DNA from: an uncultured Clostridia bacterium
GTDB lineage: Bacteria > Bacillota > Clostridia > Christensenellales > Borkfalkiaceae
DNA: 64,000 nt
NCBI GenBank assembly: GCA_934278995.1
Contig: CAKQWM010000003.1
Span: forward strand, 62,516-126,515
Direction: 5' to 3'
Positions 1-64,000 of this stretch are shown in pieces. The position numbers were made by a program, and so were the translations under genes. Below the pieces are notes generated by a model that saw nothing but the letters and a program-made list of their open reading frames with translations, had not been told where the DNA came from and ran no database searches. The stretch's first letter is position 1, and the number at the start of each line of letters is the position of its first letter.

Positions 1-1506
1 CAAAAACAAGCCGAACTCGAAAAATTAAACAGGTTCAAGGAATCGTTAAATTCGGCTTGTAACGACAACGTTGATAAACTTGACGATCTCAACGACAAAT
101 TACAGGCGGAAAAACAAAATTATTCCGCGTTATCGGTTCGGCTAACGAGTTATGAAAGTTTAATAGATACAAACGAAAAAGAACTTACCGGTTATAATGC
201 CGAAGTTTCCGCGGTAACTAAAAGACTCGAACAAATTGCGACCGAGTACGTACATATCGAAGAAGGCAACAAACAACTTTCCAAAGAAAAGGAAACCGCT
301 TCTTCAGACGCTTTAAAACATCAATCGGAAAACGAACAAAGAAAGCAACGGCGCGACGAATTGGTTGAAGCGATTACTAATTCAAAAACACGCGATACCT
401 ATATCGACGCCGAAATCAAAGCCGCTAATTCGGATATCGAAAGATTAAACGAGGCGCTTTCGGACGATCTTAGCGTTATCGATCGTAATAAGTCTATGAT
501 TGAAAACGACAAAGGCATCGTCGAAGGCTTCTATGAAGAAATCAAAAAAATAACCGCCGAAGCGGAAGAAAGTTCGGGTATAAAGGAACAGCGCGACAAT
601 CTTTTAAAAGAGGAGAATCGCCGTTCCGACCTCGACACCATGATTAAGCAGGATAACTTGAAGCGTGACGTTTTAACCGCAGAAATCGCTAAAATTTCCG
701 AAAAAAAGCATCAGGAAGAAATCGAGATATCAAAAGTCGATAGCGAACTCGAATACATGCGTCTTCGCGTCGAAGAAGAATACGGCGAAACTTACGAAAC
801 CTGCGTCAGATTAAAGGACGAGAATTACGATATAACCAACTCAAACGAAGAAATAGCAACCCTCAAAAAGAATATTTCCCGCCTCGGCGGTATCAACGCA
901 AACGCAATACAGGAATACGAACAATTAAGCGCCGAATACGGTGATTTAATGACTCAGAAAGAAGATCTCGAAAAAGCCGAAGCAGATTTAAAGGAAGCGT
1001 TAAAAACGATTCGTGACGAAATGCTGAGCGAATTCAACGCGGGCTTTGAGGAGATAAGAAAACACTTCCAGCAAATATTCAAGGAATTATTCGGCGGGGG
1101 CAGAGCTGATTTATTGCTCGACTATACCGACGTTGACGATCCTTTAAACGCAGGCGTAGAAATAGTCGCCGAACCGCCGGGGAAAAAATTACAGAAAATT
1201 TCTCTGCTTTCCGGCGGCGAAATGGCGCTTACCGCCATTGCTATTTTGTTTGCAATTTTAAAACTTCGTCCGATGCCGTTCTGTGTTCTGGACGAAATCG
1301 AAGCGCCTTTGGACGATGCCAACGTTGAAAGATTTGCTAAATATCTTAAAAAGTTTTCTAACGAAACGCAGTTTATAGTTATAACCCACAAAAAGGTTAC
1401 CATGGAACTTGCCGACGCGTTGTTCGGCGTTACGATGCAGGAAAAAGGCGTATCGAAAATCGTATCGGTAAAACTGAGCGATATTAACGAAACCATGACC
1501 GACTAA
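1..1506 (+). CDS. smc: Chromosome segregation protein SMC, C-terminal portion (5' end lies outside the window)
   Basis: Frame 1 is open from base 1 with no stop. The translation is coiled-coil rich and ends with the ABC/SMC signature LSGGEMALTAIAILFAI and Walker B LDEIEAPLDD. ftsY lies immediately downstream, as in the conserved smc-ftsY arrangement. Confidence 0.9.
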   Translation, partial: QKQAELEKLNRFKESLNSACNDNVDKLDDLNDKLQAEKQNYSALSVRLTSYESLIDTNEKELTGYNAEVSAVTKRLEQIATEYVHIEEGNKQLSKEKETASSDALKHQSENEQRKQRRDELVEAITNSKTRDTYIDAEIKAANSDIERLNEALSDDLSVIDRNKSMIENDKGIVEGFYEEIKKITAEAEESSGIKEQRDNLLKEENRRSDLDTMIKQDNLKRDVLTAEIAKISEKKHQEEIEISKVDSELEYMRLRVEEEYGETYETCVRLKDENYDITNSNEEIATLKKNISRLGGINANAIQEYEQLSAEYGDLMTQKEDLEKAEADLKEALKTIRDEMLSEFNAGFEEIRKHFQQIFKELFGGGRADLLLDYTDVDDPLNAGVEIVAEPPGKKLQKISLLSGGEMALTAIAILFAILKLRPMPFCVLDEIEAPLDDANVERFAKYLKKFSNETQFIVITHKKVTMELADALFGVTMQEKGVSKIVSVKLSDINETMTD

Positions 1507-1514
1507 GGAGCATA

Positions 1515-2411
1515 ATGGGATTTTTTTCTAAATTAAAAGAATCGTTATCTAAAACAAAATCTGCGATAGCATCAAAGATTTCACAGATTTTTACGAAAGA
1601 CAGAATCGGAGATGATTTTTACGACGATCTTCTCGATATACTTATTTCTTCGGATATTTCCGTTAATACTTCGGAGCAGATCATCGATGATTTACATGAA
1701 AAAATGAAGAAAGAAAAGGTTGCCGACAAAGATACCGTTTTATCCGAACTTCGCTCGGTTATCGCCGAAACTTTGGATAAAGCCGAGAAAGTCGAAATTG
1801 ATTTTCCCGCGATTATTATGGTAATAGGCGTTAACGGCGTCGGCAAAACCACTTCTATAGGCAAACTTGCGAATATGTTCGTTAAAAACGGCAAGTCCGT
1901 TACTATCGCCGCGGCGGATACTTTCCGCGCGGCGGCAACCGAACAACTCGACGTTTGGGCGGAACGCGCAAACGTAAGAATTATTAAGCAAGGCGAAGGC
2001 AGCGATCCTTCCGCAGTGGTTTTCGACGCGGTTTCGTCCGCTAAGTCGAAAAAATCCGACGTATTGATAATCGATACCGCGGGAAGGCTTCACGTTAAAG
2101 CCAATCTTATGGAAGAACTGAAGAAGATGTCAAGAGTAGTTACCAAAGAATATCCCGAAGCAAATTTTTATAAATTCATCGTACTTGACGCAACGACCGG
2201 GCAAAATTCTTTTTCTCAGGTCGAATTGTTTAACGAGGCAGTCGGCATCGACGGTATAATACTAACGAAACTCGACGGCTCGGCTAAGGGCGGTTTTATA
2301 CTTTCCCTTGCCGATGAATTGAACGTTCCCGTTACCTACGTCGGCGTCGGCGAAAAAATCGACGATATAGTACCGTTTGATTCCGAAGAATTTGCCGAAG
2401 GTTTAGTATAA
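1515..2411 (+). CDS. ftsY: Signal recognition particle receptor FtsY
   Basis: SRP-GTPase motifs GVNGVGKTTSIGKLA, DTAGR and TKLDG are present. The 298-aa size and its position after smc fit FtsY. Confidence 0.93.
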   Translation: MGFFSKLKESLSKTKSAIASKISQIFTKDRIGDDFYDDLLDILISSDISVNTSEQIIDDLHEKMKKEKVADKDTVLSELRSVIAETLDKAEKVEIDFPAIIMVIGVNGVGKTTSIGKLANMFVKNGKSVTIAAADTFRAAATEQLDVWAERANVRIIKQGEGSDPSAVVFDAVSSAKSKKSDVLIIDTAGRLHVKANLMEELKKMSRVVTKEYPEANFYKFIVLDATTGQNSFSQVELFNEAVGIDGIILTKLDGSAKGGFILSLADELNVPVTYVGVGEKIDDIVPFDSEEFAEGLV

Positions 2412-2443
2412 ATCAAATATTTAACCCTATTCTGGATTACGTA

Positions 2444-3739
2444 ATGAGTATTTTTATTAAAAAAAGACCGTCTTGGTATCCGCTGGATAACGCGGCGAAA
2501 ATTTATCCGCCTACTGCAAACAGCAGACGCGCGCACGTTTTTTGTTTTTCAGCCCTTCTCGATAACGAAATTCAGCCCGAAATTTTACAGAAAGCCGTTA
2601 CCGAAGTTCTCAATCACTATCCGAGTTTCCGTACCTCGCTTAAAAAGGGCGCTTTTTGGTATTATCTTGAAGAAAACAAAAAAACGGTTAAAGTTTTTGA
2701 AGAACAGCCTTATTATCTCAAACAGATAAATTACAAGGATAACAACGACTTTTTATTTCAGGTATTGTACGTAAGAAATAAATTTACGATTAAATTTTTC
2801 CACGCATTGACCGACGGTACGGGCGGCTTTAATTTTTTCAAAGAAGTTCTTGTCGAATATCTCATCCTGATCGGTTGCAACATCGACCTTGAAGAAAAAG
2901 TCAAGCCCATCGACGAGCCTTCTAATTCCGAAAGTTACGACGATAGTTTCCGCTCGCGCGAATACAACAATAAAGATAAGGCGGAAAGACCGCCCAGACC
3001 GTACGCAATTAAAGGCACGCCTTTTGATTACGACGGCGCAGGAATGATTACCGCCGAAATTTCCGTCGAAGACGTAAAAAAACTTTCAAAAGAAATCGGT
3101 GTTTCGGTTACGTCATATCTTGCGGCAGTATATTCTTATTCGGTTTACGAAGCTTTTTTGAAGGATAAACCCTACGGCAACAGGCTCGTTACCGTTTTGG
3201 TTCCTTGTAATTTAAGGACGAAATACGGCGGCGATACCATGCGTAACTTCAGCATGTTTGCTCATTTTATGCATGACTACGCAAAATCCGTTTCTTCCGT
3301 CGAAGAACTTGCTTTATCTGCTCAAACGCAGATCAGCGAAGGAACGACTAAAGAAAAACTCGATAAACTGATTTACAGTAACGTTAAAACCGAGAAAAAT
3401 TTCTTTATTAAAATCACACCGCTGTTTTTAAAGGATCTTATAATGCGTCTTGCTTACGTTAAGGTTGGCGAAAATTTACAAACGGTGGATTTTTCAAACA
3501 TAGGTATGTCGAATCTTCCCGAAGCGGTTAACAAACACGTTAAAAAAATCACTTTTGCCATTGCTCCTACGTTTTCTTGCGGACATCAGACGGGCGTTAT
3601 AAGTTTTAACGGTAAAATTTACATTACTTTTTCACGCAACTATACGGAAACTTCGCTTGAAAAAGCATTCGTTCGCCATTTTGCGTCAAAAGGAATCGAC
3701 GTTACGGTCAACAGCAACTATTGGGAGAGTCGTTTATGA
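2444..3739 (+). CDS. HxxxD-motif acyltransferase of the condensation / WS-DGAT / alcohol-acetyltransferase superfamily; function unknown
   Basis: A 431-aa ORF carries the motif FHALTDGTGG (HxxxDG) about 125 aa from the N-terminus, the typical position for condensation-like acyltransferases. It has no signal peptide. Its stop overlaps the start of the next gene. Confidence 0.55.
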   Translation: MSIFIKKRPSWYPLDNAAKIYPPTANSRRAHVFCFSALLDNEIQPEILQKAVTEVLNHYPSFRTSLKKGAFWYYLEENKKTVKVFEEQPYYLKQINYKDNNDFLFQVLYVRNKFTIKFFHALTDGTGGFNFFKEVLVEYLILIGCNIDLEEKVKPIDEPSNSESYDDSFRSREYNNKDKAERPPRPYAIKGTPFDYDGAGMITAEISVEDVKKLSKEIGVSVTSYLAAVYSYSVYEAFLKDKPYGNRLVTVLVPCNLRTKYGGDTMRNFSMFAHFMHDYAKSVSSVEELALSAQTQISEGTTKEKLDKLIYSNVKTEKNFFIKITPLFLKDLIMRLAYVKVGENLQTVDFSNIGMSNLPEAVNKHVKKITFAIAPTFSCGHQTGVISFNGKIYITFSRNYTETSLEKAFVRHFASKGIDVTVNSNYWESRL

Positions 3740-4410
3740 AGTATTGCAAATATTGTAAAATCAAAGTTGATACCGCCAACGACTTTTGTCCGATTTGCTT
3801 TAACCACATCGAAGAAATCGATAACAAATACGATCAATTGTATTCTCAGAGGTTGAAAAACGAAACTTCCGATAAATTAAGATTTTTCTTATCGAAACTC
3901 TTTTTATTCCTGTCTATTTGCGCGATTACAGTTTGTTTCTTCGTAAATTATAAGGTTAACCCGCAAACTCAATGGTTCTGGATAGTTTGTTTCGGTATTT
4001 TGTACGTCTGGGTTCTGGTTGCGCATACGATAATGTCAAGACGATCGTTTTTTGCAAAAGTTATGTTGCAAGTCGTGTCGGTAATAGTATTATTGTATTT
4101 TACCGAAAAGGTTTCGCCCGATCACGACTGGCTTTTACAGTACGTTTATCCCGCTATTTCTTACGTAGTGGTTGTGGTGCTTCTGATGTTGCTCGGTATC
4201 GACAGAAACAGAGCCAACAATATATTCGGGTTCAGCGTTATAATCGCGCTACTTGGTACAGGCTCGCTCGTGATGCTTCTACTTCACGCGCTAAGTTATA
4301 CTTTATTAAACTTTATCAATTGCATTTTATGTTCGCTGACTTTGCTGGGATTGTTGATTTTCGGTTACGGCGCCATTAAGCAGGATTTATCAAAAAAATT
4401 ACATTTATAA
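3736..4410 (+). CDS. Zinc-ribbon (CxxC-N11-CxxC) integral membrane protein, translationally coupled to the upstream acyltransferase
   Basis: A GGAGAG Shine-Dalgarno precedes the ATG at 3736, and that ATG overlaps the upstream TGA as ATGA. The N-terminus reads CKYCKIKVDTANDFCPICF, and five to six hydrophobic helices follow. Confidence 0.6.
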   Translation: MKYCKYCKIKVDTANDFCPICFNHIEEIDNKYDQLYSQRLKNETSDKLRFFLSKLFLFLSICAITVCFFVNYKVNPQTQWFWIVCFGILYVWVLVAHTIMSRRSFFAKVMLQVVSVIVLLYFTEKVSPDHDWLLQYVYPAISYVVVVVLLMLLGIDRNRANNIFGFSVIIALLGTGSLVMLLLHALSYTLLNFINCILCSLTLLGLLIFGYGAIKQDLSKKLHL

Positions 4411-4432
4411 CGACGTTTTACTTTTATAACGA

Positions 4433-5494
4433 ATGAAGAATAAGGCGAAAACAAAAATAATATCGACAAAAACGTTCAAATCCGCAGTATTTTTTACAGC
4501 GGTAATTGCGTTTTGTGTTCTTTATTATTTTATTTCGCCTTATTTTATTTCCGAAAAACCTCAATTCGACGGGGCTTTTCCCATTGTAGTTTACGGCGAA
4601 GAAAAAACCGACCTCGAAGTGCATTATATAGACGTAGGACAAGCCGACTCCGTTCTGATTAAAACACCTGATTTCAGATACGTTTTAATCGACTCCGGCG
4701 ATACCGATGATTTTTACGGAGAAAAACTCGTTTCTTACCTGAAAAATATCGGCGTAAAAACAATCGATTACGCCGTCGCTACCCATTCCGACGCCGACCA
4801 TATCGGCGGCTTTAAACGCATTTGCGATAATTTTAAAGTCAAATTCTTTTTCAGACCGTACGTTAAGTCGAGTAACGTTAAATCGGATTATCTTAAAGAA
4901 AGATTCAATCCGCCTAAGGCTTATTATTGCGATACGGACGCTTACGCCGATTTTTTAATCGGTATGAAAAAAGAACGCGCAAATTGGGCTTTTACTACGA
5001 AAGATACCGATTTTATCTTCGATTACGGACAAAATAAGTTAGTTTTTGACTTTTTAACGCCTATCGACGATATTTCAAAACAAAAATATTCGGATATGAA
5101 CGAGTATTCGCCGTTATTAAAAGTCAGTTACGGAAAATTTTCGTTCATGTTTACAGCCGACGCGCCTTCAAAAACAGAAAAAACCGCTATGGATTATTAC
5201 GACGTCAGAACTATGTCGTGTAAGGTCTTAAAAATCGGTCATCACGGCTCGGATACATCTACGTCATTCAAGTTTTTAAAGGCAACAACGCCCGATTTCG
5301 CCGTTATTTCCTGTGGCGACGGTTCAATATATAATCATCCGAAACAAACGGTTCTGACAAATCTTTTGTCGCTGAATATTAAAGTTTACAGAACCGACAA
5401 ACAAGGAAATATCGTCTTTAAAGTAAATGCCGACGGCAAAACTTCGATAAAAACCGAAAAAAATTACCAAGGCTCGCTTTACACGGGTTATTGA
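4433..5494 (+). CDS. ComEC/Rec2-related metallo-beta-lactamase domain protein with an N-terminal membrane anchor
   Basis: After an N-terminal transmembrane segment come YIDVGQADSVLIKT, HSDADHIGG and KIGHHGSDTS, the motifs of the ComEC C-terminal MBL nuclease domain. Confidence 0.75.
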   Translation: MKNKAKTKIISTKTFKSAVFFTAVIAFCVLYYFISPYFISEKPQFDGAFPIVVYGEEKTDLEVHYIDVGQADSVLIKTPDFRYVLIDSGDTDDFYGEKLVSYLKNIGVKTIDYAVATHSDADHIGGFKRICDNFKVKFFFRPYVKSSNVKSDYLKERFNPPKAYYCDTDAYADFLIGMKKERANWAFTTKDTDFIFDYGQNKLVFDFLTPIDDISKQKYSDMNEYSPLLKVSYGKFSFMFTADAPSKTEKTAMDYYDVRTMSCKVLKIGHHGSDTSTSFKFLKATTPDFAVISCGDGSIYNHPKQTVLTNLLSLNIKVYRTDKQGNIVFKVNADGKTSIKTEKNYQGSLYTGY

Positions 5495-5499
5495 TTATT

Positions 5500-5525
5500 A
5501 TCCGCTTTATAAGCGGATTTTTTTG
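5500..5525 (+). terminator. Rho-independent terminator
   Basis: An 8-bp stem ATCCGCTT/AAGCGGAT with loop TAT is followed by TTTTTT, directly after the stop of the MBL gene. Confidence 0.7.
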
Positions 5526-5574
5526 TGCAAGTTTTATCCGATTACGTAATATAATAAATCGTATCGGTTAATAT

Positions 5575-6924
5575 ATGCGCATACATTTTATAGGCATAGG
5601 CGGCGCGTCCATGTCCGCGCTTGCAAAATATCTTAAGTTCAAAGGATATATCGTAACCGGGAGCGATAAATCGACCTCAACGGTTACGCGCGAATTAAAA
5701 AAATACGGTATCACCGTTTTTTCAGGTCATAAAAAAGAGAATATAATCGGCACCGACGTCGTTATATACAGTTCTGCAATTCCGGAAGATAACGAGGAAT
5801 TATATTTTGCGCGCAAAAATAAATCAGCCTGCATAAGCCGAGCCGAATTGCTTGAAATGATTTCTTCTAAATATTGTCAAAAAATCGCTGTTTCGGGAAG
5901 TCACGGTAAAACCACGGTTACTTCGCTTCTCGCGCATATTCTGAACGTTTCCGAAACCTCGTTTACCGCTCATATAGGCGGTTTTGACAACGTATTAGGA
6001 AACTTAGTCGTAAAAGGGGACTGCGTCTTTTTGAGCGAAGTTTGCGAATTTAAAAGAAATATAGATAAATTTTCACCGACTACCGCTGTTTGTCTTAATA
6101 TAGATAACGACCATTTGAATTGTTATCGTGACGTGAGCGAATTAGCGCAGACTTTTTATACTTTTCTCGATAAAGCGGAAACCAGAATCATAAACGCCGA
6201 TGACGAAAAATTGAAGTATTATGATAAATTGTCGGTTACCTTCGGTGAAAAATCCGGAGACTATACGTTTAAAAACTACTTGGTAGAAGGCGATAAGGCT
6301 TGTTTCGACGTGTTTTTACGAAACAAAAAACTTTTCGACGTTAAAACAAATTATATCGGAAAATATTACGCAATGAACGTAACCGCTGCCGCGGCGACTG
6401 CTTTTAGTCTGGGAATAACCGTCGAGGATATTGAAAAAGGCATAACCGATTTTAAAGGAGTAAAGCGCAGAAACGAAATAATTGGACAATTAAACGGTTG
6501 GAACGTAATCGGCGACTACGCGCATCATCCGAGCGAGATTAAAAACTTTATGAGCGCCTTTAAAGATAAAAAGGTGTTGTGCGTTTTTCAACCGCATACC
6601 TATTCGAGGACGAGAATCCTGTTTGACGATTTTGTCGCAGTATTGTCGGATATCCCGAATTTATTTCTTTATAAAACTTATTCTGCAAGAGAAAATTATG
6701 ACTATTACGGCTCGGCGGAAAGGCTTTCAAATGCATTATACGATGCAAAATATTACGATAATTTTCGGTTACTATATAAAAATATATCCGAATTTACTTT
6801 AAATTCAAATTCAAACGGTTTAATTTTAGTCGTTGGCGCGGGGGATTTATACGACAAATTTTACAATGAATTACATAAAGAAAAAACCCGCGAAACTTCA
6901 CGGGTTTTACAGCAAAATAGTTAA
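5575..6924 (+). CDS. murC: UDP-N-acetylmuramate--L-alanine ligase
   Basis: The N-terminus reads MRIHFIGIGGASMSALA and is followed by the Mur ligase P-loop GSHGKTT. The ORF is 449 aa. Confidence 0.9.
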   Translation: MRIHFIGIGGASMSALAKYLKFKGYIVTGSDKSTSTVTRELKKYGITVFSGHKKENIIGTDVVIYSSAIPEDNEELYFARKNKSACISRAELLEMISSKYCQKIAVSGSHGKTTVTSLLAHILNVSETSFTAHIGGFDNVLGNLVVKGDCVFLSEVCEFKRNIDKFSPTTAVCLNIDNDHLNCYRDVSELAQTFYTFLDKAETRIINADDEKLKYYDKLSVTFGEKSGDYTFKNYLVEGDKACFDVFLRNKKLFDVKTNYIGKYYAMNVTAAAATAFSLGITVEDIEKGITDFKGVKRRNEIIGQLNGWNVIGDYAHHPSEIKNFMSAFKDKKVLCVFQPHTYSRTRILFDDFVAVLSDIPNLFLYKTYSARENYDYYGSAERLSNALYDAKYYDNFRLLYKNISEFTLNSNSNGLILVVGAGDLYDKFYNELHKEKTRETSRVLQQNS

Positions 6925-6931
6925 TTATATT

Positions 6932-8773
6932 CTATTCGAAAAATCTCGGGTTTTCCAGGTTCAGATACTTAATAATGAAATACACGGGAACGTTTAAAAT
7001 AACGATCGACGGGTATAAAACGTATCTTAAAAGTTGAGCGGTATTTGAAAAATCGACTTCTGCCAAAATTGAAAATACTATGGTTATAAGCACTAAATTA
7101 AGCATTATCACTATGCACAGTTCTATAACCGACTTCATCGTAGATATCGACGCGACTTTGCGTTTAGGATCTATAAAATAGGCAATAAGCGCGGAAAGAG
7201 GGAACAATCCTACGATGCAGGCAAATACGATAAACGGCGTGTTGTCAAGTTTTGCCGCGCCTGCGGTAAAATAAGCCAAAAGCGCAACTTCAAACAGAAC
7301 GAAAGCGTAAAAAATCCAACTTGAAACGGCGATTAATTTGTTTACGAGAATCGAATTAACCTTTTTCTTGATTATACCGCTCGAAACGTTGACTTTGAAA
7401 CCTTCCATTTTCGCAAGCGATTGAATGTCCGAAAAATCGTAACCGTCGGGCCTTACGACAGTAACTTCAGGCTCGTGTTTTTGTTCGCGTCTGATATTAT
7501 CTGTTCTTTCTTCGGCTTTTTTAGCCTGATGAATCTGCGTCACGGGTTGACGATATTTGTTTTCGACTTTTACAACGTTATCGAATTCGTCCGTATTTTG
7601 TCTTTTCTCGGGTTTATCGTCGTCGTTAAAGTAACTCTTTATATCGGTGCCTTGAACGTAAACCATTTCACGGGGTTCTTCCGCAGGCTGTTTTTTATTC
7701 TGTTGATGGAAAATCTTTTGTAAAACGCTCTTATAGTCGTGCGAAACCGTTGTTTCGCCGTTGTAAAAATCGTCTTCATCCTCGATATAATCCGGCGTAA
7801 ACGTAGGCGTTTTCGCTTCTTCTTTAGAGGGAAAATCGGAAACGTTACGCTCCTTTAAGGAATCTTGAGCGTTAGTTGCAGAAGGTTCTTTTACGGGTAC
7901 CGTAACGACGTTCAAAGTAACGTCTTTTTTAACGTCCTGGTCGGAATCTTGAGCGACTTCCGCAACTTTTTCCTGAACGGGTTCGCGTTTTTGTTCTTCC
8001 TTTTTAGCGGAATCCTGAGCCTTGTCGTCGGCGTCGAAGCCAACGAGGGTGAATAAATCGTATAATTCAGGGGAGTCCGCTTGTCTCGAAATATAGTTAT
8101 CTTTCGGCTTTTCCGTCGCGGCGGGTAAATCGTCAACAATCGGCGGACGAGCGGTTTGGGCTTCCTGCGCTTCGGTTTTTGCGGTAATATCGCTGAAACT
8201 AATTATTTTAACGTTTTTATCGGTTGCCGAAACGCTTATTTCTTCAGTATGGGAAGAAGGCGAAACTTCATCGCGTAACGGCGCGTTGCTTACGTCGTCG
8301 GAAGAAATCGGCTGTTGAGGCTGCGTATCGTCGGAATTTAAAAAATCTTTCAAAGCCTTATCGATATCGAACGCTTCCTGAACGGGTTCGGGTTTTTCGT
8401 TGACTTTTTTCTTTTCTTCGGCTTTAGGTTTGGCTTTTTCGGGTGTTTCCAGCAATACGTTAACGACAGAACGAGAAATTTCCCATTTATCTTTGTTGTC
8501 GTCGATATAACTTTTTCCTTTTTCCGTAAGCTGATAAAACTTGCGTCTTACACCGTCGTCGGAACTCGTCGCTCTGTACTCGGTAACAAAACCTTGTTTG
8601 ACGATTCTTTGCAAGCAACTATAGAACGTTCCTTGTTTAAGGTCAAATTTGCCGTCGGAGCGTTCTAAGATTTCTTCACGTATTTGATTTGTATGTTTAT
8701 CTTCGTTAACAAGCGATAATAAAATTATCGTGTCAAGATGACCGCGAAAAATCTCGCTGGGAATAACATCCAT
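6932..8773 (-). CDS. PadR-family transcriptional regulator with a long charged low-complexity linker and a C-terminal four-helix transmembrane domain
   Basis: The first ~100 aa form a PadR winged helix-turn-helix (HLDTIILLSLVNEDKHTNQI ... YRATSSDDGVRRKFYQLTEKG). About 370 aa of K/E/D/P/S/T-rich sequence follow. The last ~150 aa contain four hydrophobic helices. Confidence 0.7.
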   Translation of the reverse strand: MDVIPSEIFRGHLDTIILLSLVNEDKHTNQIREEILERSDGKFDLKQGTFYSCLQRIVKQGFVTEYRATSSDDGVRRKFYQLTEKGKSYIDDNKDKWEISRSVVNVLLETPEKAKPKAEEKKKVNEKPEPVQEAFDIDKALKDFLNSDDTQPQQPISSDDVSNAPLRDEVSPSSHTEEISVSATDKNVKIISFSDITAKTEAQEAQTARPPIVDDLPAATEKPKDNYISRQADSPELYDLFTLVGFDADDKAQDSAKKEEQKREPVQEKVAEVAQDSDQDVKKDVTLNVVTVPVKEPSATNAQDSLKERNVSDFPSKEEAKTPTFTPDYIEDEDDFYNGETTVSHDYKSVLQKIFHQQNKKQPAEEPREMVYVQGTDIKSYFNDDDKPEKRQNTDEFDNVVKVENKYRQPVTQIHQAKKAEERTDNIRREQKHEPEVTVVRPDGYDFSDIQSLAKMEGFKVNVSSGIIKKKVNSILVNKLIAVSSWIFYAFVLFEVALLAYFTAGAAKLDNTPFIVFACIVGLFPLSALIAYFIDPKRKVASISTMKSVIELCIVIMLNLVLITIVFSILAEVDFSNTAQLLRYVLYPSIVILNVPVYFIIKYLNLENPRFFE

Positions 8774-8806
8774 AAAAACATCGAAATCCTTTGTATAATT
8801 AAGTAA

Positions 8807-8835
8807 ATTATAACATTATTGTATATCAATGTCAA
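8807..8835 (-). promoter_or_regulatory. Consensus sigma-A promoter for the PadR-like gene
   Basis: The minus strand reads TTGACA, a 17-nt spacer, then TATAAT. The -10 sits about 30 nt upstream of the ATG at 8773. Confidence 0.7.
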
Positions 8836-9088
8836 TATTGTTTGATTAAATTTATCGATTAATGTCGAACTTTTTTTCAAATTTGCTTCGTTACAGGGAA
8901 TTTAATCACATTTTATATGACGGTTTTTTTGTAATTCTGTAAGGATTCATTTTAAATTAAGGCAAAAAATAATATAAGATTTTTGCTTTATAACAAACCG
9001 CGCAAAATTCTTTTTATTATAATAATCTGTAAAATTTAAGTAAAAATCTGCGATTTTACGATTTATTACCTTTTTCGGGACATATTAC

Positions 9089-9126
9089 TCAACTATGCGT
9101 AAAACTTGTGTTTTACGCATAGTTGA
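9089..9126. repeat. Perfect 17-bp inverted repeat with a 4-nt spacer (TCAACTATGCGTAAAAC ttgt GTTTTACGCATAGTTGA)
   Basis: The arms are exactly complementary. The repeat lies about 20 bp upstream of the -35 of the recombinase promoter and has no U-tract on either side. Confidence 0.85.
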
Positions 9127-9144
9127 AAATCTGTCGCCTAATCG

Positions 9145-9173
9145 GTTGACTATCCGAAATTTTTCATTTATAA
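9145..9173 (+). promoter_or_regulatory. Sigma-A promoter for the recombinase gene
   Basis: TTGACT, a 17-nt spacer, then TATAAT. Confidence 0.65.
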
Positions 9174-9210
9174 TAAATAACAGAAACGTTTTTCTAAAAA
9201 AATCGTAACG

Positions 9211-9240
9211 CTTTACTATATCAACCTTTACTATATCAAC
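9211..9240. repeat. Exact tandem direct repeat 2 x 15 bp (CTTTACTATATCAAC)
   Basis: Two perfect adjacent copies lie in the transcribed leader 12 bp upstream of the recombinase ATG. No Shine-Dalgarno is obvious there. Confidence 0.85.
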
Positions 9241-9251
9241 TCGGTTATATT

Positions 9252-10301
9252 ATGGCTAAATTAAACGACGACTATTTTACACAAAGAAAAATTAACGCAA
9301 TCACACAATTAAATAAAGCCCTTGTAGAATTGCCCGATTTTATGCGTGAGTATCTTTTGGGCATAGAAACGAGGACGTCGCCTCTTACACGGCTCAATTA
9401 TTGCATGGATTTAGCCATTTTTTTTGATTTTATATCAAACAAATACTCGATTTCCGTTAAGGAAATAGATTATAAAATGCTTGATAAGATTACGGCGTTC
9501 GATATCGAACAATTTTTGAGTTATATTTCAAGTTTTGACTATAAAGGAGAGCATCATACGTGCGACGAAAAGGCAAAAGCGCGTAAATTAGCCTCGATTC
9601 GTTCTATGTATAAATACTTTTTCAACAAAAATTTAATCGTCGCTAACACCGCTTCCAAAGTCACTACGCCTAAACTTCACGAAAAAGAAATCGTCAGGCT
9701 TGAAAACAACGAAATAAAAAACCTGTTGTACTCTGCCGAAACCGGCGCGGGGCTTACAAAACATCAACTCGCCTATCAAAAAAACACACAGTTACGCGAC
9801 GTATGTCTTCTTACCCTGTTCTTAGGCACGGGAATACGTATCAGTGAACTCGTCGGCTTGAACGTTAACGACGTTTTTCTTGAAAACAACAGTTTTGTAG
9901 TAACGAGAAAAGGCGGAAATCGCGCTATATTATACTATACGGACGAAGTAAAAGAAGAACTCAAACGCTGGATTTTGGCAAGAGAACAAATACCCGGTCT
10001 TTTAAAAGAAGAACAAGCCCTGTTTGTTTCCTTAAAACTAAAGCGTATAAGCGTCAGGGCTGTTCAGGACTTAGTGAAAAAATATGCAAAAATTGTATCG
10101 CCTTTGAAGCATATTACGCCACACAAATTACGCAGTACTTTCGGTACGAAACTATATCGTGAAACCGGAGATATTTACGTAGTAGCAGACTATCTCGGAC
10201 ATAAAGATATCAATACGACCAAGCGTCATTACGCCGCTATGAGTGAAGATATCAGAAAGAAAGCGATAAAAACTATCAAACTTAAAAACGACGATAATTA
10301 A
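9252..10301 (+). CDS. Tyrosine site-specific recombinase (Xer-like / phage-integrase family)
   Basis: The C-terminal catalytic region contains HKLRSTFGTKLY and GHKDINTTKRHY, giving the R..H..R..Y residues. The N-terminus has a core-binding domain (MREYLLGIETRTSPLTRLNYCMDL). Confidence 0.85.
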   Translation: MAKLNDDYFTQRKINAITQLNKALVELPDFMREYLLGIETRTSPLTRLNYCMDLAIFFDFISNKYSISVKEIDYKMLDKITAFDIEQFLSYISSFDYKGEHHTCDEKAKARKLASIRSMYKYFFNKNLIVANTASKVTTPKLHEKEIVRLENNEIKNLLYSAETGAGLTKHQLAYQKNTQLRDVCLLTLFLGTGIRISELVGLNVNDVFLENNSFVVTRKGGNRAILYYTDEVKEELKRWILAREQIPGLLKEEQALFVSLKLKRISVRAVQDLVKKYAKIVSPLKHITPHKLRSTFGTKLYRETGDIYVVADYLGHKDINTTKRHYAAMSEDIRKKAIKTIKLKNDDN

Positions 10302-10351
10302 AATTATGCTTGTCATAATTTTATCTAAAATACTTGATTATATAAGCGATT

Positions 10352-11392
10352 ATGCAAAACATTCTGATTATCGAACCGCTTTTTGACGGAGAGATTTACG
10401 ACGAAAAGAAAGACGAAATAACCGCGCTTTGCGATAGCGCCGACGGAAAGGTTAAAGTTATTGTTTCACAAGTTATCCGCACGATAACGCCCGCTACTTT
10501 CATAGGAAAAGGCAAAGCGGAAAGCATTAAAGAAATCATTTCCGAAACCCCTGTAGATTTATGCGTATTTGACGGGGAATTATCCCCTTCTCAAACACTT
10601 AACCTATCCGATATCATAGGCATTCCCGTTATCACAAGGACAAATCTGATACTTGATATTTTTGCGCGTCACGCAAAAAGTTCGGAAGGTAAAATTCTCG
10701 TCGAACTTGCCCAACTTAAATATATCTACCCTCGCCTCAAGGGTAATGGCGACAGTATGTCGCGCCTTGGCGCGGGAATCGGCACTCGCGGTCCCGGCGA
10801 AACACAATTAGAAACCGACAGAAGGCACATAAGAGCAAGAATTTTATCCCTTGAAGACTCGCTTGAAAAAATAAGAACGCGTCGCAATCTTGAATACAAA
10901 CGCCGTAAAAAAAATCGCGCTAAAACCGTCGTTTTAGTCGGATATACCAACGTCGGCAAATCAACTTTGTTAAATCTTTTATGCCAGTCTTCTGATTTAA
11001 TGATGGATAAACTGTTTGCGACGCTCGATACTTCGTCTAAACGCGCTTATATAAACGGTTATAACGTTGTTTTCGTCGATACGGTCGGTTTTATTAAGAA
11101 TTTACCCGACGATCTTACCGAAGCGTTTAAATCTACTTTGGAATGCATACGCGAAGCAGACCTTATACTGAACGTGTCCGACGCGACGAAAAATTGGAAA
11201 GAACAATTTTCAATAACCGAAGAATTGTTGAAAAAGTTCGAGCATACCGCGGAAATTATCGACGTCTTGAATAAATGCGATAAAATGCCCGATGAGTTTG
11301 TTCCCGAAAAAATAATTAAAATTTCTGCGCTTAAAAAACAAGGCATCGATGAGTTGAAAAATATTGTCGTATCAAAACTCGGCTTAAAATAA
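10352..11392 (+). CDS. hflX: GTPase HflX
   Basis: HflX N-domain, G1 motif GYTNVGKSTLLN, then DTVGF. The ORF is 346 aa. Confidence 0.9.
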   Translation: MQNILIIEPLFDGEIYDEKKDEITALCDSADGKVKVIVSQVIRTITPATFIGKGKAESIKEIISETPVDLCVFDGELSPSQTLNLSDIIGIPVITRTNLILDIFARHAKSSEGKILVELAQLKYIYPRLKGNGDSMSRLGAGIGTRGPGETQLETDRRHIRARILSLEDSLEKIRTRRNLEYKRRKKNRAKTVVLVGYTNVGKSTLLNLLCQSSDLMMDKLFATLDTSSKRAYINGYNVVFVDTVGFIKNLPDDLTEAFKSTLECIREADLILNVSDATKNWKEQFSITEELLKKFEHTAEIIDVLNKCDKMPDEFVPEKIIKISALKKQGIDELKNIVVSKLGLK

Positions 11393-11415
11393 CGAATATT
11401 TACTTAATAAAAATA

Positions 11416-11440
11416 CCCGACAGTATCGTCGGATATTTTT
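11416..11440. terminator. Weak candidate bidirectional terminator between the convergent hflX and kinase genes
   Basis: A short stem CCGAC/GTCGG is flanked by A/T runs. Confidence 0.3.
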
Positions 11441-11448
11441 ATATACGT

Positions 11449-12540
11449 CTATTTGCATGCGCATTTATCTACAATATCTTTTATTTCAATAAGTTTTCGT
11501 TCTATTTTTTGAGATAAAATAATCTGATTGTTTGCCCTGTCGAGGTTTTGATTTTCATACAGACAATTGAAGTATAAATCGCCGTCAAGATAATCTTTTA
11601 AAAACCTCGAAGCAAGTTCAAGCGTCATAATATAAGGCGCTATATACAAGGTGTTTAGTTCTTCTTCCGATAAAGCATTTACGGTTTTCGACAAAAAACC
11701 TTTCGTAAACGCCCGAAATTTATTAAGATCAAAATCAATTTTGTCATAATCGGTTTCGTCTTCTTTAGCCGTCGAACAAATCGAGCGTGAGCCGTCGCCG
11801 AAATCATACGCGACAAGCCCTCGCATTACAGTATCGAGATCGATTACGGTAAGCGCTTTTTTACTTACTTTATCGAACAAAACGTTATTACATTTTGTGT
11901 CGTTATGCGTAACTTTTAATTGAATTTTCCCCTCTTTTAATCTCGAAGTAAAAAACGAAGCGTACTCGCTTTTCGATTTTAAATATTTTATCTGCTTTTC
12001 GACAAGTTTTTTTCGGTTTGCGAGGTTTTTTTTGACCGAATCGAAAAAGGAATGAAAGCGTTTTTCCGTATCGTGAAAGTCTTCAATGGTATCAAATAAA
12101 TTTTCTGCGTTAAAATCGCTTAAAAACAGTTGAAATTTTCCGTAGGCTTTGCCTGTTTCTTCAACGACGGAAATATCGTCCGTTTCATCGAAGGTAACCG
12201 AATTGTCGATATATTTATAAACCCGCCAAAATTCGCCGTTATTATCGATAAAATAAGGTAAATCGTTTTTCGCAGAAATAAATTCTATCACCTGCCTGTT
12301 TTTGTCGCGCGTATGAATTTTTCTTCTTATATGATTAGTTACGTCGATCACGTTTTTCATAAGTCTTTGCGGGTTTTTAAAAACGTAGCCGTTGATTTTT
12401 TGCAAAATATATTTTATTTGCCCGCAATTTGCGCTGTTTATTACAAGATAAGTTTTGTTAATATTGCCCGAAGTCAGTTTATTGTATTTTAAAAAATTAC
12501 CTTCCGTTTTAAAATTTGCGATAACTTCGCTTATTTCCAT
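11449..12540 (-). CDS. APH-fold phosphotransferase / kinase-like protein, possibly N-acetylhexosamine-kinase-like
   Basis: A catalytic-loop-like segment VTHNDTKCNNVLFD is followed by IDLDTV, which serves as the DFG equivalent. The ORF is 363 aa. Confidence 0.5.
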   Translation of the reverse strand: MEISEVIANFKTEGNFLKYNKLTSGNINKTYLVINSANCGQIKYILQKINGYVFKNPQRLMKNVIDVTNHIRRKIHTRDKNRQVIEFISAKNDLPYFIDNNGEFWRVYKYIDNSVTFDETDDISVVEETGKAYGKFQLFLSDFNAENLFDTIEDFHDTEKRFHSFFDSVKKNLANRKKLVEKQIKYLKSKSEYASFFTSRLKEGKIQLKVTHNDTKCNNVLFDKVSKKALTVIDLDTVMRGLVAYDFGDGSRSICSTAKEDETDYDKIDFDLNKFRAFTKGFLSKTVNALSEEELNTLYIAPYIMTLELASRFLKDYLDGDLYFNCLYENQNLDRANNQIILSQKIERKLIEIKDIVDKCACK

Positions 12541-12591
12541 AATACATACCGTAAAACACGTTATATACTATGGAATATAAAATTTTTTTGA

Positions 12592-12626
12592 CAAAAAAAG
12601 CCTTACGAAATCAATTTTCGTAAGGC
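12592..12626 (-). terminator. Rho-independent terminator ending the hrcA-grpE-dnaK-dnaJ operon
   Basis: A perfect 11-bp stem GCCTTACGAAA/TTTCGTAAGGC with loop TCAAT. On the minus strand it is followed by seven U's. Confidence 0.8.
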
Positions 12627-12690
12627 ATATATTTATTTTAAGAGAAGTAAAAAATTTCTGAAAGAAAGTTTTAAACTTCTCGTAACAATA

Positions 12691-13839
12691 CTATTTATCC
12701 GCATAAGGATTTACACCGTAAAGTGATTGAACGTTGGTTTTGTACTCGCTCATTTTGGCGGTCTTGCTCACGTCTATATCGCTGTCGAACTCGCTGATCG
12801 CCGATTTTTGCGAACGACTTAGTTTGGTCGGGACTTCAACGAACGTTTTAACGTAAAGATTACCTATGCCGTATTTTGAAACGATGCCTTTACCGCGAAT
12901 CATAAATTCCTTGCCGTTTTGCGTTCCTTCGGGAATATTCAATTCGTAAGTTTTATCAAGCGTCGGCACCTGAACTTTACCGCCGAGACAAGCCGTTTTA
13001 AACGAAACGGGAAGGTCAACGAATAAGTCGAATCCTTTACGTTTAAATAATTTGTGATCCAACACTTTAAATTCAACGATGAGATTGCCTGATTCTCCGC
13101 CGTTCGGCGACGCATTGCCGAAGCCTCGTTTGGTTATATAACTACCGTTATCGGCGCCTGCGGGTATGTCGATCGTAAACGTAGTATTCGTCGATTTGTA
13201 ACCTTTACCGCCGCAATCGGGGCATTTTTCGATAATGATTTTACCCAACCCGCCGCATTTGGGACAAGTAACGATTCTTACGGTCTTGAAAAAACCTCCG
13301 CCGACGGCTTGCTGAACCTGCCCCGTACCTTTACAGTTATCGCACGTGGTAAACTTCGTACCGTCTTTGGCTCCCGTGCCTTTACAAGAGGAACAAGGCT
13401 CAGTTCTTTTATAACTGATTTCTTTTTTACAGCCTTTAGCGGCATCCATAAACGACAAAGTAACCGAAAGCCCTATGTCCGTACCAGGACGCCTTGCGGA
13501 ACTTCTTGACGACGAACCACCGGTAAATTGACTGAAAATATCGCCGAAGATATCGGAAAAACCACCGAAGCCGCCGAAACCTTCGCCCGCGGAATAACTA
13601 CCTCCCGCGCCCGCCCTTGCGAACGGATTTTCGAGTTCGTAGTCGTACTGCTCACGCTTTTTCGGATCGGACAAGACTTCGTTTGCCTCGTTTATTTCCT
13701 TAAACTTAGCGGCAACCGTTTCATCGTTCGGATGTAAATCGGGATGGTATTGCTTTACTAATTTTCTGTATTGAGCTTTAATTTCCTCTTGCGTTGCTTT
13801 TTTATCGACGCCGAGAATTTCGTAATAGTTTTTCGCCAT
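12691..13839 (-). CDS. dnaJ: Molecular chaperone DnaJ
   Basis: J domain with YHPD, a Gly/Phe-rich region, and four CxxCxGxG zinc-finger repeats. Confidence 0.95.
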
Positions 13840-13863
13840 AATTACACCTTAATTCGGTGGCGC

Positions 13864-13893
13864 AATTTTTCACGCCACCGAACGATTTACAAA
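13864..13893. other. Intergenic 10-bp perfect stem-loop between dnaK and dnaJ (TTCGGTGGCG/CGCCACCGAA)
   Basis: A perfect inverted repeat with no U-tract. It is a likely intra-operon attenuator or processing structure. Confidence 0.5.
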
Positions 13894-13914
13894 AAATGTT
13901 TATTTACGCGCCGA

Positions 13915-15723
13915 TTAGTTCTGATGGAATTCGGTATCTCCGTTATCGGCTGACTGTTGACCTTCGCTTTGTTGAGCGTTTTCCTGCGCCGCTTGCTGAT
14001 AAATCTTGGCGAATACGCCTTGCGCTTCCGTCGAGAGTTTTTCGTTGGCGGATTTAATTCTGTCGGCGTCATCGCTTGCAAGATCTTCTTTAGCCGATTT
14101 GATTGCTTCTTCGAGTTTAGCCTTATCTTCTTCGGAAACTTTATCGCCGTTTTCGCGCAAAGTCTTTTCAATCGAGAAAATCAAACCGTCGAGTTGATTT
14201 TTGTTATCAACCGCTTCTTTACGTTTCTTATCTTCGGCTTCATACTGCTCGGCTTCTTTAACCGCGCGGTCGATGTCTTCGTCGGAAAGGTTCGTCGATG
14301 AAGTAATGGTTATATCGGTAGATTTGTTGGTACCGAGGTCTTTAGCCGATACGTGAACGATACCGTTTGCGTCGATATCGAAAGTAACTTCTATCTGAGG
14401 TATCCCTCTCGGAGCGGGCATAATGCCTGTCAAATCAAATCTGCCGAGCGTTTTGTTATCCTTAGCAAATTGTCTTTCGCCTTGTAAAACGTGGATACTT
14501 ACTTCGGGTTGATTATCTACCGCGGTAGAGAATATCTGCGATTTCTTTACGGGGATAGTTGTGTTACGTTCGATAAGTTTGGTGAAAACGCCGCCCAAAG
14601 TTTCGATACCCAAAGAAAGAGGAGTTACGTCGAGAAGCAATACGTCTTTGACTTCACCGGATAATACGCCGCCTTGTATAGCCGCGCCGATAGCAACGCA
14701 TTCGTCGGGGTTAATGCCTTTGAAAGGTTCCTTACCGGTAATTTTTCTGACCGTATCGACAACGGCGGGGATTCTCGTCGAACCGCCGACCAGAATAACT
14801 TTTTCGATATCGTTAAAGGTTAGTCCCGCATCCTTCATGGCTTTGTTCAAGGGTTCGACGGTAGCCTGAACGAGTTCCGCCGTCAAAGCGTCGAATTTCT
14901 GACGGGTAAGAGTTTCGTCAAGGTGCTTCGCTTCACTGCCGACAGCCGTAATGAACGGAATATTGATATTTGTAGAAGTAAGCGTAGAAAGTTCTATTTT
15001 AGCCTTTTCTGCGGCTTCTTTAAGCCTCTGCATTGCGAGTTTGTCACCTGAAAGATCTATGCCCTCTTTGGCTTTGAACTGGCCTACGAGATAGTCCATA
15101 ATCTTTTTATCGAAGTCGTCGCCGCCGAGCATACAGTTACCGTTAGTTGCCAGAACTTCAAACACGCCGTCGCCTATATCCATAATGGAAACGTCGAACG
15201 TACCACCGCCAAGGTCGTAAATGATAACTTTATGCGATGATTTATCCTTATCAAGCCCGTAAGCAAGCGCAGCCGCGGTAGGTTCGTTTATAACACGAAG
15301 GACGTTTAAACCGGCGATTTTACCTGCGTCTTTGGTTGCCTGACGCTGACTGTCCGTAAAGTATGCGGGGCAGGTAATAACGGCGTCTTTCACGGTTTCG
15401 CCGAGGTATGCTTCCGCATCTTTTTTAAGTTTGGAAAGAATCATTGCAGAAATTTCCTGCGGGCTGTACTGCTTATCGTCTATGGTTACTTTATAATCGG
15501 AACCCATGTGGCGTTTAATGGAAATAACGGTTCTTTCGGGGTTAGCGACCGCCTGACGTTTTGCTATCTGACCGACAAGCCTCTGCCCGTCTTTCTGAAA
15601 ACCTACTACGGAAGGAGTGGTTCTCGAACCTTCCGAGTTTGCGATTACTACGGGTTCGTTACCTTCCATAACGGCAACGCACGAGTTTGTAGTACCTAAA
15701 TCTATACCTATAACTTTTGACAT
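13915..15723 (-). CDS. dnaK: Molecular chaperone DnaK (Hsp70)
   Basis: Begins [17 protein letters not shown] and carries DLGGGTFD. The ORF is 602 aa. Confidence 0.97.
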
Positions 15724-15805
15724 AATATTATCTCCTTAAAAAATTATTTTTTAAATTAAATTTTATATTTATATGATGAAACAATCCGTTTGCCCGCGGT
15801 AGTTA

Positions 15806-16426
15806 TTATTTCGTAACGACTACCTGACAATATCTGATTATTTTATCGTCTAATTTATAACCCTTTTTGAACACGGTTTTAACAACGTTCAAACCTTCGC
15901 CTTCTTCCGCTTCTACGGTATGAATTGCTTCGGAAGTATCGGGATTAAAAACTTCTCCGACGGGGTTTATCGTTTCGACGCCCATAGACTCTAAAGAATC
16001 TCTGAACTGTCTTGCAATAAGATTTACGCCCTCTCTCGTCTTTTCGTCGAGGTCGGTTGAAAGCGCCCTTTCGATGCTGTCGCCGATAACCAGAATGTTT
16101 AATATCGTATCCTTTTTGCCGTCGAAATACGCGTTTCTTCTTACTTCCGAGTTTCTCTTTTTGTAATTTTCAAACTCGGCAACCGAGCGATACCATTTAT
16201 CTTTAAAATCGGCGCTCTCGCCTTTTAATTTTTCTATTATTTTATCGAGTTCGGAAAGTTCGGATACGGTTTTTTCGCTTTCGGCAAGCGTTGCTTTTAA
16301 AACGCTTTTCAATTCTTCTGCCGAGAGAGAATCAACGTCCAAACTCGCGGGTTTTTTACAAGCCTCGTCGTTTCCGATCGACTCGTCGTCTTTATGTTTT
16401 AATTCTTCTTGTTTCATTCCGATCAC
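15806..16426 (-). CDS. grpE: Nucleotide exchange factor GrpE
   Basis: Its position between hrcA and dnaK, a coiled-coil N-terminus, and the GrpE C-terminal beta domain. Confidence 0.9.
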   Translation of the reverse strand: MIGMKQEELKHKDDESIGNDEACKKPASLDVDSLSAEELKSVLKATLAESEKTVSELSELDKIIEKLKGESADFKDKWYRSVAEFENYKKRNSEVRRNAYFDGKKDTILNILVIGDSIERALSTDLDEKTREGVNLIARQFRDSLESMGVETINPVGEVFNPDTSEAIHTVEAEEGEGLNVVKTVFKKGYKLDDKIIRYCQVVVTK

Positions 16427-16429
16427 CTT

Positions 16430-17446
16430 TTACTTTTTTGTTAAAATTGTTTCGATAAACCGACCGACGTTTTCGAGAACCGATACGACTTTTTTATAAT
16501 CCATTCTCGTAGGTCCTATCACGCCGTAAGTTGCGATTTCTTTTCCGTTTGCGGAATAAGTTGCGGTAACAAGCGAGCAGTCATCCGGAATTTCTTCGTA
16601 TCCGTCGGCGCCGATTTTTACGTTGACTTTAACGCCTTTGTTTCCCGATAAAAGATTGAAAACTTTATCTTTTTTGGTAACGACCGACATAAATTCCCTT
16701 ATTTTATCCACGTCGGCGTATTCGGGATGAGCAAGTATTTTTTCTTCGCCGTCGATTACAACTTCTTCGTTTTTGGAAACGTAATTTCTCAAAGCGTCGA
16801 TGACGGCTAAAAAAACCGACCTGTATTCGTAGAACGCATCGTCAATCACGAGTTTGCTGTCGCAGACTTCGGAAAAAGTTTTTCCGATAAAAAATTGACC
16901 TAAAAGTTCGTTTGCGTTATCCAAACTTTCATCCGGCAAATCGGCGGGTAAGTCGATAACGTTGTCTTTTAACAGTTTGTTATCGGTAACGATAACCAAA
17001 AGCGCCCCGTCGTTTTTGAAACGGAATAATTTGATGTTTCGTATCACCTCGTTTAAATCGCACGAAGTAATCGCAAGTGAGGTGTATTCGGTAAGTTCCG
17101 AAATAACCTTAGCGGTGTTTTTTACGATCTGTTGTATATCGTTTGTTTTGTCGAGAAAAAGTTTCTCGATATAATCAAGATCCTCCGCTTTCAAATCGTC
17201 CGTTTCCATAAGTTCGGAAACGTAAAATTTGTAGGCTTGCTTTGAAGGAACGCGCCCCGCGGAAGTATGCGGTTGATATAAAAAACCGAGTTCTTCCAAA
17301 GAAGACAATTCGCTTCTCACGGTTGCGGAACTTATAGTTGTAAGATATTTTTCCGTTATACTTTTTGAGGATACGGGAGTAGCCGTTTCTATATAATCGT
17401 CAACGACTAATTTAAGTATCTTCTTTTTTCTGTCGGACAGTTCCAT
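16430..17446 (-). CDS. hrcA: Heat-inducible transcriptional repressor HrcA
   Basis: Begins MELSDRKKKILKLVVDDYIETATPVSSKSI. The ORF is 338 aa, sits upstream of grpE, and has a CIRCE element in its leader. Confidence 0.93.
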   Translation of the reverse strand: MELSDRKKKILKLVVDDYIETATPVSSKSITEKYLTTISSATVRSELSSLEELGFLYQPHTSAGRVPSKQAYKFYVSELMETDDLKAEDLDYIEKLFLDKTNDIQQIVKNTAKVISELTEYTSLAITSCDLNEVIRNIKLFRFKNDGALLVIVTDNKLLKDNVIDLPADLPDESLDNANELLGQFFIGKTFSEVCDSKLVIDDAFYEYRSVFLAVIDALRNYVSKNEEVVIDGEEKILAHPEYADVDKIREFMSVVTKKDKVFNLLSGNKGVKVNVKIGADGYEEIPDDCSLVTATYSANGKEIATYGVIGPTRMDYKKVVSVLENVGRFIETILTKK

Positions 17447-17473
17447 AGTTTTGGCAAACCTCCTTTTAGAGTG

Positions 17474-17500
17474 TTAGCACTCAATAGCCTTGATTGCTAA
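17474..17500. promoter_or_regulatory. CIRCE operator (HrcA binding site)
   Basis: The minus strand reads TTAGCAATC-N9-GAGTGCTAA, one mismatch from the consensus TTAGCACTC-N9-GAGTGCTAA. It lies between the hrcA promoter and the start codon. Confidence 0.85.
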
Positions 17501-17501
17501 T

Positions 17502-17530
17502 TTCTGCACATATTCTACTACTATATTTTT
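17502..17530 (-). promoter_or_regulatory. Sigma-A promoter of the hrcA operon
   Basis: The minus strand reads TTGACA, a 17-nt spacer, then TAGAAT, immediately upstream of CIRCE. Confidence 0.7.
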
Positions 17531-17725
17531 TGCTTGTCAAGACTTTTTACTTGTTTTTTAATAATTTTTTTAAAAAATTTTTTATTGATATTTGATCGCG
17601 ATTTAATTACGCGCGACACTATTTTTTAATTCGCGTACGCGCGTAAATATCACCTCTAAAATAATAAGTTTTATAGCGTATAGGCAAAATATAATACTTT
17701 ATGACGAAATTAAAAAATAACGAGT

Positions 17726-17757
17726 TTAAAAAACGACGCCCGAAATTTTCGAGCGTC
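17726..17757 (-). terminator. Candidate rho-independent terminator after folA
   Basis: An imperfect GC stem GACGC..CCG / CGG..GCGTC is followed by a U-run on the minus strand. Confidence 0.45.
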
Positions 17758-17843
17758 AGACAAAAAAACTATAACTTAGTTTAAAAATGGTAGTTTTCGG
17801 ATGTTATCAAAAAAACTCGTCGTTTGAAACGGAATTTCCCCCG

Positions 17844-18353
17844 TTAACTAAACGAATAAACCTCCGGAGATAAATTTTCATATAAAACGAATCTGAATTT
17901 TATATCCTTATAACTTTTTATTTCCGATAAATAAGTTTTCAGATAATCAGAATTTTCCGAAAGATTTTCAAAAAACACAGTCGCCTTTCCGTCCGAATAA
18001 ACTTCGGTTACGTAAACGTTTTTTACGTAAGGCAACATAGTTTTATAAAACATACCGCCACCGATTACAAAAACGTCATCGTCATCGTAGTTTTTAAGCG
18101 CGGTAAATAATTCGTTCAGTGAGTGAACGACTATAAGGTCCTCTCTTTCGACGCCCTGCGGAGCAAGAACGATATTTATTCTGTTTTTTAGCGGGGCGGC
18201 GTCTGGTAAAGACAATAAGGTATTGTATCCCATACAAACGACTTTGTTTTTAGTCATCGTTCTGAAATAATTCATATCTTCGGGGATATTGAAAAGAAGA
18301 CCGTTATTTCTGCCTATGCCCCATTTGCTATCGACTGCAACTATTATATTCAT
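17844..18353 (-). CDS. folA: Dihydrofolate reductase
   Basis: Begins MNIIVAVDSKWGIGRNNGLLFNIPEDMNYFRTMT. The ORF is 169 aa and overlaps thyA by one nucleotide. Confidence 0.9.
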   Translation of the reverse strand: MNIIVAVDSKWGIGRNNGLLFNIPEDMNYFRTMTKNKVVCMGYNTLLSLPDAAPLKNRINIVLAPQGVEREDLIVVHSLNELFTALKNYDDDDVFVIGGGMFYKTMLPYVKNVYVTEVYSDGKATVFFENLSENSDYLKTYLSEIKSYKDIKFRFVLYENLSPEVYSFS

Positions 18354-19183
18354 CAGATTGCGACCTCTAATTTGTCCGTGAGCGGCGTTGATTTGTAATC
18401 GATAAGTTCGAAATCATCGACTTTAAAATCGTAAAAATCGGTCACGTCGCGCTTAATAACGAGTTTCGGCGCGTCGTACTCGGGGTTTAAAAACATTTTT
18501 TGCAAAACGGGTACGTGTCTGTCGTAAATATGCGCGTCGGCTATTACGTGTACGAATTCCCCTACCTCAAAACCGGTAACCTTGGCAAGCATCATAAGTA
18601 AAACCGAATATTGAACAACGTTCCAGTTATTTGCCACAACCATATCGTTGGAACGCTGATTTAAAATGCCGTTCAGTTTGTTGCCGGTAACGTTAAACGT
18701 CATCGAGTACGCGCACGGATACAGATTCATTTCGTTAAGATCTGCAAAATTATAAATATTAGTCATAATTCGGCGCGAAGCGGGATTGTTTTTCAAATCA
18801 TAAATTACTCTGTCAACCTGATCGAATTCCCCTTCTTTATATTTGTGCTTAACCGATAACTGATAACCGTACGCTTTACCTATCGAACCCGATTCGTCCG
18901 CCCAACTGTCCCAGATATGACTGTTCAGATCGTGAACGTTATTAGACTTTTTTTGCCAAATCCACAATAATTCGTCAACGCAGGACTTAAAAAACGTTTT
19001 CCTGATCGTCAGTATAGGAAATTCTTTCGATAAATCGTATCTGTTTACGATGCAAAATTTCTTTATGGTGTGGGCAGGCGTACCGTCTTCCCAGTGAGGG
19101 CGAACTTTCAGATTATCGTCGTTCCATCCGTTTTCGAGAATATCTTTACAGTTCTTTATAAAAACTTTATCGGCGTAACTCAT
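18353..19183 (-). CDS. thyA: Thymidylate synthase
   Basis: Carries RRIMTNIYN and the active-site cysteine context YPCAYSMTFNV. Confidence 0.92.
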   Translation of the reverse strand: MSYADKVFIKNCKDILENGWNDDNLKVRPHWEDGTPAHTIKKFCIVNRYDLSKEFPILTIRKTFFKSCVDELLWIWQKKSNNVHDLNSHIWDSWADESGSIGKAYGYQLSVKHKYKEGEFDQVDRVIYDLKNNPASRRIMTNIYNFADLNEMNLYPCAYSMTFNVTGNKLNGILNQRSNDMVVANNWNVVQYSVLLMMLAKVTGFEVGEFVHVIADAHIYDRHVPVLQKMFLNPEYDAPKLVIKRDVTDFYDFKVDDFELIDYKSTPLTDKLEVAI

Positions 19184-19203
19184 AGTGTCCTCCTTATTGA
19201 ACG

Positions 19204-19986
19204 CTAAAATGCGTCTTTTTGTTTTTTTGAAAATTTAGAAGCGATTATTTTCGCCTGTATTTTGTAAGGCGTAATCTTTGTGAAAAAATAAACTATTTTA
19301 TTGTAAAAACCGGGAATAAACTTGCGCTTTTTTTTCTTTAAGGCGTTTAAACTTTTTTTAACGACGTATTCGGGAGATTTTGAAGATAATTTACCCGTAA
19401 GTCCTTGCTTTTTAATATCTTCGATAACGTCCGGACGGGTGGGTACCGAGCCGGGCATAACGGTTAAAAAAGTTACGTCTTTATACTCGTAACGTATTCC
19501 GTCAAAAAAGTCGTTCAACGCCGACTTGGTCGCCGAATATAAAGCAAAATACGGCATGGGAGTTAATCCGCACATCGACGAAACGGTTAAAACCTCGAAA
19601 TCGTCGGCGCGGTGGTCAAGCGCAAATTTAGTTAAAGAAATTACAGAGGAAAAGTTAACCTCGATCTGAAAACGGATTTTTTGCTGTGTGTACCCGGAAA
19701 AAGGCATCTGGGTGTCAACCCCCGCAACGTTTATCAGACGTTTGAAAACAAGACCGAGTTTTTCCATGTCCGAAAAAGCGCGAAGCCTGTCTTCGCTTAC
19801 GGAAAGATCGCACTTTATAGTAACGACGTCTGCCGTTTTGAAAAGACTTTTTAATTCCTCTTTAAGACTATTGAGTTTTTCTTCGTTTCTGCCGACTAAG
19901 ACGAGATTTTCACCTTGCCGTATCTGATTTAACGCGAAGGCTTTTCCTATTACTCCCGTTGCGCCGGTAATTATTACGTAGTTCAT
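19204..19986 (-). CDS. SDR-family short-chain dehydrogenase/reductase
   Basis: Rossmann N-terminus ITGATGVIGKAFA, and the catalytic YSATK segment that matches the YxxxK motif. Confidence 0.8.
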   Translation of the reverse strand: MNYVIITGATGVIGKAFALNQIRQGENLVLVGRNEEKLNSLKEELKSLFKTADVVTIKCDLSVSEDRLRAFSDMEKLGLVFKRLINVAGVDTQMPFSGYTQQKIRFQIEVNFSSVISLTKFALDHRADDFEVLTVSSMCGLTPMPYFALYSATKSALNDFFDGIRYEYKDVTFLTVMPGSVPTRPDVIEDIKKQGLTGKLSSKSPEYVVKKSLNALKKKKRKFIPGFYNKIVYFFTKITPYKIQAKIIASKFSKKQKDAF

Positions 19987-20037
19987 AAAAGATTTAAAAA
20001 TTAAAAATTATATCAGGTATTTTAAGATATATTACGA

Positions 20038-20739
20038 TTAAGTCAAAAACGATTTTAAGTAGGATTCGTCCCTTCTTAAAACTTCGATTACTTTTTTTTC
20101 TATTCGGCTGACGTAAGACCTTGAAATCTTCAAAAGACTTGCAACTTCCCTTTGCGGAAGCGGTATTCCGCTTATAAGTCCGTATCTTAAAACTATAATT
20201 TTATATTCCCTTTCGTTAAGTTTTTTCTTCAGATATTTTTGAAGAGCAACGCTCGAAGCGCGTCTTTCGATGCACTCGATAACGCTTTCGTCCCCGTCTG
20301 AAAGCAAATCGATAAGAGTTAACTCGTTTCCGTCTTTATCAGTGCCGATAACTTCGTTGATGGAAACGTCGCCCGACCGTTTTTTATTTGACCTTAAAAG
20401 CATTAAAATTTCGTTTTCGATACATCTTGCGGTGTAGGTGGCAAGTTGAGTGCCTTTATCGGGTTCAAACGTGGATATTGCTTTAACAAGCCCAACGGTG
20501 CCGACTGAAATCAAATCGTCCATATCTTCCGAGCCGTGATATTTTTTAGCGATATGCGCCACAAGCCTTAAATTATGGCTGATTAGTTTTTCTTTTGCTT
20601 TTTCGTCGCCGTTTTTGCATGCGATGAGGCAGGCTTTTTCTTCTTCTTTACTAAGCGGTTTAGGAAAAGCGTCTTTATTGAACGACGAACAAAAGAAAAC
20701 GCACTTACTTATAATAAAAGCGATAAAATCCCAAAACAT
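20038..20739 (-). CDS. sigK: Sporulation sigma factor K (pro-sigma-K), uninterrupted
   Basis: A hydrophobic pro-sequence ends in NKDAFPKPLSKEEE (compare B. subtilis NNAFPQPLS). Sigma-70 region 2 begins NLRLVAHIAKKY, and region 4 is present. It is a single continuous ORF. Confidence 0.85.
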   Translation of the reverse strand: MFWDFIAFIISKCVFFCSSFNKDAFPKPLSKEEEKACLIACKNGDEKAKEKLISHNLRLVAHIAKKYHGSEDMDDLISVGTVGLVKAISTFEPDKGTQLATYTARCIENEILMLLRSNKKRSGDVSINEVIGTDKDGNELTLIDLLSDGDESVIECIERRASSVALQKYLKKKLNEREYKIIVLRYGLISGIPLPQREVASLLKISRSYVSRIEKKVIEVLRRDESYLKSFLT

Positions 20740-20790
20740 AAAATTTACGTCCTTACGTCAACTTATGTCGAAATCTGTCGCTTTATTCGA

Positions 20791-22008
20791 TTATTTTCTC
20801 AAAATATCGCCCTTATTTAAAGCTACGTCGGTTTTCAGAAGAAGTCTTTGTTGTACGAGTTTAGCATCGGAAACAACGTTTCCGTTTACGTCACGAAGAT
20901 CCGAAACAACGATGATTTTATTAAAACTATACGAAGGAGATAAAACTTCGAGTCGGTCACCGATACCGAAGCGGTTACGCATTTCAATCAGAGCCGTCTT
21001 GTTTTTTTTGTCGTAATCTAAAACAAGCGCTGTAAAAGTTCTTTCTCCGATCGATTGAGAATCGGCGTAATTAACCGTTTGCGAATTTTCACCGAGGCAA
21101 AATGCCGTTGTAAACGCGCGATGATTCGTTTTTAAAATTTCGTTTTCAAATAACGGATCAATCTTGTACGCAGAGCCTTTTTTGTAAAAATCGTCGATAG
21201 CGCGCCTGTACGCGTTTACTACGGTTGCAACGTAATACTCGCTTTTCATTCTTCCTTCGATTTTTAAAGAAGTAATTCCCGCGTCGTACATCTTGTCGAG
21301 ATAGGAAATCATATTCAAATCTTTACTGTTAAGTATGTACGTCCCCTTTTCGTCTTCAGTAATATCGTAATAATCCCCGTCGGAAGATTTTTCCCTGAGA
21401 GAATAATTCCATCTGCAAGATTGCACGCATTCCCCTCTGTTTGAAGGACGCCCTGAAAAATAGTCCGAAAGCAGGCATCTTCCGCTATACGAAATGCACA
21501 TTGCTCCGTGGCAGAAAGTTTCTATCTCCACCTCGTCGGGCAAATAGTCCCTTATTTCTTTAATTTCGCTTAAACTTAATTCGCGCGCTAAAATAATTCT
21601 TTTCGCGCCCAAATCCGCCCAGAACTTTGCCGAATATTTATTGAGAGTATTCGCCTGAGTGGAAACGTGTACGTGAAGATCGGGACATGACTTTAGCACA
21701 AGCGAAATAACGCCGGGATCAGACGCTATCACCGCATCGACGCCGATGAAGTCAAGATATTTCAGGTATTCGCCAAGATAGACAAAATCTGCGTTTTTAG
21801 CGAAAATATTAGCGGTTACGTAAACTTTTTTGCCGTTTTCATGAACGTATTTTACCGCGGAGGATAATTCGTCGTCGGTGAAATTATCCGAATACGATCT
21901 GAGCGAAAAATTTTTTCCGCCGAGATATACGGCATCCGCTCCGAAGTACAAAGCGGTTTGCAATTTACCGAAATTTCCGCACGGAGCAAGCAATTCTAAT
22001 TTTTTCAT
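20791..22008 (-). CDS. trhP: U32-family peptidase, probably the tRNA U34 hydroxylase TrhP
   Basis: Begins MKKLELLAPCGNFGKLQTALYFGADAVYLGG, typical of U32 proteins. It overlaps the upstream O-methyltransferase by 4 nt. Confidence 0.75.
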   Translation of the reverse strand: MKKLELLAPCGNFGKLQTALYFGADAVYLGGKNFSLRSYSDNFTDDELSSAVKYVHENGKKVYVTANIFAKNADFVYLGEYLKYLDFIGVDAVIASDPGVISLVLKSCPDLHVHVSTQANTLNKYSAKFWADLGAKRIILARELSLSEIKEIRDYLPDEVEIETFCHGAMCISYSGRCLLSDYFSGRPSNRGECVQSCRWNYSLREKSSDGDYYDITEDEKGTYILNSKDLNMISYLDKMYDAGITSLKIEGRMKSEYYVATVVNAYRRAIDDFYKKGSAYKIDPLFENEILKTNHRAFTTAFCLGENSQTVNYADSQSIGERTFTALVLDYDKKNKTALIEMRNRFGIGDRLEVLSPSYSFNKIIVVSDLRDVNGNVVSDAKLVQQRLLLKTDVALNKGDILRK

Positions 22009-22622
22009 TTTCTATAAGCCTTTAAAATTCCGTCTCCTTTTGCGTAAACAGAGCAGACAAAGTTATCGTCCGAAATCAATTCGCTTAAAAACGCGCGCAT
22101 ATTTCTGACTATCGTGTTATCCCTATGCCCGTATTTTACTCCGCCGTCGATGAAACCGCGAAACAAAACGTTATCTGCGAACAAAACGCCACCACGGGCT
22201 AAAAGTCTTTTAATTTCCGGTAAATAGTCGTAATATCTTGCTTTCGCTCCGTCAAGAAAAATAAAGTCGTAAGTTCCCTCCAAAAATCTGATGATATCAC
22301 CGGCATCGCCGAGATATTGTCTGACTTTTGACGATAAACCGAATTCCGAAAAAGTTTTTGACGCCAGAAGATAACTGTCCTCGTCTTTTTCGATAGTTGT
22401 CAAAAACATGTCGTCGTGCGTAAATAACATCGCGGAACCGCTTATTCCTACAGCGGTTCCGATTTCGAGAATGGTTTTGGGGTGCTTTATCGAAACACTC
22501 AGAATAAGTTCGTTCAACGTTTCACTTAGAGCAGTCGGAATACCTTTTTCTCTGAATTTTTCCGAAAGTTGCAATACTCGCTTGTCCGTATTAGGTATAA
22601 TTCTGTCTTCAAATTTAATCAT
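22005..22622 (-). CDS. trmR: Class I SAM-dependent O-methyltransferase (YrrM/TrmR-like tRNA 5-hydroxyuridine methyltransferase)
   Basis: Caffeoyl-CoA-O-methyltransferase-like fold with LEIGTAVGISGSAM and DGAK. The gene order matches B. subtilis yrrM-yrrN/O. Confidence 0.7.
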   Translation of the reverse strand: MIKFEDRIIPNTDKRVLQLSEKFREKGIPTALSETLNELILSVSIKHPKTILEIGTAVGISGSAMLFTHDDMFLTTIEKDEDSYLLASKTFSEFGLSSKVRQYLGDAGDIIRFLEGTYDFIFLDGAKARYYDYLPEIKRLLARGGVLFADNVLFRGFIDGGVKYGHRDNTIVRNMRAFLSELISDDNFVCSVYAKGDGILKAYRK

Positions 22623-24271
22623 ACTTCGGTAATAACGGGCAAAATCATAGGATTATTCTTCGTTTTTTTAATGACAAAAGTTCGTATAGACGATCTGATT
22701 TTGTTTTTGACTTCCCTCGTATCGCCTAAAGATTTCATATCGAAACTCTGTACGGTTTTTAAAATAATATCTTTAATCGCCTCGGTTTGCTCGTCCGACA
22801 AAACCACTCCTTTGGAAATAACGTCCGGTCGTTGCAACAATTCCCCGCTTTCGGATGAAATACAGCATAACGCGATAACAAGCCCGTCTTCGGCAAGATG
22901 CAATCTGTCTCTGACGTAAGTCGTGGTGTCGTCAATCTGCAATCCGTCAACGAAACGGGAACCTGCGTGAAATTTATCGCCGAAGCGCATCGTCTTCTCG
23001 GTCAAGGAAACTGTATCGCCTATATCCGGAATAAGCATCTGATAATCTTTCATTCCAAGTTCTTTCGTAAGCATTACGTGTTTTTTAAGGTGCCTATATT
23101 CACCGTGAACGGGAATAAAGAATTTCGGCTTAATCAAAGAATGCATTATTTTTAATTCTTCTTGACAAGCATGCCCCGAAACGTGAATATTTTCGATAGA
23201 TTCGTAAACGACTTCCGCGCCTTTGCGGTATAACTTATTTATAACTTCAAAAATAGATTTTTCGTTACCGGGTATAGGGCTTGCCGAAATAATTATCGTA
23301 TCGTTTTTACCGATGCTGACCTGAGGATAATCGTCCCCCGCCATACGGGTTAAAACGCTCATAGGTTCTCCTTGAGTTCCCGTAGATATAATAACGAGGT
23401 CTTTATCCGGTATATTTTTGATTTTATCTATATCTACCAGAATACCGTCCGGAACGTCGAGTTCGCCTATACTTTGTGCGGCTTCGGTAACTTTAATCAT
23501 AGACCTTCCGGAAAGAGCGACTTTGCGCTTGTTTTTAGCCGCAATATTGAAAATTTGTTGTATTCTGTTTACGTTTGACGAAAAAGTCGCAATTATAATT
23601 CTGCGTTTTGCGTTTGTCTGGAACAGCCTTTCGAGAGTTTCGGTAACGACCATTTCACTCATGGTGTATCCGGGGCGTTCGACGTTTGTGGATTCGCACA
23701 TCAATAGTAAGACGCCCTTTTTTCCGATTTCCGAAAGGCGCGAAAAATCCATCATTTCTCCGTTCGGCGAAGTCATATCTATTTTAAAATCGCCCGAATG
23801 TACTATAACCCCTACCGGCGTGGTAATAGATAAAGCGCAAGCGCCTGCTATCGAGTGGTTAACCGTAATAAATTCGACCTGGAAACAGCCGACGGAGATC
23901 CTTTCGCGCGGTTTGACGCGTTTAAGTTTATAATTGCCTATTTTAAACTCTTTTAATTTGGTTTCAAGGAGCGCAAGAGTCATTTTAGTACCGTAAACGG
24001 GCGCGCTGATTTCACGCAACAAATAAGGAACGCCGCCGATATGGTCTTCGTGTCCGTGCGTTAAAAAAATGCCTCTTATTCTGTCTTTGTTTTCTTGTAA
24101 ATACGTCGTATCGGGTATAACGAGGTCAATCCCCGGCATGTCCTGCGACGGGAAAGTAAGCCCCGCATCGATAACGATTATGTCTTTGCCGAATTCAAGC
24201 GCGGTCATATTTTTGCCGATTTCACCGACACCGCCCAGAAAACGGACGTTTAACGTTTTAAAATTTTTCAT
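22619..24271 (-). CDS. rnj: Ribonuclease J
   Basis: MBL motif THGHEDHIGG, beta-CASP region and a C-terminal domain. The ORF is 550 aa. Confidence 0.9.
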   Translation of the reverse strand: MKNFKTLNVRFLGGVGEIGKNMTALEFGKDIIVIDAGLTFPSQDMPGIDLVIPDTTYLQENKDRIRGIFLTHGHEDHIGGVPYLLREISAPVYGTKMTLALLETKLKEFKIGNYKLKRVKPRERISVGCFQVEFITVNHSIAGACALSITTPVGVIVHSGDFKIDMTSPNGEMMDFSRLSEIGKKGVLLLMCESTNVERPGYTMSEMVVTETLERLFQTNAKRRIIIATFSSNVNRIQQIFNIAAKNKRKVALSGRSMIKVTEAAQSIGELDVPDGILVDIDKIKNIPDKDLVIISTGTQGEPMSVLTRMAGDDYPQVSIGKNDTIIISASPIPGNEKSIFEVINKLYRKGAEVVYESIENIHVSGHACQEELKIMHSLIKPKFFIPVHGEYRHLKKHVMLTKELGMKDYQMLIPDIGDTVSLTEKTMRFGDKFHAGSRFVDGLQIDDTTTYVRDRLHLAEDGLVIALCCISSESGELLQRPDVISKGVVLSDEQTEAIKDIILKTVQSFDMKSLGDTREVKNKIRSSIRTFVIKKTKNNPMILPVITEV

Positions 24272-24309
24272 TTAATTCCTTGTAAACAACCGATTTCGGC
24301 TGTTTATAT

Positions 24310-26940
24310 TCAGTTAAGATAGTCGTTGAGATTTTCTTGGATTTTCTGTTTTAACTCAACGTATTTTTCAAGTTTCTTTCTTTCGTTTTCCACTAAGTCC
24401 TTAGGGGCTTTCGAGATAAACCCGGGATTATTTAATTTACCGTTTGCTCTTGCGATTTCTTCATCCGCTTTGATAAGTTCGTTTTTAAGCCTCTCGATTT
24501 CCGAATCGATATCGACGAGTTCTCCTAACGGAATATATAATTCAAAACCGTTTAAAACCTGCGTAACGACTTTTTCGGTTAATTCTTCCTTTGCGCCGAT
24601 TTTCGTAATCGCTTCTACGCCCGCAAGTTTTTTAATAAGATCGCCGCAATCGGTAAGCAGTTTATTGTTTTCGGTTATTACGAACAAATCAACCTTTTTG
24701 GATGCAGCCGCGCCCGTTTTGGATTTGATTTGACGTACTGCTTTAATGATATCCATAACCGAATTCATCTTATCGAGGTCTTTTTTGTAATTACGCTTTA
24801 TATTGTACTTGGGATATTCGGAAATCATGATGCTTCCGCTTGTGGTAGGTATATACGAATAAATTTCTTCGGTTACGAAAGGAATAAACGGATGTAACAA
24901 TTTAAGGGTTTCGGTTAAAACGTAAATAAGAACGGAAATGGTTTTCTGTTTTTTCTTTTCGTCGTTGCCGTATAAAGCGGACTTACAGAGTTCGATATAC
25001 CAGTCGCAAAAGTCGTACCAGACAAAATCGTGTAGCGTTGAAAGCGCAACGCCTAATTCGTACTTGTTCATATTAACCGTAACGTCTTTAATACACGCGT
25101 TAAGTTTCGATAAAATCCACTTATCTTTAAGTTCGGGTTTTATTTGATCTACAGGAAGAATTTCAACGTTTTCGGCGTTCATCAGAACGAACCTCGAAGC
25201 GTTCCAGACTTTATTTATAAAGTTGCGCGAACTTTCGCATTTTTCGGTTGAAAATCTTATATCGCTACCCGCGGCAACACCCGAAACGAGCGAAAAACGC
25301 AAGGTGTCCGCTCCGTATTCGCCGATAACTTTTAAAGGATCTACGCCGTTTCCTAATGATTTACTCATTTTTCTGCCTTTGTCGTCCCTGACAAGACCGT
25401 GTATAACAACGTCCTTAAAAGGAATCCTTCCCATGTGTTCAAGCCCGCTGAAAATCATTCTTGCAACCCAGAAAAAGATTATATCGTAACCCGTAACCAA
25501 AACGTCGGTAGGATAAAAATATCTTAAATCGTCCGTATTGTCGGGATAGCCGAGCGTAGAAAAGGGCCAGAGAGCCGAACTGAACCAGGTGTCCAGAACG
25601 TCGGGATCCTGATGAATACGAGTACTGCCACATTTACTACATTTCTCAGGAGCGTCTTTTAAAACCATGGTTTCTCCGCAGTCTTCGCAATAATATACGG
25701 GAATACGATGCCCCCACCAGAGTTGACGGGAAATACACCAGTCTTTGATGTTTTCCATCCAGTTATAATAAATCTTCGTGAATCTTTCGGGAATGAATCT
25801 TATAGACTTATTTTTAACCGCCGTGATTGCCGGTTTTGCGAGAGAATCCATTTTTACAAACCATTGCTTGGAAACGATAGGTTCTACGCTTGAACCGCAA
25901 CGATAACAATGCCCCACGTTATGAGTGTGGGGTTCTATTTTAGATAAAACGCCGAGCGCTTTCAAATCATTTACTATTTGCTTACGGCACTCGAATCTGT
26001 CAAGCCCCTGATATTTGCATGCTTTTTCGTTCATTGTGCCGTCGTCGTTCATAACCCGTATTACTTCGAGGTTATGACGCAAACCGACTTCAAAGTCGTT
26101 CGGATCGTGCGCGGGAGTAATTTTAACGGCGCCCGTTCCGAAATCGAGTGCGACGTAATCATCCGCAACGACCGGTATTTCCCTTCCGACTACAGGCAAA
26201 ATCAAAGTTTTACCTATAAAAGATTTAAAGCGTTTATCTTTAGGATTTACTGCAACAGCCGTATCGCCGAGCATGGTTTCGGGGCGAGTGGTCGCTACGG
26301 TCAGATGACCGCTTCCGTCTTTTAACGGGTAGTCGATATGCCAAAAGAAAGAGGGTTCTTCCTCGTACTCTACTTCGGCGTCGGAAAGCGCGGTCTTACA
26401 GGACGGACACCAGTTTATGATTTTGGAACCCTGATAAATCAAGCCTTTGTTATAAAGGTTTACGAATACTTCTTTAACGGCTTTGGAACAACGATCGTCC
26501 ATAGTAAAAGCGAGCCTCGACCAGTCGCAGGACGAACCGAGACATTTTAACTGTTCGACGATTCTGCCGCCGTATTTTTCCTTCCAAGCCCAGGCGCGCT
26601 TCAAAAAACCTTCTCTGCCGACTTGTTCTTTAGTAAGTCCTTCTTCCGCTTTCATTAGTTCGACTATTTTTACTTCGGTGGCAATGGAGGCGTGGTCCGT
26701 CCCGGGAAGCCATAAAGTTTCATAGCCTTGCATACGTTTAAATCTCACGACGGTGTCTTGTAAAGTTTCGTCAAGCGCATGCCCGATATGCAATTGTCCG
26801 GTTATGTTCGGCGGGGGTATAACGACCGTAAACGGCACCTTATCCGGATTGACTTTTGCTTTAAAATAACCGTTGTTTTCCCAAGTATTGTAAATTTGCT
26901 TTTCGAATTCGTTAGGATTATAAGTCTTTTGCATATCCAT
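24310..26940 (-). CDS. valS: Valine--tRNA ligase
   Basis: HIGH motif PPPNITGQLHIGHAL, KMSKS motif KMSKSLGN, and a C-terminal coiled coil. The ORF is 876 aa. Confidence 0.96.
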   Translation of the reverse strand: MDMQKTYNPNEFEKQIYNTWENNGYFKAKVNPDKVPFTVVIPPPNITGQLHIGHALDETLQDTVVRFKRMQGYETLWLPGTDHASIATEVKIVELMKAEEGLTKEQVGREGFLKRAWAWKEKYGGRIVEQLKCLGSSCDWSRLAFTMDDRCSKAVKEVFVNLYNKGLIYQGSKIINWCPSCKTALSDAEVEYEEEPSFFWHIDYPLKDGSGHLTVATTRPETMLGDTAVAVNPKDKRFKSFIGKTLILPVVGREIPVVADDYVALDFGTGAVKITPAHDPNDFEVGLRHNLEVIRVMNDDGTMNEKACKYQGLDRFECRKQIVNDLKALGVLSKIEPHTHNVGHCYRCGSSVEPIVSKQWFVKMDSLAKPAITAVKNKSIRFIPERFTKIYYNWMENIKDWCISRQLWWGHRIPVYYCEDCGETMVLKDAPEKCSKCGSTRIHQDPDVLDTWFSSALWPFSTLGYPDNTDDLRYFYPTDVLVTGYDIIFFWVARMIFSGLEHMGRIPFKDVVIHGLVRDDKGRKMSKSLGNGVDPLKVIGEYGADTLRFSLVSGVAAGSDIRFSTEKCESSRNFINKVWNASRFVLMNAENVEILPVDQIKPELKDKWILSKLNACIKDVTVNMNKYELGVALSTLHDFVWYDFCDWYIELCKSALYGNDEKKKQKTISVLIYVLTETLKLLHPFIPFVTEEIYSYIPTTSGSIMISEYPKYNIKRNYKKDLDKMNSVMDIIKAVRQIKSKTGAAASKKVDLFVITENNKLLTDCGDLIKKLAGVEAITKIGAKEELTEKVVTQVLNGFELYIPLGELVDIDSEIERLKNELIKADEEIARANGKLNNPGFISKAPKDLVENERKKLEKYVELKQKIQENLNDYLN

Positions 26941-27110
26941 AATCTAAATCTTCCTGTTAACTACAAATAAATTAGTTATATTATATATTACGCTTTGATT
27001 TTTGTCAAACCGCGTTCGCCATATACTCGAAAATAAAAGTATATTTTTATATCGCACTATTTATCTTTTCGGCATACCTATAATAATACCGACTGTTTTA
27101 AGGAGTAAAA

Positions 27111-28108
27111 TGAAAAAAGTCATAGCGTTCGTTTTAATAGTTTCGATACTGTTTGCCGTCGGCGGGTGTACCGAAAAAACAAATAAAACGGAAATTAAAA
27201 TCAACGAAGTAACTCATTCTATTTTTTACGCGCCGTTTTACGTTGCTATAGAAGGCGGTTTTTTTGAAAAAGAAGGTTTGAAAATATCGCTGACAAACGG
27301 CGGAGGTTCCGACGCTTCTATGACAGCGCTGTTGTCGAATAATTGCGATATCGCGCTATTAGGTCCCGAAACGGGCATTTATACGGCGATAGGCGGCGCA
27401 AAAGATTTGCCGGTAATTTTCGCGCAACTGACGAAACGGGACGGTTCGTTTCTGATGGCGAGAAATCCTGTGAGCGATTTTGACTGGAAAACACTTAAAA
27501 ATAAAGAAATTATCGCCGGAAGACGCGGCGGAAGCCCTGCAATGTCGTTGCAATACGCTCTTAATAAAAACGGACTTATCGACGGTAAAAACGTAAAATT
27601 AAATTACGACGTTCAGTTTAACCTTACCGCCGCGGCGTTTATAGCGGGTACCGGCGATTACGTTACAATGTTTGAACCGACCGCTTCCGAGTATCAAAGA
27701 CAAAATAAAGCCTATATCGTAGCAAGCGTCGGCAAAGAATCCGGAGAAATTCCTTTTACTTGCTTTATGGCGAAAAAAAGTTATCTCAAAAACAACGAAG
27801 AAATTATAAAAAAATTCACATCCGCAATGTTTAAAGCCATAAAATATATTAGGGAAACGGATACGCGGAAAATAGCGAATATACTTGTTAAATCCTTCCC
27901 TTCTACCGAACTGAGTTCGGTTACGGATTCACTTGATTCATACTTAAAAATCGACGCCTGGCAAAATGACCTGATGCTTAAAAAGGAGGCATTCGAGCGT
28001 TTGCAGGACGTTATGGAAAACGCAGGAGAATTGTCAAAAAGAGTTTCGTACGAAACTATAACCGACAACAGAATTACCGAAGAAACGTATAAAGAAATCT
28101 TCGCATAA
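27111..28108 (+). CDS. ABC transporter substrate-binding lipoprotein, NMT1/THI5-like (NitT/TauT family)
   Basis: RBS AGGAG lies before the ATG at 27111. The signal peptide ends in the lipobox LFAVGGC. SsuA/ThiY-like fold. Confidence 0.8.
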
Positions 28109-28154
28109 AACGTTGACCTGCCAAAATTTTTGGCAGGTCTTTTTCGAGGTCATA

Positions 28155-28910
28155 ATGGAACCATTACTTAAACTTGAAAACGCAACCTTAACTTACCACA
28201 CAAAAACGGACGAAACTTTGGCTGTTTACAATCTTACTTTTTCGGTCTGTGAAAATCAATTCGTGGCGCTTATCGGTCCTTCGGGATGCGGAAAAACGAG
28301 CATACTATCTCTTATCTCCGGCTTGTTGAAAAAATCCGAAGGTTCTGTTAAACTGAACGGAAAAGAAATAACGAAGCCGGACGACAAAATCGGGTATATG
28401 TTGCAAAAAGATCAATTATTCCCTTGGCTTACTATTGAGCAAAATGCGTGTATTCCTTTAATTATTAAAAACATAAAAACTCGAAAAAACGTTGATTATA
28501 TCAACGATTTATTAAAAAAGTACGGGCTGTGGGAATTTAGAAAATATTACCCCGATCAACTTTCCGGAGGTATGCGTCAAAGGGTTGCGCTTATAAGAAC
28601 GTTGTCGGCAAAACCCGAACTTTTGCTACTTGACGAACCCTTTTCCGCGCTCGATTATCAGACGAGAATCACGGTTTGCGACGACGTACTCGGTATGATC
28701 AAAGCCGAAAACAAAACGGCAATTCTGGTTACGCACGATATTTCGGAAGCAATCTCGCTTTCCGACGTCATTATAGTATTGACAAAAAGACCTGCAACAG
28801 TAAAAACAATTCATAAACTGAATTTCGATAAATCGCTTTCCCCTCTTAAGCGTCGGGAAGATAAAAAATTTTCATCCTGGTTTGAATTATTATGGAAGGA
28901 GTTGAACTGA
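28155..28910 (+). CDS. ABC transporter ATP-binding protein (NitT/TauT family)
   Basis: Walker A GPSGCGKTS, ABC signature LSGGMRQR and Walker B LLLLDEP. The start at 28155 (MEPLLKLEN) is preferred over the upstream ATG at 28113. Confidence 0.85.
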   Translation: MEPLLKLENATLTYHTKTDETLAVYNLTFSVCENQFVALIGPSGCGKTSILSLISGLLKKSEGSVKLNGKEITKPDDKIGYMLQKDQLFPWLTIEQNACIPLIIKNIKTRKNVDYINDLLKKYGLWEFRKYYPDQLSGGMRQRVALIRTLSAKPELLLLDEPFSALDYQTRITVCDDVLGMIKAENKTAILVTHDISEAISLSDVIIVLTKRPATVKTIHKLNFDKSLSPLKRREDKKFSSWFELLWKELN

Positions 28911-28911
28911 A

Positions 28912-29718
28912 ATGAGCGACAAGTTATATTCCAGAGAACACGCCTTATACGTTAACAGATTAAAGAGAATTAAATTCTGCGTATCAGCCACTCAGATATC
29001 GGTTCTGATACTCTTTATCGCCTTATGGGAAGTTCTGACCGTCACCGGCGTAATAGACAGTTTTTTATTCAGTAGTCCCGACAGAATCGCCATGACCGTA
29101 TATTCGCTTTTTAAAAGCGGCGAATTGCTTACCCACGTCGGCACTACTTTGTTTGAAACGCTGATCGGCTTCGTTACCGCAACGATTTTCGGAAGCACGG
29201 TCGCAATTATATTCTGGTGGTCTGATTTTTTGCGAAAAGTTTTTGAGCCGTACGTCGTGGTCTTGAACAGTCTTCCGAAAATCGCTTTGGGACCGTTAAT
29301 CATAATATGGTTCGGCGCGGGTACGGGCGCTATAATTTTTATGACTTTTCTGGTAACGGTCATAGTTACGATTATAAATATGTACGCAGGGTTTGCCGAA
29401 GTCGATAACGATAAGATTTTTCTGTTGAAATCGATGGGTGCAACGAAAAAACAATTATTTATATATCTTGTCATGCCCTCTTCCGTACCGACTCTGGTAT
29501 CTACGCTCAAAATAAACGTGGGTATGAGTTGGATAGGCTCTATTATGGGCGAATATCTCGTATCCAAACAAGGTATAGGATATCTTATAGTTTACGGCGG
29601 GCAGGTTTTTAAACTCGATTTAGTTATGACGGGAACCGTCATTTTGTGTTTTTTAGCGGGATTGATGTATTTTTCCGTTGCGCTTTTGGAAAGAAAAATC
29701 GCTCGAAAGCGTAAATAA
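28912..29718 (+). CDS. ABC transporter permease
   Basis: Six transmembrane helices and a binding-protein-dependent permease fold. It starts 2 nt after the ATPase gene. Confidence 0.85.
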   Translation: MSDKLYSREHALYVNRLKRIKFCVSATQISVLILFIALWEVLTVTGVIDSFLFSSPDRIAMTVYSLFKSGELLTHVGTTLFETLIGFVTATIFGSTVAIIFWWSDFLRKVFEPYVVVLNSLPKIALGPLIIIWFGAGTGAIIFMTFLVTVIVTIINMYAGFAEVDNDKIFLLKSMGATKKQLFIYLVMPSSVPTLVSTLKINVGMSWIGSIMGEYLVSKQGIGYLIVYGGQVFKLDLVMTGTVILCFLAGLMYFSVALLERKIARKRK

Positions 29719-30634
29719 GTATCACTGCAAAATTTACAATGCCCATAACGGGATAAACGTCGGAAATTATCTTTTGAAATCCTATTTTGGAAAAAGCAAA
29801 CATGCCTACTGTCAACAATATTTTAAGCAAAACCCCTCGCTTAGAGTAATCGAAATAATTAAAAACCGCAAAATGCGCTCCGAGTAACGTCGTTAAGATT
29901 CCCGCAAATAATACGAAAACGTAAATTATATAAGCCGTCTTGTTTTCTTTTAAAATTTGCAATACGGGAAGATCGGACACGATTTTTAAATTGCAGACGC
30001 AGGAATATATCATATAAACGAGGACGGAAACTACGAACGCCGAAAAAATTGCCGAAATAAACGAAACTTTGCGGTCTTCGGCTTCTCCGAGATTGACCAT
30101 TACCGGCATAGCAAGAAAAAGATTTAATCCGCCGTAAGAAGCAAGTTTATATAAATTAACGCCGAAACCGTTTCCGGATGTGTCGGAATACGGTATAAAA
30201 ACTAAAACTACTATAACGATTATCATCGCAGGAACCAGAATCGTGTTTACGATTTTGAGCCATCTCTTACCGCCGAACATGACAAAGGTCGAAAATATAA
30301 CGGTGATAAGTGAAAACGGTTGAAATTTGTACGATGCGGGCAAGATGAGAAGAAAAAGCGAATCGACGGCGGAAAGCATACCGCTTGCGATTATAAAATT
30401 ACCTATTATAAACAAAGGCTTTGTATAACCGAATAAACGACATTCGTTTTTTAAATCAAACCTGAGCGAAAAATATAAAACCGACGAAAACATAATAAAT
30501 AAAATCGTCGAAACAAGATATATATTTTGCCCGTAAAAAAATTCGTATATTTCTTTACCGCTGACAAAACCCGCGCCTAAAATAGCGCCGATAATAACAA
30601 AAGCGATTTTTAAAGATCTTATCAACGTTTTCAT
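29639..30634 (-). CDS. YkvI-family polytopic membrane protein
   Basis: The N-terminal motif IGAILGAGFVSGKEIYEFF and about ten transmembrane helices. The ORF is 331 aa. Confidence 0.55.
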   Translation of the reverse strand: MKTLIRSLKIAFVIIGAILGAGFVSGKEIYEFFYGQNIYLVSTILFIMFSSVLYFSLRFDLKNECRLFGYTKPLFIIGNFIIASGMLSAVDSLFLLILPASYKFQPFSLITVIFSTFVMFGGKRWLKIVNTILVPAMIIVIVVLVFIPYSDTSGNGFGVNLYKLASYGGLNLFLAMPVMVNLGEAEDRKVSFISAIFSAFVVSVLVYMIYSCVCNLKIVSDLPVLQILKENKTAYIIYVFVLFAGILTTLLGAHFAVFNYFDYSKRGVLLKILLTVGMFAFSKIGFQKIISDVYPVMGIVNFAVILIYAFERFFFPKAQRKNTSIPLKNTK

Positions 30635-30800
30635 CTTTATATTATATTTTCTGCGCGAAACAATTATAAGATAATAATTTCAAAAACGTAAAAAATATAA
30701 AAATTCGGCTTACAATCTGTTATTTTTAAAATTATTATGTTTGTCGTAATTGATTTTGAAATAGTCGTTAATTACTAAGAACGCGACAAAAAAACTATAA

Positions 30801-30843
30801 AATAAAAAGCGCGCCCCTAAGTATTATAAAAGCAAGGGGCGCT
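30801..30843 (-). terminator. Rho-independent terminator after the CDF transporter gene
   Basis: A GC stem GCGCCCC/GGGGCGC with an 18-nt loop is followed by a U-run on the minus strand. Confidence 0.6.
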
Positions 30844-30867
30844 TTTCATCGTGAAAAACTTCTTAAT

Positions 30868-32046
30868 TTATATAAACGATTTTTCGATTTTAATAACGGC
30901 TGAAGTATTGACGAAGTTTTCGGAAATAAGATTTTCAAGTCTGTATTTAACCGCCTCGTCGTTCATTTTCAAATCATGCGGTATAACCGCATCGAATATA
31001 TATTTCGTGTACGCGGGACCTTGAACCATTCTGAAATCATGAACCGTAATTCTTTCGTCAACTTCTTTAACGATTTTGGAAACGGCGATTCTCGCCTCGG
31101 TAACTTTTTCGTCGCTCGTACAAATGGGATCAAGGTGAATAATTGAAACGCAACCGAGTTTTTTGTCGAGTTCCGTCATAGCGCCGTCTATAACGTCGTG
31201 CAGATGATAAATATCCTGATCCCCCGATACTTCTGCGTGAAGCGAAATCATAAATCTGCCCGGTCCGTAATCATGCACGACCAAATCGTGAACGCCCACG
31301 ATTTCTTTATGCGCTAACACTATCGAGTATATTTGATTTACCAACTCTTTATCGGGTTTTTTGCCTACAAGGTCGCCTACGGTATCTTTAAACGAAGTTA
31401 TACCTGCAAATACGATAAACAACGAAACAACCGCACCGCAATAACCGTCGAGGTTTAACCCGGTAAATTTGTAAATTATCGCGCAGATAAGAACGAGCGA
31501 AGTCGCAATTACGTCGGACAAACTGTCCGTGCCGACAGCCTTCATGGTGTTTGATTTGATTTTTTTACCGTAATAAACGTTGTAGATTATCATATAAACC
31601 TTAACAAGAACGGTTAAAGCGATAATTACTAACGCCGTTACGTCGGAATATGCAGTCAAATCGGGTGAAACACCGTTGATTATGTTGGTAATAGAGTCTT
31701 TACACGCCAATATTCCGACGACGATAATAATATTTGATATTACGAGCGCGGAAATATACTCGAACCGCCCCATTCCGAACGGTCTTGAATCTGACGCTTT
31801 TTTCTGAGCGAACTTGAACCCGAAAAGAGATATGAGCGAGGAACCCGCATCGGATAAGTTGTTATAGGAATCCGCAATTATCGACACAGCCCCGCTGATA
31901 ATACCTATAAACAATTTTACCGCAAACAGTAAAACGTTCAGGAGAATCCCCATGACGCTACAAAGTACGCCGTAGGCTCGCCTGACGTCCGGATTTTTGT
32001 ATTCCGCCCGATTTTTAATGAAAATTTTAGAAAGTAAATATATCAT
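30868..32046 (-). CDS. Cation diffusion facilitator (CDF) family metal efflux transporter
   Basis: The N-terminal membrane domain contains AVSIIADSYNNLSD, and a cytoplasmic C-terminal domain follows. The ORF is 392 aa. Confidence 0.85.
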   Translation of the reverse strand: MIYLLSKIFIKNRAEYKNPDVRRAYGVLCSVMGILLNVLLFAVKLFIGIISGAVSIIADSYNNLSDAGSSLISLFGFKFAQKKASDSRPFGMGRFEYISALVISNIIIVVGILACKDSITNIINGVSPDLTAYSDVTALVIIALTVLVKVYMIIYNVYYGKKIKSNTMKAVGTDSLSDVIATSLVLICAIIYKFTGLNLDGYCGAVVSLFIVFAGITSFKDTVGDLVGKKPDKELVNQIYSIVLAHKEIVGVHDLVVHDYGPGRFMISLHAEVSGDQDIYHLHDVIDGAMTELDKKLGCVSIIHLDPICTSDEKVTEARIAVSKIVKEVDERITVHDFRMVQGPAYTKYIFDAVIPHDLKMNDEAVKYRLENLISENFVNTSAVIKIEKSFI

Positions 32047-32062
32047 ATTCGCACATATTGCT

Positions 32063-32086
32063 AAGCGCGCAAGAGATTTTGCGCGC
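32063..32086. other. 9-bp perfect inverted repeat (AGCGCGCAA gagatt TTGCGCGCT) downstream of pgi
   Basis: GC-rich hairpin without a clear U-tract. It may be an atypical terminator. Confidence 0.4.
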
Positions 32087-32113
32087 TTGAATTACGGATT
32101 TTGAATTTTAAAA

Positions 32114-33541
32114 TTAACAAACGTATTGCGGTTTCTTTTTAGGTGCGCTTTCGAGTTCTTTACGTTTATCCTCGTAGCCTTTTCTTCCGAACATCGCGTA
32201 AGTCGCGTTTTTGCCTTCCTCTACGCCGGGTTGATTAAACGTATCGATACCGAGCATTTCGCCTGCGTAAGCCGTGGCAAGTTCAAGCATGAACATAAAT
32301 TCACCGAGCGTAAATTCGTTAATTTCGGGAAGATAAATAGTGTTATTCAGCCTGTTTTTACGGCAAAGAGCGTATTTGGTAGCCTTCATTTCGGTAGAAA
32401 TCAGTTCGTTCATACTATGACCGCACAAGAAATTAACGTTCGGAAATTCTTCGCACCCGTCGGGAATAATCACTTCTTTACGATATTCATCGACCGCAAC
32501 GAAAGTAACGACTTTATCGAAAGGTCCCTCGGTGTAAAGTTGAACCTGACTGTGTTGATCGGTAACGCCCAAAGACTTAACGGGTGTCTGACCGGCAAAA
32601 ACGGGTTCTCCTTTCTTGTTTACAGCCTTACCGAGGCTTTCCGCCCAAAGTTGACAATACCAGTCCGCCATAAATCTTAAACCGTCGGAATAAGGCATCA
32701 TAACGGAAATATTTTTGCCCTTCTTGATTGCAACGTATTGCAAAAGAGCAAACGCCATTGCGGGGTTCTTTTTATAATCCGCTTTTGAACAAATTTTGTC
32801 CATATAAGCGGCGCCTTTCAGCATCGATTTGATATTAACGCCTAAAACCGCCGCGGGGAAAAGCCCTACGGGGCAAAGTTCGGAAAATCTTCCGCCGACG
32901 CTATCGGGTATGAATAACGTTTTCAGACCTTCTGTCTTTGCGATTTTTATAAGATTACCGCTGTTCTCGGAAGTGGTTGCGACAACGTGATTTTTTGCAT
33001 CGGCGCCGAATTTTTGTTTGAGCATATCCCAGACGATCAGATATTGTGACATGGTTTCGCTTGTCGAACCGCTCTTGGTTATTACGTTAAACATGGTTTT
33101 TTCGGGTTCTATAACGTCGAACAAAGCCGCCATTCTTTCGGGATCGACGTTGTCTTCGACGTAGAACTTCGGACCGCCGCGTTTTCTGTCGGGTAAGTCG
33201 TTATAATGTAGGTGTTTAAGCGCCTGGAAAACCGCTATGGGACCCAACGCGCTTCCGCCGATGCCGAGAACGACGAAGTATTTAAAATTCTTTCTTACGG
33301 TTTTTGCGGTTTCTAAAATTTCTTCTACGACTTCGTTCTGATTATACGGAAGTTCCGTCCAGCCCATCATGCCGGTTCCGCGGTTTTTGTTTACCGTTTC
33401 AAAAGACGTTTTTACAAGTTCGGAATAATTTTTTAACTCCTTTTCGGTAAAACCTTCTTTTTCGCCGACAAATTCGCTCATCATATTGTTATAATCGAAT
33501 CTTAAGCGAAGTTGTTCGTTGGTTTTTCTTTTTTCTGCCAT
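32114..33541 (-). CDS. pgi: Glucose-6-phosphate isomerase
   Basis: Two SIS domains and the segment VVLGIGGSALGP. The ORF is 475 aa. Confidence 0.85.
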   Translation of the reverse strand: MAEKRKTNEQLRLRFDYNNMMSEFVGEKEGFTEKELKNYSELVKTSFETVNKNRGTGMMGWTELPYNQNEVVEEILETAKTVRKNFKYFVVLGIGGSALGPIAVFQALKHLHYNDLPDRKRGGPKFYVEDNVDPERMAALFDVIEPEKTMFNVITKSGSTSETMSQYLIVWDMLKQKFGADAKNHVVATTSENSGNLIKIAKTEGLKTLFIPDSVGGRFSELCPVGLFPAAVLGVNIKSMLKGAAYMDKICSKADYKKNPAMAFALLQYVAIKKGKNISVMMPYSDGLRFMADWYCQLWAESLGKAVNKKGEPVFAGQTPVKSLGVTDQHSQVQLYTEGPFDKVVTFVAVDEYRKEVIIPDGCEEFPNVNFLCGHSMNELISTEMKATKYALCRKNRLNNTIYLPEINEFTLGEFMFMLELATAYAGEMLGIDTFNQPGVEEGKNATYAMFGRKGYEDKRKELESAPKKKPQYVC

Positions 33542-33545
33542 TTAT

Positions 33546-34331
33546 TTATCCTCTTTTAATTATATTTCTGACGTATTCGAGCGAATCGCCGAGTTCTTCG
33601 ATATTACGGTAACTGTCTTTATATACCTCGATAAGTATTGCGCCGTTAAAATCGATTTCAACGAGTTCGTTTATCAATTTTTCAAAATCGAACAAACCTT
33701 TGCCGGGCAAAACAATCTTTCCGTTTTCGTCGTAATCCGAAATATGTACCGTGTTTAAACGCGGCGCCATTTCGTCAAGATATCCGCGATAGTCGTAACC
33801 TGATAATCTCGCCTGTTTTATATCAAGACATGCCCTTAAATTCGGCGCGTACGGCATAAGATTTTTAAAATAACCTACTTGGTTGTACATAGCCCATTCA
33901 ACGTTTTCAAGACAAACCGAAACGCCGTATCCTTTGGCTAAATTATCGAGTTTGTTGAAATAATTTCCGGTTTCTTCATAATTTGAAAAGTTGGCGCGTT
34001 TAATGCGTATTCTGCCGTGAAAAGTGTTGTTTTCGGCATCGAGAATTTTCGCGCACTTTAAAACGTCTTTAAAAATCTTAACGGCGTCGTTATACGAACG
34101 ATCGTTTGAAGAAAACAATTGCGGTTCGTAATGAGTGTTTAAAGTGTGTATGGAATGAACCTTTAAGTTGCCGAGCCGAGATTTTAAAAGCCTTGCGTAA
34201 TCTTCTTTGTATTCGCAAAACGACTCTAAAAAAATTTCTACTACGCCCGCTCCGATTTTATCCAAAGTAAGTAAGGCGTCTTCGTTATATTCTCTGCCAA
34301 ATAGTGACGCCGTTGATACTCCAACCTTCAT
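33546..34331 (-). CDS. Sugar phosphate isomerase/epimerase (xylose-isomerase-like TIM barrel)
   Basis: A 261-aa TIM-barrel family signature: the N-terminus reads VGVSTASL, with conserved HxH and E positions. Confidence 0.6.
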   Translation of the reverse strand: MKVGVSTASLFGREYNEDALLTLDKIGAGVVEIFLESFCEYKEDYARLLKSRLGNLKVHSIHTLNTHYEPQLFSSNDRSYNDAVKIFKDVLKCAKILDAENNTFHGRIRIKRANFSNYEETGNYFNKLDNLAKGYGVSVCLENVEWAMYNQVGYFKNLMPYAPNLRACLDIKQARLSGYDYRGYLDEMAPRLNTVHISDYDENGKIVLPGKGLFDFEKLINELVEIDFNGAILIEVYKDSYRNIEELGDSLEYVRNIIKRG

Positions 34332-34410
34332 AATATCACCAAAAAAACTGCTTATTATCGAATATTTTAAGAATTTTTATGTTAATCGAAAAAGTTCTTA
34401 TCTTATGTTT

Positions 34411-34437
34411 CGGGCTGCCACTTGGGCAGCCCGAAAA
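34411..34437. repeat. Perfect 11-bp inverted repeat TTCGGGCTGCC actt GGCAGCCCGAA
   Basis: Stable GC hairpin between the sugar isomerase and hpf genes. The flanking A/T runs are placed wrongly for a canonical terminator on either strand. Confidence 0.6.
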
Positions 34438-34479
34438 TCAAAAACATATTAAATTTAATATTAAATTGTATTTCGATAT

Positions 34480-35004
34480 TTATTTAATAATCGGATCAAT
34501 CAGACCGATATTTCCGTCGTCTCTAAGATACAAAACTTTTGTTTTGTCATTATTTTTGTCGAAGAAAACGAAGAAGCTGTGTCCCGTTAATTCAAACTCT
34601 TCTATCGCTTCGTCTATTGACATCGGGGTAAGTTCGAATTGTTTGGTTTTAACGAGTTTAAAATCGTTTACGTCTTTTTCTTCGTAAATTCTATCTTTCA
34701 GGTAAGCGCCCTGACGAAGTTTTGATTCGAGTTTTGAACGATATTTATAAATCTGACGTTCGATTTTAGGTAAAACTATATCGATTGTGTCATAAAAATT
34801 ATCGCCCTTGGCTTCCGCGCGGATTAACGAGCCTTTATAGTTTATGGAAAGTTCCATTTTACATTCCCGTTTTTCCTGTTTAAGATAAATTTTGCAAACG
34901 GAATCCTCGTCAAAATACTTGTCTAATTTAGCGACCTTTTTTTCTAAAATTTCGCTGAGTTGTTCTTTAACCTGATAATTTTTGGCAACAATTTCAATTT
35001 TCAT
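34480..35004 (-). CDS. hpf: Ribosome hibernation promoting factor (long form)
   Basis: Begins MKIEIVAKNYQVKEQLSEILEKKVAKLDKYFDE. The 174-aa protein has an N-terminal YfiA domain and a C-terminal dimerisation domain. Confidence 0.9.
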   Translation of the reverse strand: MKIEIVAKNYQVKEQLSEILEKKVAKLDKYFDEDSVCKIYLKQEKRECKMELSINYKGSLIRAEAKGDNFYDTIDIVLPKIERQIYKYRSKLESKLRQGAYLKDRIYEEKDVNDFKLVKTKQFELTPMSIDEAIEEFELTGHSFFVFFDKNNDKTKVLYLRDDGNIGLIDPIIK

Positions 35005-35026
35005 ATTTTATCTCCTTTATGTTAGA

Positions 35027-37525
35027 TTATAAGTTATCGACTAAAAAGTCAATCTGACCGTCGTCGTCGATTACTTTGACCTTGTGTTCCGACCTCAAAT
35101 CTCCTTTGATTATCATGTCGGAAAGAGGCGTTTCGACAAGCGACGTAATAGCGCGTTTAAGCGGTCTTGCGCCGTATTCTTTGTCGTAACCTTTTTGTAA
35201 TATTAAGCGCTTTGCTTCGTCCGTAAATTCCAGACTCACGTTCATAGAAGCCATCCTCTTTTTTAAAGCGTCGAGTTGTAAGTCACAAATTTTTCCGCAT
35301 TCCTCCATGGTTAATTTGCGGAAAACGACTATTTCGTCGATACGATTTAAAAATTCGGGACGGAATCTACGTTTAAGCGCGTCGTATATCGTATTTTTTT
35401 CGTCTTCGAGTTCACTCGAATTATCTCCGAATCCTATTTTTGCAATGGGTTTAACGTTTGAAGCCCCTTCGTTTGAAGTCATTATGATTATCGTGTTTTT
35501 AAAATCCACGGTTCGTCCCTTGCTGTCCGTAAGCCGTCCGTCGTCGAGAATCTGAAGCATTACGTTAAATACGTCGGGGTGGGCTTTTTCTATTTCGTCG
35601 AAAAGTATAACGGAATAAGGTTTCATTCTGACTTTTCCCGTAAGTTGACCTTCCTCGTCGTATCCTACGTACCCCGGCGGTGCGCCGATTAGTTTCGCAA
35701 CGCTTACTTTTTCCATATATTCGCTCATATCTATACGAATAAGTGAATTTTCGTCGCCGAAAATAGCCTCCGACAATGCTTTACTGAGTTCTGTTTTCCC
35801 TACACCCGTAGGACCGACGAAAATAAACGAACCGATCGGTTTTTTGGGATCTTTTATAACCGTCATCGAACGCCTGAGCGCCCTCGAAACGGCGCTTACG
35901 GCAAAATCTTGCCCGATTACGCGCTTATGGAGCAGACTTTCAAAATTCATAAGTTTTTGCGATTCGGTTTCGGTAAGTTTTGAAACGGGTATTCCCGTCT
36001 GTTCGCTGACTACTTTAGCCACGCTTTCTTCGTCGATATATGGATTATCGTGATTCTTTTTACGTATATCGGCGCGTTTGATTTCGGATATTTCTACTTT
36101 AAGCGCTTCTATTTTTTCGTCTAAATCTCTGTAGTCGCTTCCGCTCGAAAGCAAATAGTTTCTGTCAATCAAAAGATCTTTTAATTGCCATTCTTTTTCT
36201 ATCACGGTTTCGGGCGGCGTATCTATCAGAAGCCTTTCCTTGGCGGCTGCCTCGTCAATTAAGTCAATCGCCTTATCGGGTAAAAATCTGTTGGTTATAT
36301 ATCTATCCGACAAAACGACCGCGGCTTTTATCGCGGAATCGGTAATTTCAATTCCGTGATGCGCTTCGAATTTATCACGCAAACCTTTAAGAATTTCTAT
36401 GCAATCGTCAATCTTCGGCGGTTCGACCTTCACTATTAAAAACCGTCTTTCCAAAGCGGGATCTTTTTCTATATATTTATTATATTCGCCTATGGTAGTT
36501 GCGCCGATAACCTGCAACTCCCCGCGGGCGAGGTTCGGTTTTAGAATATCTGCTACCGAATAAGAACTAAGCCCGGATAAAATGGTATGAATTTCGTCTA
36601 TGAATAATATAACGCCGTTTTCTTTGGCGTAATTGATTGCCGATTTAAAACGTTCTTCAAACTCTCCGCGAAATTTCGCGCCTGCAACTATTCCGTTTAA
36701 ATCAAGGGAAAATACCACTTTGTTTTTCAGCGTTACAGGCACGTCGTCCTTTGCGATTTTTATTGCCAGACCTTCTATAACAGCGGTTTTACCTACTCCC
36801 GGTTCGCCTATTAAAAGCGGGTTTGATTTAATCCTTCGTGAAAGAGTTTCTATAACGCGTTTTATTTCGTGATCTCTGCCGATAACCGGATCCAACTTAT
36901 TAAGCCTTGCCATTTCGGTGAGGTTTACGCCGAAGGAATCCAATTCGCCAAGCCCTTCGTAAGAACTTCTTGTTTCATTGTCTTTACGGCAAACGGAAGA
37001 TTGCCTGACGTTGAGGGTTTCTCCGCTGATTTGACCGTAATTCAGCGGTTTATCGTCCGTGAGCGGTTCGGGCTGTCTTTTTTTTAAATCGTTTACGAGA
37101 TTTTTGGCTTCCGCCAAAAGTAAATTATAATTACTTACTATGGAATCGACGATAATCGAGCCGTAGGAATCGGTAGTTTCAAGAATCGCCAAAAACAAAT
37201 GTTCGGGCGCGATAAAATCACACCTTGCCAAATTGGCTATCTGAGCCGAATAATCGATTGCGGTTTTCGTTCTCGGAGTATAACCCTCTCTCTCGTACGA
37301 CGGTTCAATAACGTCTTTCACCCTCGGATAATAAGACGAAGGAGTAACGCCGAAAGATTCGAGCGTCTCGGAAATTTTTCCGCATCCTTTAAGCATTGCG
37401 GCAATAATAAACTCGGTGGAAACGTATCTCACGCCGTAGCGGTTTGCTACTTCCTTTGCTTCTTTAAGTATCTGAACGTATTTAGTTGTCGCTCCGAAGG
37501 AAAGCCCGTTTCCTATGTTAACCAT
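35027..37525 (-). CDS. clpC: ATP-dependent Clp protease ATP-binding subunit ClpC
   Basis: Clp_N repeats, two AAA+ modules ([18 protein letters not shown]), a UVR/middle domain, and 832 aa. It lies immediately downstream of mcsB. Confidence 0.93.
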
Positions 37526-37534
37526 ATTGCTACC

Positions 37535-38524
37535 TTATACTTCGCAAATATTAAGCGAGCCGAGAGCGTTTTTAACAAAAATCGCTCTTTTTTCGTCAAG
37601 AGATTCCGAAGCAATGTTGTCGTTTAATGAAAGAGTATTCGGTCTTGCGGTTACCGTCAGATCGTCTATGGCAAAACTGTTGTCGCAAGATAAAATTCCG
37701 AGAGAAATGCCCGTTTTGACGCGGGCGATAAGTTCGCCGAACTCGTCGTAAGGAAGTATTGCCGAATGAGTGAGGATTCCGAGCGCTCTTAAAGACTCGT
37801 CTTTCGTCTTTAAAGGATTTTTAAGATATTCTCTTTTTCGTTCTTTTTTTTCTTCTTCGGCGACTAAAAAAGTAAAATTTTTAACGTTATTTATTATCGA
37901 TTTTACGTTATCGACTGTAACAGAATTGCTTATTTGATAATAGTAACCCTCTGACGCGCTTCCTTCGCCAAAGGCGCCCCTTATCGTAATGCCTTTTTCG
38001 TAAGCGAGCATTGCAAAGTCAGATAACCTTCCGGAGTTTGTGAGAGCGGGCAGAAAAGCCATAACCGAAGCGCGCATACCCGTTCCGAGATTCGTCGGAC
38101 AAGCGGTATAATAAAAACCCGATTTAACGGAAAACCTTAAATTTGAACCGAGTATTTTATCGAGTTGACTTATCCTCGAATACGCGCCGTCAAGGTCGAA
38201 GCCTTTGAAAATACATTGTTCTCTTAAATGATCTTCTTCGTTAATCATAACCGACAGCAATCCGTCCTTTGAAACGGAAACCGCGCCGTAAGGAGAATTT
38301 GCAAGGTTGTTAGAAACGATATATTTTTCAATGAAGGAGCGCTTTTCCAATTCGGTTAAATCGTTCATACGATAACTTACGAAACCGATTTTTTTTAAAA
38401 CGGAATTACACGTCAGCGCAATTTGTTTTTCGTCGGAAGTTCCCCGAATCATTACGGGAAAATCAAAATCCTGCAAGTTGCGCGCAAAACGTATCCTCGA
38501 TGAAATAACTACGTCGGTATTCAT
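37535..38524 (-). CDS. mcsB: Protein arginine kinase McsB
   Basis: ATP:guanido phosphotransferase domain with the CPTNLGTGMRASV signature. The ORF is 329 aa and lies between the McsA-like gene and clpC. Confidence 0.9.
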   Translation of the reverse strand: MNTDVVISSRIRFARNLQDFDFPVMIRGTSDEKQIALTCNSVLKKIGFVSYRMNDLTELEKRSFIEKYIVSNNLANSPYGAVSVSKDGLLSVMINEEDHLREQCIFKGFDLDGAYSRISQLDKILGSNLRFSVKSGFYYTACPTNLGTGMRASVMAFLPALTNSGRLSDFAMLAYEKGITIRGAFGEGSASEGYYYQISNSVTVDNVKSIINNVKNFTFLVAEEEKKERKREYLKNPLKTKDESLRALGILTHSAILPYDEFGELIARVKTGISLGILSCDNSFAIDDLTVTARPNTLSLNDNIASESLDEKRAIFVKNALGSLNICEV

Positions 38525-38528
38525 AGTA

Positions 38529-38819
38529 CTAACCCCTTCTCTGAACGTTGTCGATAAGCGGTTTGAGTTCTGCGGCGAACTCGACGTAACAATGAGGACA
38601 CCCGACGATCATAGTATTAAGAATTTCGCCGAGGGTTCTTCCGCAGCGGCGACAGGTTTTAAGTAAATCGGAATAAAAAACGGCGTAAAATTCTTCGGCG
38701 TCGTAACTTAACGCGGCGTGCATACAGGAAGGGCAAACTTTGCCTTCCGACTTAAACGCCCCGAAATATCTCACGACTTCTTCCGTCGCTTCGTTTTTAT
38801 GACATACCGGACAAATCAT
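38529..38819 (-). CDS. mcsA: Short McsA-like zinc-ribbon protein (putative McsB activator, no UVR domain)
   Basis: A GGAG RBS sits 7 nt before the internal ATG (MICPVCH...). Two CxxC-Nn-CxxC pairs are present. The product is only 96 aa, against about 180 aa for canonical McsA. Confidence 0.6.
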   Translation of the reverse strand: MICPVCHKNEATEEVVRYFGAFKSEGKVCPSCMHAALSYDAEEFYAVFYSDLLKTCRRCGRTLGEILNTMIVGCPHCYVEFAAELKPLIDNVQRRG

Positions 38820-38985
38820 TTCATACTCCGAATTATTCTCTCGATACAATTATATCATTATTTTGAAAAAAGTAAATACCATTTTTATAATTTTTGGTTA
38901 TTTTAACCGATTTTTTACAAGTTTTTTCGGCATATTCGCAAATAATCGGAATTTAAACGAAAAATAAGACGGAATAATGCGAATA

Positions 38986-39017
38986 AGATAAAAATATCCG
39001 CCGAAAAACGGCGGATA
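38986..39017 (-). terminator. Rho-independent terminator after galU
   Basis: A 9-bp stem TATCCGCCG/CGGCGGATA with loop AAAAA is followed by UUUUUAUCUU on the minus strand. Confidence 0.75.
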
Positions 39018-39022
39018 AAGGG

Positions 39023-39895
39023 TTAATCTTCAACTAAATTTTTCAAATAAGCCTTAAATTCGTTTTTGAGTTTCTCGTCTCTGAGTCCGTATTCGACGTT
39101 GGCTTTCAAAAAGCCGAGCCTGTCACCCATATCGTAACGGATGCCTTCAAATTCGTAAGCGTAAGCGCCGAAGGATCTTGCTTCGACGTCAAGCGCGTCG
39201 GTAAATTGATATTCGTTGTTTGCGCCGAGTTTAAGATTACGCATGATATCTACCATCGATGGCGAGCAAACGTATCTGCCGAGCGGTGAAATGTCGCTTT
39301 TGACGAGTTCTATCGGCGGTTTCTCGGTAATAGTCGTTACGCGATACTCTCTTCCTTCGTTACAATCGTATTCGACGGAAGCGTATTTTGGAACGTCTTC
39401 GTGAGGCACCGTCTTGACACCGATGACGGTTTTGCCGTGCTTATAATATAAGTCGATCAATTGCTTCAAAACGGGCTTTTCGGGGTTGTACATGACGTCG
39501 TCGCCGAACAAGACGGCAAACGATTTGCCTTTTATATATTCTTCCGCTGCCATTATTGCGTCTGCGGTTCCGCGTTGCGCTTTTTGTACGACAAAATGTA
39601 CTTTGGCAATTTTTTCGGGATATTTTATAGCGTTCAGATAATCCGTTTTGTTTCCCTTTTTCAAAACTTCTTCCAACGCGGGACAAGGTCTGAAATGGTC
39701 TTCGATAATTTCCTTTTTATGACCGACTACGAAAACGATTTCTTCGATACCGCTTTCGGCGGCTTCTTCGGCGATTATCTCGATTGCAGGCCGGTTGATG
39801 ATGGGAAGCATCGGTTTGGGTACTGCTTTAGTGTAGGGCAAAAATCTTGTGCCGTAACCCGCAACGGGTATTACGGCAATTTTAACTTTTTCCAT
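39023..39895 (-). CDS. galU: UTP--glucose-1-phosphate uridylyltransferase
   Basis: Begins KAVIPVAGYGTRFLPYTKAVPKPMLPII. The ORF is 290 aa. Confidence 0.92.
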   Translation of the reverse strand: MEKVKIAVIPVAGYGTRFLPYTKAVPKPMLPIINRPAIEIIAEEAAESGIEEIVFVVGHKKEIIEDHFRPCPALEEVLKKGNKTDYLNAIKYPEKIAKVHFVVQKAQRGTADAIMAAEEYIKGKSFAVLFGDDVMYNPEKPVLKQLIDLYYKHGKTVIGVKTVPHEDVPKYASVEYDCNEGREYRVTTITEKPPIELVKSDISPLGRYVCSPSMVDIMRNLKLGANNEYQFTDALDVEARSFGAYAYEFEGIRYDMGDRLGFLKANVEYGLRDEKLKNEFKAYLKNLVED

Positions 39896-39962
39896 ATATA
39901 TTCTCCTGCTTAAAAAATATAATTTCGTTAAAAATCAACGATAATAAGTCGTTTTTTTAAGA

Positions 39963-40613
<651 letters not shown>

Positions 40614-40648
40614 TTATATCATCAAAATAATAGGTTAAATCAAACATT

Positions 40649-41098
40649 TTATAGTTGTGAATTTTCCGCTTTGGTAATTTTGGCAATTCGTTTTATATGT
40701 TTTTCTTCATTTGAAAAAGGCGTGGATAAAAATATATCGACAAGTTCTTTCATCTTTTCGACGGAAATAACGCGCGCGCCCAAAGCAAGCATATTTGCGT
40801 CGTTATGTTCCCTCGTCATTCTGGTAGAAAACTCGTCGGAACAGTTGGCGCAACGTATACCTTTAACCTTATTAGCGCATATAGCCATTCCTATACCCGT
40901 TCCGCAGATTAAAATACCGAAATCAGCCCTTCCCGAAACAACTTCGTTTGCGCATTTTAAAGCGTAATCGGGGTAATCGCACGAATCTAAAGAATACGTG
41001 CCTAAATCGATAGCGGTATATCCTTTTTCGTTAAGATAAGCGACTATTTCCTGTTTTGCGGAGTAACCCGCGTGATCCGATGCAACGGCTATTTTCAT
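40649..41098 (-). CDS. rpiB: Ribose-5-phosphate isomerase B
   Basis: Begins MKIAVASDHAGYSAKQEIVAYLNEKGY and carries GILICGTGIGM. The ORF is 149 aa. Confidence 0.9.
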   Translation of the reverse strand: MKIAVASDHAGYSAKQEIVAYLNEKGYTAIDLGTYSLDSCDYPDYALKCANEVVSGRADFGILICGTGIGMAICANKVKGIRCANCSDEFSTRMTREHNDANMLALGARVISVEKMKELVDIFLSTPFSNEEKHIKRIAKITKAENSQL

Positions 41099-41163
41099 TT
41101 TATCACCTGCTTAGGCATTTCGTATATGCCGATAATTTATTTTTTATAGTGTTTTTTTAACGT

Positions 41164-41607
41164 TTATAATACCTTTTTAAGCATCTCTATAATAATATCG
41201 CACGCTTTTGACAGTTGCAAAAAACATTGTTCGTATTCTTTGGAAGATTTTCCGTACGGATCGATAACGTCGCCGCATTTAGTCAACTGGTTTATCGAGT
41301 AAACGTTTTTGTAACCCGAATCAATCAATCTTTTTCTTGCCGAATCGGTCATCGCAACTATTGCGTCGAATTTTTTTGCCTTTTCCAAAGTAATCTGTTT
41401 CGGTAAAAATTTAGTCATTTTTACGCCGTGATTTTTAAGCGCCGCTTTCGCAAGCGGATTCATGGATACCTCCGAAACGTCCGTTCCGAACGAAGTAATT
41501 TTCAAATCCATATCGTCGGGTAACTTGCTTTTTAAAATAAACTGAGCCATAGGACTGCGACAAGTATTCCCCGTGCATACAAAACAAAGTGAAGTTTTAT
41601 CAGGCAT
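41164..41607 (-). CDS. ywlE: Low-molecular-weight protein phosphatase, likely the protein-arginine phosphatase YwlE
   Basis: Carries CFVCTGNTCRSPMAQ, which matches the P-loop C-X5-R. The ywlC-ywlE-rpiB-upp gene order matches that of B. subtilis. Confidence 0.75.
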   Translation of the reverse strand: MPDKTSLCFVCTGNTCRSPMAQFILKSKLPDDMDLKITSFGTDVSEVSMNPLAKAALKNHGVKMTKFLPKQITLEKAKKFDAIVAMTDSARKRLIDSGYKNVYSINQLTKCGDVIDPYGKSSKEYEQCFLQLSKACDIIIEMLKKVL

Positions 41608-41653
41608 AAAAATGATTACCTCTCAGAATTTACGCTACGCCCGACTGAAAAAT

Positions 41654-42661
41654 TCAACCGAACGCTTTTAAGAATCTGTTTTCGACACTTAACGAGACTT
41701 CGTCTTTTACTTCAAATTTCAAACCGATAAGTAAATCGTACTTTTCTCCCTCGTGCAGCCCGTAATATAACCTTTCAGCCATTTCTTCCCCGCTATAACC
41801 GAGCGAATAAACGTTAAAACCGTTAAAAAATACGGAATCTTCTGCGGAACACATAATAAGCGGGCGTTTTCCTTCCGATAAACAATCGTTGTAAAGTTTT
41901 CTGACTTTATCAAAATCGCCCTTTTCGCAAAGCGCGGTTTGAGTTTTCGGACAATAATGCCTGTATTTTGTGCCGGGAGAACGTTTGTTTAACTCCGAAA
42001 CGGCGCTTGCGTATTCGCACTTACCTACTACAGACGCGACCATTTCCGCCGTGATAAGACCTTTTCGTAAAATAACGGGATAATCGCCGGTTGCGTCTAA
42101 AACGGTGGATTCAATTCCCCCTTCGCATCTGCCTCCGTCGAGAATCATGGGTATTTTATCTTTAAAATCCTCGTAAACGTGCATTGCCGTAACAGGGCTT
42201 GTGTGCTTTGAAAGATTTGCCGACGGCGCCGCAATGGGGATATCTACGTAACGCAAAAATCTTTGCGCGTACATAGAAGACGGCACCCTGAGCGCAAGCG
42301 TATCAAGTCCGCACGAAACCAACGGAGATACCGCCCCTTTACTTTTATATACGATTGTCAACGGTCCCGGCAAAAAAGCGTCTCTTAATCTTTTAACGTA
42401 TGATTTTTCGTCGTAAACGAGTTTTGAAATATCGTAATCTTTATGAACGTGTACTATAAGCGGATTGTCTAAAGGTCTTCCCTTCGCTTCGTAAATCGCG
42501 CGTATCGCAGTATCGGAAAAAGCGTTGGCTCCAAGACCGTAAACCGTCTCCGTAGGGAACGCAACAAGTTCGTCGCGCAAAATGTAATCTTTTGCAATTT
42601 TAAGCGTTTTATCAGTGATTTTGAAGATTTTTACGTTGTTCGTATCAGACGAATACGTCAT
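41654..42661 (-). CDS. tsaC: L-threonylcarbamoyladenylate synthase (Sua5/YwlC type TsaC)
   Basis: YrdC domain (TETVYGLGANAFSDTAIRAIYEAKGRPLDNPLIVHV) plus a C-terminal Sua5 domain. The start is assigned to the internal ATG at 42661 because the longer ORF overlaps the dnaB helicase gene by about 115 bp. Confidence 0.8.
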   Translation of the reverse strand: MTYSSDTNNVKIFKITDKTLKIAKDYILRDELVAFPTETVYGLGANAFSDTAIRAIYEAKGRPLDNPLIVHVHKDYDISKLVYDEKSYVKRLRDAFLPGPLTIVYKSKGAVSPLVSCGLDTLALRVPSSMYAQRFLRYVDIPIAAPSANLSKHTSPVTAMHVYEDFKDKIPMILDGGRCEGGIESTVLDATGDYPVILRKGLITAEMVASVVGKCEYASAVSELNKRSPGTKYRHYCPKTQTALCEKGDFDKVRKLYNDCLSEGKRPLIMCSAEDSVFFNGFNVYSLGYSGEEMAERLYYGLHEGEKYDLLIGLKFEVKDEVSLSVENRFLKAFG

Positions 42662-44108
42662 CGTCCTCACCTTCTTCGGGAGCGTATTTTTCAAGACTTT
42701 GCAAATCTTCGTCGCTATACGGTTCGGGGGCGGAAGTTTCGTCGTCCTTAACGAAGACACCTTCGCTCAAAGGCGCCTGACCGCTATAATTAGTAGGATT
42801 AACAAACTTACAATAATCACCCTTAAAGAGCAACTGAAAATCGGTACAGATACCGTTACGGTTTTTAGCGATGATAATATCGGTAAGTTGTGTTGACGGA
42901 CGATTCCCCGCATCGGCATCGGGCTTATGTAAGAATATTACGAGGTCGGCGTCTTGTTCTATTGCGCCGGATTCTCTCAAATCCGACAACACGGGTTTAC
43001 CGCCTTTTCTTTGAGCAATCTGACGAGATAGCTGAGAAAGAGCGACAACGGGAACTTCAAGTTCTTTCGCTATCATTTTTAAGTTCCTCGAAATCTCCGT
43101 AACTTCCTGTTGGCGCGATTCGGCTTTTTTAGCCGATTGCATAAGTTGAAGGTGGTCAACTACGATTAAATCGAGTCGCCCCTGTCTCATTTTCAGACGT
43201 CTTGCTCTGTTCATTATATCCTGCGGAGTAACGTTAGAACTTTCGTCAACGAAAATTTTGGTTTCGTTCAAGAGTTTTTTTGCTTGCCAAAGTTTGCTGA
43301 AACCTTTTTCGTCCTTTTCTTCGAGTTTACCTTTAACAGCCGCATCCATAGGAACTTCGCCCACGGAACAAAGCATTCTCTGCGCTAATTCGACTTTCGT
43401 CATTTCGAGTTCGAAAACAGCGCAGACTGCCCCTTCTTTAAGCCCGACGTTTTCAACGATATTCATTGCAAGAGTAGTTTTACCTACCGACGGACGAGCC
43501 GCCAAAATAATCAGATTGCCCTTATGCAAGCCGTTCGTCGCGTAGTCGAGTTGAGTAAATCCGGTTTTCAGTCCCGTAAAATAATTCTTATCTTTTTGTA
43601 ACTTCTCAAACTTATCGAGTACCGGATCGAAATAATCTCTTAACCGTTCAAGATTGTGTTTTTCGTCGGTATTTGCTATATCGAAAATCAATTTTTCGGC
43701 GTAAGCAAGAGAATGTGCGCTGTCGGTGCTTTTGGTGGAATCCTCGATAATTAAATTTGAACTCGAAATAAGTTTACGTAAAACACCGTCGCGCTTGACT
43801 ATAGACAAATACTGTTCGTAGTTAGCGGAAGACGGAACGATTTTCGTCAGGTCGCTCAAATAGGATATACCGCCGACGACGTCGAGTTTGCCGTTTTTTT
43901 GCAACACGTCCGATAAAGTAACGAGGTCAACCGGTTTGTTATCGGAGATGATTTCCTTCATATAGGAAAATATCGTTTTATTCGACGACACCAAAAAATC
44001 GTCTTCTTTTAATTGTGAAATTATATCGATTTGAATAACCTGATCGAGCAGAATACAGGCAAGAACCGACTGTTCCGCTTCAAGATTATAGGGCATTTTA
44101 TTAGCCAT
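42645..44108 (-). CDS. dnaB: Replicative DNA helicase (DnaB/DnaC family)
   Basis: The N-terminal domain reads NLEAEQSVLACILLD. The RecA-like domain has GARPSVGKTT, and the tail is acidic. The ORF is 487 aa. Confidence 0.92.
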   Translation of the reverse strand: MANKMPYNLEAEQSVLACILLDQVIQIDIISQLKEDDFLVSSNKTIFSYMKEIISDNKPVDLVTLSDVLQKNGKLDVVGGISYLSDLTKIVPSSANYEQYLSIVKRDGVLRKLISSSNLIIEDSTKSTDSAHSLAYAEKLIFDIANTDEKHNLERLRDYFDPVLDKFEKLQKDKNYFTGLKTGFTQLDYATNGLHKGNLIILAARPSVGKTTLAMNIVENVGLKEGAVCAVFELEMTKVELAQRMLCSVGEVPMDAAVKGKLEEKDEKGFSKLWQAKKLLNETKIFVDESSNVTPQDIMNRARRLKMRQGRLDLIVVDHLQLMQSAKKAESRQQEVTEISRNLKMIAKELEVPVVALSQLSRQIAQRKGGKPVLSDLRESGAIEQDADLVIFLHKPDADAGNRPSTQLTDIIIAKNRNGICTDFQLLFKGDYCKFVNPTNYSGQAPLSEGVFVKDDETSAPEPYSDEDLQSLEKYAPEEGEDDDVFV

Positions 44109-44131
44109 ATATCACCTTCATAATGAAATAA

Positions 44132-45913
44132 TTACAACTTTATCGCGTCAAATTCGGATAAAGCGTCGCTAAAAGACTTCATAGCGCACTCGTAAGCGTC
44201 TTTCTTGGTTAAGTCAACGCCTGCGATTTTTAACAATTCCACGGGGCTGTCGGAACCGCCCGACGACAAGAATTTTTTATAATCTTCAACCGCCGTTTCG
44301 CCTTCGGACAAAATTCTTTCCGCTATAGAAACTGCGCTTATAATACCCGTAGCGTATTTATAAACGTAAAAAGCATTGTAAAAATGCGGTATTCTCGCCC
44401 ATTCCCAAGAAATTTCATCGTCGGAAACAACGTCGCAACCGTAATACTTTTTGTTAAGATTAAGATATTCGTTGCAAAGATATTCGCTTGTTAACGGAAT
44501 GCCTTTTTCGCAGGAATCATGCGCAATATACTCGAATTCGGCAAACATAGTCTGGCGGAACAACGTGCTTTTTATCATGTCGGTATAATAAGACAAAAGA
44601 TATTTTTTAAGCCGTAAATCGTTTGAAGTTTTTAAAAGATGTTTCAAAAGCAAAACTTCGTTTACCGTACTTGCGACTTCCGCGACGAATATCGTGTAAT
44701 CCGCTTTGTTTTTCGGCTGATTTTTGTTTGAAAAATAGGTATGCATCGCATGCCCTAATTCGTGCGCGATCGTAAAGACTTCGCTCGTCGTTTTCTGATA
44801 ATTCAATAAAACGTACGGATGTTTGAAAGCGTAAACGCCGTTGGAATAAGCGCCGCTTCTTTTACCGGACGTTTCCACGACGTCAATCCACCCGTCGTCG
44901 TGCGCCGACTGCAACAGTTGCAAATAGTCTTCTCCGAGCGGAGCAAGCCCTTCTTTTACGAGTTTGAAAGCGTCCTCGTAATCAAGTTGAATTTCGGCGT
45001 TCTTAACTATCGGAACGTAAACGTCCCACATGTGCATTTCGTCAAGCGAGAGCGCCTGTTTTTTCTGCCTTATATAGCGATGCAACGATTCAAGATTATC
45101 GTTGACGCTCGACAGCAGATTTTTATAAACGCATTCGTAAACGTCTTCGTCAACGAGCGCCATATCGAGGCAAGATTTGTAATTTCTCGCGCGCGAAATG
45201 AAAACGTTTTTGTTTACGCTGCCGGAATAAGTCGCGGTAATGGTATTGAGCAATTTTTTATAGGCGGCGTAATATTTTTTAAAAACTTCTTCTCTTAACG
45301 CGCGGTTTTTATCGGTTAAAATAAGCCCGTAAACGCCGTGCGTTACCTTTACGTCGCCACCGTCGGTTTTAACGGTCGGAAAATCTAAATCGGCATTGTC
45401 TATCATTCCGAAAATATCTCGGAATCCGCCGAAAACCTGACCGCCCAACGCAAGAACTCTTTCCGTTTCGGTCGATAAAACGTGCGCTTTGGTTTTCAGA
45501 ACGGTTTTAAGTTGATAATCGTAATCGCTCAATTCTTTGTTTGCAATATAGTCGTTGAGCGTTTTTTCGGGAAGCGCGGTTAGTTCCGGCGTGAAGAACG
45601 AAACAGCCGACGAAAACTTGACGTATAGTTGTTTAGCCCTCGAAATAAGCCCGTTATAAAAATCGTCACGAGTATCCTCGTCGTGCTTCATAGAGGCGTA
45701 AACGTAAAGTTTTTCAAGGATCTTCGCAACGTCGTCAATTTGCTTAACGCAATTTTTAAAATCTATAAAATTGCCGAGTTTACCTTGATATTTTACAAAA
45801 TCAATATTTTCTTCTACCCATTTATAATCCGCGTCGAATTCCGATGTGTTTTTATAAATACATTCTGTGTCCCATTTTAAATTTGCGGGAACGTCTTTTC
45901 TGTTTTCAAACAT
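44132..45913 (-). CDS. pepF: Oligoendopeptidase F (M3B family)
   Basis: Zinc motif HELGHAMH. The ORF is 593 aa. Confidence 0.88.
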   Translation of the reverse strand: MFENRKDVPANLKWDTECIYKNTSEFDADYKWVEENIDFVKYQGKLGNFIDFKNCVKQIDDVAKILEKLYVYASMKHDEDTRDDFYNGLISRAKQLYVKFSSAVSFFTPELTALPEKTLNDYIANKELSDYDYQLKTVLKTKAHVLSTETERVLALGGQVFGGFRDIFGMIDNADLDFPTVKTDGGDVKVTHGVYGLILTDKNRALREEVFKKYYAAYKKLLNTITATYSGSVNKNVFISRARNYKSCLDMALVDEDVYECVYKNLLSSVNDNLESLHRYIRQKKQALSLDEMHMWDVYVPIVKNAEIQLDYEDAFKLVKEGLAPLGEDYLQLLQSAHDDGWIDVVETSGKRSGAYSNGVYAFKHPYVLLNYQKTTSEVFTIAHELGHAMHTYFSNKNQPKNKADYTIFVAEVASTVNEVLLLKHLLKTSNDLRLKKYLLSYYTDMIKSTLFRQTMFAEFEYIAHDSCEKGIPLTSEYLCNEYLNLNKKYYGCDVVSDDEISWEWARIPHFYNAFYVYKYATGIISAVSIAERILSEGETAVEDYKKFLSSGGSDSPVELLKIAGVDLTKKDAYECAMKSFSDALSEFDAIKL

Positions 45914-45922
45914 AATTCTGCT

Positions 45923-46768
45923 TTATTCCTCTATAAATAACACGCCGATGGTGTTTTTACCGCAATGACAGGACACGGTGGTACCAGCGGTAGTTTCGAT
46001 TATTTCGTCAAAATCGAATAATTCTTCTACCTTACGTCTTACCGTGGCTACGATTTCCGGCGTTGCCTGACAATGTGTGATAAATACTCTTGTTTTATCG
46101 TACGAGGCGTATTCCTGCGCAAGGTCCTGAACGTATTGCTCGCAAGTACGAATCATATTACCGCCGTATTTCTTTTTGACTTTCAGTTTTCCGTCAGTCA
46201 TCGAAATATACGGATGTATCTTTAAAATTTTGGTTACCAAAAGTGTCGATAGCGAACATCTTCCGCCCTTATGCAAAAAGTCGAGTCTGTCGAGAACGAA
46301 AGAAGTCCTTGCTTTATTCTTTATCTCCTCGATCTTCTTATAAGTTTCTTCAAGACTCATGCCCTGTTTGCGGTAATCGGCCGCCTTCATGACCAAAAGC
46401 CCTTGTCCCGTTGAAAGTTGACGTGAATCAACCACGTAAACGTTATCGAATTCTTTCGCGGCAAGACAAGCGTTTGCGTAACACGCCGAATCTTCCGACG
46501 AAATATCGAAATGAAGTACGCCGTAACCTTGTGAAGTAAGTTCTTTAAATAATTCTTCGTACTCGTAAACCGAAACCGCGGAAGTTTTAGGCATTTCCCC
46601 TGTCTTTTCCACGTATTCCAAAGCCTTTACGGCGTCAACGTCAACGTTGTCTTTAAATTGATCGCTGCCGAGGGTAATGGTAAGCGGTACTAATCTGATA
46701 TTGTTATCTTCGATTAACTTTTGCGATAAGTCGCACGTACTATCCGACGTAATGATAAATTTCTCCAT
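45923..46768 (-). CDS. DegV-family fatty-acid-binding protein
   Basis: Begins MEKFIITSDSTCDLS. The ORF is 281 aa. Confidence 0.85.
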   Translation of the reverse strand: MEKFIITSDSTCDLSQKLIEDNNIRLVPLTITLGSDQFKDNVDVDAVKALEYVEKTGEMPKTSAVSVYEYEELFKELTSQGYGVLHFDISSEDSACYANACLAAKEFDNVYVVDSRQLSTGQGLLVMKAADYRKQGMSLEETYKKIEEIKNKARTSFVLDRLDFLHKGGRCSLSTLLVTKILKIHPYISMTDGKLKVKKKYGGNMIRTCEQYVQDLAQEYASYDKTRVFITHCQATPEIVATVRRKVEELFDFDEIIETTAGTTVSCHCGKNTIGVLFIEE

Positions 46769-46932
46769 AGAAACTCCTTTTTTACTCTTAATTATTTTTT
46801 ATATTTTTTTAGTAAAACTTTATTATTCTGATTGAAAACTTTGTTATTTATTCGTAAGGTGATTAAAGTTCGGGAATCAAAATTATTCAATCAATCCGAA
46901 TAACGTAAATCCAGTAACGCGTTATCTTCGTT

Positions 46933-47532
46933 TTATGCGCCGATAGCGCGCTTGTACCAGGAAACAAAAGACGAATCCTTTATTTTCAAAGACCAATCCG
47001 TGACTACGCCGAGAACGCATTTTTCGCTTATTACGCCGAAAAATCTGCTGTCCGATGAATTTTCACGATTGTCGCCGAGAACAAAAATGCAGTTATCAGG
47101 CACTTTAGTCGGTAAAAAATCTGTAACACCCTTTTTATAAACGTAATCTTCGTTTAACTTTTCGGTAACTATCCGACCATCTTTATCGGTAAAACTTAGA
47201 TAAACGTAGCCGTCTTCACTCCAGACGGTATCGCCGCCGACTGCAATAACACGCTTGATAAGCGCTTCGTTTTTTATTTCGGTATCATAAAAAACGATGA
47301 CGTCCCCGCGGGCGTAACTTGCCGTTCTGTCGGCAATAAGCAAATCCCCGTCGTTAAGAGTGTCGTACATAGATTTGCCTTTTACGCTTACCACCATAAA
47401 AACGAAGGTTTTATAATACAGCAACACGAAAAATAATGCAACGAGTATAACGCAAAAGACGACGTTGGAATATGCTTCGCGACGAGAAGATTTATCGTAT
47501 TCAATTAAATTCTTACCCGAAATATACTCCAT
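46933..47532 (-). CDS. lepB: Signal peptidase I
   Basis: N-terminal transmembrane segment, Ser box VSVKGKSMYDTL, Lys box IKRVIAVGGD, and the motif VLGDNRENSSDSR. Confidence 0.9.
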   Translation of the reverse strand: MEYISGKNLIEYDKSSRREAYSNVVFCVILVALFFVLLYYKTFVFMVVSVKGKSMYDTLNDGDLLIADRTASYARGDVIVFYDTEIKNEALIKRVIAVGGDTVWSEDGYVYLSFTDKDGRIVTEKLNEDYVYKKGVTDFLPTKVPDNCIFVLGDNRENSSDSRFFGVISEKCVLGVVTDWSLKIKDSSFVSWYKRAIGA

Positions 47533-47547
47533 TTTACGACGAAAAAA

Positions 47548-49254
47548 CTAAATAATCAGTATGTTGTTGAATACGCATTTGGTTTCGCTTTCAAAGCGGA
47601 TGCCGACTGCTTTATCGTATTCTTTCACGGAAAGCCTCATGGAATTTTTAAAATCACACGCCTTTACGGAAACGTTTTGCCAGATTTCTCCGCCCTTCAA
47701 ATCGATGACGACGGAATAATCGGCAGTTTCAAGGGGCGAAATTTCAACCATAAGGGTAATTTTCAATTCTGTAAATTCCTGCGCGTAAACATCGACGAGA
47801 ACGATGGAATTAGAGTTAACCGTCACGTCTTTGTTGTTAAGTCTGTACGAAACTATTCCGTACGACGAAGAAATACCCGAGATGCCGTTTACGCCCTGTA
47901 CGTAAGAAATATCGGTGTCGCCTTCAAAAAACAATCCGGCAACCGATTTTTTCGTTAAGTTATACAAGGTAAAAGGCGCGGTTTTGTCTTTTGAAGAATA
48001 CAATAGTTTCTGCGGAAAAGCGCTCGAATTCGTTACTTTTTTACAGATTGCTTTTGAACTTACCGTAACGCCGCTACGATACTCTATGACGGCAAAAGCG
48101 GTTATAAATTCGCAATTTCCCGTAATTTTATATATAAAATTCTTTTTATCTTCTCTTAAACCTTTGAGCGGTTTTGCCGTTTGCCATTCCCTATTTGAGG
48201 GATTAACGCCTCCTTCGGCAACGTAAACCGTGATTGTTTTCGGCTTTTTGATATCCGAAAAATCCAGTTCGAGTTCAATGGAAACGACGTTGTCTTCGCT
48301 TACGGAAAAAGACAGCAACGGCTCAAACGGGAAAATCAATTTGAAATCGAGCAAATACTTGGCGAAAAACAAATCAACGTTACGTTTACAGTTTTTATTG
48401 AGAACGTTTCTTAAATACGGCGTGTAATTAGTGTAATTGATAACGTTTTCGGATACGCGCATCATGGTATCGACGGATCTGTCGAAATCGAAATCGGGAC
48501 TGTTAGTCGCCGTCATATAGAAAACCGGACACTTAACGTACTTAACGTAGGCGTGGGCGTCAACGCCCGCAAGGAAACGCAAATGATCGTCGTCGGCGAG
48601 TAATTCCTCGTCGCCGTTTTTAAAGACGCCTCTATAGCCTCTCCAACCCGCGCCGAAAAGAGGGACGAAGCAATCCACTCTCGCGTCGGTTCCGCAGAGC
48701 ATCCAACCGACGTTCGCGCCGTTTCTCACGCCGAGGACGCCTATTCTTTCGACTTCGGGACGACTTCTCAGATAGGTTACGGCGTACTTTGCGACGGCTG
48801 CCCATTCGTACCAACAGGTTTCCTTTGCCGTAACGGGAACGTCGTCGATTGCCGTACGGGAATTTTTGAAGTTGGCGTACGCGACGCATTCGGGATACTT
48901 GGTAAAGTTTTCGGTATCTTCCCATTCGCCGCGCAAATCGACCATAAGAACCGAATACCCTTGACTGACGTAAACGTTTATCAGGTCGTAATCGACGGTT
49001 TCCGAGGGATCGGGCAAAATAAGTATCGCGCCTTTATTTGATTTTTTACCCGTCGATTTACTTTTTGCGTAAACGCCGAATATGCGCACTCTTCCGCCGT
49101 CGGTTTCCCGCCCGGAAAAGTACAAATCGTTATAAACGACGTCACCGTAAACTTCCTCACCCGTATAGGATTCTTTTAACGGAAGGGTTGCGTCGAAATT
49201 TTCCCATAGCATTACGGGAGATAAAATTACGGGAGAAGTAATCGTATTTGCCAT
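47548..49254 (-). CDS. Cytoplasmic alpha/beta-hydrolase-fold protein (AXE1 / S15 CocE-NonD-like) with a C-terminal beta-sandwich extension
   Basis: The N-terminal ~300 aa look like an esterase/peptidase fold (ILILPDP...VLMVDLRGEWED). The expected nucleophile elbow reads GVLGVRNGANVG, which lacks a Ser. There is no signal peptide. Confidence 0.5.
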   Translation of the reverse strand: MANTITSPVILSPVMLWENFDATLPLKESYTGEEVYGDVVYNDLYFSGRETDGGRVRIFGVYAKSKSTGKKSNKGAILILPDPSETVDYDLINVYVSQGYSVLMVDLRGEWEDTENFTKYPECVAYANFKNSRTAIDDVPVTAKETCWYEWAAVAKYAVTYLRSRPEVERIGVLGVRNGANVGWMLCGTDARVDCFVPLFGAGWRGYRGVFKNGDEELLADDDHLRFLAGVDAHAYVKYVKCPVFYMTATNSPDFDFDRSVDTMMRVSENVINYTNYTPYLRNVLNKNCKRNVDLFFAKYLLDFKLIFPFEPLLSFSVSEDNVVSIELELDFSDIKKPKTITVYVAEGGVNPSNREWQTAKPLKGLREDKKNFIYKITGNCEFITAFAVIEYRSGVTVSSKAICKKVTNSSAFPQKLLYSSKDKTAPFTLYNLTKKSVAGLFFEGDTDISYVQGVNGISGISSSYGIVSYRLNNKDVTVNSNSIVLVDVYAQEFTELKITLMVEISPLETADYSVVIDLKGGEIWQNVSVKACDFKNSMRLSVKEYDKAVGIRFESETKCVFNNILII

Positions 49255-49267
49255 AAATTCACCATAA

Positions 49268-51898
49268 TTATGCTGTTATCGTTATTGAGGAGCCTTTCTC
49301 GCCTGTCGCACCGGTTACGTTGATTCTTACAGGTAACCTTTCCTTCAAGGCGTCCACGTGGGAAATAATTCCGATAGAAAAATCAGAATTTTTCAATTTG
49401 TAAAGACAATCGACGACAACGTCGATAAGGTCTTTATCGAGAGAACCGAAACCTTCGTCAAGAAAGAAAAATTCCATCGGACGGGAAGATTTCGCGTAAA
49501 TACATTTTGAAAGCGCTAATGCAAGCGACAAAGACACGAGAAACAATTCCCCGCCGGAAACGGAATCTACCTTCCTTTTCGTCCCCGAAGAATAAATGTA
49601 ATCTTCCACAAAAAATTCTCCTGAATAAATCAGCCCGAAGCGCCCGCTTGTAAGTTCAAGCAATATAGAGCGCGCGTCAAGCGCGATTTCCGCGAGATAT
49701 TCCTCCGCGATATATTCGAGAAATTTTTTATGCTTAACGCACTCGAAAAGTTCCGAAACAACGCTTTTTTCTTTTTTTAAAAGTTTCAAGTCATCTTCTA
49801 TTTTACACCTTTTTTCAAAATTTTGCGAGAGATTTCGATAGTCATTTAGTAAATTATTATATTTAACTAATAAAATATTGACCGTTTGCTTGCTTTTTTC
49901 AACTTCATCGGCTAAAAAAGAGTAAGTTTCATTGTTAACGTCTTTACCCGAAAGAAGTGACGAAAGTTTTTCCGCGCGACTCGATACCGAAGCGTATTCG
50001 GTCCGATAATTTTCGATTTCCTCGTTTAACTTAGAAGTTTCGTCTGAAAAAGCGTAAACTTCCGCAATATCGACGTCAGTCGGAAATTTTGCTTCGAGTT
50101 CGCTCATTTCTTTTCTTATATCGCATATTCTGCTTTCTTTGTTCGATATGTCTGCGCTTAAAGAAGAAAGAGCGATTTCAATGGAATTTAACTTATTCTT
50201 CGACGAATCGAGTTTTTCTTCAAGTGAGGATAGAAAAGTTTCATAATAATTTTTCTTCGCATTTAAAGCCGATATTTTATCGTGCAAAAGTTCACCGTTC
50301 GTGATTTTATTAATTTTTTCGTTTGTTTTATCGACGCGCTTTCTGATATTTTCTCCATCGAGTTTTATCTTAGATAATTGCATCGAATACTCGCTGAGTT
50401 TAAGTTCGTAAGAAGAAATTGTCAAATTGTGCTTTTCCGAAATTTTTGCGTATTCGTCCATTAAACCGTAAAGTTCGTTTAAAGTCTTTACGCAATTTTC
50501 CAAACAAATATCGTCTGTTTTGATTTCCGATAACAAAGATATCCTCTTTTCGATTTCGGACAAACTATAGGATACGTTAAGCGATTTTAAAAAATCCAAC
50601 TCGTCTTTAATAAAAGCGGATTGAGCGCCCTTAACTAACTTATCGATTTCAAAATTGATTTTTTTATCGAGATTCAGATATTTATCACTGTTTTTCAGGG
50701 AGTCCAAACTACTTTTTTCATTCTTTAAAAGATTTTCTGTTTCGTTATATAAATTTAAAATTTCGGAATATTTTTTACGCAGTGAAACAAGTTCGCGCTC
50801 GGCTTCTTTGTTTTCCCGCTCCTCCTCGGACAATAGTTCGAGTTTCCCTACTTCGACAATAATATCCTGCACGCTTCTTTTAATAGAATCTTTTTCGGAA
50901 AGTTTATCTTTAAGATCCGAAATCGATTTTTCAACCTCGGCTTTAGACGACGTCAAAGAAATCTTTTCAGACTCGTCCTTAGTTTTAAGACGCAAGTTTT
51001 CGTTAAGTTCGTTTTTTAGGGAGTAATACTTTTTTACCGGCTCGATAAGCGATAATATCGTTTTGAATTTTTCGATTTTTTGTTTGTCTTTTGAAAGGCG
51101 CGCTAAGGTTTCGTTACAGGTTAAAAGTTCGTTATGTCGTTCATAATCTTGCTTATAATCGTTGAATTTTTCTTGTATTTTGAGATATTTTACGTTTTCT
51201 TGTTCGTAAAGAATTTTATTGTTTTCAACTAAAATTTTAGTATCTGTCAAAACCTTTTCATCTACCTCGGTATATCCCGCCAAAAGCCCGTTTTGATATT
51301 GAATTTTGCTATCGTAATAAAATAGTTTAGTCTTTAATCTTTCTTCTATGCGTTCGCCGTATTTACCGAGGTTGAACAAACCGCTCATCATTTGTAATCT
51401 GTCGGCGCGTTTAAGCGTTACGAATGCGGAAAACTGTCCTTGCGGAAGTACGATACATTTTTCAAAATCGTCTATATCGAGACCGATTATCTCTTGAATT
51501 TTTGCGTTTACTTTTGAAGTATTATCTTCTACGGGATGTTTTTCGTCTCCCGAAATAACGAATATTTTTGCAACGGGTTGAGGAGGGTTTTTTCTTTCGC
51601 CTTTCGCCTGAAACTCACGATATACTTCGTACGTTTTTCTTTCTCCGTCGATAACTATCGAGAACGAAAACCGCACGTAACACTTTTTCGTTACCGTATT
51701 TATGTAGTCTTCCCTGTCGCTGCTTTTAGGCAATCTGCCGTAAAGGGCAAGAAATATACAGTCGAGAATCGTTGACTTACCGCTCCCCGTGTTGCCGAAA
51801 ATTCCGAATAAACCGCCTTTCAGCAATTTATCAAAATCTACGGTTACTTTATCAGTATAACTTTTGACACCGCAAAACTCTAATTTTTCAGGCTTCAT
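49268..51898 (-). CDS. sbcC: Exonuclease SbcCD, ATPase subunit SbcC
   Basis: Walker A GNTGSGKST, a long coiled coil, and the C-terminal signature/D-loop (FLDEGFGSLD). It overlaps sbcD by 11 nt. Confidence 0.9.
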   Translation of the reverse strand: MKPEKLEFCGVKSYTDKVTVDFDKLLKGGLFGIFGNTGSGKSTILDCIFLALYGRLPKSSDREDYINTVTKKCYVRFSFSIVIDGERKTYEVYREFQAKGERKNPPQPVAKIFVISGDEKHPVEDNTSKVNAKIQEIIGLDIDDFEKCIVLPQGQFSAFVTLKRADRLQMMSGLFNLGKYGERIEERLKTKLFYYDSKIQYQNGLLAGYTEVDEKVLTDTKILVENNKILYEQENVKYLKIQEKFNDYKQDYERHNELLTCNETLARLSKDKQKIEKFKTILSLIEPVKKYYSLKNELNENLRLKTKDESEKISLTSSKAEVEKSISDLKDKLSEKDSIKRSVQDIIVEVGKLELLSEEERENKEAERELVSLRKKYSEILNLYNETENLLKNEKSSLDSLKNSDKYLNLDKKINFEIDKLVKGAQSAFIKDELDFLKSLNVSYSLSEIEKRISLLSEIKTDDICLENCVKTLNELYGLMDEYAKISEKHNLTISSYELKLSEYSMQLSKIKLDGENIRKRVDKTNEKINKITNGELLHDKISALNAKKNYYETFLSSLEEKLDSSKNKLNSIEIALSSLSADISNKESRICDIRKEMSELEAKFPTDVDIAEVYAFSDETSKLNEEIENYRTEYASVSSRAEKLSSLLSGKDVNNETYSFLADEVEKSKQTVNILLVKYNNLLNDYRNLSQNFEKRCKIEDDLKLLKKEKSVVSELFECVKHKKFLEYIAEEYLAEIALDARSILLELTSGRFGLIYSGEFFVEDYIYSSGTKRKVDSVSGGELFLVSLSLALALSKCIYAKSSRPMEFFFLDEGFGSLDKDLIDVVVDCLYKLKNSDFSIGIISHVDALKERLPVRINVTGATGEKGSSITITA

Positions 51899-53054
51899 AG
51901 TTCACCTCGTCGTCACCTATAACGCTCAGATAAAGTTTTAAAATTTCATCCGAAGGCTCTTTTCCGTATTTTGACAGGTAATATTCAACGAACAGTTCTT
52001 TGTCGTTTAACGTTTTTCTCCCGTATATTGCCGATTGCACGCCGTTAAAACTCAATTCAAGCGAAACCTCGGGATGTTTTTGTAAAAATTCTTTGACGTT
52101 ATCGCTGTCCGGTTTGTCAAGGGAAAGTTTAACCAAAACGTACCCGTCAAGCGACGCGATTTTTTCCTCCGCTTCCGAAATGCTTTTAGCGGCGACGGTA
52201 TGTAAAGGCTTAAAAGAAGTCAACGCCACCGAACGAAGATTTTCTACCTTCCCGCAGGTTAAATCGAATACGTAAACCGACTTTTCCGTACCCGATTCGT
52301 CGAACGAATACTGCATTATGCTTCCCGAATAAAGTATATTCCTTTCCCTGTTGACTATCTGGCGTTTATGTAAGTGTCCCAAGGCGGTATAAACGACGTT
52401 GTCGGGTATTACCGAAACGGGTAAAATTCTCGCGCCGCCTAAATCAATCGGTCGCTCGCCTTCCGTTGTTACGCCGCCCAACATAAAAACGTGCGCAAGT
52501 AAAACTACGGGCAGATCCCCTGCCTTTTCTATAGCGGCGGCAATATAACGCTTAACTTTATCCTCGTAACTCTCGTTTTCGTTTATTTTCTCTTTCATTC
52601 TGAGTTCCGTGGGATAAGATAAGCAAGCAAAACAGACGGCTTCTCCGTTTTTTTCAAAAATAAAGTAATCATCGCCGTATTTTTTAAGTTTTGTTTCAAA
52701 ATTATCGTTTAAAGCATAATCGCTGTCGAGACCTATTCCGGAAAAATAGACTCCTCCGAGCGAAGAAATCGAGTTTGACGCTGTAAGACGAAGAGGATCG
52801 TCGTGATTACCGCTTATTATAATAATCTGAGCGCCCGTTTTCGTGATATCGGAAATTGCGTCGTAAAAAAGTTTTTCCGCCTCGGACGAAGGCAAATAAG
52901 TGTCGTAAACGTCGCCGGATACGCAAACGATATCGACCGATTCTTTCTTTACGACGTCGGTGATTTCTTTCAGCACGAGCCGCTGCTCGTCTATTCTCGA
53001 CTTAGTGTCGAGTTTTTTACCAAGATGCCAATCTGAAGTATGTAAAATGCGCAT
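51888..53054 (-). CDS. sbcD: Exonuclease SbcCD, nuclease subunit SbcD
   Basis: Begins MRILHTSDWHLGK, the calcineurin-like phosphoesterase start. The ORF is 388 aa. Confidence 0.9.
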   Translation of the reverse strand: MRILHTSDWHLGKKLDTKSRIDEQRLVLKEITDVVKKESVDIVCVSGDVYDTYLPSSEAEKLFYDAISDITKTGAQIIIISGNHDDPLRLTASNSISSLGGVYFSGIGLDSDYALNDNFETKLKKYGDDYFIFEKNGEAVCFACLSYPTELRMKEKINENESYEDKVKRYIAAAIEKAGDLPVVLLAHVFMLGGVTTEGERPIDLGGARILPVSVIPDNVVYTALGHLHKRQIVNRERNILYSGSIMQYSFDESGTEKSVYVFDLTCGKVENLRSVALTSFKPLHTVAAKSISEAEEKIASLDGYVLVKLSLDKPDSDNVKEFLQKHPEVSLELSFNGVQSAIYGRKTLNDKELFVEYYLSKYGKEPSDEILKLYLSVIGDDEVNYEA

Positions 53055-53256
53055 AAAAGTATAAAAAACGGTTAAATAATATTTTCTTTTGCGCGGTCAA
53101 AAAGCAATTTATTTTTTTAACCGCTAAAAAACTTGAAAAATTCTCAAAAATCTATTAGAATATAATAGTAAAGAATTAAGTTACGAATCGTAACGCCGTA
53201 CTCATAACAATTATAACAACTAATCAAAATTTTTTCAAGTTATTTATATATTTACC

Positions 53257-54693
53257 ATGGCATTTTGTTCATTTACGAAAGAAGGCGTTAAAAATCTTTC
53301 TACTTCGGTTGACAACGCTTTCATACAGGACTATCTTTTAGAAGCAGACGGTCAAGCCGTAAAAGTGTATCTTTACGGGTTATACATTTGCAAAAATCCT
53401 ATCGAGGAATTTACTTTCACGGAGTTTTGCAAAGAACTTTTCATGGACGAAGAAACGGTTAAAGATTGTTTCAAGTATTGGGAGGATTTCGACTGCGTTT
53501 CGATTTTGTCGGACACTCCTTTTACCGTAAAATATCTTCCCCTGTCCTCAAACGGTAAACCGAGAAAATTCAAAGCGGGAAAATACGACGAATTCAATAA
53601 AGCCCTTCAGGGACTTATAACGGAAAGAATGATTTCCGTCAACGAATACGCAAGTTACTTCGGCGTTATGGAAGACTATCAGATAAAACCCGAAGCAATG
53701 CTTATGATTTGCAAATATTGCGTTGACGTAAAAGGTCCTTCTATAAGCGGTAAATACATTAACGCCGTCGCAAAAGATTTCGCCATGCGCGGAATAACCA
53801 CCGTTGACGCAATCGAAGTAGAACTTTCTGATTATTTCGATAAGAGTAACGAGATTCAAAAAGTTCTGTCTTCTCTCGGTCTTAAGCGAAAAGCCGAAAT
53901 GGACGATTTAAACTATTACAACAAGTGGATTAAGGAATTAGGTTTTGAACTTGCAATCGTAACGTTCGTCGCAAAATTATCAAAAGCGAAAAGCGTAATG
54001 AAACTCGACGAAACGTTAACGGAATTATATTCGGCTAAAGTTTTCTCGAAAGAAGAAATTCAGAATTATCTTTCCAAAAAGGCGGAAAATATCGAACTCG
54101 GCAAAAAAATCGCAAAAGAACTTTCCCTTTACGTTGAAGTTATACAGCCGGTCTTGGATAATTACCTCAATCCCTGGTTGTCGATGGGATACGATAATGA
54201 AACCCTTTTATTTATCGCAAATTACTGTTTCAGACGTCGCAAACGCTCTTTTGAAGATATGGACGATACCGTTAAGACCTTATACAAGAAAGGCTTGATT
54301 TCGCTTGTCGATATCGCGGACTACGTCAAAAGGCGCGCAAAAGACGACGAATTTATTAAAACGTTGCTCGACGAAACAGGTACTATGCGTTCACCTAACG
54401 AATGGGACAGAAAAAATTTGTCAAACTGGCGCGAATGGGGCTTTTCCGACGATATGATTTTATCCGCCGCTAAAATTTCCGGCGGCACGAACAATCCTAT
54501 GATCTATATGAATACGGTTTTGGGAAAATGGAAAACCAAAGGCATTTTCTCGACCGAAGATATTCCGAACGAACCAAAACAAAAATCTGCCGACTATACT
54601 CTCCCCGGCGTTCATTTCAAAAACGAAAGAACCTACACCAAGGAAGAACTCGACGGCTTGATTTCAAACATCGAAGATTTGGATTTCAGTTAA
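53257..54693 (+). CDS. dnaB: Replication initiation and membrane attachment protein (Firmicutes DnaB, DnaD-domain family)
   Basis: A 478-aa protein with duplicated DnaD-like (DDBH2) regions. It lies immediately upstream of dnaI, as in B. subtilis dnaB-dnaI. Confidence 0.7.
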   Translation: MAFCSFTKEGVKNLSTSVDNAFIQDYLLEADGQAVKVYLYGLYICKNPIEEFTFTEFCKELFMDEETVKDCFKYWEDFDCVSILSDTPFTVKYLPLSSNGKPRKFKAGKYDEFNKALQGLITERMISVNEYASYFGVMEDYQIKPEAMLMICKYCVDVKGPSISGKYINAVAKDFAMRGITTVDAIEVELSDYFDKSNEIQKVLSSLGLKRKAEMDDLNYYNKWIKELGFELAIVTFVAKLSKAKSVMKLDETLTELYSAKVFSKEEIQNYLSKKAENIELGKKIAKELSLYVEVIQPVLDNYLNPWLSMGYDNETLLFIANYCFRRRKRSFEDMDDTVKTLYKKGLISLVDIADYVKRRAKDDEFIKTLLDETGTMRSPNEWDRKNLSNWREWGFSDDMILSAAKISGGTNNPMIYMNTVLGKWKTKGIFSTEDIPNEPKQKSADYTLPGVHFKNERTYTKEELDGLISNIEDLDFS

Positions 54694-54694
54694 A

Positions 54695-55609
54695 ATGATT
54701 AAGTGTAACGAAATTGTTTCCGACGTAGAAAAATACTACGACACCATTAGAAGCGCGAGGGATTTTTATTTAAGCGTCGAAACGGAAAAATTATTGCAAA
54801 TTCCGAGTTATTACAATATAACCAAGGAATTATCGGAAGCCGTGTTTGATTATAACAAAGCGGTCTATTCAGGCGAGGACGAAACCGCCGATAAACTTTA
54901 CGAAAAGGTTGAAGCGTTAAAGAAAAAACGCGACGACTTTGAAGAAAAACACGGGGTAATAAGAAACTCGTTTAAATGCAAACTTTGTAAAGACACGGGC
55001 TACGACGGCGCCCGAAGGTGCGTTTGTTTTTTCGATAACGTCACTAAAAAATGTTACGAAGAATTAGGCGTATCGCCTCCCCGGCTTCACGGCTTTGACG
55101 AGGACACTTTATCTACGAAAAACGGGCTTTCTTCCACGTACGCAAAACTAAAAGTCTATGCGGAAAATTTCAGGATCGGCTCCAAAAACCTTATAATTAC
55201 GGGTAAAACCGGAACGGGTAAATCGTTTTTAGCCGAAGCAATCGCCAAAAAGGTAGCGGAAAACAAAAACGTTGCGCTGTTTTTATCTTCCGTAACGCTT
55301 AACGAAATAGCGATCGACAATATACGCTCGTCTTCGCCGTCCGCGAGAATCGACGACAAAATTTTACAAACTTGCGATCTTCTCGTTATCGACGATTTAG
55401 GCTCGGAAAAACTTCTTAACAAAATTACCGTTGAAAATCTTTATACGCTTATATCGGCAAGGCTTATCAATCAAAAACCTTTCATAATAACTACGAATTT
55501 TACAATGGACGAACTGCTTATACGCTACGGCGACAGATTATTTTCAAGATTAACAGGCAAAAATACCGTTACTCTGACGTTGAACGGAAAAGATTTAAGA
55601 AAAGCGTAA
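54695..55609 (+). CDS. dnaI: Primosomal helicase loader DnaI
   Basis: N-terminal zinc-binding module CKLCKDTGY...CVCF, and a C-terminal AAA+ IstB-like ATPase with GKTGTGKSFLAEAIA and DDLGSE. Confidence 0.85.
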   Translation: MIKCNEIVSDVEKYYDTIRSARDFYLSVETEKLLQIPSYYNITKELSEAVFDYNKAVYSGEDETADKLYEKVEALKKKRDDFEEKHGVIRNSFKCKLCKDTGYDGARRCVCFFDNVTKKCYEELGVSPPRLHGFDEDTLSTKNGLSSTYAKLKVYAENFRIGSKNLIITGKTGTGKSFLAEAIAKKVAENKNVALFLSSVTLNEIAIDNIRSSSPSARIDDKILQTCDLLVIDDLGSEKLLNKITVENLYTLISARLINQKPFIITTNFTMDELLIRYGDRLFSRLTGKNTVTLTLNGKDLRKA

Positions 55610-55631
55610 TAAACTACTTCGATAGAAACAC

Positions 55632-55665
55632 AAAAAGCGAGGCAAAACAAAATGCCTCGCTTTTT
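55632..55665. terminator. Bidirectional rho-independent terminator between dnaI and the yccF-like gene
   Basis: An 8-bp stem AGCGAGGC/GCCTCGCT is flanked by AAAAA on one side and TTTTT on the other. Confidence 0.75.
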
Positions 55666-55685
55666 AATACGCGTAGTTTTAAAAG

Positions 55686-56054
55686 TTATCTGACCGTAGC
55701 GCCGAAAGGCATTACGGATAATTTGGCAAGTTTAAAGCATTGCTTGCCGAAAGGAATACCTATAATCGTTATGCACCAGACGACGCCCGCAAGGAAGAAG
55801 CCTACGCACAATTCAAGCCCACCGAAAAGCATCCATATAACGTTTGCGACGGGGTGTTTGGAAAAATTAGTTTCAACGGTTGTTCCGAAAGGCCATACGC
55901 ACAGACGCGCAAGTTTAAAGCACTGCTTGCCGAAAGGGATTCCGATAATCGTTATACACCAGAGCAAGCCGAGCAAAAAATACGAAAGTCCGCTGACAAA
56001 ACCGCTAAAAATAAACCATAGTACATTTCCGATAGTTTTCATATTTGCCCTCAA
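55686..56054 (-). CDS. YccF-family (DUF307) membrane protein with two tandem internal repeats
   Basis: The CITIIGIPFGKQCFKLA motif occurs twice. The two half-domains are also about 85% identical at the DNA level. Confidence 0.8.
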   Translation of the reverse strand: MRANMKTIGNVLWFIFSGFVSGLSYFLLGLLWCITIIGIPFGKQCFKLARLCVWPFGTTVETNFSKHPVANVIWMLFGGLELCVGFFLAGVVWCITIIGIPFGKQCFKLAKLSVMPFGATVR

Positions 56055-56204
56055 TTTATATAATATTTGTTACGCGCCTATCTAAGCGCCTTTAACCACG
56101 ATAAAAATGAACAAAGACAACAATATTGCAACAAACGCAGGCAAAACGTGCTTAACAAAAATTTTTGAAGCCTTAGACGGTTCCTTAGACATAACTATAC
56201 CCCC

Positions 56205-57011
56205 TTATCTGATTAAATCTTGCCAATAAAAATCTTTTAAGGTTTCCCTTAAAACGTTGGTATCGACGAAACGTATGATTTTACCGCCTTTTGCGATAGA
56301 AATAATGCCGGTTTCTTCAGATACGATTATTGCCGTAACGTTAACCGTTTCGGTAAGCCCTATACCCGCGCGATGACGAGAGCCGAGGTCTTTTGATAAA
56401 TTAAATTCCTGCGCAAGCGGTAAAAAGCAACCTGCCGCCTGTATTCTCGTGTCTTTCAAAATAAGCGCGCCGTCGTGAAGAGCGGATTTCGGGAAGAAAA
56501 TACTTTCTATAAGTTGAGCCGAAATATCCGCGTTGAGATACACACCGCTCTCTAAAACACCCGCGGGAAGATTACCGTTCGACAAAATAATCAAAGCGCC
56601 GACGTCGTTTTTAGACATGTTCTGAATGGCTTTGATTATTTCCTCTATTGCGCCGTCGGCGTCAAAATTGCTGGTGCCGTCGCCGTGCTTATGTTCGCCG
56701 AATCTTCCTTGCCAGATCGTTCGTTTGATTTCCGTAGAAAACAGAACGACGACGCCGAGGTAAAAGAAAACCTGAAACAACAGCATAAGAACGCCTGCGT
56801 ATTCATAGTCTGATATAAACAGGCAAATGCCCATTACTATCGTAAAAGCAAGATAAATCCAGAATAAAGTAGCCGCGTTATTCGAAAACAAGATTTTCAC
56901 CATGAAATAGATCATAACGGCTATAGCGATAATCTGCAAAGACTCGACTATTCCGCCCTGAACCGATGAAAACGCCGAAAACGCCGTTTTTAACTTTTCC
57001 ATAACAGTCAC
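56205..57011 (-). CDS. cdaA: Diadenylate cyclase CdaA (membrane-anchored DAC domain)
   Basis: Three N-terminal transmembrane helices, then the DAC domain with DGALIL and RHRAGIGLTE. The ORF is 268 aa. Confidence 0.9.
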   Translation of the reverse strand: MTVMEKLKTAFSAFSSVQGGIVESLQIIAIAVMIYFMVKILFSNNAATLFWIYLAFTIVMGICLFISDYEYAGVLMLLFQVFFYLGVVVLFSTEIKRTIWQGRFGEHKHGDGTSNFDADGAIEEIIKAIQNMSKNDVGALIILSNGNLPAGVLESGVYLNADISAQLIESIFFPKSALHDGALILKDTRIQAAGCFLPLAQEFNLSKDLGSRHRAGIGLTETVNVTAIIVSEETGIISIAKGGKIIRFVDTNVLRETLKDFYWQDLIR

Positions 57012-57098
57012 CTTATAAAATATGTAAATCCAACAAATATAGTATCACAAAAAGTAGAAAAAATAAAGTAATTTTAACTAAAACAAATTATTTTTTGA

Positions 57099-58067
57099 TT
57101 ATTCGCACAAAACGTTGAACAAGCCTTCGTAAAAAGCGCCGTCAAAAGTGATATCACCGCTTTTAAAACCCTGCTCGCACGCGGAAAGTTTATCCATTAT
57201 TTTTTTAAGACGTTTAGGCGAAAAACTTTTCGCCTGTCTTCTCGCCATGGTAACGGCAAACGGTTTAACGCCAAGAATCTGTGATAATTCATCGTCGTTT
57301 GCGTTTGACATTACGACGAAAAACATTCGCCTGAAATGATAGTAAAGCGACGCGAACAGCATTTGCTTGTCCGAAGTCGAATTGAGTTCTTTCATAATCC
57401 GATAAGCGTCGGCGTAACTTTTGTTTGCAATAAACGAAACCATTTCATAAATCTTATAGTCGTTGGTTTTTGTAACCATTAAGTTTACGTCGTCTTCCGA
57501 AATATCCGTCTGCCCCGTTTTATACGCGATAAGTTTATCGACCTCGCCCATAATTCTCGTCATATCGTAAAGACAAAACTCTGCGATAAGTTTGCACGTC
57601 GAAGTGGAAATAATCAATCCTTCTTTGGTGCATTTCGAGCGAACGATTTTTGAAATCAAATCAATATCGCCCCTTTGACAGTCGATAACCGTCACCGAAG
57701 ACGCTTTTTTTAAGGCTTCGCATTTTTTGGTATTGCTTACTATAAGTACGGAAGTATCGAAAGGATTATCGAAATACCGTTTAAGCGTTTTATCTTTAAA
57801 GTCGGTTGAGGAAGGATACCATTCTCTTAGTAAAATCGCCCGTTTTTCACTCATAAAAGGACAACTTGATAGCAAAGAAATCAATGCGTCGGTCGATTTT
57901 GCAAAATACGAACCGTCGTACGCGACGAAATTCAACTCAGGCTCGGTTATCGACGCTTGCAAAATCAATTCAACCGCCTTATCACGGAAAAAATCCTCCT
58001 CGCCTTCGAGCAAATATATAGGGTAAATTCGTTCTTTCAAAGAACTTTTCAGACTTTCAAATTTCAT
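57099..58067 (-). CDS. holA: DNA polymerase III subunit delta
   Basis: A 322-aa protein with the N-terminus YPIYLLEGEEDFF. It overlaps the upstream comEC by 4 nt, matching the comEC-holA synteny. Confidence 0.85.
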   Translation of the reverse strand: MKFESLKSSLKERIYPIYLLEGEEDFFRDKAVELILQASITEPELNFVAYDGSYFAKSTDALISLLSSCPFMSEKRAILLREWYPSSTDFKDKTLKRYFDNPFDTSVLIVSNTKKCEALKKASSVTVIDCQRGDIDLISKIVRSKCTKEGLIISTSTCKLIAEFCLYDMTRIMGEVDKLIAYKTGQTDISEDDVNLMVTKTNDYKIYEMVSFIANKSYADAYRIMKELNSTSDKQMLFASLYYHFRRMFFVVMSNANDDELSQILGVKPFAVTMARRQAKSFSPKRLKKIMDKLSACEQGFKSGDITFDGAFYEGLFNVLCE

Positions 58068-59545
58068 AACACACCGAAAAAAGACATTACGAGAGTTGCC
58101 ATCGACATTAGCCCGAAAATAAGTTTTACGGGCTTTTTAAAATTCGTCCTCTCGCAAAAAACGAAAGCAAAAAGATAATACAAAATAATTGCGACGACGG
58201 ATATTCCCCCGCTTACGGTAAATACGCGCGAATTGATTTCGATTAAAAACGAATTCAGAAAATACGCTACGAAATACGGTATTTTAAAAGAAAAACCCAT
58301 AAACGGAAAAATTGCCGTCAAAATAGTTGTTGTAAATGAAAGCGTATATAAAACGCTTACCATAGGTACAAGCAAAACGTTCAAAAATACGACGATTAAA
58401 GAACTGTAGCCAAACATAGTAAAAAGCGCGGGCGTCATAATAAAACTGACGGCAAAACTTACCGATAACGACGAAGCGATGCTTTCGGGTAAAAAAGTAA
58501 AATAGGACTCGAAAGATTTATTGCATAAGGCTATCGAAAAGACCGCAAGATACGACAATATAAACCCGTACGAAAACAAAGTGTTCGGAAAAATCGCAAG
58601 TACGATTATAAAACTTAGGAACAAAGAATTTAAAACGTCGTATTTTCTGCCTATGTTTTTAACTAAGTTGAGCGTAATACTCATTATTACCGCTCTGACG
58701 CAAGACACGGGAAACCCGCACAACCCGGCGTATAACAAGCAAAATACAGCGCCGATTATAGTGTTTTTTACACCGTTGATTTTAAAAAGCGACAAAACGG
58801 CGCCTATAACCGACGAGAAAAACACTACGTGAAGCCCGGATACGGCAAAAATATGGCTGATGCCGGAGAGGCGGAAGTTAGATAAGGCGCTTTCGTCGAT
58901 TTTTGAAGTATCGCCGAGCAGTAACGCTACCATTATGCCACCCTCGTCGCCGCCGACGTTTGTTAAAATAAGATTTTTAACAAAACCGGAAGCCACGTAA
59001 AACGGATTAACAGGCGCGGTAGCCGACAAAACGGTTACATTTGTTATTTTCAAGGAGGTTTTCGAGGAATAATTCGCAATCGAAAAGGGTAAAAATTTTA
59101 TATCGCCTTTCAGCCTGATAATATCACCGCAATTAAAAGTTGCGTTATCCGTATAGAAACAAGCGTTGCCGTACGCGCCTTCGTTACCTGTTTTCAGATC
59201 GGAAAGGGTAATTCTGAAGTTTCCCGACGAAGCTGTAGCAACGTCTGAAACCGTGCCGTTTATAATAAGCGATTCCCCTGCCCGTAAAGCGTCGTCGTTA
59301 TAAAGAAAAATATTATATACGGTGTACAACGCGCCCGAAATAAAAAATAACGAGATAACTATTGCTTCGATCTTAAATTTTTTAAGCGGTTTGAAAAGAA
59401 AACAAAGTAAACAAAATAAAGCGCACAACGCCGAAATAACGTACAGCAAAACCGAAACGCCGCCGTAAAGCGCCGTAACGATCATTCCTGTCGCCAAGGA
59501 AAAGGCGCAGAAAACTATCGGTCTGTTGTTAAGGATTCTTCTCAT
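58064..59545 (-). CDS. comEC: ComEC/Rec2 DNA-uptake channel (DUF4131 plus Competence domain) lacking the C-terminal MBL domain
   Basis: An N-terminal OB-like DUF4131 region is followed by a polytopic Competence domain containing SGLHV. The protein ends after the last transmembrane helix at 493 aa, against about 750 aa for full-length ComEC. Confidence 0.8.
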   Translation of the reverse strand: MRRILNNRPIVFCAFSLATGMIVTALYGGVSVLLYVISALCALFCLLCFLFKPLKKFKIEAIVISLFFISGALYTVYNIFLYNDDALRAGESLIINGTVSDVATASSGNFRITLSDLKTGNEGAYGNACFYTDNATFNCGDIIRLKGDIKFLPFSIANYSSKTSLKITNVTVLSATAPVNPFYVASGFVKNLILTNVGGDEGGIMVALLLGDTSKIDESALSNFRLSGISHIFAVSGLHVVFFSSVIGAVLSLFKINGVKNTIIGAVFCLLYAGLCGFPVSCVRAVIMSITLNLVKNIGRKYDVLNSLFLSFIIVLAIFPNTLFSYGFILSYLAVFSIALCNKSFESYFTFLPESIASSLSVSFAVSFIMTPALFTMFGYSSLIVVFLNVLLVPMVSVLYTLSFTTTILTAIFPFMGFSFKIPYFVAYFLNSFLIEINSRVFTVSGGISVVAIILYYLFAFVFCERTNFKKPVKLIFGLMSMATLVMSFFGVL

Positions 59546-59683
59546 AACTTACAATACAAGAAGTTTAAACTTGCCTGCGAGATTTTTTAACTTCGCGTTT
59601 TTTCGGAAAAGTTTTGAAGATTTTCGAGAAAAAACGGGCGTTTGTTCAAAAATCCCCAACCGAGAGGCAAAAAGTTTCACTTC

Positions 59684-60403
59684 TTATAATTCATATCTTT
59701 GGTATAAACACGGCTCTACTCTGTCGCACGCCGATTTTGCTTCGTAAATCAGGTCGCCTTTTGAAATAGTCGGTTTGAAATGGGAAATCAGAGCCTTTTT
59801 GATACGGCATTTTTCTGAAATCAGCCCGACGTGTTCAGCCGATAACAAGGGCTTTTCATCCGACCAGTCTTTACGCAGAAACCCGCAGTCGATAATTGCT
59901 AAATCGCAGTCGCTTAACATTTTATACAGATTATCGCATACGTTGCCGTCGGAGGTATAAGAAAATTTTTTACCTTCGCAATACATAGCGACGCCATACG
60001 TCGGAACAGGATGATTCGTTTTGTAAAATTCAATACGCAAGTCGCCGAAAATAAGCGGTTTATTATCCGAAATCGGTATATATTCAAAATAAGGACTTTT
60101 TTCGATAAGTTTTTGAAATTCCGAACCGTCATCCGGCGCGTAAACCTTTAATACTGCGTTTCTCGTCTGCAGATAATAACTTAAAACGCCTATATCGGAA
60201 ACGTGGTCGAAATGATAATGAGAAATTATTATTCCGTCGAGTTTTTCCGGTTGGATACGCTTAATAAGTTTTGCAAAAACTCCGCTTCCTATATCGAGAA
60301 GAAAGTTTTTACTACCCGCCGAAACAAGATAACCGCTCGTCGGATTATTTTCGTCGGGGTAAAGCCCGTTAGTGCCTAAAGGTTCGATATACATAAAAAG
60401 CAT
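59684..60403 (-). CDS. MBL-fold metallo-hydrolase
   Basis: Carries IISHYHFDHVSDIG, the HxHxDH motif. The ORF is 239 aa. Confidence 0.75.
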   Translation of the reverse strand: MLFMYIEPLGTNGLYPDENNPTSGYLVSAGSKNFLLDIGSGVFAKLIKRIQPEKLDGIIISHYHFDHVSDIGVLSYYLQTRNAVLKVYAPDDGSEFQKLIEKSPYFEYIPISDNKPLIFGDLRIEFYKTNHPVPTYGVAMYCEGKKFSYTSDGNVCDNLYKMLSDCDLAIIDCGFLRKDWSDEKPLLSAEHVGLISEKCRIKKALISHFKPTISKGDLIYEAKSACDRVEPCLYQRYEL

Positions 60404-60458
60404 CCTCGGTTTGCTTGCAAAAAAATGAAAAATGTAAAAATAAAAAATCGATTTTTAG

Positions 60459-60487
60459 TTGCATAACGCAACGATATATGCTAAAAT
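60459..60487 (+). promoter_or_regulatory. Sigma-A promoter of the orphan RNA
   Basis: TTGCAT, a 17-nt spacer, then TAAAAT. Confidence 0.6.
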
Positions 60488-60493
60488 AAAATT

Positions 60494-60728
60494 GTAAAAA
60501 AGTTTTCTACTGTGTGCGAGGTAAGGTTATATTCTCTCCGCAATCACTAAAAAGGGAATCGGAGTCCTATCGGTTATGTAAAACTCTCAGCCATTGTCTT
60601 AGGTGCAGGTTGATTTAACGGAGTAACAGATACCCCTCGGCTTGATACCCACCTGCAATTAAGCGGGTTGATTTTTACCTTATACGGCACGTGTGGGGGC
60701 GACGGCAAAAGCCGTCGCTTTTTTTTAT
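60494..60728 (+). ncRNA. Candidate structured small RNA, about 205 nt plus terminator. The family is unassigned; 6S-like is one possibility.
   Basis: The region has its own promoter and a strong intrinsic terminator (GGCGACGGC aaaa GCCGTCGC plus T8) with no downstream + strand gene. No ORF of 60 aa or more is present. Long-range complementarity links the 5' segment TAAGGT...CCGC to the 3' segment GCGG...ACCTTA. An internal stem TGCAGGT/ACCTGCA is also present. Confidence 0.5.
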
Positions 60729-61975
60729 TTTATCGTTACGACTTCGCCGTAAGGCGTAAAACGCGATTCAAAAAACGCTTTTACGCACTTTATCATAACT
60801 TCGACGTCGTTTTTACCCGCGGTTTCTATGCTTGAATGCATAGCAAGTTGCGCTAAACCTATATCAACGGAATTCATCTGAAGTTTTGCGCTTTCGATAA
60901 GCCCGAGCGTTCCGCCGCAACGGATATCCGAGTTATTATAGTAGTCCTGATATTTAATTCCGTGGTTGTCGAGAATGGTTTTGAGTACGGCTGACGAATA
61001 CCCGTCGGTAGAATAATTCGTGTGATGTTTTATAACTATTCCGCCGTTAAGATAAACTTTTTGCGAGGGATCGCTTTTTTCGGGGTGAGCGGGATGTACG
61101 GCGTGTCCGTTATCTACCGAAAGAATAAATCCGCTGTCTATGGCGGCATAATAATCGCCGTCCGTTTTACCGAGGTCGCAATTTACGCGTTTTAAAACCG
61201 AAGGCAAAAAATCCGAATAAGCGCCCTGCTTGGTATGACTGCCTATTTCTTCGTTATCGTAAAGACAGGCAACCGAAACGCCGTAATTGTTACAGTCGAT
61301 TATCCCGTTTAAAAGAGAAAAACAACTCGTAAGATTGTCTATTCTCGGCGAACAAATATATTCGTTATCCGCCCCGGAATAAAATGCTTTAACGGCAGGC
61401 GCGACAAAAATATCTCCGTCAACGATTTCCCCGTCACCGTACAAAACTTTATATAAATCGTCCTCTTTTCCTCCGATTAACGGCAACATATCGTTCTGCA
61501 CGGTAAGCAAAGCCTTTTCGTTGACTTCGGGATTATGATGAATACAAAGAGAAGGTATATTTACGTTAAAATCGCTGTCAACAAGTACGGTTTTTAAACC
61601 TTCTTCGGATTTTACGAAAAGCCTACCGCAAAGTTTAAGAGGAATGTTCATAAACGAGTAGCGTATAAGTCCTCCGTACGCCTCAACGTTTACGCGCTTA
61701 CCGCAGGGGCTGTCAAGAAGTTTTTTTCCCTTAACCCTTAACAGCGGAGAATCGGTATGCGCAAGCGCGATATTGAAAGCGTAATGAGATAAATCCCCTA
61801 CTTTAAAAGCAAGGATTGCGCTTCCGTTTTTTTCTATAAAATATTTACCGCCGACTTTCGCTTTAACGTTCGGTTCGTAAGGCAGAAACCCGTTTTCTAT
61901 AAGCATATTCTTACTTACTTTTACGGTTGCGAAAGCATTAGTCGAATTATTCAAGTAATCAAGTATATCCGTCAT
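60725..61975 (-). CDS. M18-family aminopeptidase
   Basis: An approximately 416-aa aminopeptidase-I / M18 fold. The start is assigned to the internal ATG (MTDILDY) to avoid a 60-nt overlap with engB. Confidence 0.7.
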   Translation of the reverse strand: MTDILDYLNNSTNAFATVKVSKNMLIENGFLPYEPNVKAKVGGKYFIEKNGSAILAFKVGDLSHYAFNIALAHTDSPLLRVKGKKLLDSPCGKRVNVEAYGGLIRYSFMNIPLKLCGRLFVKSEEGLKTVLVDSDFNVNIPSLCIHHNPEVNEKALLTVQNDMLPLIGGKEDDLYKVLYGDGEIVDGDIFVAPAVKAFYSGADNEYICSPRIDNLTSCFSLLNGIIDCNNYGVSVACLYDNEEIGSHTKQGAYSDFLPSVLKRVNCDLGKTDGDYYAAIDSGFILSVDNGHAVHPAHPEKSDPSQKVYLNGGIVIKHHTNYSTDGYSSAVLKTILDNHGIKYQDYYNNSDIRCGGTLGLIESAKLQMNSVDIGLAQLAMHSSIETAGKNDVEVMIKCVKAFFESRFTPYGEVVTIK

Positions 61976-61979
61976 AAAA

Positions 61980-62615
61980 TTATTCGGCGATTTCGCCGTC
62001 CTCACTGTAAAATTCTTCGTCTTCTTCAAAGCCGCGGGCAATCCTGACAGCGTTTTCTATAGCGTTAAGAACCTCTTCTTTACCGAGCCTTGTTTCGGCG
62101 GAAGTCGCTATCACGTTGTCTTTACCGAGGCCGAGTTTATTAGCAACGTAGCCCGCCTGAGTTTTTACTTTCGTTTTTGCGATTTTATCCGCTTTCGTAG
62201 CAACGAGCGTAAACGGAATGATTTCGGAATAAAACAAATTTATCATCAATTTATCTTCTTCCGTCGGATCGTGTCTTATATCGACAAGCGCAATCGCATG
62301 GGTAATTTTTGTACAATCGAAAAAATCACTTAACGTCCGTGCCCATTTTTCCTTTTCGCTCTTGCTTACCTTCGCGTAGCCGTAACCGGGTAAATCGGCA
62401 ATGATAAATTCCCCGAAATCAAAATAATTGACAAGCCTCGTACGACCGGGTGTGTTAGACGTTCTGGCAAGTTTTTTCTGATTTGCAAGCATGTTTATGA
62501 ACGAACTTTTGCCGACGTTAGACTTTCCGGCAACGCAAATTATAGGCTTTTCGGTGCGCAAAAAACCTTTTTTATCGGCTGCCGAAGTTATAAAAGTTGC
62601 GTTAACTATTTTCAT
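61980..62615 (-). CDS. engB: Ribosome biogenesis GTP-binding protein EngB/YsxC
   Basis: Carries GKSNVGKSSFINMLANQKKLARTSNTPGRTRLVNYF. The ORF is 211 aa and lies downstream of lon, as in Bacillus. Confidence 0.9.
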   Translation of the reverse strand: MKIVNATFITSAADKKGFLRTEKPIICVAGKSNVGKSSFINMLANQKKLARTSNTPGRTRLVNYFDFGEFIIADLPGYGYAKVSKSEKEKWARTLSDFFDCTKITHAIALVDIRHDPTEEDKLMINLFYSEIIPFTLVATKADKIAKTKVKTQAGYVANKLGLGKDNVIATSAETRLGKEEVLNAIENAVRIARGFEEDEEFYSEDGEIAE

Positions 62616-62616
62616 T

Positions 62617-64000
62617 TTACACCTTTAAATCGTCTATGGCAACGGCAAAAATCTCCGAAACGTCGCTTACGGGAATAAACGTAAGTTTATCCGCTATGTT
62701 TTTGGGAACGTCTTCGATGTCTTTAACGTTCTTTTTGGGTATAATTACTTTGTATATGCCTGCTCTGAAAGCCGCAAGCGATTTTTCTTTTAACCCGCCT
62801 ATCGGTAAAACCTTGCCTCTTAAAGTGATTTCACCCGTCATGGCGACGTCTTTGCGAACTTTTTTGTCCGTAAGAGCAGACAAAATGGCAGTCGCCATGG
62901 TAACGCCCGCGCTCGGACCGTCTTTCGGCGTCGCGCCTTCGGGAATATGAATATGAATATCCTTTTCGGTAAAAACTTTTTCGTCTATTCCGTAAATACC
63001 TGCGTGCGCGCGGATATAACTTATTGCCGCTCTCGCGCTTTCTTTCATTACGTCGCCGAGTTTACCCGTAAGCAAAATTTCGCCTTTGCCGGGCATAACG
63101 CTAACTTCGATAGTAAGCGTTGTTCCTCCGTACATAGTCCAGGCAAGCCCGGTTGCGGCGCCGACTTCGTCTGCTTCGAGATTATCGCTGTCGGAAAATC
63201 TCGGCGAACCCAAATAATCGGGCAAACTTTCGGGCGTAACGACTTGTTTTTTCAAAGCGCCTCTTTCGGCAAGTTTCGTCGCTATTTTTCTTAAAACGGC
63301 GTCTATCTGTCTTTCAAGATTTCTTACGCCCGCCTCCAAAGTATAACCTTTTATTATCGCATCAATCGCTTCGTCTGTAAATTTGACGTTTTTAGCCGTC
63401 AAGCCGTTTTTCTCAAGACGTTTCGGTATAAGATAAAGTTTTGCGATTTCGGCTTTTTCTTCCCTCGTATATCCGTCTAACGATATAACCTCCATACGGT
63501 CGAGCAAGGGCGCGGGAATGGTTTCGAGCGAGTTTGCCGTGGTAATGAACAAAACGTCGGATAAATCGTAAGGTATTTCGAGATACCTGTCACGGAAGGT
63601 TTTGTTCTGTTCGGGATCGAGAACTTCGAGTAGCGCGCTTGCGGGATCCCCTCTTAAATCGGACGATAATTTATCTATTTCGTCAAGCAAAAATACGGGA
63701 TTCGACACGCCTGCGTTCTTTATACCGTAAATAATCCTTCCGGGCATCGCGCCGATATAAGTTTTTCTATGCCCTCTTATTTCGGCTTCGTCTTTTACGC
63801 CGCCGAGGCTCATTCTCACGAATTTTCTGTCAAGCGCCCTCGCTATTGAAGTAGCGACCGAGGTTTTACCTACGCCCGGAGGTCCTACAAGGCATAGAAT
63901 AGAACTGCCGACTTTCTTCGTAAGTTTTAATACGGCAAGATACTCGACGATTCTTTCCTTGACTTTTTCAAGCCCGAAATGATCGCCGTCGAGAATTTTT
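62617..64000 (-). CDS. lon: ATP-dependent protease Lon, C-terminal portion (N-terminus lies outside the window)
   Basis: The reading frame is open to the window edge. It carries the AAA+ Walker [10 protein letters not shown] and the protease domain [17 protein letters not shown] with the catalytic Ser. Confidence 0.92.

Follow-up and report, generated by a model that had tools for sequence, protein, structure and literature searches.

A Very Probable 6S RNA Gene below the Rfam Gathering Score in an Uncultured, Christensenella-Like Lineage of Clostridia

Introduction

In the DNA of the uncultured Clostridia bacterium analyzed here (a stretch of 64,000 nucleotides, referred to as the window), a plus-strand unit of about 230 nt, running from promoter to terminator, is set between two minus-strand genes. 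This raises the question of what the unit is for: a structured RNA of a known family, an RNA particular to the lineage, a small protein, or transcription that matters only through its effect on the neighboring genes. The original prediction, which was made by eye, described a structured RNA of about 200 nt that is transcribed on its own, left it unclassified with a divergent 6S RNA as one option, and suggested a comparison with Rfam as well as a search for covariation in orthologous intergenic regions. 6S RNA, one of the well-known small RNAs, holds RNA polymerase in check by mimicking an open promoter. The evidence presented below argues that the unit is very probably the ssrS-type gene for 6S RNA in an uncultured bacterium of the Clostridia that is Christensenella-like.

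A Plus-Strand Unit between Two Minus-Strand Genes

The unit is flanked by a gene for an MBL-fold protein and a gene for an M18 aminopeptidase; the next genes outward are comEC and holA in one direction and engB and lon in the opposite one. The flanking genes and the signals of the unit are as follows:

59684-60403, minus strand: MBL-fold gene, one flank of the 6S unit
60725-62041, minus strand: M18 aminopeptidase gene, the other flank
60459-60464, plus strand: -35 element TTGCAT, read from the sequence, with three of six matches to TTGACA
60479-60487, plus strand: extended -10 element TGcTAAAAT, read from the sequence
60494-60726, plus strand: predicted primary transcript of about 233 nt, placed by promoter geometry and terminator
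60695-60726, plus strand: intrinsic terminator, a G/C-rich hairpin followed by T8 (60719-60726), with the helix present in all orthologues

The gene positions confirm that every neighbor is encoded on the minus strand, as the original prediction had stated. Its argument against a 5' leader or riboswitch also holds: Both neighbors are on the opposite strand, a strong terminator abuts the 3' end of the convergent gene, and there is no co-oriented downstream gene for such an element to control.

The promoter had been called near-consensus for sigma-A. Both elements are present, as is the 17-nt spacer between TTGCAT and TAAAAT (60482-60487), and the -10 matches the consensus at five of six positions with a TG at 60479-60480; the description is nevertheless generous for a -35 with only three matches of six, which is also why the site was not listed by a consensus scan. 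An extended -10 commonly offsets a weak -35. In nine of the ten sequences compared, the window included, a -35-like hexamer (TTGnnn/TTTACA), a 17-nt spacer, and TGnTAnnAT are found at the same distance from the 5' end of the RNA; the last of these motifs occupies the same position in the window, L006, L014, L007, L010, L008, L015, L016, and L019 (L-numbers denote the loci compared), and L009 is the sequence that deviates. The -10 of L017 is TATAAT. This geometry suggests transcription from the RNA's own sigma-A promoter with an extended -10, with a start around G60494 (7 nt past the -10) and an end within the T-run.

At the other end, the stem-loop at 60695-60722 has 12 pairs allowing G-T, seven of them G-C, and is the top-ranked terminator-like site within 58000-64000. 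The GC hairpin followed by T8 is present as originally described, except that the hairpin core (60699-60706/60711-60718, formed by GCGACGGC and GCCGTCGC) has 8 bp and not 9; in the consensus structure its strands extend over 60697-60706 and 60711-60720. The geometry suggests that this hairpin stacks on the closing stem of the RNA described below and ends the primary transcript. It should be noted that the terminator scan as a whole returned 13 sites against 9.8 expected in shuffles, which is no enrichment, and that the promoter scan was likewise not enriched over shuffles; the case for function therefore rests on conservation.

Conservation also bears on whether the unit could be a small-protein gene. 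Plus-strand open reading frames (ORFs) do exist within it, the longest being 34 and 55 aa, in agreement with the earlier statement that none reaches 60 aa, and the 34-aa ORF, which begins with GTG at 60514-60618, would be the obvious candidate. A conserved small ORF was the finding that the original prediction had named as telling against a structured RNA; among the 11 orthologues compared, none is conserved in frame, and the stop-free stretches vary in frame and extent. Indels of 1-3 nt, which also fall inside the window's 34-aa ORF, together with stops shift or break every frame (L015 carries a 1-nt insertion inside the ORF, and L017 differs again), the substitutions are compensatory in helices and lack three-base periodicity, and no Shine-Dalgarno motif is seen by eye before the GTG. 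The frame shifts and stops among orthologues rule out the small-ORF candidates, and a protein product as the function of this unit is next to impossible.

Some features of the neighboring genes deserve mention in their own right. The M18 stop codon (TAA, 60725-60727, minus strand) overlaps the T-run of the 6S terminator. Read on the minus strand, the terminator hairpin is followed by CCCCCACACG, with no U-tract, so that transcripts of M18 may continue across the 6S gene in antisense and on towards MBL-comEC-holA. Back to back with the 6S promoter lies a weak minus-strand promoter-like site (60471-60498, TTTACA-16-TATCGT, 9 of 12 matches), a candidate promoter for the MBL-comEC-holA genes whose -35, as judged by eye, is not conserved in L006. 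ComEC in the window (58064-60403, minus-strand region) has 493 aa and only the DUF4131 and Competence domains, and a separate MBL-fold gene of 239 aa lies immediately upstream of comEC. The MBL-comEC-holA arrangement is kept in all syntenic relatives. In other bacteria an MBL domain is fused to ComEC, and the two separate genes here may represent a split version of this. The precomputed Pfam matches of the 239-aa protein include PF23023 (Anti-Pycsar_Apyc1). In L002 (3363-4848), from a metagenome assembly whose MBL protein is identical, two ORFs of 190 and 289 aa were called for comEC instead of one of 493 aa, through either a frameshift or an assembly error.

Similarity to the 6S Family

60501-60703, plus strand: 6S RNA core, full-length match to Rfam RF00013 (model positions 1-187)

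The comparison with Rfam by cmscan points to 6S RNA. In a local search of a 400-nt region, the window copy matches RF00013 (6S/SsrS) with 33.5 bits and an E-value of 2.9e-5, and when the whole 64-kb window was compared with 4227 Rfam families, RF00013 was the sole match with E<0.1 (E 0.0046). The match is seen only in E-value mode: The gathering score of RF00013 is 46.4 bits, about 13 bits above the window copy, and at gathering thresholds the entire 64-kb window gave zero matches of any family, with tRNA, rRNA, riboswitch, and T-box all undetected at these scores. The conserved motifs of the model are nonetheless at the right positions, namely CCG.AA, GGGA, ACCCACCUG.AA, AGC.GGU, CCCACCUG, and CGGCAC. 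Two departures from the RF00013 consensus account for the lower score: The closing stem is rich in G-U and aligns poorly, with marks for non-canonical pairs, and the apical arm is longer, with an insertion of 43 nt relative to the model. The other weak matches in the 400-nt region (snoR121, DUF3800-I, Ref84, and similar; E 0.4-8.6) cover only the terminator hairpin or the A/T-rich flanks and were rejected.

Because the window copy itself falls below the gathering score, and long hairpin-like RNAs can pick up partial scores from covariance models, we considered a lineage-specific structured sRNA unrelated to 6S, acting by base pairing or as a protein sponge, whose resemblance to 6S would be a coincidence of rod shape. 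Partial scores do not describe what is found, in that every RF00013 match is full length (model positions 1-187) and the single-stranded and bubble-flanking motifs are reproduced, beyond the helices alone. No further Rfam family scores, and two orthologues lie above the curated threshold (see below). We regard an unrelated sRNA as very unlikely, and the term "unclassified" used originally has to be replaced: The RNA belongs to the 6S family, though below the Rfam threshold. The broader part of that prediction, an independently transcribed and structured RNA that might be a divergent 6S, is borne out by RF00013 being the sole Rfam match and by the 6S-type rod that covariation gives.

Distribution and Conservation of the Locus

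Ten syntenic orthologues were recovered from uncultured Clostridia or Christensenella-like genome and metagenome contigs. The gene order is the same in all ten, lon-engB-M18 peptidase-[gap of about 350-390 nt containing the RNA]-MBL-comEC-holA-DAC, the RNA is always on the strand opposite to its neighbors, and nucleotide identity ranges from 71% to 89%. A genome scan with the M18 peptidase gave five loci at 69-82% protein identity, in metagenome-assembled genomes labeled uncultured Clostridia or Christensenella with the exception of L006, and looking up M18 homologues at greater distance yielded another five, L014-L017 and L019 (59-78% protein identity). The MBL protein is identical on five metagenome contigs, and the same intergenic sequence is found there. 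Conservation starts about 14 nt after the -10 (approximately 60501) and ends at the terminator, and the flanks are not alignable.

The 6S family is the sole Rfam match in each of the nine scored orthologues (31.5-49.8 bits). Two of these are above the gathering score, L015 with 49.8 bits and L016 with 49.0 bits; below it are L009 (42.4), L008 (40.3), L007 (38.3), L014 (36.7), L010 (36.2), L006 (33.6), and L019 (31.5 bits). L017 has no Rfam match at E<=0.05. The gathering score is an operational threshold, and this syntenic clade straddles it; among the orthologues of the window copy are sequences accepted as 6S by Rfam itself.

Among further M18 homologues (L018 and L020-L022, 52-61% protein identity), synteny is lost and no 6S is found nearby at the gathering score, so that the family cannot be extended through the M18 anchor. 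A metagenome scan with the pattern CTCCGCAATCAC-N85-115-CCCACCTGCA returned three identical stretches (L011-L013), which are unrelated chance matches.

Three of the loci show peculiarities of their own. L006 (CAVJMJ010000002.1) is titled Parasutterella excrementihominis, yet it is the closest relative of the locus, with an M18 peptidase 82% identical and a 6S region 89% identical; it is probably a mis-binned or mislabeled assembly. The non-syntenic L021 has a threonyl-tRNA-synthetase-like gene preceded by a T-box leader at 9586-9784 on the plus strand, which scores 94.1 bits where the gathering score is 93. In L022, the 5 kb downstream of the M18 gene (6240-11239) hold no listed genes, reflecting missing gene calls or a long non-coding stretch.

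Consensus Structure and Covariation

The consensus structure was calculated with RNAalifold on 10 and then on 11 sequences (the window and its ten orthologues). The fold is a rod composed of a closing stem, a short G/C helix, a central bubble of 12+12 nt, a G/C internal stem, and an apical arm, with the following parts:

60509-60526, plus strand: closing stem (helix 1), 5' strand, pairing with 60678-60694
60678-60694, plus strand: closing stem, 3' strand, pairing with 60509-60526
60533-60541, plus strand: P2-like helix, 5' strand UCUCUCCGC, which adjoins the bubble, pairs with 60663-60671, and is part of the predicted pRNA template
60663-60671, plus strand: P2-like helix, 3' strand GCGGGUUGA, pairing with 60533-60541
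60542-60553, plus strand: central bubble, 5' strand AAUCACUAAAAA, unpaired in the consensus structure
60651-60662, plus strand: central bubble, 3' strand ACCUGCAAUUAA, in the consensus structure
60554-60569, plus strand: internal stem, 5' strand (GGG...), pairing with 60637-60650
60637-60650, plus strand: internal stem, 3' strand, whose last nucleotides are the conserved CCC of the CCCACCUG motif
60573-60633, plus strand: apical arm, helices 4-7 and terminal loop

Covariation in the orthologous intergenic regions supports this 6S-type rod with a central bubble. In the 11-sequence alignment, 96.6% of the cells form standard pairs, compared with 36-47% in slid controls, in which the partners were shifted by 1-3 columns; compensatory changes on both sides occur in 23 of the 61 pairs, compared with 1-7 in these controls, and the covariation score was reached by none of 500 shuffles. 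Such changes are found in 4 of the 14 pairs of the closing stem (97.4% of cells paired), 7 of the 13 pairs of the internal stem (helix 3), 10 of the 17 pairs of the apical arm (helices 4-7, 91-100% of cells paired), and 2 of the 10 pairs of the terminator (helix 8). The P2-like helix has seven pairs, six of which are invariant; covariation is uninformative for it, and it aligns with the equivalent helix of the Rfam model. The bubble, which was predicted independently, coincides with that of the Rfam model, and its flanks CCGC/GCGG and GGG/CCC are invariant in the 11 sequences. The complementarity between the 5' and 3' ends noticed in the original prediction is likewise real, with TAAGG/CCTTA lying in the closing stem and CCGC/GCGG being the helix that adjoins the bubble.

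In single-sequence folding, the reverse complement is about as stable (z -3.1 vs -2.7), and single-sequence energy therefore cannot decide the strand. A minus-strand transcript was rejected on other grounds: Promoter, terminator and T-run, the plus-strand Rfam match, and the G-U pairs all point to the plus strand.

The same conservation weighs on the idea that the RNA is incidental and the unit a cis-antisense or transcription-interference element, acting either through transcription that converges on the M18 3' end or by keeping read-through from reaching MBL-comEC-holA. Its position between two co-oriented minus-strand gene groups would suit such a role, as would the overlap of the terminator T-run with the M18 stop codon at 60725-60727, although this overlap amounts to a few nucleotides only. 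Interference, however, needs neither a conserved 200-nt rod with compensatory changes along its whole length nor the motifs of 6S RNA, and we consider it extremely unlikely to be what the unit is for.

A Predicted pRNA Template and Release Hairpin

Given a 6S RNA, the next point of interest is how it would release the polymerase. 6S release begins with the synthesis of a short pRNA by the polymerase on the 5' bubble strand; helix P2 is thereby unwound, and the RNA refolds (PMC8876501); the refolded form contains a 3'-bubble hairpin in E. coli, and a collapse helix together with a pre-formed 3' hairpin in B. subtilis 6S-1 (PMC8876501), whose pRNA initiates with GTP (PMC8876501).

The most conserved stretch of the RNA is the 5' bubble and the strand adjoining it. 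The longest invariant run is AUAUUCUCUCCGCAA, and A60542, A60543, and C60545 are also invariant in the 11 sequences. This run and C60545 fit a pRNA template of the kind expected in 6S RNAs, for which C60545, by analogy with B. subtilis 6S-1, is the putative starting position. The pRNA transcribed from the 5' bubble strand is predicted to be 5'-GAUUGCGGAGAGAA, beginning 5'-GAUUGCGG, with a predicted start 5'-GAUUGCGGAGAG antisense to 60532-60545.

On the opposite side of the bubble, an alternative pairing is available:

60651-60668, plus strand: alternative hairpin of the 3' bubble, ACCUGC-AAUUAA-GCGGGU, which cannot coexist with the P2-like helix

In computational folding, this hairpin forms in 11/11 sequences when the pRNA template is held unpaired, and it is already part of the unconstrained minimum free energy structure of 6/11; it was also listed by the scan for terminator-like hairpins. 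The two conformers, with either the P2-like helix or the 3'-bubble hairpin, are close in energy, and because both elements are invariant, covariation cannot tell which of them is used. Folding with the masked template predicts a potential for pRNA-induced refolding, in agreement with the release mechanism established for 6S RNAs (PMC8876501).

If E. coli 6S and B. subtilis 6S-1 and 6S-2 are taken as models, the RNA may act as follows. The bubble would mimic an open promoter and occupy the active-site cleft of the sigma-A RNA polymerase holoenzyme, so that under scarce nutrients 6S would damp sigma-A-dependent transcription. When NTPs return, the polymerase would take the 5' bubble strand as template, and pRNA synthesis would start opposite C60545 and continue into the UCUCUCCGC strand, unzipping the CCGC/GCGG helix. 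The freed GCGGGU would then fold with ACCUGC into the 3'-bubble hairpin, and the polymerase would be released.

Comparison with Known 6S RNAs

The RNA shares with the 6S/SsrS family (RF00013; in the Firmicutes, B. subtilis 6S-1, encoded by bsrA, and 6S-2, encoded by bsrB) a length of about 200 nt, a sigma-A promoter of its own, and the rod with closing stem, central bubble, and apical arm, in which G/C helices flank the bubble. It also has the CCG..AA, GGGA, CCCACCUG, and CGGCAC motifs at the positions of the 6S model. To our knowledge, the M18 aminopeptidase/MBL-comEC-holA context differs from the ssrS-ygfA arrangement in E. coli and from the surroundings of bsrA and bsrB.

The predicted 5' leader of about 7 nt is reminiscent of B. 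subtilis pre-6S-1 (PMC10578484), in which the leader has 11 nt and is removed by RNase J1 (PMC10578484). The terminator hairpin at the 3' end has its counterpart in B. subtilis 6S-2 (PMC10578484), where a terminator hairpin is putative (PMC10578484). As in both 6S-1 and E. coli 6S, a 3'-bubble hairpin competes with the P2-like helix (PMC8876501). The arrangement predicted here is nevertheless of the E. coli type, with the refolding hairpin drawing on the 3' strand of the P2-like helix, unlike the "central bubble collapse helix" of 6S-1 (PMC8876501). Ms1 RNA, described from Actinobacteria, is a structured sRNA that binds the RNA polymerase core enzyme and is structurally related to 6S (PMC9130861); the RNA studied here matched no Rfam family other than 6S.

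These features leave room for the clade's RNA to be a distinct 6S subtype, be it a 6S of the Firmicute lineage with an E. coli-type release hairpin, or a specialized, 6S-2-like paralogue with a canonical 6S elsewhere. The RNA might also interfere with convergent M18 transcription because the 6S terminator overlaps the M18 stop codon. We consider such a subtype unlikely, while giving it some weight. The 64-kb window and contigs about 10 kb long were covered by the search for 6S, and the genome may have a further 6S gene of more canonical type elsewhere, of which the window copy would then be a paralogue.

Implications for 6S Annotation

The reading that we prefer, that of a 6S RNA gene, leaves known 6S biology unchanged: The RNA is an ordinary, divergent member of the 6S family, and the chief value of the finding is for annotation, the lineage being one in which 6S is under-detected by Rfam. 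Across this uncultured gut lineage of Clostridia or Christensenella-like bacteria, the 6S of most members lies 4-15 bits under the Rfam gathering score, so that a standard pipeline will record such genomes as having no 6S. The RF00013 seed could be extended with the 11 aligned sequences and their covariation-supported structure, and the locus offers a testable prediction in the form of a pRNA beginning 5'-GAUUGCGG....
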